From: Nitrospiraceae bacterium
Lineage (GTDB): Bacteria; Nitrospirota; Nitrospiria; Nitrospirales; Nitrospiraceae
Reading direction: 5' to 3'
Assembly: GCA_037442105.1 (NCBI GenBank)
Contig: JBBIQV010000032.1
Coordinates: 1-38,107 of the forward strand
DNA: 38,107 nt
Part shown: positions 1 through 38,107 of the stretch, piece by piece
How positions within the stretch are numbered: position 1 is the first letter of the stretch
Layout: each line of letters starts with the position of its first letter
Notes under the pieces: generated by a model
What the model saw: only the letters and a program-made list of their open reading frames with translations
Told to the model about the DNA's origin: nothing
The model's database searches: none
Program-made: the position numbers and the translations under genes

Positions 1-120
1 CAGCACCACAAAGGCAGCCGCTTCGTCAATTCTCAACTAATCCTGGCACACCGCCCTGGGCACGATCACTCACTGATACTCCGAGATTGGAGGACAACCT
101 GCCGAAAAGTTCTTCGTGTG

Positions 121-138
121 GTGTTATAGGTATAACAC
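121..138. promoter_or_regulatory. Perfect palindrome GTGTTATA-GG-TATAACAC, candidate operator upstream of the chr locus
   Basis: 8 bp perfect inverted repeat with 2 nt spacer, 5 bp upstream of the -35 hexamer of the chrB promoter. Confidence 0.6.
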
Positions 139-143
139 TATCG

Positions 144-172
144 TTGAGTATCTTACACACCCCAGCTAGAAT
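144..172 (+). promoter_or_regulatory. Sigma70-type promoter for chrB-chrA (TTGAGT-17 bp-TAGAAT)
   Basis: -35 TTGAGT at 144-149, -10 TAGAAT at 167-172, 17 bp spacer; ATG at 184 follows closely with no Shine-Dalgarno. Confidence 0.6.
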
Positions 173-183
173 CCTCTTCGGTT

Positions 184-1147
184 ATGCAACAACGCACACG
201 CTGGCTCGCTCTCATTCTTAGCCTACCGACGCGCAGTACAGCCGCCAGAATGCGTGTCTGGCGCGCACTCAAATCAGTTGGCTGCGGCATCCTCAGAGAT
301 GGCGTCTATGTTCTCCCGGCTACAGCGTCAACTGAACAAGCGTTGCTCATCGCGGCAAAGGATGTACTGGAAGTAAGCGGCACGGCGCATTTGCTGGAAC
401 TCGTGTGTCGCTCTGAGGCCCAAGCAAAGAAAATGATGGCGCTCTTTGATCGAAGCCGCGACTATGCCGCCTTAGTCAAGACGATTCACCAGACAACAAA
501 AAAAAACAGGTACTCTCTCACCAGCGTTGCTCCGAAGAACCCTACACCAGCTTTCTCGGAGGTTCATGGCTCTCCGAGCCATCGATTTCTTTCCTGGAGC
601 AGCGAGTGAGCAAGCGGAAATTTCCCTGGCGGACCTCGACGCCAGACTGCAACAACGAGTTTCCCCAGGCGAGCCGCTCGCAACACGGCGAGCGATTCAG
701 CAGCTAGATAAACGGGGATACCAACACCAAACCTGGGTGACACGGAAGCGCCCCTGGGCCGACCGACTAGCCAGTGCCTGGCTAATTTGCCGATTCATCG
801 ATCCGCACGCGCGATTTGCCTGGCTCGACAGTCCTCACCCCTCACAGACCAACATGATTGGGTTTGACTTCGATGGGGCCACTTTCACCCATGTTGACCA
901 CCGTGTGACATTCGAAGTGCTTCTCGCAAGCTTTGCGTTGGATGGTGACCCGGCTCTGGTGCGCATCGGCAACCTCGTCCACCTGCTGGATGTCGGCGGC
1001 ATCCCTGTCCCGGAAGCCAAAGGAGTCGAAGCCATTCTTCGAGGGTTGAAAGAGAAATTCTCTGATGATGATCGCTTCCTCGCACATGCATGCTCTGTAT
1101 TCGACAGCTTGTATAGGGCCTACAGGACAGAGGAAACAGGGCCATGA
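184..1147 (+). pseudogene. chrB: Chromate resistance regulator ChrB, frameshifted in an A9 tract (498-506)
   Basis: ORF 184..609 has the ChrB N-terminus (RMRVWRALKSVGCGILRDGVYVLP). ORF 527..1147 has the C-terminus (IDFFPG, WVTRKRPWADRLASAWLICRFIDP, GFDFDGATFTH, TFEVLL). Removing one A from A9 fuses them into a stop-free 320 aa ORF. Lies directly upstream of chrA. Confidence 0.88.
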
Positions 1148-2472
1148 ATAGACTTCCCCGACCAGACACAGTCTGCTTCGCTGAGGCCATCCGTTTCTGG
1201 TTGAAACTCGGGTTTATCAGCTTTGGTGGACCAGCGGGCCAAATTGCAATCATGCATCAGGAGCTTGTCGAGAAGCGTCGCTGGATTTCCGAGTGCCGGT
1301 TTCTCCATGCACTCAACTACTGCATGCTGCTCCCAGGCCCGGAAGCGCAACAGCTCGCCACCTACATCGGCTGGCTGCTGCATCGAACCTTGGGCGGAAT
1401 CGTTGCCGGCACCCTGTTCGTCTTGCCCTCAATCTTCATTTTGATCGCCCTATCTTGGATCTATGTGGCCTATGGCCAGGCACCTCTTCTGGTCGGGCTT
1501 TTTTACGGCATCAAACCAGCCGTCACCGCAATCGTCCTCTTTGCAGCCTATCGAATCGGGTCTCGCGCCCTCAAGCATACGATCCTGTGGGTTCTCGCTG
1601 CCGGTTCTTTTGTAGCCATCTTTGCCTTCAATGCCCCCTTCCCGCTCATCGTCGTGATCGCAGCCATCATCGGATTCGTCGGTGGTCGATACCTGCCCGA
1701 ACAGTTTCGAACGGGAGGCGGCCATGCTACCAGTGACAAATCCTACGGTCCTGCCGTGATCGACGACTATACCCCTCCACCACCCCATACTCGATTCACC
1801 TGGTCACGGATCGCTCGCGTCGCTCTTACGGGCGGCCTGTTGTGGCTCTGCCCGATCAGCTATCTGACCACATTCTACGGCTGGAGCAGCACTCTCCCGC
1901 AGATGGGCTGGTTCTTTACGAAGGCCGCGTTGCTCACCTTCGGCGGGGCCTATGCCGTACTTCCCTATGTGTATCAAGGCGCGGTCGGCCAGTATGGTTG
2001 GCTGTCGGGCTTGCAGATGATTGACGGGCTGGCATTAGGCGAAACGACGCCAGGTCCCCTCATTATGGTGGTGACATTCGTTGGATTCGTGGCAGGATGG
2101 GGGCACCAGTTCTTTGGGCCCGATCACCTCTTTTTGGCTGGTTCCGTTGCCGCATTGGTGGTGACCTATTTCACCTTTCTCCCGTCGTTCGTGTTTATTC
2201 TAGCCGGTGGACCAGTGGTGGAATCGACGCGCAATGAATTAACTTATACTGCCCCATTGACCGCCATCACGGCCGCTGTTGTGGGAGTCATTCTGAACCT
2301 TGCACTGTTTTTTGGTTATCATGTGCTGTGGCCGCAGGGCTTCGGGGGCACCTTCGAATGGGCTTCTGCTCTCATTGCGATTGGAGCCACTCTCGCTCTC
2401 TTTCGATTCACGATTGGGGTGATTCCTGTGATCGGTGTCGCTGCCGCTATGGGACTCATCCTGAAATTATGA
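1144..2472 (+). CDS. chrA: Chromate efflux transporter, long-chain CHR family
   Basis: Two homologous hydrophobic halves with CHR motifs GFISFGGPAGQIA, LLPGPEAQQLA, LTFGGAYAVL and ETTPGPLI; ATGA overlap with the chrB stop. Confidence 0.95.
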   Translation: MNRLPRPDTVCFAEAIRFWLKLGFISFGGPAGQIAIMHQELVEKRRWISECRFLHALNYCMLLPGPEAQQLATYIGWLLHRTLGGIVAGTLFVLPSIFILIALSWIYVAYGQAPLLVGLFYGIKPAVTAIVLFAAYRIGSRALKHTILWVLAAGSFVAIFAFNAPFPLIVVIAAIIGFVGGRYLPEQFRTGGGHATSDKSYGPAVIDDYTPPPPHTRFTWSRIARVALTGGLLWLCPISYLTTFYGWSSTLPQMGWFFTKAALLTFGGAYAVLPYVYQGAVGQYGWLSGLQMIDGLALGETTPGPLIMVVTFVGFVAGWGHQFFGPDHLFLAGSVAALVVTYFTFLPSFVFILAGGPVVESTRNELTYTAPLTAITAAVVGVILNLALFFGYHVLWPQGFGGTFEWASALIAIGATLALFRFTIGVIPVIGVAAAMGLILKL

Positions 2473-2518
2473 GGCCACAATGATGCAATGGGTGACACGT
2501 GAGCGCATGAGGTGTGCC

Positions 2519-3262
2519 ATGACATTCTCAGCCAAAGTGGCAGTAGCAGCTACTTCGATTCTTTCCTCGGTAGCAATAGGAGCGTGGTTCTTCGCCCAGG
2601 CAGAAGACGGTCAGTTTGGTATGCCAAAAGGCGTGGAAGGGACGCGCATCTTCAAAGCCATGGAGCATCCTCATTACACCGGACAGTTTCGCCTCAGCGG
2701 ACAACGAGCCACGCTGGTTGGGAGCATGCGGGATGCTTCACCATGGGATCATCTCGACTACGCAGGCAAACACCTATCACTTGTACAAGGAACCATCGAA
2801 ATCGATGTCAACGAACTCACCAACAAGGGCCAAGTGATAGCCGAGTTTGTCGAAGGCGCCGATCACTACCGGATCGTCTTCGACCGTTTTTCAGCCAAGG
2901 CGCCATTCCAGGATGGAGGGGTTGCAACCAGAATTTACGAACATGGCGACTCGGGCAATGGCGATCCCTTGTATCCGAAAACATGGCTCTACCTAGCGGG
3001 ATGGGGAACGGCCACGATGTGGAAGAGGGATCAAGTGCTTTATAAGGACTACGATGCGCACTTCATGGTGATGGAGCGGTCCCGCGATCCCAAAACCCAT
3101 GAGGTCCGCTATCCTGTCAAGCGTGCGCTTCCCGGAGGTGAAACGGATCCGGCCGGGATGGAAGTCGACCTGTGGGTTCGGTCGAAAGAACAGAACACCC
3201 AAAACTTTCCTCCCTATGAAACCTTCGTCCACCTCTACTGGGATGAAGTCATCTGGCGGTAG
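2519..3262 (+). CDS. Hypothetical exported protein
   Basis: Long ORF; ATG 2519 is preceded by GAGGTG (alternative start 2480); N-terminal hydrophobic signal ending AQA; no family recognised. Confidence 0.7.
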   Translation: MTFSAKVAVAATSILSSVAIGAWFFAQAEDGQFGMPKGVEGTRIFKAMEHPHYTGQFRLSGQRATLVGSMRDASPWDHLDYAGKHLSLVQGTIEIDVNELTNKGQVIAEFVEGADHYRIVFDRFSAKAPFQDGGVATRIYEHGDSGNGDPLYPKTWLYLAGWGTATMWKRDQVLYKDYDAHFMVMERSRDPKTHEVRYPVKRALPGGETDPAGMEVDLWVRSKEQNTQNFPPYETFVHLYWDEVIWR

Positions 3263-3333
3263 TCCGGAAACAACACAGTTGGAGCAGCAGCGAGCAGGTC
3301 GGAAGAATCAAACTTGAAGGAAGGAGGGGAGCC

Positions 3334-3885
3334 ATGCGCTCGATACGCCACATCACTGCGGAGGTGGCCATCTTGGGACTGTTGTGGTGGCCTCTTGGAT
3401 GCGCTGTCGCGCCGCTCATGCACCGAGGCGGGATTATGGTGGATAATTGGGCCGAGGTAAAGGCCGATGACAAAACAGTCTCTGGGATCCTGGCTGCTTT
3501 CAATCGAGCTGAAGCGGCCCTTCAAGCAGGTAACGTGGATGATTTGATGGGCCTCTATTCTGAACGTTACAGCTACCACGGGTTGACGAAACAAGATTTG
3601 AGAAAGATCTGGGATGAACTACTGCTAGGACATCGTGAATTCAGAAGTAATCACATTCTTTCTCGCATTGTAGAGACGCTGGATCATCCTCAAGGTGCTG
3701 AAATCACTTGTACTGGGAGCCTGTGGGCGGTCTCTAAGGAAACCGGACAACCGGTCAACATCGACAGCTGGTACGGAGAAGTTCACTATATGGTCAATGA
3801 GAACGGCACATGGCGGGTTCGTGGGCATCGTGGGGAGGCTCCTCAGACATTGGTATTCGGTGCAGCCCCACATCCATTCTTTTAG
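3334..3885 (+). CDS. Putative lipoprotein with NTF2/SnoaL-like fold
   Basis: Strong RBS (AAGGAAGGAGGGGG); signal peptide with lipobox-like LGC; ALQAGNVDDLMGLYSE...ENGTWRV pattern typical of NTF2-like proteins. Confidence 0.65.
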   Translation: MRSIRHITAEVAILGLLWWPLGCAVAPLMHRGGIMVDNWAEVKADDKTVSGILAAFNRAEAALQAGNVDDLMGLYSERYSYHGLTKQDLRKIWDELLLGHREFRSNHILSRIVETLDHPQGAEITCTGSLWAVSKETGQPVNIDSWYGEVHYMVNENGTWRVRGHRGEAPQTLVFGAAPHPFF

Positions 3886-3930
3886 CCGGCTACGACCTCT
3901 CGCCTCCGGGTCCTTGATGGCATCGGACTC

Positions 3931-4614
3931 ATGCCCAAACTGTTCATAGCTATTTTTGCGCTCACGGCATTGACCGCTACTGCAGGAACTGGGGGCAACC
4001 AGTCCACACGCGCAGATGAACCGATGGGCAGCGCCAAGATGTGGAACTTTGATGCCGATCCGCCTGGTACCCTGCCCAAGGATTTCGTGGTCGGGACGCT
4101 GTTTGACAAAAGGCCCGCCGGGGATTGGAAGGTTCTACAAAGCGATCGCTCCCTCAGCTCACCTCACGTGCTGGGGCAACTCATGGGAAAAGGGGCGGAA
4201 CATGCTTACAAGGTGGTACTGATCAACGGAAGCACGTCTTCTGATCTGGATTTGGAGGTATCCCTTCTGCCGGTGGGTGGAACAGGGGACATGGGTGGTG
4301 GCCTCATCTGGCGGGCAAGCGATGATCGGAACTACTATCTGACCAGAGCCAATCCATTAGAGCAGAATATCCGGATCTATCGGGTCGTAAAAGGCATCCG
4401 GCAGATGCTCGGGAATTTCGACCAGATAATGGATGTCCGAAGGTGGCATACGGTTCGGATCCTCATGAGAGGGTGTCACGTCCAAGTCTTCTTTGACGAG
4501 AAGCCGGTTTTTGATCTGTGTGACGAGACCTTCAAGAAAGGGCGTATTGGCCTGTGGACCAAATCCGATGCGGTGACTTATTTTGACGATCTGAGGGTTC
4601 AGATCCTAAACTAA
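3931..4614 (+). CDS. Exported DUF1080/LamG-like jelly-roll protein
   Basis: Signal peptide; WNFD, GGGLIWRASDDRNYY, WHTVRI and GRIGLWTKSDAVTYFDDLRV motifs of concanavalin A-like beta-sandwich proteins. Confidence 0.7.
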   Translation: MPKLFIAIFALTALTATAGTGGNQSTRADEPMGSAKMWNFDADPPGTLPKDFVVGTLFDKRPAGDWKVLQSDRSLSSPHVLGQLMGKGAEHAYKVVLINGSTSSDLDLEVSLLPVGGTGDMGGGLIWRASDDRNYYLTRANPLEQNIRIYRVVKGIRQMLGNFDQIMDVRRWHTVRILMRGCHVQVFFDEKPVFDLCDETFKKGRIGLWTKSDAVTYFDDLRVQILN

Positions 4615-4637
4615 GGCGTGAAAGTCGGAATGCTCTG

Positions 4638-5678
4638 ATGACATCTATGAATCCAGACCGTGTTTGCCCTCCTTTCCAACCGCACCCACTCCTCCGCAAC
4701 GCCCATGCAATGACCATCGTCCCGCGCTATTGGCCGCGGGGAAGGTTGCTCACGGGGATCCCTCAGGAGGCCCGCCTGTTTTCTGTCACACCGGACACGC
4801 AATTGCTGGGGTTCTGCCATTGGCAACCAGATCGGAAAAAGGCCGGGACCGCCGTCCTCATCCATGGGCTAGAAGGCTGCAGCGAGTCCCACTACATGCG
4901 GGGCATAGCCGGCAAGGCCTGGAAGGCCGGACTCAACGTCATTCGCTTAAATCAGCGGACGTGCGGCGAGTCCGAGCACCTCACTCCCACGCTCTATAAC
5001 AGCGGGCTCAGCAACGACTACCGAGCGGTGGTGATGGAATTATCGAACGTGGATGGACTGGAGCATGTCTGGTTAGCCGGGTATTCCATGGGGGGAAACC
5101 TTGCGCTCAAGATGGCCGGAGAAGCCGGCTCCTCGCTGCCTGCGCTGCGCGGCGTGCTCGCCGTCTGTCCCAATATCGATCCTGCGAAATGCGTCGATGC
5201 CCTCGAACAACCCGGAAATCGCCTCTATCATGACCATTTTCTGAAGCGGCTGAAGGCACGACTACACCGCAAGGCCTCTGCGTTCCCCGATCGGTGGGAC
5301 CCGACACTCCTCTCACGCATCACCACGATTCGCGAGTTCGACGATTGGTATACCGCGCCGGACGGGGGATATGCCGATGCGGCAGATTATTACGATCGGG
5401 CTGGAGCTCGTCATGTCATCGCCCACATCACCGTTCCAACAGTGATCATCACCGCGCAAGACGATCCGTTCATCCCGTATCGCACGTTCACCATCCCGGC
5501 CATTCAACACAATCCGTCGATACGCCTGATCGCTCCATCACATGGGGGCCATTGCGGATTTTTCCAACGAGCGCGTGCAGAAAAAGATTCGTTCTGGGCA
5601 GAAAACCGGCTCGTGGAGATTATGGTGAACGGGACGGACCAGCGAGATGTTCGTGCACTTCCTGCACATACGTCTTGA
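4638..5678 (+). CDS. Alpha/beta hydrolase, YheT-like
   Basis: HGLEG oxyanion motif, GYSMGG nucleophile elbow, AQDDPF acid and GGHCGF catalytic His. Confidence 0.9.
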   Translation: MTSMNPDRVCPPFQPHPLLRNAHAMTIVPRYWPRGRLLTGIPQEARLFSVTPDTQLLGFCHWQPDRKKAGTAVLIHGLEGCSESHYMRGIAGKAWKAGLNVIRLNQRTCGESEHLTPTLYNSGLSNDYRAVVMELSNVDGLEHVWLAGYSMGGNLALKMAGEAGSSLPALRGVLAVCPNIDPAKCVDALEQPGNRLYHDHFLKRLKARLHRKASAFPDRWDPTLLSRITTIREFDDWYTAPDGGYADAADYYDRAGARHVIAHITVPTVIITAQDDPFIPYRTFTIPAIQHNPSIRLIAPSHGGHCGFFQRARAEKDSFWAENRLVEIMVNGTDQRDVRALPAHTS

Positions 5679-7116
5679 ATGGATCGGCCATGGGAAATGG
5701 CGGGCGGCCGCGTAGTTGGAAGACGGACCAATTGATGACGTAAGGGGGGGAGAACCGGTCTTCGGCGCTCGAGTCCTGAATCTCATCCCTGGGCCCACAG
5801 GCCAGCAGGTGACGGATTAGTTCGCCACGTCCAAACGCCCGTGTATTTCTGGGCGGATGCCCTTGAGCCAGTTCTATCGCCTTGTCCGTCGTTACGCGCG
5901 GGACTTGCCCCTCTTCGACGAGGCCGAAATACAGCCCTTTCTCAGGATGGAGGTTGTGGTACTCCAAATCGAGGCTCTTGAGCGTGGGATCATCCCAATC
6001 GACTTTTTCAGCCTCGCGAAAGGTCTCCAGAAGCCAGAGCTTGGACGCCCAGTCCACGCGCCCGACCAACTTGGTGTAATCCTCTCGTAGGTCTGCCAGC
6101 ACCCGCTCCCACTGCTCGAGCACCCAGTCCGTCTCCTCGTCTTGTCCCTTGCAGTGCTGCTGGGCGGAGGCGAGGAACCGTTCCTGGATGTCTAATGCCG
6201 CCATCGTTTTGCCTGACTCCAGCGTGACTAGCCACCGGCGCTCCTGATCCCGGGAGATTTCTTGTAGGGTCTCCACCGGCTCCCCGATCTCGAGCCCTTT
6301 CGGCGCCTGTCCGTTTTCGATGAGCTGCAACACCAACCCCGTAGTCCCCATCTTCAGCATCGTCGCGTACTCGGCCATGTTGGAATCGCCGCAGAGGAGA
6401 TGAATGCGCCGATAGTGATGAGGATCCGCTAAGGGCTCATCGCGCGTGTTCACGATGGCGCGATTCTGCTGCACCCATTCGAAGAAATCGTTCACGATGT
6501 GATCGGCTCGTTGAGAAATCTGAAATGGCAGCACCGTCCAATCCCCGGCGTCGCGCAACCCGGGCCGGTGCAGAATGATCTGGCCGACCTGCACCCACTC
6601 ATTCGGGCTGGTGGCCACGCCGACGCGACCGGCTCCCGTAAACACCTGCCTGGTCACCAAGAAGGACACGAGGGGGGCAAGGCCCCGACGCGAGAATGGG
6701 AAACTTCTCGAGACGAGGTAATTTTCGTGGCATCCGAACGTGGCATCCGTTTCGTGATCGATGTTGTTCTTAATGATCGCCACGTGGTCCGCAAGCCCCA
6801 GGTCCTGCACGGCGCTTTGGAGGAGCTGATCGCCCGCCCGATCGGACGCCACCAGATCAGTCAGCGTTCCGCACTCCGGCGAGGCATATTCGAGATGCCC
6901 CATGTCCAGATAGATTCGGCCGGCGTTAGTGAGAAAACCCCCGTTGCCCGGCGGCTCATCATGGCCACGGTGGTGCAGATCGAGGACGCCGCGCCGTTGG
7001 ATATGAAACACCTGGTCTCGAATGCGATGGGCCAGCCAGGAGGGGGAATGTTCAGGCCGGTCTTGATTGATCAAGAGACCATATTCAGTTTCGAGCCCGA
7101 AGATTCGGTTCAACAT
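5620..7116 (-). CDS. pafA: Pup/UBact-protein ligase PafA
   Basis: RIFGLETEYG, NAGRIYLDMGHLEYASPEC, GCHENY, SQRAD, NTRDEPLAD, RRIHLLCGDSNM and DLEYH motifs; no Dop loop; last gene of the proteasome operon; ATG 7116 preferred over TTG 7134. Confidence 0.88.
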   Translation of the reverse strand: MLNRIFGLETEYGLLINQDRPEHSPSWLAHRIRDQVFHIQRRGVLDLHHRGHDEPPGNGGFLTNAGRIYLDMGHLEYASPECGTLTDLVASDRAGDQLLQSAVQDLGLADHVAIIKNNIDHETDATFGCHENYLVSRSFPFSRRGLAPLVSFLVTRQVFTGAGRVGVATSPNEWVQVGQIILHRPGLRDAGDWTVLPFQISQRADHIVNDFFEWVQQNRAIVNTRDEPLADPHHYRRIHLLCGDSNMAEYATMLKMGTTGLVLQLIENGQAPKGLEIGEPVETLQEISRDQERRWLVTLESGKTMAALDIQERFLASAQQHCKGQDEETDWVLEQWERVLADLREDYTKLVGRVDWASKLWLLETFREAEKVDWDDPTLKSLDLEYHNLHPEKGLYFGLVEEGQVPRVTTDKAIELAQGHPPRNTRAFGRGELIRHLLACGPRDEIQDSSAEDRFSPPYVINWSVFQLRGRPPFPMADPFKTYVQEVHEHLAGPSRSP

Positions 7117-7121
7117 GGATT

Positions 7122-7204
7122 CGTTATTCGTCAATCGTCAGCGTCAACAGCAATAGAAGCTTGAGGTCGGCTAACGCGTGATGATTCACGCTTCACGATG
7201 AACG
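7122..7204. repeat. Degenerate 7-bp repeat arrays in inverted orientation (CGTCAAT-like ... CTTCACG-like)
   Basis: CGTTATT CGTCAAT CGTCAG CGTCAAC at 7122-7148 and ATTCACG CTTCACG ATGAACG at 7184-7204, the latter overlapping the prcA 3' end. Confidence 0.55.
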
Positions 7205-8016
7205 TTTCGCAGGTCGGTCGGCAGCAGACGGCCAAGTTCGTCAGCTTTCAGGGCGCGGTACTTCGATGAACCGGGCGCGCCACGTTCCAACACCGCACAT
7301 TCGACCGTCTTCTCTGCCACCGTTGCCCGGAGGTGAGCCATCACCGTAGCGGCATCCGGGGGCGATGTTGCAGGCGCTTGGTCGGCGGATCGGGGAGCGT
7401 CAGGACTTTCTCCGGCCTCCGCCCGCTGCTGTACCAACGATCCGACCGCCCAGGTCTGAAGGGCGCTGCCCACCGCTTGCTCTATCGACGCTGCCTCAAG
7501 CCCTGTTTCGTTTTTCAGATAGGTGCCCATGTGATCCTGGATCGCCGTGGTCGCCGCCAACACGGCCCATCCCGCCGTCTCCTCGAAGGTCCCATCGTAG
7601 TTGATCGTCAGAAACGCATCTCGTCCGGATTTCAGCCCAAGTTCGGCAAGCAGAATCTTCGCAATGAACGGTGCCTTGAAAATTTCTTCGAACGCCTGTT
7701 TGATGATGGGAGCCACACCATATTTCACCAGCCGCGTGCCCGTGACGTCGGACGGCGAACGGTTAAAACCCTCCACGTGGGCCATTTCCAGTAGATCGAA
7801 CCGCAGCTTTTCCAAATCGGCCGGGTGCCCCATGCCCCCTAACGCGATACGGTCGTAGATCTCGTACAGCTTCGGCGTGCCGCGGCTGACGGTGAGAAGG
7901 AGAATGCCGTCCGCATAGGAAAGGGCCACGACCGGACTGCCTTGTTTGAATTGCTCATCGAGATACTGACGGCGATTACCGACCGCTTCGACCCACCGAT
8001 ACGGTTCTTCATACAT
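7186..8016 (-). CDS. prcA: 20S proteasome alpha subunit
   Basis: GSPVVALSYADGILLL, KLYEIYDRIALGGMG and AELG motifs resembling actinobacterial PrcA; follows prcB; ATG 8016 overlaps the prcB 3' end (alternative start 8034). Confidence 0.9.
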   Translation of the reverse strand: MYEEPYRWVEAVGNRRQYLDEQFKQGSPVVALSYADGILLLTVSRGTPKLYEIYDRIALGGMGHPADLEKLRFDLLEMAHVEGFNRSPSDVTGTRLVKYGVAPIIKQAFEEIFKAPFIAKILLAELGLKSGRDAFLTINYDGTFEETAGWAVLAATTAIQDHMGTYLKNETGLEAASIEQAVGSALQTWAVGSLVQQRAEAGESPDAPRSADQAPATSPPDAATVMAHLRATVAEKTVECAVLERGAPGSSKYRALKADELGRLLPTDLRNVHREA

Positions 8017-8785
8017 GGCGAGATACCTTGGCATCGAAAAGCGGCTTCAACCGGCGATCCGTTATGGTTTGCACCCCGGTCTTCGTGATGAGTTTGACCA
8101 CCGGATACAAGTTGGCTTCACGATTCACACCCCCCGTCGCCGAATCAAATTCGGCGGCACAGGTCAGCAGTCTGAGCGCTTGGATGGTTGCTTCCTCTTC
8201 GGACAATTCGCTGAGCGGTTGTGTCCCCCAGCTATTGAGATAATGCAGAATGCCGCGGATCGTCGGCGATCCGGAACCCGACACGGCATATTCCACGCCT
8301 TCGAACTCCGCACCAAGGATGTCGTAAAAGAAAATCTTGGCAGCCCCGTGCTCCAAATCATAACCGGCAAAAATCGGGGCCACCGCACCGGTCCCGGCTA
8401 ACGCGGCGGCGACATTGTCCTTCAGCAGCTTCGACACCGCCCGCAGCTTGCCTTCGAAGCTCAATTCCTGAAGCTGGGTGCGGCGATAATACTTGAACGA
8501 GTGCTCCAGCACGCGAGCCATCTCATAGGCGGTCGCAGGCACGCCGGCAATCGCCAGCACACTGTGCCGGTCTAGATCGAGCACTTTGTCCGTCCGGTCG
8601 TACATGACCGTGTTACCCGCCGTCGCCCGGCGGTCCCCTGCCACCAGGACTCCCTCCCGATACTTCATCGCCAGGATCGTCGTGCCACTCGTCAACTCCT
8701 GTCCATCAGCACGGGCCGAGACCGGCGTCTCGAGCTGATAGCCCTGTTCTTTCAGCAGTTGCAAGAAATCGCCGTGCATGCCCAT
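8009..8785 (-). CDS. prcB: 20S proteasome beta subunit, Thr protease with propeptide
   Basis: Propeptide cleavage site LTSG/TTILAMKY; AGDRRATAG, DKV, SGSGS and DSATGG catalytic motifs; RBS GGAGA. Confidence 0.95.
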   Translation of the reverse strand: MGMHGDFLQLLKEQGYQLETPVSARADGQELTSGTTILAMKYREGVLVAGDRRATAGNTVMYDRTDKVLDLDRHSVLAIAGVPATAYEMARVLEHSFKYYRRTQLQELSFEGKLRAVSKLLKDNVAAALAGTGAVAPIFAGYDLEHGAAKIFFYDILGAEFEGVEYAVSGSGSPTIRGILHYLNSWGTQPLSELSEEEATIQALRLLTCAAEFDSATGGVNREANLYPVVKLITKTGVQTITDRRLKPLFDAKVSRHV

Positions 8786-8794
8786 CTTTTTCTC

Positions 8795-8886
8795 CGTGAA
8801 TCGTCAATCGTCAGTCGTCAATCGTCGGAGGGGCGATAACAACAGTTTTCCCTCCCCGGTTGTCGTATGGCGGTTGACCAACGACG
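8795..8886. repeat. 7-bp tandem array plus degenerate inverted copy forming a long hairpin between ubact and prcB
   Basis: CGTGAAT CGTCAAT CGTCAGT CGTCAAT CGTCGGA (8795-8829), inner GGAGGG/CCCTCC pairing, and inverted units GTTGTCG TATGGCG GTTGACC AACGACG (8859-8886). Confidence 0.65.
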
Positions 8887-8887
8887 T

Positions 8888-9082
8888 CTACTCACCCGTC
8901 CGCTGCCGATACCGCTCCGCCTGCTTCGGATCTACCTTCCTCATCCGTTTGAGAAGATTCTCCTTGTCCGGCGAACCGGTTTCAGGCCGTTTCGGCCCCC
9001 CACCATCCTCGAACGGACTCGTTGGTTTCGGCATCGGATCGAACGGCGCTTCCCTCCGTTCGAACCTCGTGATGATGTTCAT
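8888..9082 (-). CDS. ubact: Ubiquitin-like small modifier UBact (Pup analogue), 64 aa
   Basis: Small charged Pro/Gly-rich protein ending ...VDPKQAERYRQRTGE, located exactly where pup lies (dop-X-prcB); ATGA overlap with the dop stop; RBS AAAGGA. Confidence 0.9.
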   Translation of the reverse strand: MNIITRFERREAPFDPMPKPTSPFEDGGGPKRPETGSPDKENLLKRMRKVDPKQAERYRQRTGE

Positions 9083-10605
9083 CGCTGTTGTTCCTTTCGT
9101 TGCCCCCACACCTGCAACGCGTCTATCGGCAAAGAAGCCTTCTCCAATGCTGCAGCCAGTTCCCACACCGCCTCCGGCTCGAAGAGATCGCTCATGTCTA
9201 AGGTTTTTGGCAGGATGTCGCCTATGAACCGGACCCGCTCCCATTGAATCGATTGGATATGCTCTCGAAATCGGCGAACGCAGAGGCCCCGAATGCCGCC
9301 GCGCGTGTCGCGCGGGCCGACCACCATCGCGTGATCGATCTCGCCGTCCGTCGTGAGCCGGGCGGTCTTGCCTTCTGCCTCCAGCCCTAAGTAGAGCCCT
9401 CGCTCGGGGTCGAGGTTGTGATACTCCAAGTCCAGGCTCGCCAACCAGGGATCATCCCAGCCGATCCGTTCTTCTCGCACAAACGTCTCCAAGAACCAGA
9501 GTTTCGTGACCCAGTCCAGCCGCCCCACCAACTGCGAACGATCGCCGGCCAACAATGCTAGCGTGCGCGCCCATTCCCGAAGGACCCAATCGGCTTCTTC
9601 GTCGGAGCCGGCCAACACCTTGTCGGCAGCCAGCCAATAGGCCTCCTGCAGCTCCAGTGCAGAGATAGTGCCGCTCCCTTTGCGCCGGACGGTCGCCTTG
9701 AGATCGGCATCGCGAGAAAGTTCCTTCACCGCCGCGACGGGAGTCTCTAACTCGCACCGGGGCGCCGCACCTTGTTCGATCAGGTCCAGCACCAATCTGG
9801 TCGTTCCCACTTTCAGCGCCGTGGCGTATTCGCACATATTGGCGTCGCCGACGATCAAATGGAGCCGGCGGTACTTGGCCCGATCCGCGTGCGGCTCATC
9901 GCGGGTATTCAGGATCGGACGGTTGTGCATGGTATCCACACTGAACTCCGTCTCCATGAAATCCGCACGCTGCGAGAGCTGATAGTGGCCCGCTCGGAAC
10001 CCGCCTTCTTGCGCCTCAATGCCGACCTTCCCCGCGCCGGCAATGAGCTGCCGGCTCACGAGAAACGGCATGAGGCCGGCCGCCAAGGCATCGAACGGTA
10101 TTGAACGAGGCACCAGATAATTGTCATGGCACCCGTAACTGTGCCCGTGAAAGTCGGTGTTGTTCTTGTAAAGCTGCACATGCGGACCACCCAACGCGCG
10201 GTTCCGTCGTAGGGCCGCCCGATAGAGCATCCGCTCGCCCGCTCGATCATGGGCCACCAGATCGCGCAGCGTCCGGCATTCGGGAGTGGAATACTCCGGA
10301 TGTGTATGGTCGTTATAAAATCGGGCTCCGTTTGGAAGCACGAGATCGCTCTTCATCTCGTGAAAGGAGAAGGGACGGTAGGCGTCCTGCTTCACAAACT
10401 CACTTTCTTCCTCATCCTGCTGGAGACCCGTCACGCGGAACCCTCGCGCATCTTCATGCGGATCCTCGCCGCTATAGTCCCACGTCTTCTCGAATGTGCC
10501 GGTCAAATGCGCCCGCACAAGCTCCATCGACTCGACGACCGGATCGACCACCTCCAGATCGTCTCTCGTGATGCCGTATTCCGTCTCAATCCCGAACAAC
10601 CGCAT
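9079..10605 (-). CDS. dop: Depupylase/deamidase Dop (PafA2 family)
   Basis: GIETEYG, Dop loop WDYSGEDPHEDARGF, NGARFYNDHTHPEYSTPEC, KNNTDFHGHSYGCHDNY and NTRDEPHAD motifs. Confidence 0.92.
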   Translation of the reverse strand: MRLFGIETEYGITRDDLEVVDPVVESMELVRAHLTGTFEKTWDYSGEDPHEDARGFRVTGLQQDEEESEFVKQDAYRPFSFHEMKSDLVLPNGARFYNDHTHPEYSTPECRTLRDLVAHDRAGERMLYRAALRRNRALGGPHVQLYKNNTDFHGHSYGCHDNYLVPRSIPFDALAAGLMPFLVSRQLIAGAGKVGIEAQEGGFRAGHYQLSQRADFMETEFSVDTMHNRPILNTRDEPHADRAKYRRLHLIVGDANMCEYATALKVGTTRLVLDLIEQGAAPRCELETPVAAVKELSRDADLKATVRRKGSGTISALELQEAYWLAADKVLAGSDEEADWVLREWARTLALLAGDRSQLVGRLDWVTKLWFLETFVREERIGWDDPWLASLDLEYHNLDPERGLYLGLEAEGKTARLTTDGEIDHAMVVGPRDTRGGIRGLCVRRFREHIQSIQWERVRFIGDILPKTLDMSDLFEPEAVWELAAALEKASLPIDALQVWGQRKEQQR

Positions 10606-10670
10606 CTTCTTCCGCTCTTCCCTCTCCTCTTAGGCTAATGCCCAGCGGGACGGTTGGGATGCCCTGCCTT

Positions 10671-12443
10671 TCAAATAATCCGTCCCACCAACCGTTCCTC
10701 TGTCTGCCGTCCCTGGCGGAACGATGAAACCCCGACCACCTGTTCCGGATGATGATCGAGCAGCTTCAGCCATTCTTCGGCTGCGTCATCCGGCGGCAAC
10801 ACCTCGCCCTCACGGTATTCCTCCTGAGTCGCCTGAAGGAGATCGTCGAGCGTCATTCCTGAAGAAACACGGTCCCTGCCTGCATAGATCACCCGATCGA
10901 TAGCCTTCTCCTTCGCTCGCTGGACGATGGAGGCGAGGATGGCGCCGCTGACCAGATCGCCCCGGTAGAGAACCTTGTTCTGACCGCTGCGAAGTCGTAC
11001 CGCCAACAAACGGTTCTCATCGCTGCGCGTAAAAATCCTGTCCACCACGCTCGTCACCAACGCCTCGCAAGCAGCGGCCCTGTCGCTCTCGTGCGCGGCG
11101 ACCAGTTCTGGATCGAGCGGCAACTCCGGGGTGAGATAAATTTTCAGGATGTCCGCCGCCGCTTGGCGCGTCGGACGCGCCACCTTGATCTTGCGATCGA
11201 TGCGCCCCGGACGCAGCACCGCCGGGTCGATGAGATCCGGCCTGTTCGAGGCCAGGATGATCACAACATCGCGCAGGGACTCAATCCCGTCCATCTCCGC
11301 GCAAAACATCGGGACCAACGTGTTGTTGATGTTGAACGACCGCATGGACCGCCTGGTCCCAAGAATCGATTCCGCCTCATCGATGAAAATGAACGGGAGT
11401 GTCCCCTCCTGACGACGAGCCCGCGCCTGGGCAAACAGGTCGCGCACGATGCGCTCCGATTCACCCAGCCACATGTTCAGGATCTCCGGCCCTTTCACAT
11501 GGAGAAACGATCCTCCGGTGATCGGCGGCTTCTCCGCAGCTTCACCATATCCCTCCTGCCGAGCCGACTCACCAACCAGTTTCGCCAGGCTAGCGGCAGC
11601 CGCCTGGCCGATCAGTGTCTTGCCGCACCCGGGCGGACCATAGAGAAGAAAGCCCTTCGGTTGGGTAAATCTGAATTGCTCGAAGGTCTTAGAATGGAGC
11701 AGGGGATATTCGATGGCCTTGCGAATCGCCTCGATGGCAGCCTTTTGTCCACCAATTTGGTCCCAGGTGATATGAGGCACTTCGTCCAGCATGTGGCTCT
11801 TTGCTTTTCGGTCCTCGAGTTTCTCGATCGCGATTCGATGGCTGGGATCGATGCGCACCTCATCCCCGGCCTTCAACCCCACGCCGGCCAGATCGCTCGA
11901 CCGCTGGAGGATCAGCGCCTGGCGGCCCATGTCCTGCTCGAACCGGATGCGCCCATCTGGCAGCGTTTCCGCTACCCTGAGCACCGGACCGTTGCGATCG
12001 TATCCAAGCGTTTTGATCACCGCATAGGCTTCATTCACGAGAATTTGCGTGCCGATCTTCAAGTCGTCTGTCGGGACGCGCGGATCGACGTTGGCATAAT
12101 ACTCGGCGCCGCCGACTACAATGCGCGCCAACCCCTCGGCGGGAAGTTCCAACAACGTGCCGATCCGGTTGGCCGGCGCTGTCAGCTTGCCGACGACTTC
12201 GCTGAGTTTCTTGAATTCCGCTTCGCGCTGCTGGCCGGCCACCAACTGCTGCATCACCAGATGCCGGAGCTTGTAAAGAGTCTTTTGGCGTGGATCGCCG
12301 TCAGAGAAAGCGGCATGGCATTCATCGATCAGCTCAAGAGGATCGCTTGCGCGCAAACCGGAGGCTCGCTCGGCAGAAGCCGAATCTGTCCGCGCCTTCC
12401 CCTCGTTCCTGTCGTCTCTATCGGCCTTCCGATGGTCGCTCAT
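10671..12443 (-). CDS. arc: Proteasome-associated AAA+ ATPase ARC/Mpa
   Basis: N-terminal coiled coil and OB-like interdomain; Walker A GPPGCGKT, KGPEILNMWLGESE, Walker B IFIDEAE, SNRPDLIDPAVLRPGRIDRKI and SGAILASIVQRAK; RBS GGAGGT. Confidence 0.93.
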   Translation of the reverse strand: MSDHRKADRDDRNEGKARTDSASAERASGLRASDPLELIDECHAAFSDGDPRQKTLYKLRHLVMQQLVAGQQREAEFKKLSEVVGKLTAPANRIGTLLELPAEGLARIVVGGAEYYANVDPRVPTDDLKIGTQILVNEAYAVIKTLGYDRNGPVLRVAETLPDGRIRFEQDMGRQALILQRSSDLAGVGLKAGDEVRIDPSHRIAIEKLEDRKAKSHMLDEVPHITWDQIGGQKAAIEAIRKAIEYPLLHSKTFEQFRFTQPKGFLLYGPPGCGKTLIGQAAAASLAKLVGESARQEGYGEAAEKPPITGGSFLHVKGPEILNMWLGESERIVRDLFAQARARRQEGTLPFIFIDEAESILGTRRSMRSFNINNTLVPMFCAEMDGIESLRDVVIILASNRPDLIDPAVLRPGRIDRKIKVARPTRQAAADILKIYLTPELPLDPELVAAHESDRAAACEALVTSVVDRIFTRSDENRLLAVRLRSGQNKVLYRGDLVSGAILASIVQRAKEKAIDRVIYAGRDRVSSGMTLDDLLQATQEEYREGEVLPPDDAAEEWLKLLDHHPEQVVGVSSFRQGRQTEERLVGRII

Positions 12444-12476
12444 CTCTTACCTCCGGCCAATTGTCGCCAGGTTATC

Positions 12477-12607
12477 CTAGCAGGATGTTGAAAAGGTCCG
12501 CCAGCTTTGTTCTCGCGTCGCTCAGAGACTCAACGTACGACAAAAGTACGCCTCGCCTCTTCGCTCGCTTCGGCCGCGCTGGACGGCCTTTTTGAACATC
12601 CTGCAAG
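12477..12607. mobile_element. MITE-like non-autonomous element (~130 bp) with imperfect terminal inverted repeats
   Basis: Left end CTAGCAGGATGTTGAAAAGG and right end CCTTTTTGAACATCCTGCAAG are near-complementary; no transposase; intergenic between htrA and arc. Confidence 0.72.
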
Positions 12608-12640
12608 AATTGTGTCCTTCTCAGCAAGCCTCCACCTCGC

Positions 12641-13768
12641 TCAGTTCACCGCTTGCAAAGTCACGGTCACTTGCTGGCGGCGGTTGCCACGAATGTACTC
12701 CACTATGACCTGGTCCCCGACCTTATGGTGTTCCATGATATCCATCAGGTCATCCACCGTCGTGACCGCCTTGCCGTCCACATCCACGATCACATCGCCC
12801 AATTCAACGCGGCCCATAGCCGTCTCACGCGCCGCGCGCAAGCCGGCTTGCTCCGCACCACTTCCCTTCGACACTTTGCCGATGACCAGTCCTTTGATCC
12901 CCCATCGCTTGGCAATAGCATCAGGCACCAGCGACACGCCCAGACCCGGACGGATGAGCTTCCCGTATTTAATGAGCTCCGGCACGACGCGGTTGACCGT
13001 GTCAACCGGGACCGCGAAGCCGATGCCGGCAAAGGCGCCGCTCGGGCTCACGATCTGCGTGTTGATTCCGATCAGTCGACCAGTGCTGTCCAGCAACGGC
13101 CCGCCGGAGTTGCCCGGGTTGATGGCCGCGTCTGTTTGAATGACCCCTTCGATCGTCCTGCTCGAGAGGGACTTGATCGTGCGGCCGAGCGCGCTCACCA
13201 CGCCGGTCGTGAGGGTATGGTCCAACCCGAAGGGATTCCCGATGGCCAACACTTTTTGCCCGACGCGGAGGTCGTGGGAACTGCCGACCACCACAGGGCT
13301 CAGTGCATCCTCCGACGCCTGAATCTGGAGAACGGCGAGATCATGGTCCGGATCAGTACCGACGACTTTCGCCTTATGTTCCATGCGATCGGCCAGCGTG
13401 ACGGTAATCGCGTCTGCGCCGTAGACGACGTGGAAGTTCGTGACGATGTGTCCCTGTTTATTCCAGACGAATCCCGAACCGGAGCCTTGCGGGACCTCGA
13501 ACAAGTTGAACGACCAGGGATCCCGCTGTATAGCCGTGTTCGCAATAAAAACCACCGACTTGGTGGCCCGCTCGAACACCGCCATCGTCGCGCGTTCGTC
13601 TGGGGCAAAGTCGGCGGGCGGAGTCACCTGGCGAGGACGGCCTTCCGGCCCTTCGTAAGCCGAGCCGAGCGGTTTGCCCCACTCGCCTGCCTCAGCGCAG
13701 GAGGCAGCCGGACCGATCAGGCAAGCAACCATCATTGCGGCGGCCCACAGAGTCCGAACGACGTGCAT
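12641..13768 (-). CDS. HtrA/Deg-family serine protease with one PDZ domain
   Basis: Signal peptide; catalytic triad motifs TNFHVV, DLAVL and INPGNSGGPL; C-terminal PDZ domain. Confidence 0.93.
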   Translation of the reverse strand: MHVVRTLWAAAMMVACLIGPAASCAEAGEWGKPLGSAYEGPEGRPRQVTPPADFAPDERATMAVFERATKSVVFIANTAIQRDPWSFNLFEVPQGSGSGFVWNKQGHIVTNFHVVYGADAITVTLADRMEHKAKVVGTDPDHDLAVLQIQASEDALSPVVVGSSHDLRVGQKVLAIGNPFGLDHTLTTGVVSALGRTIKSLSSRTIEGVIQTDAAINPGNSGGPLLDSTGRLIGINTQIVSPSGAFAGIGFAVPVDTVNRVVPELIKYGKLIRPGLGVSLVPDAIAKRWGIKGLVIGKVSKGSGAEQAGLRAARETAMGRVELGDVIVDVDGKAVTTVDDLMDIMEHHKVGDQVIVEYIRGNRRQQVTVTLQAVN

Positions 13769-13773
13769 GGGAA

Positions 13774-14196
13774 TTACTCGCCGATGATTTGGATCACGAG
13801 TTCGCGCGTGCGAGGTCTCGTATCGAAGTCGATGACGACGATCTGCTGCCAGGTGCCTAAGGTGATGGAGCCATCGGCGAAAGGAATCGTGACCGACGGG
13901 CCTTGGATTTGCCCGCGCAGGTGGCTGTGACCGTTGTCCTCGCCCGGATTCCTGGTGTTGTGCCGCCAGGCCGGATCGGCCGGAACAAGACGATCCCAGA
14001 TGGCCCTGGTGTCGGCACGAATCCCGGGCTCATCCTCGATGATCATGATCGAGGCGGTCGTGTGTTTGATGAACACGGTGAGAATGCCGGCGCGGAAGGG
14101 TGTACCGGCGAGCGCCTCATGCACCTGCTTGGTGATGTTCTCGATCTGCGCATCGCCGCGCATGTTCACGCGGAGCGGGACCGTCTTTACCGGCAT
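13774..14196 (-). CDS. yjbQ: YjbQ/UPF0047 family protein
   Basis: HTTASI, HN...EDNGHSHLR and LGTWQQIVVIDFD motifs; ATG 14196. Confidence 0.9.
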   Translation of the reverse strand: MPVKTVPLRVNMRGDAQIENITKQVHEALAGTPFRAGILTVFIKHTTASIMIIEDEPGIRADTRAIWDRLVPADPAWRHNTRNPGEDNGHSHLRGQIQGPSVTIPFADGSITLGTWQQIVVIDFDTRPRTRELVIQIIGE

Positions 14197-15071
14197 GCTG
14201 TCGCCCCCGTCGTCATGGATCGCAAGTAGTGGCACTCAGCCGCCGTGAGGGACCGGCCGCGTGCCTGGGCCAGAATCGCGTCAAATGCGCCCTCAGCCGC
14301 CAGGCCTCGCAAGGCCGCCATCACTTCCACGCCGAGGATTCCTTCCTGCGCCAATTTGTCTAGATACGCAAAGGCCTCGGCTAGCGTTTCTTTCTTTCGC
14401 GCGTAGTAGTCGCGGCCACGACGCTGATTGCTGTACGCTTCGAATTGTTCGCAAGCCACCAACACCTCCCCCAGTTGGCGCACCCACGGGGCCGCTCCGG
14501 CGAGCCGTTCGGGATAGTAGTAGTAGAGCGTCACGAGCTGCATCCAGGGCGCCCAGGTGACGCCCATTCGCTTGAGACGCGGTTTCACCTCGCGCAACCG
14601 GCGTGCGAGCCGGCGCGCATAGCCCAATCGCATTTCCACCTGCTCGGCTGCCCAGCGGTCCATGCGAATACCTGCGGCATCAAGCTCGCGGGAGTACCGG
14701 GCAAGAAAAGCCTCCGTCTCATGCCCGTAGGCTGTCTCAGGATACACGGCGCGCCACTCACGCGGCCTGGTCGGGATACCCCGCTCCTTCGCCCACGACC
14801 AGATTTGGCCAAACAACCGTCGATCCAACCCGGCTCGTCCTAGGTCATGCAGCAGACAGGCGATCTGGTACCGCTTCACCCGCTCCGGAGGATGGCCTAA
14901 TCGCTGAGCCACCGCGGCGCACATGCGGGCCGTGCGAAGGGCGTGCGCACGGTCATAGCCGCGGATGATTCGGCGACGGCGAGGATCGGGATAATCGTAC
15001 AAACGCAGCAGGCGACCGGCAAATGGCCGAGACACCAACAACGGCGCTTGATGATGTGGCGACGTTCGCAT
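14187..15071 (-). CDS. HD-domain protein with degenerate HD-GYP-like C-terminus
   Basis: HALRTA...LLHDLG HD signature; YYYYPERLAG and LVACEQFEAY align by eye with the HHERxDG and VADxFDA motifs; start uncertain (15071 or 15122). Confidence 0.7.
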   Translation of the reverse strand: MRTSPHHQAPLLVSRPFAGRLLRLYDYPDPRRRRIIRGYDRAHALRTARMCAAVAQRLGHPPERVKRYQIACLLHDLGRAGLDRRLFGQIWSWAKERGIPTRPREWRAVYPETAYGHETEAFLARYSRELDAAGIRMDRWAAEQVEMRLGYARRLARRLREVKPRLKRMGVTWAPWMQLVTLYYYYPERLAGAAPWVRQLGEVLVACEQFEAYSNQRRGRDYYARKKETLAEAFAYLDKLAQEGILGVEVMAALRGLAAEGAFDAILAQARGRSLTAAECHYLRSMTTGATACR

Positions 15072-15148
15072 GCACTCGCACGATGCTGAGGTTGGCCGGG
15101 ACGGTGCGGAGTATGTGAGCAAATCGGTGCCGCGCCGGTGGACGCAGA

Positions 15149-15178
15149 AGAATATCGCCCGTTCGAATGGCTAGTCAA
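15149..15178 (-). promoter_or_regulatory. Sigma70-type promoter candidate TTGACT-18 bp-TATTCT driving the HD-yjbQ-htrA genes
   Basis: Minus-strand -35 at 15173-15178 and -10 at 15149-15154 in the divergent intergenic region. Confidence 0.5.
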
Positions 15179-15219
15179 CCGACAAATGGTGTGCAAGACT
15201 CGCGTAACAATCGGTTGTT

Positions 15220-15228
15220 TGCTATGCT
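15220..15228 (+). promoter_or_regulatory. Extended -10 promoter TGcTATGCT, probably giving a leaderless mRNA
   Basis: -10 ends 7 nt before ATG 15235; no SD; preceded by palindrome AACAA-TCGG-TTGTT (15206-15219). Confidence 0.45.
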
Positions 15229-15234
15229 GCGGCT

Positions 15235-15849
15235 ATGAGAGCGTTCCTCCGGTTGGCGGCTATCCCGGGTGTATTGGTCGCGCTGGCGTTCCCCGACCGT
15301 CTGCTTGCAGCCTCCATCGATCAACTCGCCGATCTCACCGGAAAAGCCACCGTGGTGGTCACCTTGAAAGGGCGTGACAATTTCACCAGCGAATATCGCT
15401 ATGACGTGAGCGTACGGAATCAGTCGGCTGATCCGTTGATTGCGGATTCCTTGATCGTGGTGTTGGACAAAATCACCAACCTCGCCGGCGAGGAACGAGA
15501 ACCTTTGAAGAGCGAATCCCTCTTAAGCCGCTTTGAAGTGCTCGGGCAGGACGGAGAAACGGACGACGGCAAACCCTTCTTTCGTATCCCGGCCTCGAAC
15601 GGTCCGGACCTTCTCCCGCATAGCGAGAGCCGGCCCGCAAACGTCCGTATCAGAAACAAAGACTATCTGATTGTGTTCACGCCTTCGTTCAAAGTGCTGG
15701 GCCAGAAACGGCCGCCGCCCGAACCGAAACAGGCGGAGCCACAACCTCACGCCGGCTCAGGTCGCAATTCCATCGATAAGCTGATCCAGTTGCTCATCAA
15801 GAAAGGCGTCCTCACGGAAGAAGAATGGCGCCGAGCCAACCAGCAGTGA
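15235..15849 (+). CDS. Hypothetical exported protein
   Basis: Signal peptide, beta-rich core, Pro-rich linker and a short C-terminal helix (LIQLLIKKGVLTEEEW). Confidence 0.75.
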   Translation: MRAFLRLAAIPGVLVALAFPDRLLAASIDQLADLTGKATVVVTLKGRDNFTSEYRYDVSVRNQSADPLIADSLIVVLDKITNLAGEEREPLKSESLLSRFEVLGQDGETDDGKPFFRIPASNGPDLLPHSESRPANVRIRNKDYLIVFTPSFKVLGQKRPPPEPKQAEPQPHAGSGRNSIDKLIQLLIKKGVLTEEEWRRANQQ

Positions 15850-16274
15850 CCTCCCCAGACTGCAAAGCCTGCCGCGGAGAATGGCCGCGCAAGGATCATC
15901 GTATCTCTGATTGTGGATCGACCGTAGCCTATCTCCATGGCGATCAATTTTTCCCAGGCTGGACCGTGCTGGTCCTCAAGAGGCACGCGACGGAACTGTT
16001 TCAACTGTTCCAAGAAGAACGAGCGCAGCTTATCGAAGAAGTGTCCCGCGTTGCCACAGCCCTGGCAGAAGAATTCCGGGCGCACAAGATCAACTACGAA
16101 CTCCTCGGCAACCAACTGCCGCACATCCACTGGCATCTCATTCCACGGCTCGCCACTGATCCCGCCCCTCTCGAACCGGTCTGGCGGGTACACCATGAGC
16201 CGCTGCAACTAGCAACGTCCGCTCTTCAGGACCGGATTCAACGACTTCGCACCAGACTCGACAAGTTGGGTTAG
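15846..16274 (+). CDS. HIT-family nucleotide hydrolase
   Basis: CKAC motif and histidine triad HIHWHLIPR; GTGA overlap with the upstream stop. Confidence 0.88.
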   Translation: MTSPDCKACRGEWPRKDHRISDCGSTVAYLHGDQFFPGWTVLVLKRHATELFQLFQEERAQLIEEVSRVATALAEEFRAHKINYELLGNQLPHIHWHLIPRLATDPAPLEPVWRVHHEPLQLATSALQDRIQRLRTRLDKLG

Positions 16275-16336
16275 CGACCTAGGATTACCGCCCGTCGCCT
16301 GCCACTCCGGGATCAGGCTCCAACCAGCCGAGCAGA

Positions 16337-16345
16337 TGGTATAAT
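16337..16345 (+). promoter_or_regulatory. Extended -10 promoter TGgTATAAT for the TPR/CHASE2-activator pair
   Basis: Perfect TATAAT with TG extension, ~45 nt upstream of ATG 16390. Confidence 0.55.
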
Positions 16346-16389
16346 ATTTTTCATTTTACACACACCGTCCGGAGGGTCACAGGTTTCCG

Positions 16390-17649
16390 ATGCGTCGTCG
16401 ATTGGTGCTTGTGGTCCTTCTGTTCGCACCTCTCGCCGTTCGTCTACCCGTCTACTCATCATTTGCGCAGACGCCTGAAAACCAGACCCCGTCCGCGCTG
16501 ACCGAGACTCTCCCACCGCCTTCTGCGCCAGCTCAGGTTCCTCTTCAAGACGAGCACCTTTTCCCTGAATTGTCGGCGCATGAGCGGGAGGATGCAGTCA
16601 TGGCGCTCGGCGAACTGCGCGGCACCGTCCGCAGATTTCCGCAGAGCGCGGACGACCGGCTCAAGCTGGCTCAAGGACTCTACCGCATCGGCGATCTCGA
16701 TGCCGCCGTCGACGAATGCCGCGCCACGCTCCGACTCATGCCGGATTACGCGAAAGCACACCTTCAACTCGGCGTGGTCTTGATGGCGAAACAGGAATGG
16801 CGCGCGGCACTGAAGGAACTGAAAGAAGCAACCCGGCTCGATCCCGAACTGACCCAGGCTCATTACAGCCTCGGCACGGTATATTACACAACCGGTAATC
16901 TGAAAGCGGCCGTTCAGTCTTATCGTCAAGCGCTCGAGTTACAGCCGCACTTCCCCGATGCCCGGTATCGCTTGGCCCTGGTGTTGAAATTGACCGACCG
17001 TGCTCAGGAAGCGGCCCACCTGATGGAAGAGGCGGCACAGGGCGGCATTCCCCAGGCGCAGTATTTCTTGGGCCATGCGTATCGCACCGGACAAGGAGTC
17101 GAGAAGAACCTGGCTCTTTCGATCCATTGGTGGGCGAAAGCCGCCGAGTTCGGGCACCAGCAAGCCGCCGAATCCTTGTCGCAACTGCGCCGCCAGACCT
17201 TGTCGAACGACCGGTCCGATCGACGACGACGTGAAGCGATCGAGGCTTTTCGCCAATACCGCGACGGCCTCTGGAAGGGCTTCCCCGACATCACTCCCAA
17301 CGGAGACGGCGAGACACTGGGAACCGCACTGCTAAGACTGGACCGTGAAGACTATGCGCTCTCAGTGCTCTTGCAGGAAGCCTACGCGTTGAGTGATGTG
17401 GCTCACGCTGAACTTGTTCGGCTCTATCAGGACGGATGGGAGAACCATCTGGCTCCTTTTGACAAAACGATTCTCACCTTTTTTGAGGTCACTGCAGGCG
17501 AGGGATTTATCCCCTCCAAGAAGGCACTGGCAAGCATCTATGGCCAAGGCCTTGGCGTGACACCCGATCTGAAAAAAGCCAACGCGCTCCTCAAGGGCTT
17601 GCCGAAGCAGGAGATGAAAGCGGTTCTCGATGACGTTGCGGGGCACTAA
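16390..17649 (+). CDS. Exported TPR and Sel1-like repeat protein
   Basis: Signal peptide; TPR repeats (AHLQLGVVL, AHYSLGTVY, ARYRLALVL) and Sel1 repeats (AQYFLGHAYRTGQGVEKN, LASIYGQGLGVTPD). Confidence 0.85.
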   Translation: MRRRLVLVVLLFAPLAVRLPVYSSFAQTPENQTPSALTETLPPPSAPAQVPLQDEHLFPELSAHEREDAVMALGELRGTVRRFPQSADDRLKLAQGLYRIGDLDAAVDECRATLRLMPDYAKAHLQLGVVLMAKQEWRAALKELKEATRLDPELTQAHYSLGTVYYTTGNLKAAVQSYRQALELQPHFPDARYRLALVLKLTDRAQEAAHLMEEAAQGGIPQAQYFLGHAYRTGQGVEKNLALSIHWWAKAAEFGHQQAAESLSQLRRQTLSNDRSDRRRREAIEAFRQYRDGLWKGFPDITPNGDGETLGTALLRLDREDYALSVLLQEAYALSDVAHAELVRLYQDGWENHLAPFDKTILTFFEVTAGEGFIPSKKALASIYGQGLGVTPDLKKANALLKGLPKQEMKAVLDDVAGH

Positions 17650-17658
17650 GGATTAGCC

Positions 17659-20349
17659 ATGCTCGGCGCTTCACCTCTCTGGCGACAGTTTTTGAACACC
17701 CCCTGGCTCCAAGCCATTGCAATGGGGCTCCTTGCGGCGATCCTGGCTTTCGTTTTGTGGACGGCCGCTCCCGCCACGTTCACCGCGCTGGACTGGACGG
17801 CCTACGACCTCTGGCTGCGCCATCGAACGCCTATTCCCGTGAGTCCTTCTCTCGTTATCGTGACTCGTGATCCGGCCAGTGAAGAAGAGTTCGGCACCGG
17901 TCCTTGGGATCGAGCCATACCGGCACGACTGATTACAGCGGCTCATGAGGCGGGAGCTTCGACGATCGGGATAGACCATCGGCTCGATCAGGCTAGCCCG
18001 GCTCAGTTGGGCGGGGCCGCGAGCGACGCGCTGCTGCTCGAAGCGATGAAGACTGCCGGCCCGGTCGTCGTGGTGCAGAGTTCCGAGTCGCCTCTCGCCC
18101 CGGATTCGGCCATCTTCGGACACCTGCTCGTCTCAACCGATCCCGATCATGTGGCGCGAACCGTGCCTTCGATGACGACAGTGAACTCCCGATTCGTTCC
18201 GGCTTTTGGCACCTCATTGTTTGGCTTGTTTCAAAAACAGACCGCGCCGGCAGCCCGGCCTTTTTCTGCAGAGGGGGAGACGGCTCTTCTGGTCAACTAC
18301 GTCGGCAATGGAGTGTTGAGCGCCTTCCCAACAATCCCTGTTTCTGCCGTCTGGGATGCAATCGGACATCACGACAGCAACCGGCTTTCGGAATGGTTCA
18401 CAGGAAAGATCGTCGTGTTTCTGCCAAGCCTGGCCACCGAGGAAAGCCGGCTCTTGCCAACGGGCCAAACTGTCAGCACTTCCGTTGTTCATGTGCATCT
18501 GCTGAACATGCTGCTGACCGACGCCGGAATCTTCAGGCTCGGCACGACCGGCCGCTACACCGTGACGCTCCTCCTGGCGGCGGTCATAGCTTGGTTCCTC
18601 CTTCAATTTCGAGGAACGATCAGCCTGTTACTGGCCGGGACGACCATTGCCATCTACGGATCTCTCATGCTGATCGCCCTGGTCGCCGTCCATCTTGTGC
18701 TCCCCTTGGCGTTGCCGCTGACTGCCGCTGCGGTGGTACTCATCGGCACGACCATCTGGAGCAACCTGACCGCGCACCAACGACTGGTCCTCTTAGAGCA
18801 GGACATGCTCCGGCTTCAGCAGGAAGCAGCCGCCGTGCGCGAAGCCTTGGTCCTTCGTGAGACCCGCGCGGAGACGTTGCAAGAGGATCTTGCTGTCGCG
18901 CGAACCGCTGTCACGCAGTCCGCCGGGCAACAGGAAGAACTCACAAAAACGACTGAATTGTTGCGGTCTCAACTGGCTGAAGCCCAGACGCAGGAAGAAG
19001 AGGCGCGCAGGAAATTGGAGGGACTCGAACAGCAACTCCATAGCCTGCGTGCAGCCACGCGTGAGCCCGTGACAATGGACGATGTGGAACTCGATCGCCT
19101 CCGCGAGGAATGTCGCCAACTTGGCATCATCACCCAGGATGTCGGGCTCTTGCGCCTTTACCGCGATCTGAAGAAAGGCGCAAAGTCGTCCCTGACGGTC
19201 TTGCTGCTGGGCGAACCAGGCACGGGCAAAGAACTGTTCGCTCGCGCCGTTCACCGGCTCAGCCCACGGAACGGCAAGACGTTTATCGCCGTCAATATGG
19301 CCGCCATCTCGCCGGAGCTTTTTGAAAGCGAATTGTTCGGCCATACAAAAGGTAGCTTCACCGGGGCAATGGCAGAGCGAAGAGGCTATTTCGAGTTGGC
19401 CGATCACGGAACGATCTTTTTGGACGAGATCGGCGATCTGCGCCTGGATCACCAAAGCAAGCTGCTGCGCGTGCTGCAGGAGAAGTCGTTCTATCGCGTC
19501 GGTGCGACCATCCCGACCACAGTCGATGTGCGCATCGTGGCTGCGACGAATCGCGATCTGCAGCGAGGGGTTTCCGAGGGCTGGTTCCGTGAGGATCTCT
19601 ACTTCCGCCTCACCGGTCTCGTGTTCCGGCTTCCGCCGTTGCGAGAACGGACGGGCGACGCACCGATCCTCGCTGACATCTTCCTGACCGAGATCGCTAC
19701 CCAGATGGGGAAGCCGGTTCCGAAGCTGTCAAATGAGGCGCTTCGTGCCCTGATCGAACATGAATGGAAGGGCAACGTCCGGGATCTCCGCCACTGCCTT
19801 GAGCAAGCCGTGGCGCTCAGCGACCGCTCTCTGCTCACCACCGAGTCCTTGCGACTCGGCAGCGAACACGTTACGCTCTCCGCCGGTCGAGTCAAGCAGT
19901 CACAGATTCTTCCGGACCCGGCCAGCGATGCAGCGGTCTTACATTGCTTGCGCCGGCATAGCTTCGATATGCAGGCCACGGCGAAGACCTTGGGGTGGGA
20001 TCGCAGTACCGTGACACAACGATTGAAGGGCCTCTGCTTCCAAGCGCTTGTTGAATCAGGCGGCGACCAGGCCAACGCCGCAGCCGCCATTGCCGATGAC
20101 CCCAGGCACCTCCGAACCGTCGAACTGAAACTCATGGACTACCACAAGCACCTTCTGTCGATAATCGAACCGTTCGCCTCAGCCGACGAAGCCCTTCTCG
20201 ACTGCAAACGGCGGTTCAAGAATCTTCCAGACCGGCATTTTGCCTCAGTCGAGGTTCTAGTTCGGCAACACTTTCACCGGGACCCACCGGATTCAATCAA
20301 GCGGACGAAAGAGTTCCAACCTCTCCATCAAACATTGAATCGGAAGTAA
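17659..20349 (+). CDS. Membrane-anchored sigma54-dependent activator with extracytoplasmic CHASE2 domain
   Basis: N-terminal TM; CHASE2-like motifs (YD, GPWDR, AGASTIGID, DPDHVAR); 3 TM helices; coiled coil; AAA+ motifs GEPGTGKE, ESELFGH, GSFTGA, FLDEIGD and WKGNVRDL; Fis-like HTH (ATAKTLGWDRSTV). Confidence 0.85.
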   Translation: MLGASPLWRQFLNTPWLQAIAMGLLAAILAFVLWTAAPATFTALDWTAYDLWLRHRTPIPVSPSLVIVTRDPASEEEFGTGPWDRAIPARLITAAHEAGASTIGIDHRLDQASPAQLGGAASDALLLEAMKTAGPVVVVQSSESPLAPDSAIFGHLLVSTDPDHVARTVPSMTTVNSRFVPAFGTSLFGLFQKQTAPAARPFSAEGETALLVNYVGNGVLSAFPTIPVSAVWDAIGHHDSNRLSEWFTGKIVVFLPSLATEESRLLPTGQTVSTSVVHVHLLNMLLTDAGIFRLGTTGRYTVTLLLAAVIAWFLLQFRGTISLLLAGTTIAIYGSLMLIALVAVHLVLPLALPLTAAAVVLIGTTIWSNLTAHQRLVLLEQDMLRLQQEAAAVREALVLRETRAETLQEDLAVARTAVTQSAGQQEELTKTTELLRSQLAEAQTQEEEARRKLEGLEQQLHSLRAATREPVTMDDVELDRLREECRQLGIITQDVGLLRLYRDLKKGAKSSLTVLLLGEPGTGKELFARAVHRLSPRNGKTFIAVNMAAISPELFESELFGHTKGSFTGAMAERRGYFELADHGTIFLDEIGDLRLDHQSKLLRVLQEKSFYRVGATIPTTVDVRIVAATNRDLQRGVSEGWFREDLYFRLTGLVFRLPPLRERTGDAPILADIFLTEIATQMGKPVPKLSNEALRALIEHEWKGNVRDLRHCLEQAVALSDRSLLTTESLRLGSEHVTLSAGRVKQSQILPDPASDAAVLHCLRRHSFDMQATAKTLGWDRSTVTQRLKGLCFQALVESGGDQANAAAAIADDPRHLRTVELKLMDYHKHLLSIIEPFASADEALLDCKRRFKNLPDRHFASVEVLVRQHFHRDPPDSIKRTKEFQPLHQTLNRK

Positions 20350-21419
20350 ACGATGTCGCCTTCTTTAATGACATAGTCCTTGCCCTCGAGCCGGAACAAC
20401 CCCTTCTCCCGCACACGAGCCTCTGTGCCGCAAGCGATAAGATCATCATAGTGATAGACCTCGGCACGGATAAACCCGCGTTCCATGTCCGAGTGAATCT
20501 TGCCCGCCGCCTGAGGAGCGGTTAGTCCCTTCCGCAACGGCCATGCCCGCGATTCCGTCTCGCCGGCGGTAAAGAAGGTGATGAGGTTGAGAAGCGTATA
20601 GGCTTCGCGCGTGAGGCGAACGAGGCCGGATTCCGTCAGTCCCATTTCTTTCAGATAGTCGGCCCGCTCGGCTTCCGGCAGCGACGACAATTCCGCTTCA
20701 AGCTGGCCGCAGATGGTCACGACCCGCGCCCCTCGCTTTTCGGCAAACTCACGCACCGGCTTTACCAGCGCCTCATCTGCCTCGGCTCTTTCAGATACAT
20801 TGGCAATGAACAGGACCGGCTTGGCGGCTAGAAGCTGACACTCGTCAAGGACGATGCGCTCCTCCGGGGCGTACGACAGATTCCCCAGCCACTCACCCTT
20901 ATCGAGCCGGTCCATCAGCCGTTGCAAGAAGGCCACCTCCAGCGCTGCCTTCTTATCTCCGGTCTTCACTTTTTTCTCGACCCGCTGCCTCCGGCGATCA
21001 AGCGTCTCCAGATCGGCCAACATCAATTCCGTTTCGATGGTCCCGATATCGCGGATGGGATCCACATTCCCGCCGACATGCACCACGTCGGTCCCCTGAA
21101 AACACCGGACCACATGCATCAGTGTATCCACTTCCCTGATCTGTCCGAGGAACTGGTTGCCAAGCCCTTCGCCTTTACTCGCACCTTCGACGAGCCCAGC
21201 GATGTCGCGCACTTCGAGTGTGCTCGGTGTCATCTTCTTCGATGTGAAGATTTCAACGAGCTTGAACAAGCGCGGATCAGGAACCGGAGCAATTCCCACA
21301 TTGGTCTCGACCGTCGAGAAGGGATAATTCGCCGCCACCGCCCCTGCGCCGACCAATGCGTTGAAGACCGTCGTCTTCCCCACATTCGGCAACCCGATCA
21401 TTCCACAACACAGTCCCAT
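20328..21419 (-). CDS. ychF: Redox-regulated ATPase YchF (Obg family)
   Basis: GLPNVGKT, ANYPF, DIAGLV, GEGLGNQFL, ANVSE and C-terminal TGS domain ending FRFNV. Confidence 0.97.
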   Translation of the reverse strand: MGLCCGMIGLPNVGKTTVFNALVGAGAVAANYPFSTVETNVGIAPVPDPRLFKLVEIFTSKKMTPSTLEVRDIAGLVEGASKGEGLGNQFLGQIREVDTLMHVVRCFQGTDVVHVGGNVDPIRDIGTIETELMLADLETLDRRRQRVEKKVKTGDKKAALEVAFLQRLMDRLDKGEWLGNLSYAPEERIVLDECQLLAAKPVLFIANVSERAEADEALVKPVREFAEKRGARVVTICGQLEAELSSLPEAERADYLKEMGLTESGLVRLTREAYTLLNLITFFTAGETESRAWPLRKGLTAPQAAGKIHSDMERGFIRAEVYHYDDLIACGTEARVREKGLFRLEGKDYVIKEGDIVYFRFNV

Positions 21420-21471
21420 ATCTTCTTATTCCTCACTCCCTCTTCCTCAGTCGCAAGAATTTTCACCTTCC

Positions 21472-21571
21472 GGCGAGCAGCGGTCTAGCTGATCCTCACT
21501 GCGCGTGTCCACCGATCACCTTCCGAGGTGAGGGGTGCACGAGCACGGGATCAGCTAGACCGCTGCTCGCC
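21472..21571. repeat. 100-nt hairpin closed by a perfect 24 bp inverted repeat, overlapping the pth stop
   Basis: GGCGAGCAGCGGTCTAGCTGATCC (21472-21495) is the exact reverse complement of 21548-21571; inner stems include TCACCT-TCCG-AGGTGA. Confidence 0.85.
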
Positions 21572-22150
21572 ATCCTCTTCATCGGAACGCTCGCGCACGT
21601 TAAATTCGTTCATTGCAGCCGCCACGCCCCTCTCGATCACGCACTCCAACGCCTCAACCGCCCGGTCCACGCAAGGCTGCAACTGCTCTAACTCGTCCCG
21701 CGAAAACGGCGTCAGCACGTAATCCGCTGCGTCCTGCCCCGGCGCGGGACGGCCGATCCCGATTTTGAGCCGCGCGAACTGCCGCGTGCCGAGCGCCTCC
21801 AGAATCGAACGGAGGCCGTTATGGCCGCCATGCCCACCGGTTTGCTTGATCCGCAGGCGGCCAAGTTCCAGATCCAAATCGTCGTGGATGACGATGAGTT
21901 GTTCAGGCGAGAGCGCGAGCTCGTCGAGGAGAGCTTTCAGGGGAGAGCCCGTCACGTTCATCCAATCGAGCGTGCCGGCCAGTTCGACCGGTTCTGGTCC
22001 CACCCGCCCCGATCCGCGGATAGTGACCCCACGGCATGTCAGGCCGATGGACCACCGAGCAGCGGCCCGTTCGACAACCCGGCTCCCGATGTTGTGGCGA
22101 GTCGTGGCATAAGCGCCTCCGGGATTGCCGAGACCGACGATCAGACGCAA
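21551..22150 (-). CDS. pth: Peptidyl-tRNA hydrolase
   Basis: LIVGLGNPG, TRHNIG, HDDLDL, GGHNGLRS and IGIGRP motifs; TTG start. Confidence 0.96.
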   Translation of the reverse strand: MRLIVGLGNPGGAYATTRHNIGSRVVERAAARWSIGLTCRGVTIRGSGRVGPEPVELAGTLDWMNVTGSPLKALLDELALSPEQLIVIHDDLDLELGRLRIKQTGGHGGHNGLRSILEALGTRQFARLKIGIGRPAPGQDAADYVLTPFSRDELEQLQPCVDRAVEALECVIERGVAAAMNEFNVRERSDEEDGEQRSS

Positions 22151-22152
22151 CG

Positions 22153-22932
22153 TTACTTTTTCTTCTCCGCTTCCTTCTTCTCGGCCTTGGGAGCTTCCTT
22201 GACGGGGGCAGCTTCCTTCTTCTCGCCACCCTTGGCTTCCGCAGTCGGAGCCGCGGCGGCCCCTGCCGCCACGCTTTCCGCCGCCTCTTCCTTCCCCTTG
22301 CCGATGACTTCCGGTTCCGCCGCCGGTCCGGCCGCGCCGCTGGTCAATAGCGCTTCGAGCTTGGCCTCCGACATCGGCGCGGCGACGCTGACGACCATCT
22401 GGTCGGCATCATCCAAGTACCGAATCCCCTCGCGCTTGGAAATCTCGCGCAGGTGAAGGCCCTGGCCGATCGCCAACGATGAGGCGTCTACCTCGATAAA
22501 GTCCGGCAAGGCCGATGGCAGACACTCGATGTGCAGCTCGCGCAGGTTGTGGTGCAGCACGCCGCCTTCCTTGACGCCGGCCGGCACACCGCCGGTCAAA
22601 TGCACGGGCACTTTGACACGGATCGCCTTATCCATCGAGATTTCGAAGAGGTCGGCGTGGAGCAACTCGCCCGTAACCGGATCGACCTGATAATCGCGGA
22701 GTAGTGCCGTACGCTGGGACTTGGCTTCTGCGCCGTTCACGGTGAGCGAGAGCAAGGCAGTGGCGCTGGCGTGCGACCGCAAAATCTTAATCATATCGTC
22801 GGGGTCCACGGTCAGCAGCAGGCATTCGCCCTGCCCATACAGGACAGCCGGCACCTTGCCCTGCCTCCGCAATTGGCGCGCCATTCCCTTCCCTGCGCGC
22901 TCTCGCACATCCACCGCTAGATCGAATTTCAT
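22153..22932 (-). CDS. rplY: 50S ribosomal protein L25 (long Ctc/TL5 type)
   Basis: GKGMARQLRRQGKVPAVLYG, HADL and GVKEGG motifs; low-complexity Ala/Glu/Lys tail; RBS GAGGAGG before ATG 22932. Confidence 0.95.
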   Translation of the reverse strand: MKFDLAVDVRERAGKGMARQLRRQGKVPAVLYGQGECLLLTVDPDDMIKILRSHASATALLSLTVNGAEAKSQRTALLRDYQVDPVTGELLHADLFEISMDKAIRVKVPVHLTGGVPAGVKEGGVLHHNLRELHIECLPSALPDFIEVDASSLAIGQGLHLREISKREGIRYLDDADQMVVSVAAPMSEAKLEALLTSGAAGPAAEPEVIGKGKEEAAESVAAGAAAAPTAEAKGGEKKEAAPVKEAPKAEKKEAEKKK

Positions 22933-22967
22933 CGTCCTCCTCCTCGCTCCCTCGGTTTCCTTTTTTC

Positions 22968-23909
22968 TTAGGCAAACAACGAACTGACTGATTCGTCTTC
23001 GTGGATGCGCCGGATGGCCTCTCCCAGCAATGGCGCTACCGACAGCACCTGTAATTTCGGACAGGTCTGCTCTTTTCCCCGCAGCGGGATCGTGTTCGTC
23101 ACGATTACCTCCGCCAAACAGGACCGTTGCAGCCGCTCTAATGCCGGCCCCGACAACACCGGATGTGTGCAGCCCGCCCACACCTCCCGCGCCCCCTTGT
23201 CGAAGCAAGCCTGGGCCCCCTGCACGATCGTGCCGGCCGTGTCGATCATATCGTCGAACAGCAAGGCGCTCTTGCCTTCGACGTCGCCGATGATGTTCAT
23301 GATCTGCGCATGGTTCGGTCCTTCGCGCCGCTTGTCGATAATGGCTAGGTTGGCCTGCAACCGTTTCGCGAAGGCCCGCGCCCGTTCCACGCCTCCCGCA
23401 TCAGGCGATACGACCACGAGATCGGCGATCTTCCGCTTGGTGATATAGTCCAGCAGCACCGGCATCGCATATAAATGATCGACCGGAATGTTGAAGAACC
23501 CCTGGATCTGCCCCGCGTGCAGATCCATCGTAAGTGCCCGATCGGCACCGGCCGTGGTGATCAAATCGGCCACAAGCTTGGCAGTAATCGGCACCCGCGG
23601 CTGATCTTTGCGGTCTTGCCGGGCATACCCGAAATAAGGGATCACAGCAGTGATCCGGTTGGCCGAGGACCGTTTCAAAGCATCGATCATGATCAAGAGT
23701 TCCATGATCGAATCGTTGACGGGATGGCAGCAGGACTGCGCCACGAACACGTCCGCGCCACGAACATTCTCATCGATCTTGACGCGGATCTCTCCATCAC
23801 TGAAGGAAGCCACCGTTGCCGCACCTAACTTGGTCCCGAGGTAGCTGCAAATTTGGCTTGCCAGGGCAGGATTGGCCGTGCCGGAGAAGATCTTTAATTC
23901 CCTATTCAT
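22968..23909 (-). CDS. prs: Ribose-phosphate pyrophosphokinase
   Basis: [34 protein letters not shown] and DDMIDTAGT motifs. Confidence 0.97.
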
Positions 23910-24051
23910 GGATTCCTCGGACGTATGAGTGGGATTCCTGGAAACCCTGTAATCCCGAGCAGTTCGTATCTGGTGGGCACGAGCGGGACGCCACCCCTTC
24001 CCGCCACCCTCGCTCGCAATGCGACGAGGAGAAAACCAACCGAGAAGTGAT

Positions 24052-24081
24052 ACTGTATCGAAAATCTCGTCACTTTGTCAA
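24052..24081 (-). promoter_or_regulatory. Sigma70 promoter TTGACA-18 bp-TACAGT for prs-rplY-pth-ychF
   Basis: Perfect -35 at 24076-24081 and -10 at 24052-24057 on the minus strand. Confidence 0.6.
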
Positions 24082-24107
24082 TGCAAGACCGGTAAGAAAC
24101 GAACGCG

Positions 24108-25019
24108 CTACTGTGCGCACAGGGGCCCTGTCCCAGCTTTGACGGCATAGGCTCGGCAGCCCTGTTGGTGATCGAGCAGTACTTGGGCACGTGAGGCAGC
24201 GGCTGCCTGGCGGAACACCCCGAACAGAGTTGCCCCGCTGCCGGAGAGCATCGCGGTCTCGGCTCCATGCGAGACAAGTTGAGCTTTCAAGTCTCGGAGA
24301 AGCGGATGGCTGGCGAAGACCGGCTCTTCAAAATCGTTTTCGGCCAGTTCGTGCAGGCGTTCCCAGGACACGACGTCCTGCTGATTCAATTTGATCAAGG
24401 CATCAGACAGCGGACGGACGGACGCTCTCGTCTTCGCCAATTGCTGATAGGCCCACCGCGTTTCCACAGGAAACCCCGGATTGACCAGCACAATCCACCG
24501 TTCCCCTCTCATCCGTACGCTCCTGACGATTTCTCCGTGGCCGGACACGGTTGCAGTCGGCGCCGAGAAAAAAAACGGCACATCGCTCCCCAACAACTGT
24601 CCCACTTCAACCATTTGGGAAACCGACCACCCTAGACCGAGTAGCCGGTTGAGACCGAGGATCGTCGCAGCGGCATCGCTGCTACCCCCGCCTAACCCGG
24701 CGCCCAGTGGGATGCGCTTCATGAGCCGGATGTCGACCCCATCCCCAACGCCCATCCGTTCCCGTACCAAGGCCGCAGCCCGATAGACGAGATTGGTCTG
24801 ATCGCCCACCAAGACCGCATGCTCGCAATGGAGTCGAATCCCGGGAGCGGCCGTGCGGCGAATCGTCACCTCATCCTCCAATCCCACTGTTTGCATCAAG
24901 GACCAGATGTTGTGATACCCGTCCGGACGACGATCCAGCACGCGAAGGATCAGATTGACTTTGGCCGGAGCATGGACGCGAACTTCCGTGGCAGGTCCAG
25001 AATCACTTGCGGAAGGCAC
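24108..25019 (-). CDS. ispE: 4-diphosphocytidyl-2-C-methyl-D-erythritol kinase
   Basis: APAKVNL, DGYH, KRIPLGAGLGGGSSDAA, GSDVPFF and MLSGSG motifs. Confidence 0.96.
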   Translation of the reverse strand: MPSASDSGPATEVRVHAPAKVNLILRVLDRRPDGYHNIWSLMQTVGLEDEVTIRRTAAPGIRLHCEHAVLVGDQTNLVYRAAALVRERMGVGDGVDIRLMKRIPLGAGLGGGSSDAAATILGLNRLLGLGWSVSQMVEVGQLLGSDVPFFFSAPTATVSGHGEIVRSVRMRGERWIVLVNPGFPVETRWAYQQLAKTRASVRPLSDALIKLNQQDVVSWERLHELAENDFEEPVFASHPLLRDLKAQLVSHGAETAMLSGSGATLFGVFRQAAAASRAQVLLDHQQGCRAYAVKAGTGPLCAQ

Positions 25020-26399
25020 CTAATCTCGCCCTCCTTTGATGGCGTACTTTTCCAGCCGATAGCGGAAGGAGCGGGTATTCAGACAGAGGAGACGCGCCGC
25101 CTTTTTCTTGACCCACTTGGTCCGCTCAAGGGCTTTCAACAGCAAATCTTTCTCAATCGAATTGATCAGACCTTCCAGATCGAGCCCCTCCTCCGGCAGA
25201 TCCGTCGGGAGCGCTTGCTGGGGAGAAACCGGGCGATGGAGCCATCCGCGAATGTCATTGTCGGTGACCGACGCCCCAGTCGAGAATGCGACGACGCGCT
25301 CGATCAGATTCTCCAGCTCCCGTACGTTCCCTCGCCATTCGTGCGCCAGCAGAACGTGCATGGCGTCCGTTGTGAGCGTCGGAGCCGGTTTGCCGTTCTC
25401 ATGCGCGAACTTATCAAGGAAATGTTGGGCAAGAAGCGGAATATCCCCCGTGCGCAGCCGCAGGGGAGGTAGGCGGATGGGGATCACATCCAGCCGATAG
25501 TAGAGGTCTTCCCGAAAGCCGCCTTCAGCCACGGCTTTTTCGAGATCGCGATTCGTCGCCGCCACGATGCGCACGTCAACCTTCATGTCCTGCGTGCCGC
25601 CGACCCGACGGAATTCCCGCTCCTGAATAACGCGCAAGAGCTTCACTTGGATCGCCGGCGTCGTATCGCCGATTTCGTCGAGGAAGATGGTGCCTCCATT
25701 GGCAACCTCGAAGAGTCCGGCCTTGTTGGAGATCGCCCCCGTGAACGATCCTTTCATATGGCCGAATAACTCGCTTTCCAACAACGTCTCGGGAACCGCG
25801 CTGCAATTCACCGTCACAAAGGGCATCTGGGCCCGTGCGCTGTTGTAATGAATCGCCCGCGCCACGAGCTCTTTGCCGGTGCCGCTTTCGCCCCAGATGA
25901 GCACGTTGCTCTTCGAATCCGCCACCTTGCGCACCACATCGAACACTTTCTGCATGGCGTCGCTTTGTCCGACGATTTGCGCGAAGGAGGACTGACTTGC
26001 CATCTCGCGCTTGAGCAGTATGTTCTCGGTCGAAAGCCGGCGCTTCTCCAAAGCGTTCCGGATGATCAGTTGCACTTCATCGACTTGAAAGGGCTTGGTC
26101 AGATAGTCGTAGGCGCCATGCTTCATGGCTTCGACGGCGGATTCGGCTGATGCGAAGGCCGTGATTACGAGCACGACCGTTTCGGGCGATGCCGCTTTCA
26201 CGGTTTTCAAGACGTCCAAGCCTCCGACCTTCGGCATTTTGAGATCGGTGATCACCAGGTCGAAAATCTCTTGACCGATGTGGCCGATGGCCTCTTCTCC
26301 GTCAGACGCTATGGTGACATGGTATCCCGCGCGCTTGAGCATGATGCTCAAGACATCGCGCATGCTTTGTTCATCTTCAACGATTAGGATCTTTTCCAC
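25020..26399 (-). CDS. pilR: Sigma54-dependent response regulator, PilR-like
   Basis: REC domain, AAA+ (GESGTGKE, GSFTGA) and Fis HTH; downstream of pilS and pilC. Confidence 0.85.
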   Translation of the reverse strand: MEKILIVEDEQSMRDVLSIMLKRAGYHVTIASDGEEAIGHIGQEIFDLVITDLKMPKVGGLDVLKTVKAASPETVVLVITAFASAESAVEAMKHGAYDYLTKPFQVDEVQLIIRNALEKRRLSTENILLKREMASQSSFAQIVGQSDAMQKVFDVVRKVADSKSNVLIWGESGTGKELVARAIHYNSARAQMPFVTVNCSAVPETLLESELFGHMKGSFTGAISNKAGLFEVANGGTIFLDEIGDTTPAIQVKLLRVIQEREFRRVGGTQDMKVDVRIVAATNRDLEKAVAEGGFREDLYYRLDVIPIRLPPLRLRTGDIPLLAQHFLDKFAHENGKPAPTLTTDAMHVLLAHEWRGNVRELENLIERVVAFSTGASVTDNDIRGWLHRPVSPQQALPTDLPEEGLDLEGLINSIEKDLLLKALERTKWVKKKAARLLCLNTRSFRYRLEKYAIKGGRD

Positions 26400-28078
26400 G
26401 GTTCCCTACCCTCATGCCATAAACGCAACCCCGTTTCGCCGGTACGCGGCAGGCACACCACGAAGCGCGATCCGCTCCCGACCTGACTCTCGACCTTGAT
26501 CCAGCCACCATGCAGGTCGACGATCCGGTGCACGGCAGCGAGCCCCAGTCCCGATCCCTTCTTTTTAGTGGTAAAAAACGGTAGAAAAATCTTGTCCAGG
26601 CGGTCCTTCGGGATGCCTTCGCCCGTGTCCTGAAATGCAATCTCGATGACTTCGCCACGGCGCCCGCCCAAATCCACCCGCCGTTGCCCTGTGGCGATCG
26701 TCAACTGTCCTCCGTTAGGCATCGCATCGAAGGCGTTCGTGACAAGATTCCAAAAGACCTGCTTCAACTGGTCTTGGTCGACCTGCGCCCGTAACGCGCC
26801 GTTGGCAAGCGCGGTGACGATCCGCACATTCGTTCGCGAGCGCGCTTCATGTTGAATGAGATCGAGCGTGTCGGCGATCACCTTGTTCACATCACATTCT
26901 GCCAGATTGAGCGCCGGCGGGCGAGCATAAAGGAGAAACTCGGTAATGATCGTATCCAACCGGGTGGCTTCACGGATGGCAATGTCCATCAGTCGCTGGC
27001 TGGTTTCGTCTGATCCCACATCCTTGCGCAACATCTGCATGGCACCGGCCAGCGCACCCAGGGGGTTACGAATCTCATGGGCCATCCCGGCCGACATCTC
27101 GCCGAGCGTCGCCAGCCATTCCTGGCGACGCATTTCCTCTTCCATGTCACGGATCTTGGTCAAGTCTTTAAAGACGCCCACAAGCCCCGTCTGTTCGCCC
27201 TGCTCATGAAGGGGCGAGACCGTCATACCCAGAATCAGCCGGCTCCCGTCGGCGCGCTTACACTCGACTTCGAACCGCGACGACACGGACGGGTTCATGG
27301 TCTGTTCATCGGACGGCCCATTCGGATGCCAATTGAACACTTCTCGCCAGGGACGTCCGAGCACCTGATCAAGACCATAGCCCGTTGCCTCTTGAGCCGC
27401 AGGGTTGAACGACGTTACGCGACCGAGTACATCCGCTGTAAACACGCCGCTACTGATACTTTGGACAATGTTCTCATGGAAGGCTTGCAAACGGGTCAAG
27501 CCCTGCTCTTTTTCACGGAGGGAGAGATCCGCCTGGCGTAACTGGTCCGCGAGCGCCCCACTGAGAAACCCGACGACGAGAAACGCCAAACCGTAGACTC
27601 CGAATGTCTGCAGCGTTTCCGCGCTCGATAAGCGACTGTGAGACAACCAGCCTAGCGACTCCAGCACCCCATACAATTGGAGATTCGTCACGATGCCGAA
27701 CAAGATGATGCAGATGCTGGAGGTCACCAACCCGACCGACCGCCTGGGGACCAGGCTGGCGACCGTCACAGTGATGATGTAAAGGACCGAGAACGGACTT
27801 TCGATGCCACCCGTTCGGGCGACCAGCACGGTTTCAAGGACAAAATCGACCCCGACCTGGAACCATGCAAACAAGGTGAGGGCCTTCGAAGCCTTCAGAT
27901 AACGAAGCACAATCGCGTAAGGGACCGTGATCGCGTAGATCAGCGTAATCAACACATAGAACGTCTGGACTCGTTCGCCCTTGGGAATTTGGAAGGCAAG
28001 CGACAGGCCGAGCAGGAGGGTCACGACTACGACGCGGAGCCATATCAACCAATGCAATCTGGCCCGGAGATCATTCAT
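26384..28078 (-). CDS. pilS: Sensor histidine kinase, PilS-like
   Basis: Multiple N-terminal TMs with TGGIESPF, PAS domain, H-box AHEIRNPL and N/G1/F/G2 boxes; start 28078 preferred over 28108. Confidence 0.85.
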   Translation of the reverse strand: MNDLRARLHWLIWLRVVVVTLLLGLSLAFQIPKGERVQTFYVLITLIYAITVPYAIVLRYLKASKALTLFAWFQVGVDFVLETVLVARTGGIESPFSVLYIITVTVASLVPRRSVGLVTSSICIILFGIVTNLQLYGVLESLGWLSHSRLSSAETLQTFGVYGLAFLVVGFLSGALADQLRQADLSLREKEQGLTRLQAFHENIVQSISSGVFTADVLGRVTSFNPAAQEATGYGLDQVLGRPWREVFNWHPNGPSDEQTMNPSVSSRFEVECKRADGSRLILGMTVSPLHEQGEQTGLVGVFKDLTKIRDMEEEMRRQEWLATLGEMSAGMAHEIRNPLGALAGAMQMLRKDVGSDETSQRLMDIAIREATRLDTIITEFLLYARPPALNLAECDVNKVIADTLDLIQHEARSRTNVRIVTALANGALRAQVDQDQLKQVFWNLVTNAFDAMPNGGQLTIATGQRRVDLGGRRGEVIEIAFQDTGEGIPKDRLDKIFLPFFTTKKKGSGLGLAAVHRIVDLHGGWIKVESQVGSGSRFVVCLPRTGETGLRLWHEGREPWKRS

Positions 28079-28308
28079 TGGTATCGATGACTCCCTGGCG
28101 ATCGTCAACCGCGATGCCTCGCAGCACCATCATCGTGAGGGCCCTGCGGCGAACGAAGTACGCGGTGATGAGGAGTAAGTAGGCAGCCGGAAAGCCTGTC
28201 GCCTAGAGGGTCAAATTCGGCCGGCCACTGTGCCGCGGGAGGACAAGCCCTACGTTCCCAACTGATCCGCAGATATGTGATTTCCCAGCAACACCCTGTC
28301 TGCAACGG

Positions 28309-29520
28309 TTACCCAATAGCGGCCGCCATCTGGAAGATCGGCAAGTACATGGCAATCACGATGAAGCCGATGATCGTGCCAAGAAAGACCATCATCACCG
28401 GTTCAAGGAGGGAAGTGAGCGCAGCCACCGCCTGATCGACTTCGTCTTCGTAGAAATCGGCGATCTTACCGAGCATCGCGTCGAGCGCGCCGGTCGATTC
28501 GCCGACGGCAATCATGTGGGTGACCATTTTCGGGAATGTCTCGCTCTTGGCCAGCGGTTCAGAAATCGTTTTCCCGCTGCTGATGCTGACGCGGGCGTTG
28601 AGGAGAGCCTCTTCGATGACTTTATTCCCGGATGTTTTGGCACAGATCGTCAGCCCATCGAGCAGCGGTACACCGCTCGTGATCAGCGTTCCCAGCGTCC
28701 TCGTAAACTTAGCCACCGAGGCCTTCCGAATCAATTCTCCGAAGATGGGCAGCTTGAGGAGGAGGCGATCGATGACCAGACGACCTTTCGGCGTCTTGTA
28801 GTACTTCTTGAGCGCAAATACCGCCCCGACGGCTCCGGCAATCAGAAAGAGAATATAGGACTGAATAAAGTTGCTCATGTCGATCACGAGCTGCGTCGGG
28901 CCGGGCAATCCCATCTTGCCCCCCGACATCTCGGAAAACATCTTTGCGAAGATGGGAATAACCCAGATCATGAGAACGGTGATCACGATCACAGCCACGC
29001 CCAAGATCGCCGCAGGATACACCATGGCCGACTTGATCATCCCTTTGAGTTTCATAGCCTTTTCGATGTGCTTGGCCAGCCGGGTGAGAATGGTGTCCAG
29101 CAGCCCACCGACCTCGCCCGCGTGAATCATATTGATGTAAAGATCATCGAACACTTTCGGGTGCTTCCTGAGAGCATCGGAGAAGGTGGATCCTCCCTCG
29201 ACATCGATTTTCACTTCTCCGATGGTCTTGCCGAGGAATTTGTTTTCCGACTGGGTCGCGAGAATATCCAAACACTGGATGAGCGGGAGTCCGGCATTGA
29301 TCATCGTCCCGAACTGCCGAGTGAAGACCACCAGATCCTTATCACTGATCCCGCTACCAAACGAGAAGCCGCCGAACCCAGCCGCCTTCTCATTGAGGCT
29401 GCTGACAAAGACGTTCTGTTTGCGCAGTTGCTCAACGGCTTCATCCCGAGTCTTGGCCGTCAATTCGCCTTTTCGAACGACTCCCTGTCTCGTCTTACCG
29501 ACATAAGCAAAGGTGGCCAT
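28309..29520 (-). CDS. pilC: Type IV pilus inner-membrane platform protein PilC (GspF family)
   Basis: FTRQFGTMINAGLPL, AGEVGG, SAMVYP, VGESTGALDAML, LLEP and AMYLPIF motifs. Confidence 0.93.
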   Translation of the reverse strand: MATFAYVGKTRQGVVRKGELTAKTRDEAVEQLRKQNVFVSSLNEKAAGFGGFSFGSGISDKDLVVFTRQFGTMINAGLPLIQCLDILATQSENKFLGKTIGEVKIDVEGGSTFSDALRKHPKVFDDLYINMIHAGEVGGLLDTILTRLAKHIEKAMKLKGMIKSAMVYPAAILGVAVIVITVLMIWVIPIFAKMFSEMSGGKMGLPGPTQLVIDMSNFIQSYILFLIAGAVGAVFALKKYYKTPKGRLVIDRLLLKLPIFGELIRKASVAKFTRTLGTLITSGVPLLDGLTICAKTSGNKVIEEALLNARVSISSGKTISEPLAKSETFPKMVTHMIAVGESTGALDAMLGKIADFYEDEVDQAVAALTSLLEPVMMVFLGTIIGFIVIAMYLPIFQMAAAIG

Positions 29521-29589
29521 AAGACTCTCTCTGCTACCAGTCTGAAAACACCAGGATGGCTTGAGAGCGCTGGAAATAACCCTGTGGAA

Positions 29590-29618
29590 AGTCTAGTGGA
29601 CGACCCCCATCTTGTCAA
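29590..29618 (-). promoter_or_regulatory. Sigma70 promoter TTGACA-17 bp-TAGACT for pilC
   Basis: -35 at 29613-29618 and -10 at 29590-29595 on the minus strand. Confidence 0.65.
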
Positions 29619-29634
29619 AGCACTTTCGTGTTCT

Positions 29635-29651
29635 TGTCAGAGGATCTGACA
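29635..29651. promoter_or_regulatory. Palindrome TGTCAG-N5-CTGACA (TGT-N11-ACA), candidate enhancer-binding-protein site
   Basis: Perfect 6 bp inverted repeat just upstream of the pilC -35; TCTTGTCA direct repeat at 29610 and 29632. Confidence 0.45.
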
Positions 29652-29679
29652 TCGAGGAGCGCCGGGGAGTCAAGAACGA

Positions 29680-30252
29680 TCACAGACCGTTCGCGGTAAC
29701 CTTCACATAACCACGATAGAGGTAATGGAAGCCGGACGAGAGCGTGAAGATTACCATCAGATAGAGCAGCGGTTGGATCATAGAAAGATCGCCTTGGCGC
29801 GAGACAAGAAGCACGGCCAGGAGAATATAGGTCAATTGACAGAAGGTGGTGCCCTTTCCCAAGAAGGTCGGCGACGTATCCACCCGCGAGCCGGTATGCT
29901 GAGCCACGACGGTGCCGGCTATGAGAATGAGATCACGGCTGACAACCACGATCGCCACCCAGGACGGAATCCAGTGCATCGTTGACAGTGTCAGGAAGCC
30001 GGAGATCAGCAACAGTTTATCCGCCAACGGATCGAGCAGCGCTCCCAAGCGAGTCCGCTGGTTGGCTACCCTGGCGATAGTTCCGTCCAGCGCATCGGTC
30101 GCGCCTGCAACCAGCAACACGACGAGCGCCGCATCGTAACGCTCATACACCAACAACCCGACAAAAACCGGGATGAGCAAGATACGAATGAGCGTCAGAC
30201 TGTTGGGAATGTTCATCGCGACAGTGGAAACCGTTTTGTGTTCCTCGTCCAT
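29680..30252 (-). CDS. CDP-alcohol phosphatidyltransferase (PgsA-like)
   Basis: NIPNSLT and DALDGTIAR...LGALLDPLADK signature; start 30252 or 30216. Confidence 0.9.
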   Translation of the reverse strand: MDEEHKTVSTVAMNIPNSLTLIRILLIPVFVGLLVYERYDAALVVLLVAGATDALDGTIARVANQRTRLGALLDPLADKLLLISGFLTLSTMHWIPSWVAIVVVSRDLILIAGTVVAQHTGSRVDTSPTFLGKGTTFCQLTYILLAVLLVSRQGDLSMIQPLLYLMVIFTLSSGFHYLYRGYVKVTANGL

Positions 30253-30276
30253 ACGAACCTATTGGCAGAGGGCGGC

Positions 30277-30305
30277 ATGATAGAAAGCCGGTTTCGGCTT
30301 GTCAA
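30277..30305 (-). promoter_or_regulatory. Sigma70 promoter TTGACA-17 bp-TATCAT for the PgsA-like gene
   Basis: Near-consensus hexamers; spacer carries palindrome AAGCCG-GTTT-CGGCTT. Confidence 0.65.
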
Positions 30306-30311
30306 CGATGG

Positions 30312-30340
30312 TTGCAGCCGGCCACGTCGCCGCCTATAAT
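30312..30340 (+). promoter_or_regulatory. Sigma70 promoter TTGCAG-17 bp-TATAAT for the small hypothetical gene
   Basis: Perfect -10 at 30335-30340 and -35 at 30312-30317, back-to-back with the minus-strand promoter. Confidence 0.6.
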
Positions 30341-30382
30341 GTCGGGCGATCATCCTCGGACAGCCCAGTGAGGAGGTTTCCG

Positions 30383-30724
30383 ATGAGCGCCCTTTCCCTC
30401 GTGTTCAAAAAAGAAGGGCTGGTCGAACGGCACCAGCTTGAAGGAGTTGATCCGAGCGATCGTTATTTCAACCGCGCGATTCTCGTGAATCGAACACCCA
30501 GCGGGTACGCGGCCAAGGTCATGTACGAGGCCCTGATTGTCGAAGGTCAGTCGCATCCCACCGTCAGCTTGGCTGTCAAAGAGGTTGTCGACAAGTTGAG
30601 AAACTTCGGATTTCGCCGGATGCGGACAAGAACAAACTTCAAAGGGCAACGATATCTGGCGGAGAAGGAAACCTGGGTCGACTATCCGGACGAAGCCCAA
30701 CCTCCTTCGATTAGCTCTCCGTGA
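30383..30724 (+). CDS. Small hypothetical protein (113 aa)
   Basis: RBS GAGGAGG before ATG 30383, dedicated promoter, plausible globular sequence. Confidence 0.72.
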   Translation: MSALSLVFKKEGLVERHQLEGVDPSDRYFNRAILVNRTPSGYAAKVMYEALIVEGQSHPTVSLAVKEVVDKLRNFGFRRMRTRTNFKGQRYLAEKETWVDYPDEAQPPSISSP

Positions 30725-31836
30725 ATCAGGTCGTGGATCAGCGGCCGGAACCGACGAATCGACTCGTTGCGTCTCGTCGGATGTACGCGGTTCGACAACA
30801 AGACGACTTCCAGCTCGCAGACTGGATCCACCCACAACGACGTGCCCGTATATCCCAGATGCCCGAAGGACTCGGGAGAAAACTTCGTCCCCGAAGAGGA
30901 CGAGGTTGATGGTGTATCCCAGCCGAGCGCCCAGCTCGACTGCGGTATCCGATGCTGCCGCGAAACGAACTGACGGACCATCGAGGGATCGAATACCGTC
31001 CGTCGTCCGCGGTGAGCGTTCAGCCATGCTTCCGACATCGCCAGCACAGCCGCCGCGGTCCCGAATAGCCCCGCATGCCCGGCTGTCCCGCCCAACGCAT
31101 AGGCATTCTCGTCATGCACCTCCGCTTGCAACACCCGGCCACGCCACTGGTCTTCTTCAGTAGGAGCGACATCGTCTAAGACCATCCCGGCCCGGTTGAG
31201 ACTATCGAGTCTCTTCGTCCCGATCTCCAGGAAGGCCAGTGGTGCGGCGCCCGTCGGTTCGTACAGATGCTCCCGGCAGAACACCGCCAACGACTGACCG
31301 GTCACCCGTTCCACGAGCATTCCCAGCAGCATGAATCCCAGATCGCTGTACAGACTGCGCGAACCGATCGGATAGAGGAGGGCCTCGTCGCGAATGTACT
31401 CAAGCACCGCCTGTCGAGCGGCGGGATCGCCGAGAAATCCCGGTCGGCGTCGGTCTTCTTCGGCAACCCGTTCATAGAACGGCCGCCATCCGGGAAGCCC
31501 GGCGCTGTGAGTCAATAGGTGATAGACGGTGGCCTCGCCGACGGGAACGTTCGAGAGCTCCGGCAACAGGGCGCGCAATGTTCTATCGACCTGCAGTCGT
31601 CCTTGCTGCACGAGAAGCAGCACAGCGCTCGTCGTCGCGAGGGGTTTGGTCAGAGAGGCAAGATCGTAAATAGTCTCCAGAGTGACCGGATCGCCGGAGG
31701 GAAGAAGGGAGCGCCGCCCGACCGCCTTACGATACGCGACTTCACCACGCAGGCGAATCAGCAGTACCGCGCCAGGGAAGACCCCGTCGGCAACAGCCTG
31801 CTCCATCGCTGCACCGATCGGATCGGATGTGATCAT
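30682..31836 (-). CDS. Serine hydrolase, beta-lactamase/AmpC-like family
   Basis: SxxK (ASLTK), LLTHSAG, YSDLG, HDEN and GHLGYTGTSLW motifs; no signal peptide evident. Confidence 0.88.
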   Translation of the reverse strand: MITSDPIGAAMEQAVADGVFPGAVLLIRLRGEVAYRKAVGRRSLLPSGDPVTLETIYDLASLTKPLATTSAVLLLVQQGRLQVDRTLRALLPELSNVPVGEATVYHLLTHSAGLPGWRPFYERVAEEDRRRPGFLGDPAARQAVLEYIRDEALLYPIGSRSLYSDLGFMLLGMLVERVTGQSLAVFCREHLYEPTGAAPLAFLEIGTKRLDSLNRAGMVLDDVAPTEEDQWRGRVLQAEVHDENAYALGGTAGHAGLFGTAAAVLAMSEAWLNAHRGRRTVFDPSMVRQFVSRQHRIPQSSWALGWDTPSTSSSSGTKFSPESFGHLGYTGTSLWVDPVCELEVVLLSNRVHPTRRNESIRRFRPLIHDLIHGELIEGGWASSG

Positions 31837-31937
31837 AGAATCGTGGGCGCCATGAGGAGCAGTATGATCGGGCAGGTTAAAGCCTGGAGTCGGGCGCGTC
31901 CGACTAGGAAGGGTATTGCCGGCAACGGCCGGGCCGA

Positions 31938-32450
31938 CTAGCGAGAGTGGCTCGAATCCCCCGCGAGTTTCTCATCCGTTGCCGTTGCGTCGGCGTGAAA
32001 ATCCTCCGATTCCTCCACTTCCAATAGGCGCTCGAACGTCCGGAGCGTCGCACGGATGCGTTCGGCCATCAGCACACGTTGCTTGCGCAATTCCGACAGG
32101 TCGCGATGGGCATCGGCCGATTCCATCCTTGCCTGGCGCAGGACTTCTTCAGCCTTGAGCTCCGCCTCTTTGATAATCAACTCGGCTTCACGTTGCGCTC
32201 CACGCTTGACCTCGTCCGCCAACGATTGGGCGGAAACCAACGTATTGGACAGCGCCGCTTCCGTCTTCTTCACTTCCGCAAGCTGCTGTTCCGTGAACGC
32301 GAGTTTTTCCCGCAGCACGGCGTTGTCGCGGTTCAGCATCTCCACGGTTTGCGCGAGCTCTTCCAGAAACCGGTTCACCTCTTCCTTGTCATAACCACGG
32401 AAGGCGACCTTGAATACCATCTGTTGAATATCAAGCGGCGTGATCTTCAT
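31938..32450 (-). CDS. divIVA: DivIVA domain protein
   Basis: MKITPLDIQQMVF...RGYDKEEVNRFL N-terminus followed by coiled coil; downstream of yggT. Confidence 0.88.
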   Translation of the reverse strand: MKITPLDIQQMVFKVAFRGYDKEEVNRFLEELAQTVEMLNRDNAVLREKLAFTEQQLAEVKKTEAALSNTLVSAQSLADEVKRGAQREAELIIKEAELKAEEVLRQARMESADAHRDLSELRKQRVLMAERIRATLRTFERLLEVEESEDFHADATATDEKLAGDSSHSR

Positions 32451-32470
32451 GGCATTCCTCCCACACTGGA

Positions 32471-32767
32471 TCAGTTCATCCGCATTGCCATTTCCTTCAA
32501 CGTGTTCACCAGAGCGATCTGGAGAAAGATAATGATCAGAATCGCCACCACCGGCGAAAGATCGAGTCCCATCCGCCAGCCCAGCCACCGGCGGATCGGC
32601 GCCAAGACCGGTTCAGTAGCTCGCTCCAGGAACTGCACGATCGGATTCCACGGATCCGGATTCACCCAGGAGATCAAGGCACGCGCGATGATCACCCACA
32701 TATAGAGCCAGAGGACGTAGTCCACGACCGTCGCGACTCCCAACAGCACGTTCCCCACCACAAACAT
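32471..32767 (-). CDS. yggT: YggT family membrane protein
   Basis: ALISWVNPDPWNP, TEPVLAPIRR and LDLSP motifs. Confidence 0.92.
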   Translation of the reverse strand: MFVVGNVLLGVATVVDYVLWLYMWVIIARALISWVNPDPWNPIVQFLERATEPVLAPIRRWLGWRMGLDLSPVVAILIIIFLQIALVNTLKEMAMRMN

Positions 32768-33597
32768 CAGGCGCCTAATTCTCGTGAGCGATTCGTTGCA
32801 GCCTCGACAGCCGCAATCAACGCCGCGCGCAGCCCGCCAATTTCGAGCTGGTGAAGACCTGCGATGGTCGTGCCGCCCGGCGAAGCGACTCGATCCTTCA
32901 ACCGTGCAGGATGTTCGCCCGACTCCAGCAGCAACCGCGCAGCCCCCAGCACCGTCTGGGCAGCCAACATCTCGGCGGCCTGCCTGGGCAACCCTGCCTT
33001 CACGCCGCCATCCGCAAGAGCTTCGATCATCAGGAAGACATACGCGGGTCCGCTACCGCTCAGCCCCGTCACGGCATCCATGAGGCGTTCCTCAACCGGC
33101 ACGACACGTCCCACCGCTTCGAACATCGACCGCGCAAGGGCCAAATCCTCCTCACGCACGCCGGATCCGCCGGCCAATGCCGCCGCACCCTCGCGTACCA
33201 ACACCGGCATATTGGGCATAGCCCGAATCACACGGACAGATGCCGGCAATCGTGCGGCCAGCCATGGGATAGAGATACCGGCCGCGATCGAGATCACCAA
33301 CCGCCCCTCCAGTGCGGGCGCAATACCCGTCAACACATGGCCTAGAACTTGCGGCTTTACAGCCAAGGCGACGACATCCGACCATCGCGCTGCTTCGTGG
33401 TTGTCTTCGCCAACCCGAATGCCGAAACGCCGCTTGATGAGATCACGCCGCTCTGCGCTGGGGTCGGTGGCCCACAGCGCGCCGAGCTCACAGGCTTTGG
33501 CGGCGAGGAGCCCGCCGATCAAGGCTTCAGCCATCTGGCCGGCGCCGATAAAGGCCAACTTTTTCCTGATGGGAAGACTATCCACGACGCGCTCCAA
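32767..33597 (-). CDS. proC: Pyrroline-5-carboxylate reductase
   Basis: FIGAGQMA, AVKPQ, RAMPN, GLSGSGPAY and SPGGTTIAG motifs. Confidence 0.96.
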   Translation of the reverse strand: MERVVDSLPIRKKLAFIGAGQMAEALIGGLLAAKACELGALWATDPSAERRDLIKRRFGIRVGEDNHEAARWSDVVALAVKPQVLGHVLTGIAPALEGRLVISIAAGISIPWLAARLPASVRVIRAMPNMPVLVREGAAALAGGSGVREEDLALARSMFEAVGRVVPVEERLMDAVTGLSGSGPAYVFLMIEALADGGVKAGLPRQAAEMLAAQTVLGAARLLLESGEHPARLKDRVASPGGTTIAGLHQLEIGGLRAALIAAVEAATNRSRELGA

Positions 33598-34288
33598 AAA
33601 TGGCCGTACCGACGCGCACGAACGTCGCCCCTTCTTCCACCGCCACCTCGTAGTCGCCGGACATCCCCATCGACAGTTCGTCCATCCTAATATTCTTCAG
33701 TTCCGGCTTAGCGAGCAAGCGGGCCAATTCATGGAGCCGGCGAAAATAGGGTCTCGTCATTTCGGGGTCCGTTCGGAACGGAGGGATCGCCATCAACCCT
33801 CTCACCGCCAACCCGGGCATCGCATTGAGCTCGGGGAGCGCCTGTTCCAGCGAATCAGGAGCAAAACCACCCTTCGTCGCCTCGCCGCCGACGTTCACTT
33901 CCAGCAACAGGGGCTGGCGAATCCCCGCTTGTTCCGCTCGGCGATTGATCTCAGCCGCCAGCTCGACGCTTTCAACCGAGTGAATCATCGCGAACAACCC
34001 GACGACCGTCTTGACCTTTCTGGTCTGCAGCCGTCCGATGAAGTGCCAGGTCGCCTGGCTTCGCCCGATCTGCTCGATCTTCGGCAGCGCTTCCTGGAGA
34101 CGGTTTTCTCCGAGTTGCGTCAGCCCGGCAGCGAGGCCCACTCGGATGCGATCGACGGAAACCGACTTCGTGGCTGCGATGAGACGAACGGTCTCAGGAG
34201 GTCGTCCCACCCGCTCAGCCGCCCGGCGAATGTTCTCCAACACCAACGAAACATTGTGGGCAATAGAATCCGATTCGCCGGCATTCAT
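33578..34288 (-). CDS. yggS: PLP homeostasis protein YggS
   Basis: AATK, GENRLQE, WHFIGRLQ, GLMAIPP, LSMGMSGD and VRVGTAIFG motifs. Confidence 0.96.
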   Translation of the reverse strand: MNAGESDSIAHNVSLVLENIRRAAERVGRPPETVRLIAATKSVSVDRIRVGLAAGLTQLGENRLQEALPKIEQIGRSQATWHFIGRLQTRKVKTVVGLFAMIHSVESVELAAEINRRAEQAGIRQPLLLEVNVGGEATKGGFAPDSLEQALPELNAMPGLAVRGLMAIPPFRTDPEMTRPYFRRLHELARLLAKPELKNIRMDELSMGMSGDYEVAVEEGATFVRVGTAIFGARRG

Positions 34289-34410
34289 CTAGCCCGAATT
34301 ATTCACAGCGGTTCGTCGCGCATCCCCGGCAAAGCTTTGACTCACAGGCCCCCTATTCTACCGGAGGCTCCGCTGAAATGGCAGAGCCAACGCACAGCCG
34401 ACCAGGGGCC

Positions 34411-35151
34411 TCATGGTCGGCGGCCAACGAGACCGATGCCGCTCATCATCGTCTTTTTCACGACACCATCCCGTCGATACGAGAAGAAGAGGTCGGGGTG
34501 ACAGATCGTGCATACGCCGGCGGTCGCAATGTTCGCAGCCTCCACGCCGATCGATTCTGCTTGCCGCCGAACCAAACTCCGCAGATCCAAGAGAGCCCGA
34601 TTGCGACCTCGTTCTGCAATAATCAGTCGCCAGTCGCTGCAACTCTCGCGCAACCTCGCCAACACCGGTTCATCGACCTCATAACAACAAGGTCCCGCCG
34701 ACGGGCCGATACCCACGCGCACCTGTGCCGGATCGGTGCCGAACCGGCGCTTCATCACGTCCACCGTCTTAGGTACGATCCCGGCCACCGCCCCTCGCCA
34801 ACCGGCATGAATAGCCGCCACCACCTTGCGTTTGGGATCATGCAACAGAACCGGCACACAGTCGGCTGTGCGAACCACCACCATCACGTGCGGCTGGTCG
34901 GTCACGAGCGCATCCCACCCACCATCGAACGGTTCTCCCTCCTGAACAGGCCGATTCAATACCAGCACATCGGTTCCATGAACCTGCTTCACCGACACGA
35001 GGACACCGGCCTTTCCCGCGCCACGCATGGCACGCTTCGGCTCGGCCTGCTCCCGATGAGATCCTATCATCGAATGCCTGGTACCGAAGAAGTGGCGGAC
35101 TCCCTGGCATGAAGTTGCGAACGCCGGCAACGTGATCACGAGACCTGTCAT
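34411..35151 (-). CDS. pgeF: Peptidoglycan editing factor PgeF (YfiH family)
   Basis: QVHG, TADCVPVLL, HAGWRG, IGPSAGPCCYEV, CT and FFSYRR motifs. Confidence 0.92.
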   Translation of the reverse strand: MTGLVITLPAFATSCQGVRHFFGTRHSMIGSHREQAEPKRAMRGAGKAGVLVSVKQVHGTDVLVLNRPVQEGEPFDGGWDALVTDQPHVMVVVRTADCVPVLLHDPKRKVVAAIHAGWRGAVAGIVPKTVDVMKRRFGTDPAQVRVGIGPSAGPCCYEVDEPVLARLRESCSDWRLIIAERGRNRALLDLRSLVRRQAESIGVEAANIATAGVCTICHPDLFFSYRRDGVVKKTMMSGIGLVGRRP

Positions 35152-35161
35152 CGGTAAAAGC

Positions 35162-35193
35162 AGCTCATAGCCGATAGCAAACAGCGGGTAGCT
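35162..35193. repeat. 7-bp periodic AGCnnnn array between ftsZ and pgeF
   Basis: AGCTCAT AGCCGAT AGCAAAC AGCGGGT AGCT. Confidence 0.5.
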
Positions 35194-35205
35194 CTCCCGA
35201 TCCTG

Positions 35206-36402
35206 TTAGTCTGCCTGCTTTCTCAAGAAGGTCGGCACATCCCACTCGTCATCGGCAACCGCTGTCACGCGCTCAACCGTTTCGCGCGATTCTCCCAACC
35301 GCCTCAGGAAGGTAGGACGATCCAGGTCCTTGCGGGGCATCTCCGCAACCGCAGCTTGGACGCCGGCGAGGACCTGTTGCCCATTGTTCCGCACGGTGCG
35401 TACCGGACCGCGATCAACCGCGACGGGCTTCGGCGCCGGCTGCTCGTCCTTTTCAAACCCGGTGGCGACGACGGTCACGATGAGATCATCCCCCATATCC
35501 GGATTGATGACCTGCCCGACAATGATGTTGGCTTCAGGATCAGCGGCCTGTTGGATAATCGAAGCCGCTTCTTCGACTTCGTGCAACGACATGTTGGGGC
35601 CACCGGTAATATTGAGCAACACGCCGCGCGCTCCCTCCACACTCCCCTCTTCCAACAGCGGGCTGGAGATGGCCTTCTGGGCCGCTTCGATCGCGCGATT
35701 CGTTCCCCGCGCGACGCCCATTCCCATCACCGCACGCCCCGTATGGGACATCACGGTTCTGACGTCGGCGAAATCGACGTTCACATGACCGGTCGTCGTG
35801 ATGACGTCCGCAATCCCTTGGATCGCCTGGCGCAGCACGTCGTCCGCCACCTTGAACGCATCCAGCAACGGCGTGGCCTTGTCCACGATCCCCAAGAGTC
35901 GTTGGTTCGGGATGATGAGGAGCGTATCGACGTGGCGCTTCAGGTCGCGGATGCCTTCTTCCGCATGGCTCATGCGCCGATGCCCCTCATACGAAAAAGG
36001 CTTCGTCACCACGCCGACGGTGAGGATGCCCAATTCGCGCGCGATGCTCGCGACGATCGGCGCCGCGCCCGTGCCGGTTCCGCCGCCCATACCGGCCGTC
36101 ACAAACACCATGTCGGCCCCTTCGAGCGATTCGCGGATGTCGTCCTTACTTTCCAATGCGGCATCTTTGCCCACTTCCGGTTTGGCACCCGCGCCCAATC
36201 CGCGCGTCCGCTCGGGACCGAGTTGAATTTTGAATCCCGCATGCGATCGCTCCAGCGCTTGCAGGTCCGTGTTGGCGGCGATGAAGTCCACCCGGCACAA
36301 GCCGTTCGCCATCATCGTATTGACCGCGTTACAGCCCGCCCCGCCAACCCCGATCACCTTGATGCGCACGGGGGACAACGCATCTTCCTGGAATGAGAAC
36401 AT
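35206..36402 (-). CDS. ftsZ: Cell division protein FtsZ
   Basis: [15 protein letters not shown] tubulin motif, NVDFADV and C-terminal [18 protein letters not shown] before ATG 36402. Confidence 0.98.
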
Positions 36403-36460
36403 CGTGACACCTCCCTGGTAAAAGTAAGACGCGCGTGCGGCCTCCCGCCACGCGCAACCG

Positions 36461-37693
36461 TTAGAAGAGCTCAAGCATCGCTTTCATCCGGGCAAACACC
36501 TTGCTCAATGAGCGGCCGCTATGGAGCCCGGCGGTGTCCAGTTCTTCAGCATGCTTCCTGGCATGGAGCAGGAGACCCACCCCTGTGGCATGCATCGGGT
36601 TGCTCACGATATCCCGCAAGCCCCCGACACCGGACGGCGTCCCGCGCCGAGCCGACAGGTTCAGCACTTTCTCCGCGGCATCGGGCATCCCTTCCAGCAG
36701 GGAGGTCCCGCCGGTAATCACCACACCGGCGCCCAACATGCCTTCATAGCCGGCCCTGGCGATCTCGCGCCGCACCAGCTCGAACATCTCTTCGACCCGC
36801 GGCTCGATGATTTCTGCAATATCGCGCCGGGAGAAAATCCGCGGCGGCCGATCCCCCACCGACGGTACCTCGATGCTCTGATGGTCGTGAAGCAACTCCG
36901 TGCGCGCGATTCCATGCTGGATTTTGATCTTCTCCGCTTCCGTCTGGGACGTGAGCAAACCGATGGCAAGATCCTTGGTCAAATTCTGGCCGCCGATCGG
37001 TAAGACCGCCGTGTGGCGAATGCTCCCGTCGAGAAAGATCGCCAGGTCGGTCGTCCCGCCCCCAAGATCGACCATGGCCACGCCGAGTTCCCGCTCTTCC
37101 GGGCTCAACACGGCTTCGCTGGAAGCGAGCGGCTGGAGTATGATATCGACCACATCCAACCCCGCGCGATTCACGCTCTTGATGATGTTCTGAGCCGAAG
37201 TCACCGCCCCCGTAATGACGTGCACGTTCACTTCCAACCGATTCCCGGATATCCCTAGCGGCTCCCGCACACCGTCCTGGTCATCGACCATGAATTCGCA
37301 GGGCAACACGTGCAGAATCCGCCGCTCATGCGGAATGACCGCCAAGGTCCTGGCGCTCTCTACAGCCCGTTGAATGTCTTCGCGCGTTACTTCCTGCCTC
37401 TTGAGCGCCACCACGCCTTTGCAATTCTCACCGGAGATATGACTCCCGGCGATGCCCGTATAGACGGAATTGATCTGAACGGCCGCCATCAGCTCGGCTT
37501 CCTCGACCGCTTTTTTGATCGACTCCACCGTGCTTTCGATGTTCACCACCACGCCCTTGCGAAGACCGCGGGACGGACTCGATCCGACCCCGATGACGTT
37601 GAGAATGCCCTCCTCCGTCGTCTCCGCGACAATGGCGCAGATCTTGGTGGTGCCGATATCCAGCCCAACAAGGATCTGGTCACGTTTCGGCAC
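36461..37693 (-). CDS. ftsA: Cell division protein FtsA
   Basis: [28 protein letters not shown] and ITGG motifs; C-terminal amphipathic helix. Confidence 0.97.
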
Positions 37694-37699
37694 AGTGCG

Positions 37700-38107
37700 T
37701 CACCCCCTTTCCCGGACAATCACGCGGTCTGCGTACCGCAGATCGATTTCGTTTGTCGTCTTGCCGGTTCCGCTCAAAGCCGCCGAACGCAGCGCGGGCT
37801 TCATCTTGCGGAATCGCTCCCACTGTTCCTCTACCGCCGAGGTCCCGACCTGGAAGCGAACTCCCTTCACGGAGGCCACCAGACTTTCGGCATTGGTCGC
37901 GTCCACCTCCGCCCGACCGTCGAGCGTCTGCGCCACGAGCTTCGCCAGCTCCACACCTGCTTTGACGACCGCACGGCCCATCGCGTCTCCCTGCGCCAAC
38001 CTATCCGGATCGACCCCGGTTAAAGCCGGAAGAGTGGGATCGTCATGCGCCCCGATGCGCGCGAGCACCGCTCCGCCGTCATCGACGAGTAGGTTCCCGG
38101 ACGGTGC
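37700..38107 (-). CDS. ftsQ: Cell division protein FtsQ/DivIB, C-terminal part (truncated by window edge)
   Basis: Frame open to the window edge (…LLVDDGGAVL…LPALTG…EIDLRYADRVIVR); directly upstream of ftsA. Confidence 0.8.
   Translation of the reverse strand, partial: APSGNLLVDDGGAVLARIGAHDDPTLPALTGVDPDRLAQGDAMGRAVVKAGVELAKLVAQTLDGRAEVDATNAESLVASVKGVRFQVGTSAVEEQWERFRKMKPALRSAALSGTGKTTNEIDLRYADRVIVRERG

What the first reader, a model, noticed from the sequence alone, without database searches (positions are those of the whole stretch)
5620..12443. Complete UBact conjugation-proteasome operon (arc-dop-ubact-prcB-prcA-pafA) in a Gram-negative-type genome
Seen: all six components in the same order as the actinobacterial Pup-proteasome locus, with overlapping dop/ubact and prcB/prcA, but the tag ends RQRTGE and does not resemble Pup. 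Known: Pup is ligated by PafA, removed by Dop and delivered by Mpa/ARC to the 20S core. UBact (R[ST]G[EQ] terminus) has been proposed from genomics in Nitrospirae and other diderms. To my knowledge its conjugation, substrates and physiology are largely untested. This is the strongest candidate system in the window.
Basis: partly seen in the sequence, partly recalled or inferred. Interest (0 to 1): 0.85.

Follow-up and report, generated by a model that had tools for sequence, protein, structure and literature searches.

The report
Second, insulated tagging proteasome in Nitrospira
This Nitrospira-family genome holds an intact copy of the already described UBact proteasome operon beside a separate Pup system; UBact is likely ligated to proteins and likely routes them to its own proteasome, predicted to be insulated from the Pup one by matched surfaces, and some phages carry the tag gene alone.

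Summary
Observation confirmed: arc-dop-ubact-prcB-prcA-pafA, minus strand, 5620-12443, intact, with a 64-aa tag above the UBact model cut-offs. It is a described system (Lehmann 2017; seen in Leptospirillum by 2012), found in 28 of 28 same-family genomes searched, and this scan reported it before on other DNA (e1-3119786). No conjugation data turned up in the papers searched. New here: the genome also has a complete, scattered Pup set, and the two sets differ in matched pairs. The UBact tail is basic and the groove of both its enzymes acidic (Pup: the reverse). The UBact ATPase lacks the GQYL-type tyrosine (0 of 47) and its alpha subunit lacks the glutamate that binds it (0 of 90), while keeping Lys52. 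The enzymes' catalytic half groups by function (ligase vs Dop), the C-terminal half by tag. A predicted ligase-UBact complex passed (0.91 vs 0.00) with the tail in the active site, possibly by likeness to PafA-Pup. Side finding: lone UBact genes in 12 phage contigs and lone Pup genes in 34. Verdict: new member of a known kind, with sharp testable predictions; conjugation and insulation are inferred.

The parts
10671..12443 (-). arc: ARC/Mpa-type AAA+ unfoldase, 590 aa; C-terminus VGRII, no penultimate Tyr
   Evidence: Pfam AAA + two proteasomal OB domains; TIGR03689 442.8 bits, cut-off 504.75; Walker A, Walker B DE and arginine-finger motif conserved across 47 UBact-linked ARCs
9079..10605 (-). 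dop: UBact deamidase/deconjugase, 508 aa, with Dop-loop
   Evidence: PF03136; TIGR03688 446.4 bits, cut-off 492.3; Dop-loop motif in 21 of 22 UBact-linked Dops; groups with Pup Dops in the catalytic-half tree
8888..9082 (-). ubact: 64-aa tag, Pro/Gly-rich N-half, basic C-terminal part, ends RTGE (Glu, so no deamidation needed)
   Evidence: PF20513 78.2 bits, NF033388 81.5 bits; ATGA overlap with dop and AAGGA upstream; net charge +4 in the last 26 residues
8009..8785 (-). prcB: 20S beta subunit, 34-residue propeptide, mature Thr1, Asp17, Arg19, Lys33 present
   Evidence: PF00227, TIGR03690 163.8 bits, cut-off 191.9; residues read
7186..8016 (-). prcA: 20S alpha subunit (probable start 8016; longest ORF from 8034); keeps the Lys52 and Asp144 equivalents, lacks the Arg26 and Glu119 equivalents
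   Evidence: TIGR03691 65.9 bits, cut-off 139.05; aligns to solved PrcA chains, E 3e-10; pocket columns
5620..7116 (-). pafA-like: predicted UBact ligase, 498 aa, no Dop-loop, own alpha-loop, acidic tag groove at 354-402
   Evidence: PF03136; catalytic residues invariant; AlphaFold2 model pLDDT 88.3, PafA/Dop fold; predicted complex with UBact
12641..13768 (-). HtrA/DegP-type protease gene upstream on the same strand; neighbour, not shown to be part of the system
   Evidence: Trypsin_2 + PDZ; beside the operon in 12 of 20 Nitrospirota loci fetched

Best explanation
The operon is an intact UBact-proteasome locus in which the PafA-like enzyme likely uses ATP to join the terminal glutamate of UBact to lysines of target proteins, Dop likely removes the tag, and ARC likely binds the tag, unfolds the target and feeds it to its own PrcA/PrcB core, all predicted to run insulated from the genome's separate Pup system. 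Shown: six intact genes, intact catalytic residues, a second full Pup set in the genome, and three matched differences between the sets. Inferred by analogy to pupylation: gamma-glutamyl phosphate formation, isopeptide bond, threading by the disordered N-half, degradation. Inferred insulation code: (a) basic UBact helix in an acidic groove of both UBact enzymes, against acidic Pup in a basic groove; (b) an aliphatic ARC tail in an alpha-ring pocket that kept the carboxylate-binding lysine but replaced the tyrosine-binding Glu119 by a hydrophobic residue; (c) a distinct alpha-loop in the ligase, which would give different substrates. Substrates and physiology remain open.
For: Gene order kept in 20 of 20 loci. 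Catalytic Glu/Glu, Asp, Glu, His, Arg, His columns invariant in 22 UBact ligases and 22 UBact Dops; Dop-loop motif 0 of 22 vs 21 of 22. Catalytic-half tree puts all 16 ligases against all 16 Dops, 99/97, and 97/93 without the alpha-loop; C-half tree puts the UBact set against the Pup set, SH-aLRT 100. Predicted ligase+ATP+Mg+UBact complex: score 0.91, best of 3 controls 0.00; mark reached by 116 of 157 solved and 2 of 215 mismatched pairs; runs agree in at least 69% of contacts, partner pLDDT at least 52; UBact 38-64 touches ligase 362-402 and active-site residues 71-74, 130, 219. Segment 354-402 net charge -7/-8 in the window's enzymes, +2/+2 in the genome's Pup enzymes; 10 of 13 charge-shifted C-half columns are more acidic in both UBact enzymes; tag tails average +4.7 (n=120) vs -6.1 (n=77). 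ARC penultimate Tyr 0 of 47 UBact-linked, 10 of 10 Nitrospirota Pup-linked, GQYL 45 of 45 actinobacterial-type. PrcA: Lys52 126 of 126; Glu119 0 of 90 vs 36 of 36; Arg/Lys26 7 of 90 vs 33 of 36; these residues bind the Mpa tyrosine and carboxylate (PMC9599533, passages). Both tags in 28 of 28 family genomes; a one-contig genome, G019, has the UBact set alone with only two PafA/Dop-family genes.
Against: No biochemical or expression evidence. The ligase-like protein scores alike on the PafA and Dop models (333.3 vs 328.8), its best solved matches are Dops, it lacks the two alpha-loop threonines (0 of 22 vs 14 of 14) whose loss slows PafA (PMC7947786 section 8), and its alpha-loop is modelled as strand and loop (pLDDT 64-76) where the Pup ligase control is partly helical (pLDDT 57-64). 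On the whole protein, holding all ligases in one clade is rejected at p=0.037. The complex may pass by likeness to solved PafA-Pup and Dop-Pup, and no Pup/UBact swap was modelled, so specificity is untested. The ARC coiled-coil shows no clear charge swap (means -0.06, -1.4, -2). GQYL is required for gate opening in mycobacteria (PMC8142254, passage), so docking without it is an inference. Related genomes are not independent counts.
Confidence: 0.68

Rival explanations
1. UBact is conjugated, but the tag mainly drives unfolding or complex remodelling by ARC; ARC does not dock productively on the 20S, which works alone or with another activator.
For: No tyrosine tail in 47 of 47 UBact ARCs; GQYL is needed for gate opening in the mycobacterial system; in 45 of 80 loci from other phyla dop is not within the fetched DNA around ubact (many are short contigs), so the module can be split.
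Against: The pocket changed in step with the tail and kept Lys52 (90 of 90) and Asp144 (89 of 90); the tail length and aliphatic end are conserved; prcB follows ubact in 77 of 80 loci.
Confidence: 0.13
2. The two sets are redundant paralogues with free cross-talk; the differences are drift.
For: Same fold and active site; both tags end Y-x-Q-[KR]-x-G-[EQ]; lineages exist with only one set; no charge swap in the ARC coiled-coil.
Against: Opposite tag charges mirrored in both enzymes of each set; C-half tree follows the tag; both sets kept in 28 of 28 family genomes.
Confidence: 0.11
3. The 'PafA' is not a ligase but a second hydrolase or a non-catalysing binder, and UBact acts as a non-covalent adaptor.
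For: Equal scores on PafA and Dop models; Dop-like Thr in the ExE motif 22 of 22 and no TT pair; non-helical alpha-loop model; whole-protein tree sets it apart from PafA.
Against: No Dop-loop (0 of 22), non-Dop alpha-loop, and the substrate-binding arginine (R219; R207 in PMC10465538, passages) is invariant; catalytic half groups with ligases; G019 has only this gene and Dop, so no other ligase of the family is there; G[EQ] end conserved in 122 of the 150 listed UBact hits (most others are read-through or truncated calls).
Confidence: 0.08

Closest known systems
UBact-proteasome clusters of diderm bacteria (Lehmann, Udasin, Livneh, Ciechanover 2017, doi 10.1016/j.bbrc.2017.01.037; Pfam PF20513, NCBIfam NF033388)
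   Same: Tag above both model cut-offs, R[ST]G[EQ] end, linked arc, dop, prcB, prcA, pafA, Nitrospirota host. The paper was not held; its title was seen in a reference list and its content is recalled.
   Different: Nothing that sets this copy apart from its relatives. The insulation code, the mosaic enzyme trees and the phage-borne tags are my additions; I could not check whether that paper notes them.
Leptospirillum ferrooxidans L1/L2 double locus (PMC3511204, Fig. 2 legend, passages)
   Same: Two full systems in one genome, same gene context, very different sequence, second tag lacking GGE.
   Different: There both loci are compact; here the Pup set is split (arc-dop-prcB-prcA on C23, pafA on C17, pup on C10). 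That paper calls the second tag a Pup.
Actinobacterial Pup-proteasome system (Mpa/ARC, Dop, Pup, PrcB, PrcA, PafA)
   Same: Gene order, enzyme fold and catalytic residues, Dop-loop split between eraser and ligase, Thr1 core, predicted tag groove.
   Different: Basic rather than acidic tag with no significant profile match; acidic groove; no GQYL; no Glu119/Arg26 in PrcA; different alpha-ring N-terminus; different ligase alpha-loop; all enzymes below equivalog cut-offs.
Streptomyces phage Dagobah 'ubiquitin-like protein Pup' (MT711977, HUN42_00036)
   Same: A lone tag gene in a phage, annotated in the record.
   Different: It is Pup, not UBact; the phage paper's listing shows no 'ubiquitin-like' occurrence (PMC7650747, listing only).

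Membership tests
UBact-proteasome cluster | Tag matches the UBact family model | tested here: met
   PF20513 78.2 bits vs 27.8; NF033388 81.5 vs 35
   Ends RTGE
UBact-proteasome cluster | Linked to ARC, Dop, PafA-like and both 20S genes | tested here: met
   same order in 20 of 20 loci
UBact-proteasome cluster | Host is a diderm, non-actinobacterial lineage | tested here: met
   Named closest proteins are Nitrospira/Nitrospiraceae; that Nitrospirota are diderm is established knowledge, not tested
UBact-proteasome cluster | Covalent conjugation and proteasomal delivery | not testable with these tools
   Only a predicted complex
Actinobacterial Pup-proteasome system | Pup tag (PF05639, acidic, GG[EQ]) | tested here: not met
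   No Pup hit; hhalign E 0.09-0.14; net charge +4. The genome's Pup is on C10
Actinobacterial Pup-proteasome system | Enzymes reach equivalog cut-offs (TIGR03686, 03688, 03689, 03690, 03691) | tested here: not met
   333/551, 446/492, 443/505, 164/192, 66/139 bits
Actinobacterial Pup-proteasome system | Carboxylate-amine ligase catalytic residues in PafA and Dop | tested here: met
   Invariant in 22 + 22 sequences; fold matches PafA/Dop, TM 0.72-0.80
Actinobacterial Pup-proteasome system | Dop-loop in Dop, absent from the ligase | tested here: met
   21 of 22 vs 0 of 22
Actinobacterial Pup-proteasome system | PafA-type alpha-loop (helix, Thr-Thr, Arg) | tested here: inconclusive
   Arg kept 22 of 22, Thr-Thr 0 of 22; modelled non-helical at low confidence
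Actinobacterial Pup-proteasome system | GQYL-type ATPase tail and Arg26/Lys52/Glu119 pocket | tested here: not met
   Tail VGRII; pocket Gln/Lys/Ile
Actinobacterial Pup-proteasome system | Beta subunit with propeptide and Thr1, Asp17, Lys33 | tested here: met

The most novel reading that the evidence does not exclude
Nitrospira run two fully orthogonal tag-ligase-eraser-unfoldase-proteasome machines in one cell, kept apart by a charge-reversed tag groove and by a 20S docking mode that needs no HbYX tyrosine; and unrelated phages have repeatedly captured lone UBact and Pup genes to feed or jam the host ligase, which makes these tagging systems an unrecognised front of phage-host conflict.
Probability: 0.3. 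Interest if true: 0.8.

Novelty: new member of a known kind. Interest (0 to 1): 0.45.

Why it matters
The operon itself is described and common. What matters is that an untested prediction from 2017 now has residue-level tests. If true: (1) a second bacterial tag chemistry, orthogonal to Pup, in nitrifying bacteria of wastewater and soil, and a ready orthogonal pair for proximity labelling or targeted degradation; (2) an ATPase-20S pair that docks without the tyrosine thought general for proteasome activators; (3) paralogous enzymes whose catalytic half follows function and whose C-terminal half follows the tag, a warning for whole-protein trees of PafA/Dop; (4) lone tag genes in phages point to a role in infection for both UBact and Pup systems.

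Tried and rejected
Independent duplication of ligase and Dop in each system: suggested by whole-protein trees (SH-aLRT 100, full alignment, 96/100; AU p=0.037) but not kept, because the halves conflict: the signal sits in the tag-binding half. Long-branch attraction of the two ligase clades in the N-half tree is not excluded. Sequence homology of UBact and Pup: not significant; no solved chain matches the UBact profile at E 10. Charge swap in the ARC coiled-coil: not seen. Expression: no RNA holder listed. Bpa/PafE in the genome: search rang nowhere, control included, so uninformative. Promoter and terminator scan: no more than shuffles, 1 vs 2.5 and 8 vs 6.5. Foldseek could not tell ligase from Dop. 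UBact in the GenBank phage set: no match. PafA in viral contigs with one actinobacterial query: none confirmed. Host of the T4-like UBact phages: not determined; no named relatives; two long cluster members were unrelated proteins. Literature: Lehmann 2017 not held. Searches listed no title or abstract on UBact biochemistry or on phage-encoded Pup/UBact; PMC12288473 has no hit for UBact, Nitrospir or phage; PMC7203096 gave none in the held part. Most subscription papers are outside the library, and no supplements were read (Additional file 1 of PMC2588565 and those of PMC7947786 may list these proteins).
Full report
1. Observation. The six genes are present, intact and in the stated order on the minus strand: arc 12443-10671, dop 10605-9079, ubact 9082-8888, prcB 8785-8009, prcA (probable start 8016) to 7186 and a pafA-like gene (ATG at 7116) to 5620. 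dop and ubact overlap by ATGA, prcB and prcA by 8 nt from the probable start. The 64-aa tag is above the cut-offs of Pfam UBact and NCBIfam NF033388 and hits no Pup model; the five enzymes hit the pupylation and proteasome families but all stay below the actinobacterial equivalog cut-offs. Named relatives of the ligase-like protein are Nitrospira, Nitrospiraceae or Nitrospirales at 74-79%.

2. How common. Of 201 genomes of the phylum, 55 have UBact and 79 have Pup; all 28 same-family genomes have both. I fetched 20 of the 55 UBact loci: 20 of 20 show the same six-gene order. prcB follows the tag in 77 of 80, all six genes lie in the fetched DNA in 20 of 80, and dop is missing from it in 45 of 80 (short contigs and split loci both contribute). 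The system is in print: the title of Lehmann et al. 2017 was seen in a reference list (paper not held, content recalled); PMC3511204 (passages) describes two full loci in Leptospirillum ferrooxidans, the second tag lacking GGE; PMC2588565 (passages) reports G[EQ]-ending 'Pup orthologs' in nitrospirae and verrucomicrobia.

3. A second, true Pup set. The 2.81-Mb, 87%-complete genome holds four PafA/Dop-family genes, two ARC and two pairs of 20S genes. C23 has arc-dop-prcB-prcA with only 18 nt between dop and prcB and an ARC ending GHYL; C17 has a lone pafA; C10 has a lone 65-aa pup ending KGGE. Five of five dual genomes checked also have four family members. G019 (one contig, 99% complete) has UBact, no Pup match and only the two UBact-operon enzymes, so the UBact set can stand alone.

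4. Is the last gene a ligase? It scores alike on PafA and Dop models and its best solved matches are Dops. In an alignment of 74 family members (22 UBact PafA-like, 22 UBact Dop, 14 + 14 Pup-set, 2 unassigned) the nucleotide, metal and catalytic columns are invariant; the Dop-loop motif is in 21 of 22 UBact Dops, 13 of 14 Pup Dops and in none of the 36 ligases; the UBact PafA-like alpha-loop is its own (consensus VNDFFEWVQxNR), keeps the arginine and lacks the two threonines. PMC7947786 (sections 6 and 8) shows that loop loss plus alpha-loop change turns Dop into a ligase, that the arginine is essential and the threonines helpful. Whole-protein trees split UBact-set from Pup-set enzymes (58 of 74 rows; 32 rows, full alignment, 96/100) and reject one ligase clade at p=0.037. 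Cutting the 32-row alignment near residue 250 resolves this: the catalytic half gives ligases against Dops (99/97; 97/93 without the alpha-loop), the C-half gives UBact set against Pup set (SH-aLRT 100, quick tree, one long row). I read this as a true ligase whose C-terminal half co-evolved or recombined with its Dop to fit the tag; long-branch attraction is not excluded. Against: AlphaFold2 models the alpha-loop as strand and loop (pLDDT 64-76), the Pup-ligase control as partly helical (57-64); both are low-confidence.

5. Tag binding. The last 26 residues carry a mean charge of +4.7 in 120 UBacts (range +2 to +7; 120 of 150 listed hits, kept if they end in [TS]G[EQ] and have 40 residues) and -6.1 in 77 Pups. 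Fifteen columns shift charge in the same direction in both UBact enzymes; 13 lie in the C-half and 10 of those are more acidic; segment 354-402 is -7 and -8 in the window's enzymes, +2 and +2 in the genome's Pup enzymes. A predicted complex of ligase, ATP, Mg and UBact scored 0.91 against a best control of 0.00 (mark reached by 116 of 157 solved and 2 of 215 mismatched pairs; contacts agree at least 69%; partner pLDDT at least 52). UBact 38-64 lies on ligase 362-402 and its tail reaches residues 71-74, 130 and 219. This matches how the last 27 residues of Pup fold into the PafA/Dop groove (PMC8599861, passages), so the pass may come from likeness to those solved complexes; it supports binding, does not show it, and says nothing on specificity. 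UBact and Pup profiles do not match significantly; a remote common origin with charge reversal is an inference from the shared end and the shared groove.

6. ATPase-core docking. All 47 full-length UBact-linked ARCs lack a penultimate tyrosine (ends II 21, VI 6, VV 5, IV 4, IE 4, SV 2, AV 2, VA, AI, MI; ORFs under 500 aa or open-ended were dropped); the 10 Nitrospirota Pup-linked ARCs end GHYL or GHYF, and 45 of 45 full-length actinobacterial-type ARCs end GQYL (of 62 ARC hits). In the solved Mpa-20S complex the tyrosine binds Arg26 or Glu119 and the carboxylate binds Lys52 (PMC9599533, passages). In 90 UBact-linked PrcA the Lys52 column is Lys in 90, the Glu119 column is Leu/Ile/Val/Met in 90 and the Arg26 column is basic in 7; in 36 Pup-linked PrcA (11, plus the first 25 of 58 metagenome hits) the figures are 36, Glu in 36, and 33. 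Tail and pocket have thus changed together. ARC motor motifs and PrcB Thr1, Asp17, Arg19, Lys33 are intact. The ARC coiled-coil shows no charge swap, so how ARC tells the tags apart is unexplained.

7. Mechanism. Most likely (0.68): ligase activates the terminal Glu with ATP and joins it to target lysines; Dop reverses this; ARC captures the tag, threads and unfolds; the cognate 20S degrades; the Pup set runs in parallel with little cross-talk. Gene content, residues and co-variation are shown; every chemical step is inferred from pupylation. Rivals: tagging without productive ARC-20S coupling (0.13), redundant cross-talking sets (0.11), no ligase activity (0.08).

8. Phages. Lone UBact genes occur in 12 IMG/VR contigs: eight low-GC T4-like contigs (ssDNA-binding, late-promoter regulator, dNMP kinase neighbours), and L183, L184, L185/L186 among terminase, portal or capsid genes. 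Eight of the 12 tags were scanned and all 8 pass the Pfam cut-off. None of 10 tag-bearing records searched whole has a PafA/Dop gene, among them a complete 70-kb genome (most are fragments). Many contigs are near-copies, hosts are unknown and function is untested; feeding or jamming the host ligase is a hypothesis. Searches listed no paper on it.

9. Verdict. Real, intact, described, universal in the sampled family: a new member of a known kind. Interest 0.45, carried by the testable insulation code and the phage lead, not by the operon's presence.

Noticed in passing
L085:3809-3970, L096-L102: T4-like low-GC phage contigs carry a lone 53-55 aa UBact ending QRTGE near a dNMP kinase and a DNA methyltransferase; one member of the cluster was seen on 169 contigs. 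Host not determined.
   Followed up: partly
L183:7980-8192; L184:2774-3079; L185:7418-7582; L186:1051-1215: Three further, unrelated phage types carry a lone UBact among head and packaging genes; L183 lies in a complete 70-kb genome with no PafA/Dop gene.
   Followed up: partly
L187-L220; L301:2875-3111: Lone Pup genes in 34 viral contigs and in Streptomyces phage Dagobah, with no ligase or 20S gene nearby.
   Followed up: partly
L001:4291-9107, L002:7611-8987, L003:7208-7405 (G000 C23, C17, C10): The genome's Pup set is split three ways; in relatives pafA follows prcA, here it has moved. pup lies between a membrane pyrophosphatase-like ORF and a recJ-like ORF (read by eye, not scanned).
   Followed up: yes
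window 12641-13768 (-) and 4638-5678 (+): An HtrA protease upstream (12 of 20 loci) and an alpha/beta hydrolase that overlaps the pafA end by 59 nt (8 of 20 loci) are conserved neighbours in Nitrospiraceae-type loci.
   Followed up: partly
window 12474-12610: Inverted repeat with 27-nt arms between htrA and arc; one similar copy elsewhere in the genome. May be a dispersed repeat or a terminator.
   Followed up: partly
window 8795-8822: Two 14-nt direct repeats in the ubact-prcB spacer; a similar word lies before pafA. Unexplained.
   Followed up: no
L117, L121, L125, L130-L132 and other Chthoniobacterales loci; L120, L162: UBact-prcB-prcA stay together while arc and dop are elsewhere; in L120 and L162 the ligase has moved upstream of the tag.
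   Followed up: partly
L106: A record titled Klebsiella pneumoniae holds a Verrucomicrobiota-like UBact locus; probably a mislabelled bin.
   Followed up: no
L036, L041, L046, L053: UBact ends in Gln in 4 of the 20 Nitrospirota loci and in Glu in 16, so the need for deamidation by Dop would vary between close relatives.
   Followed up: no
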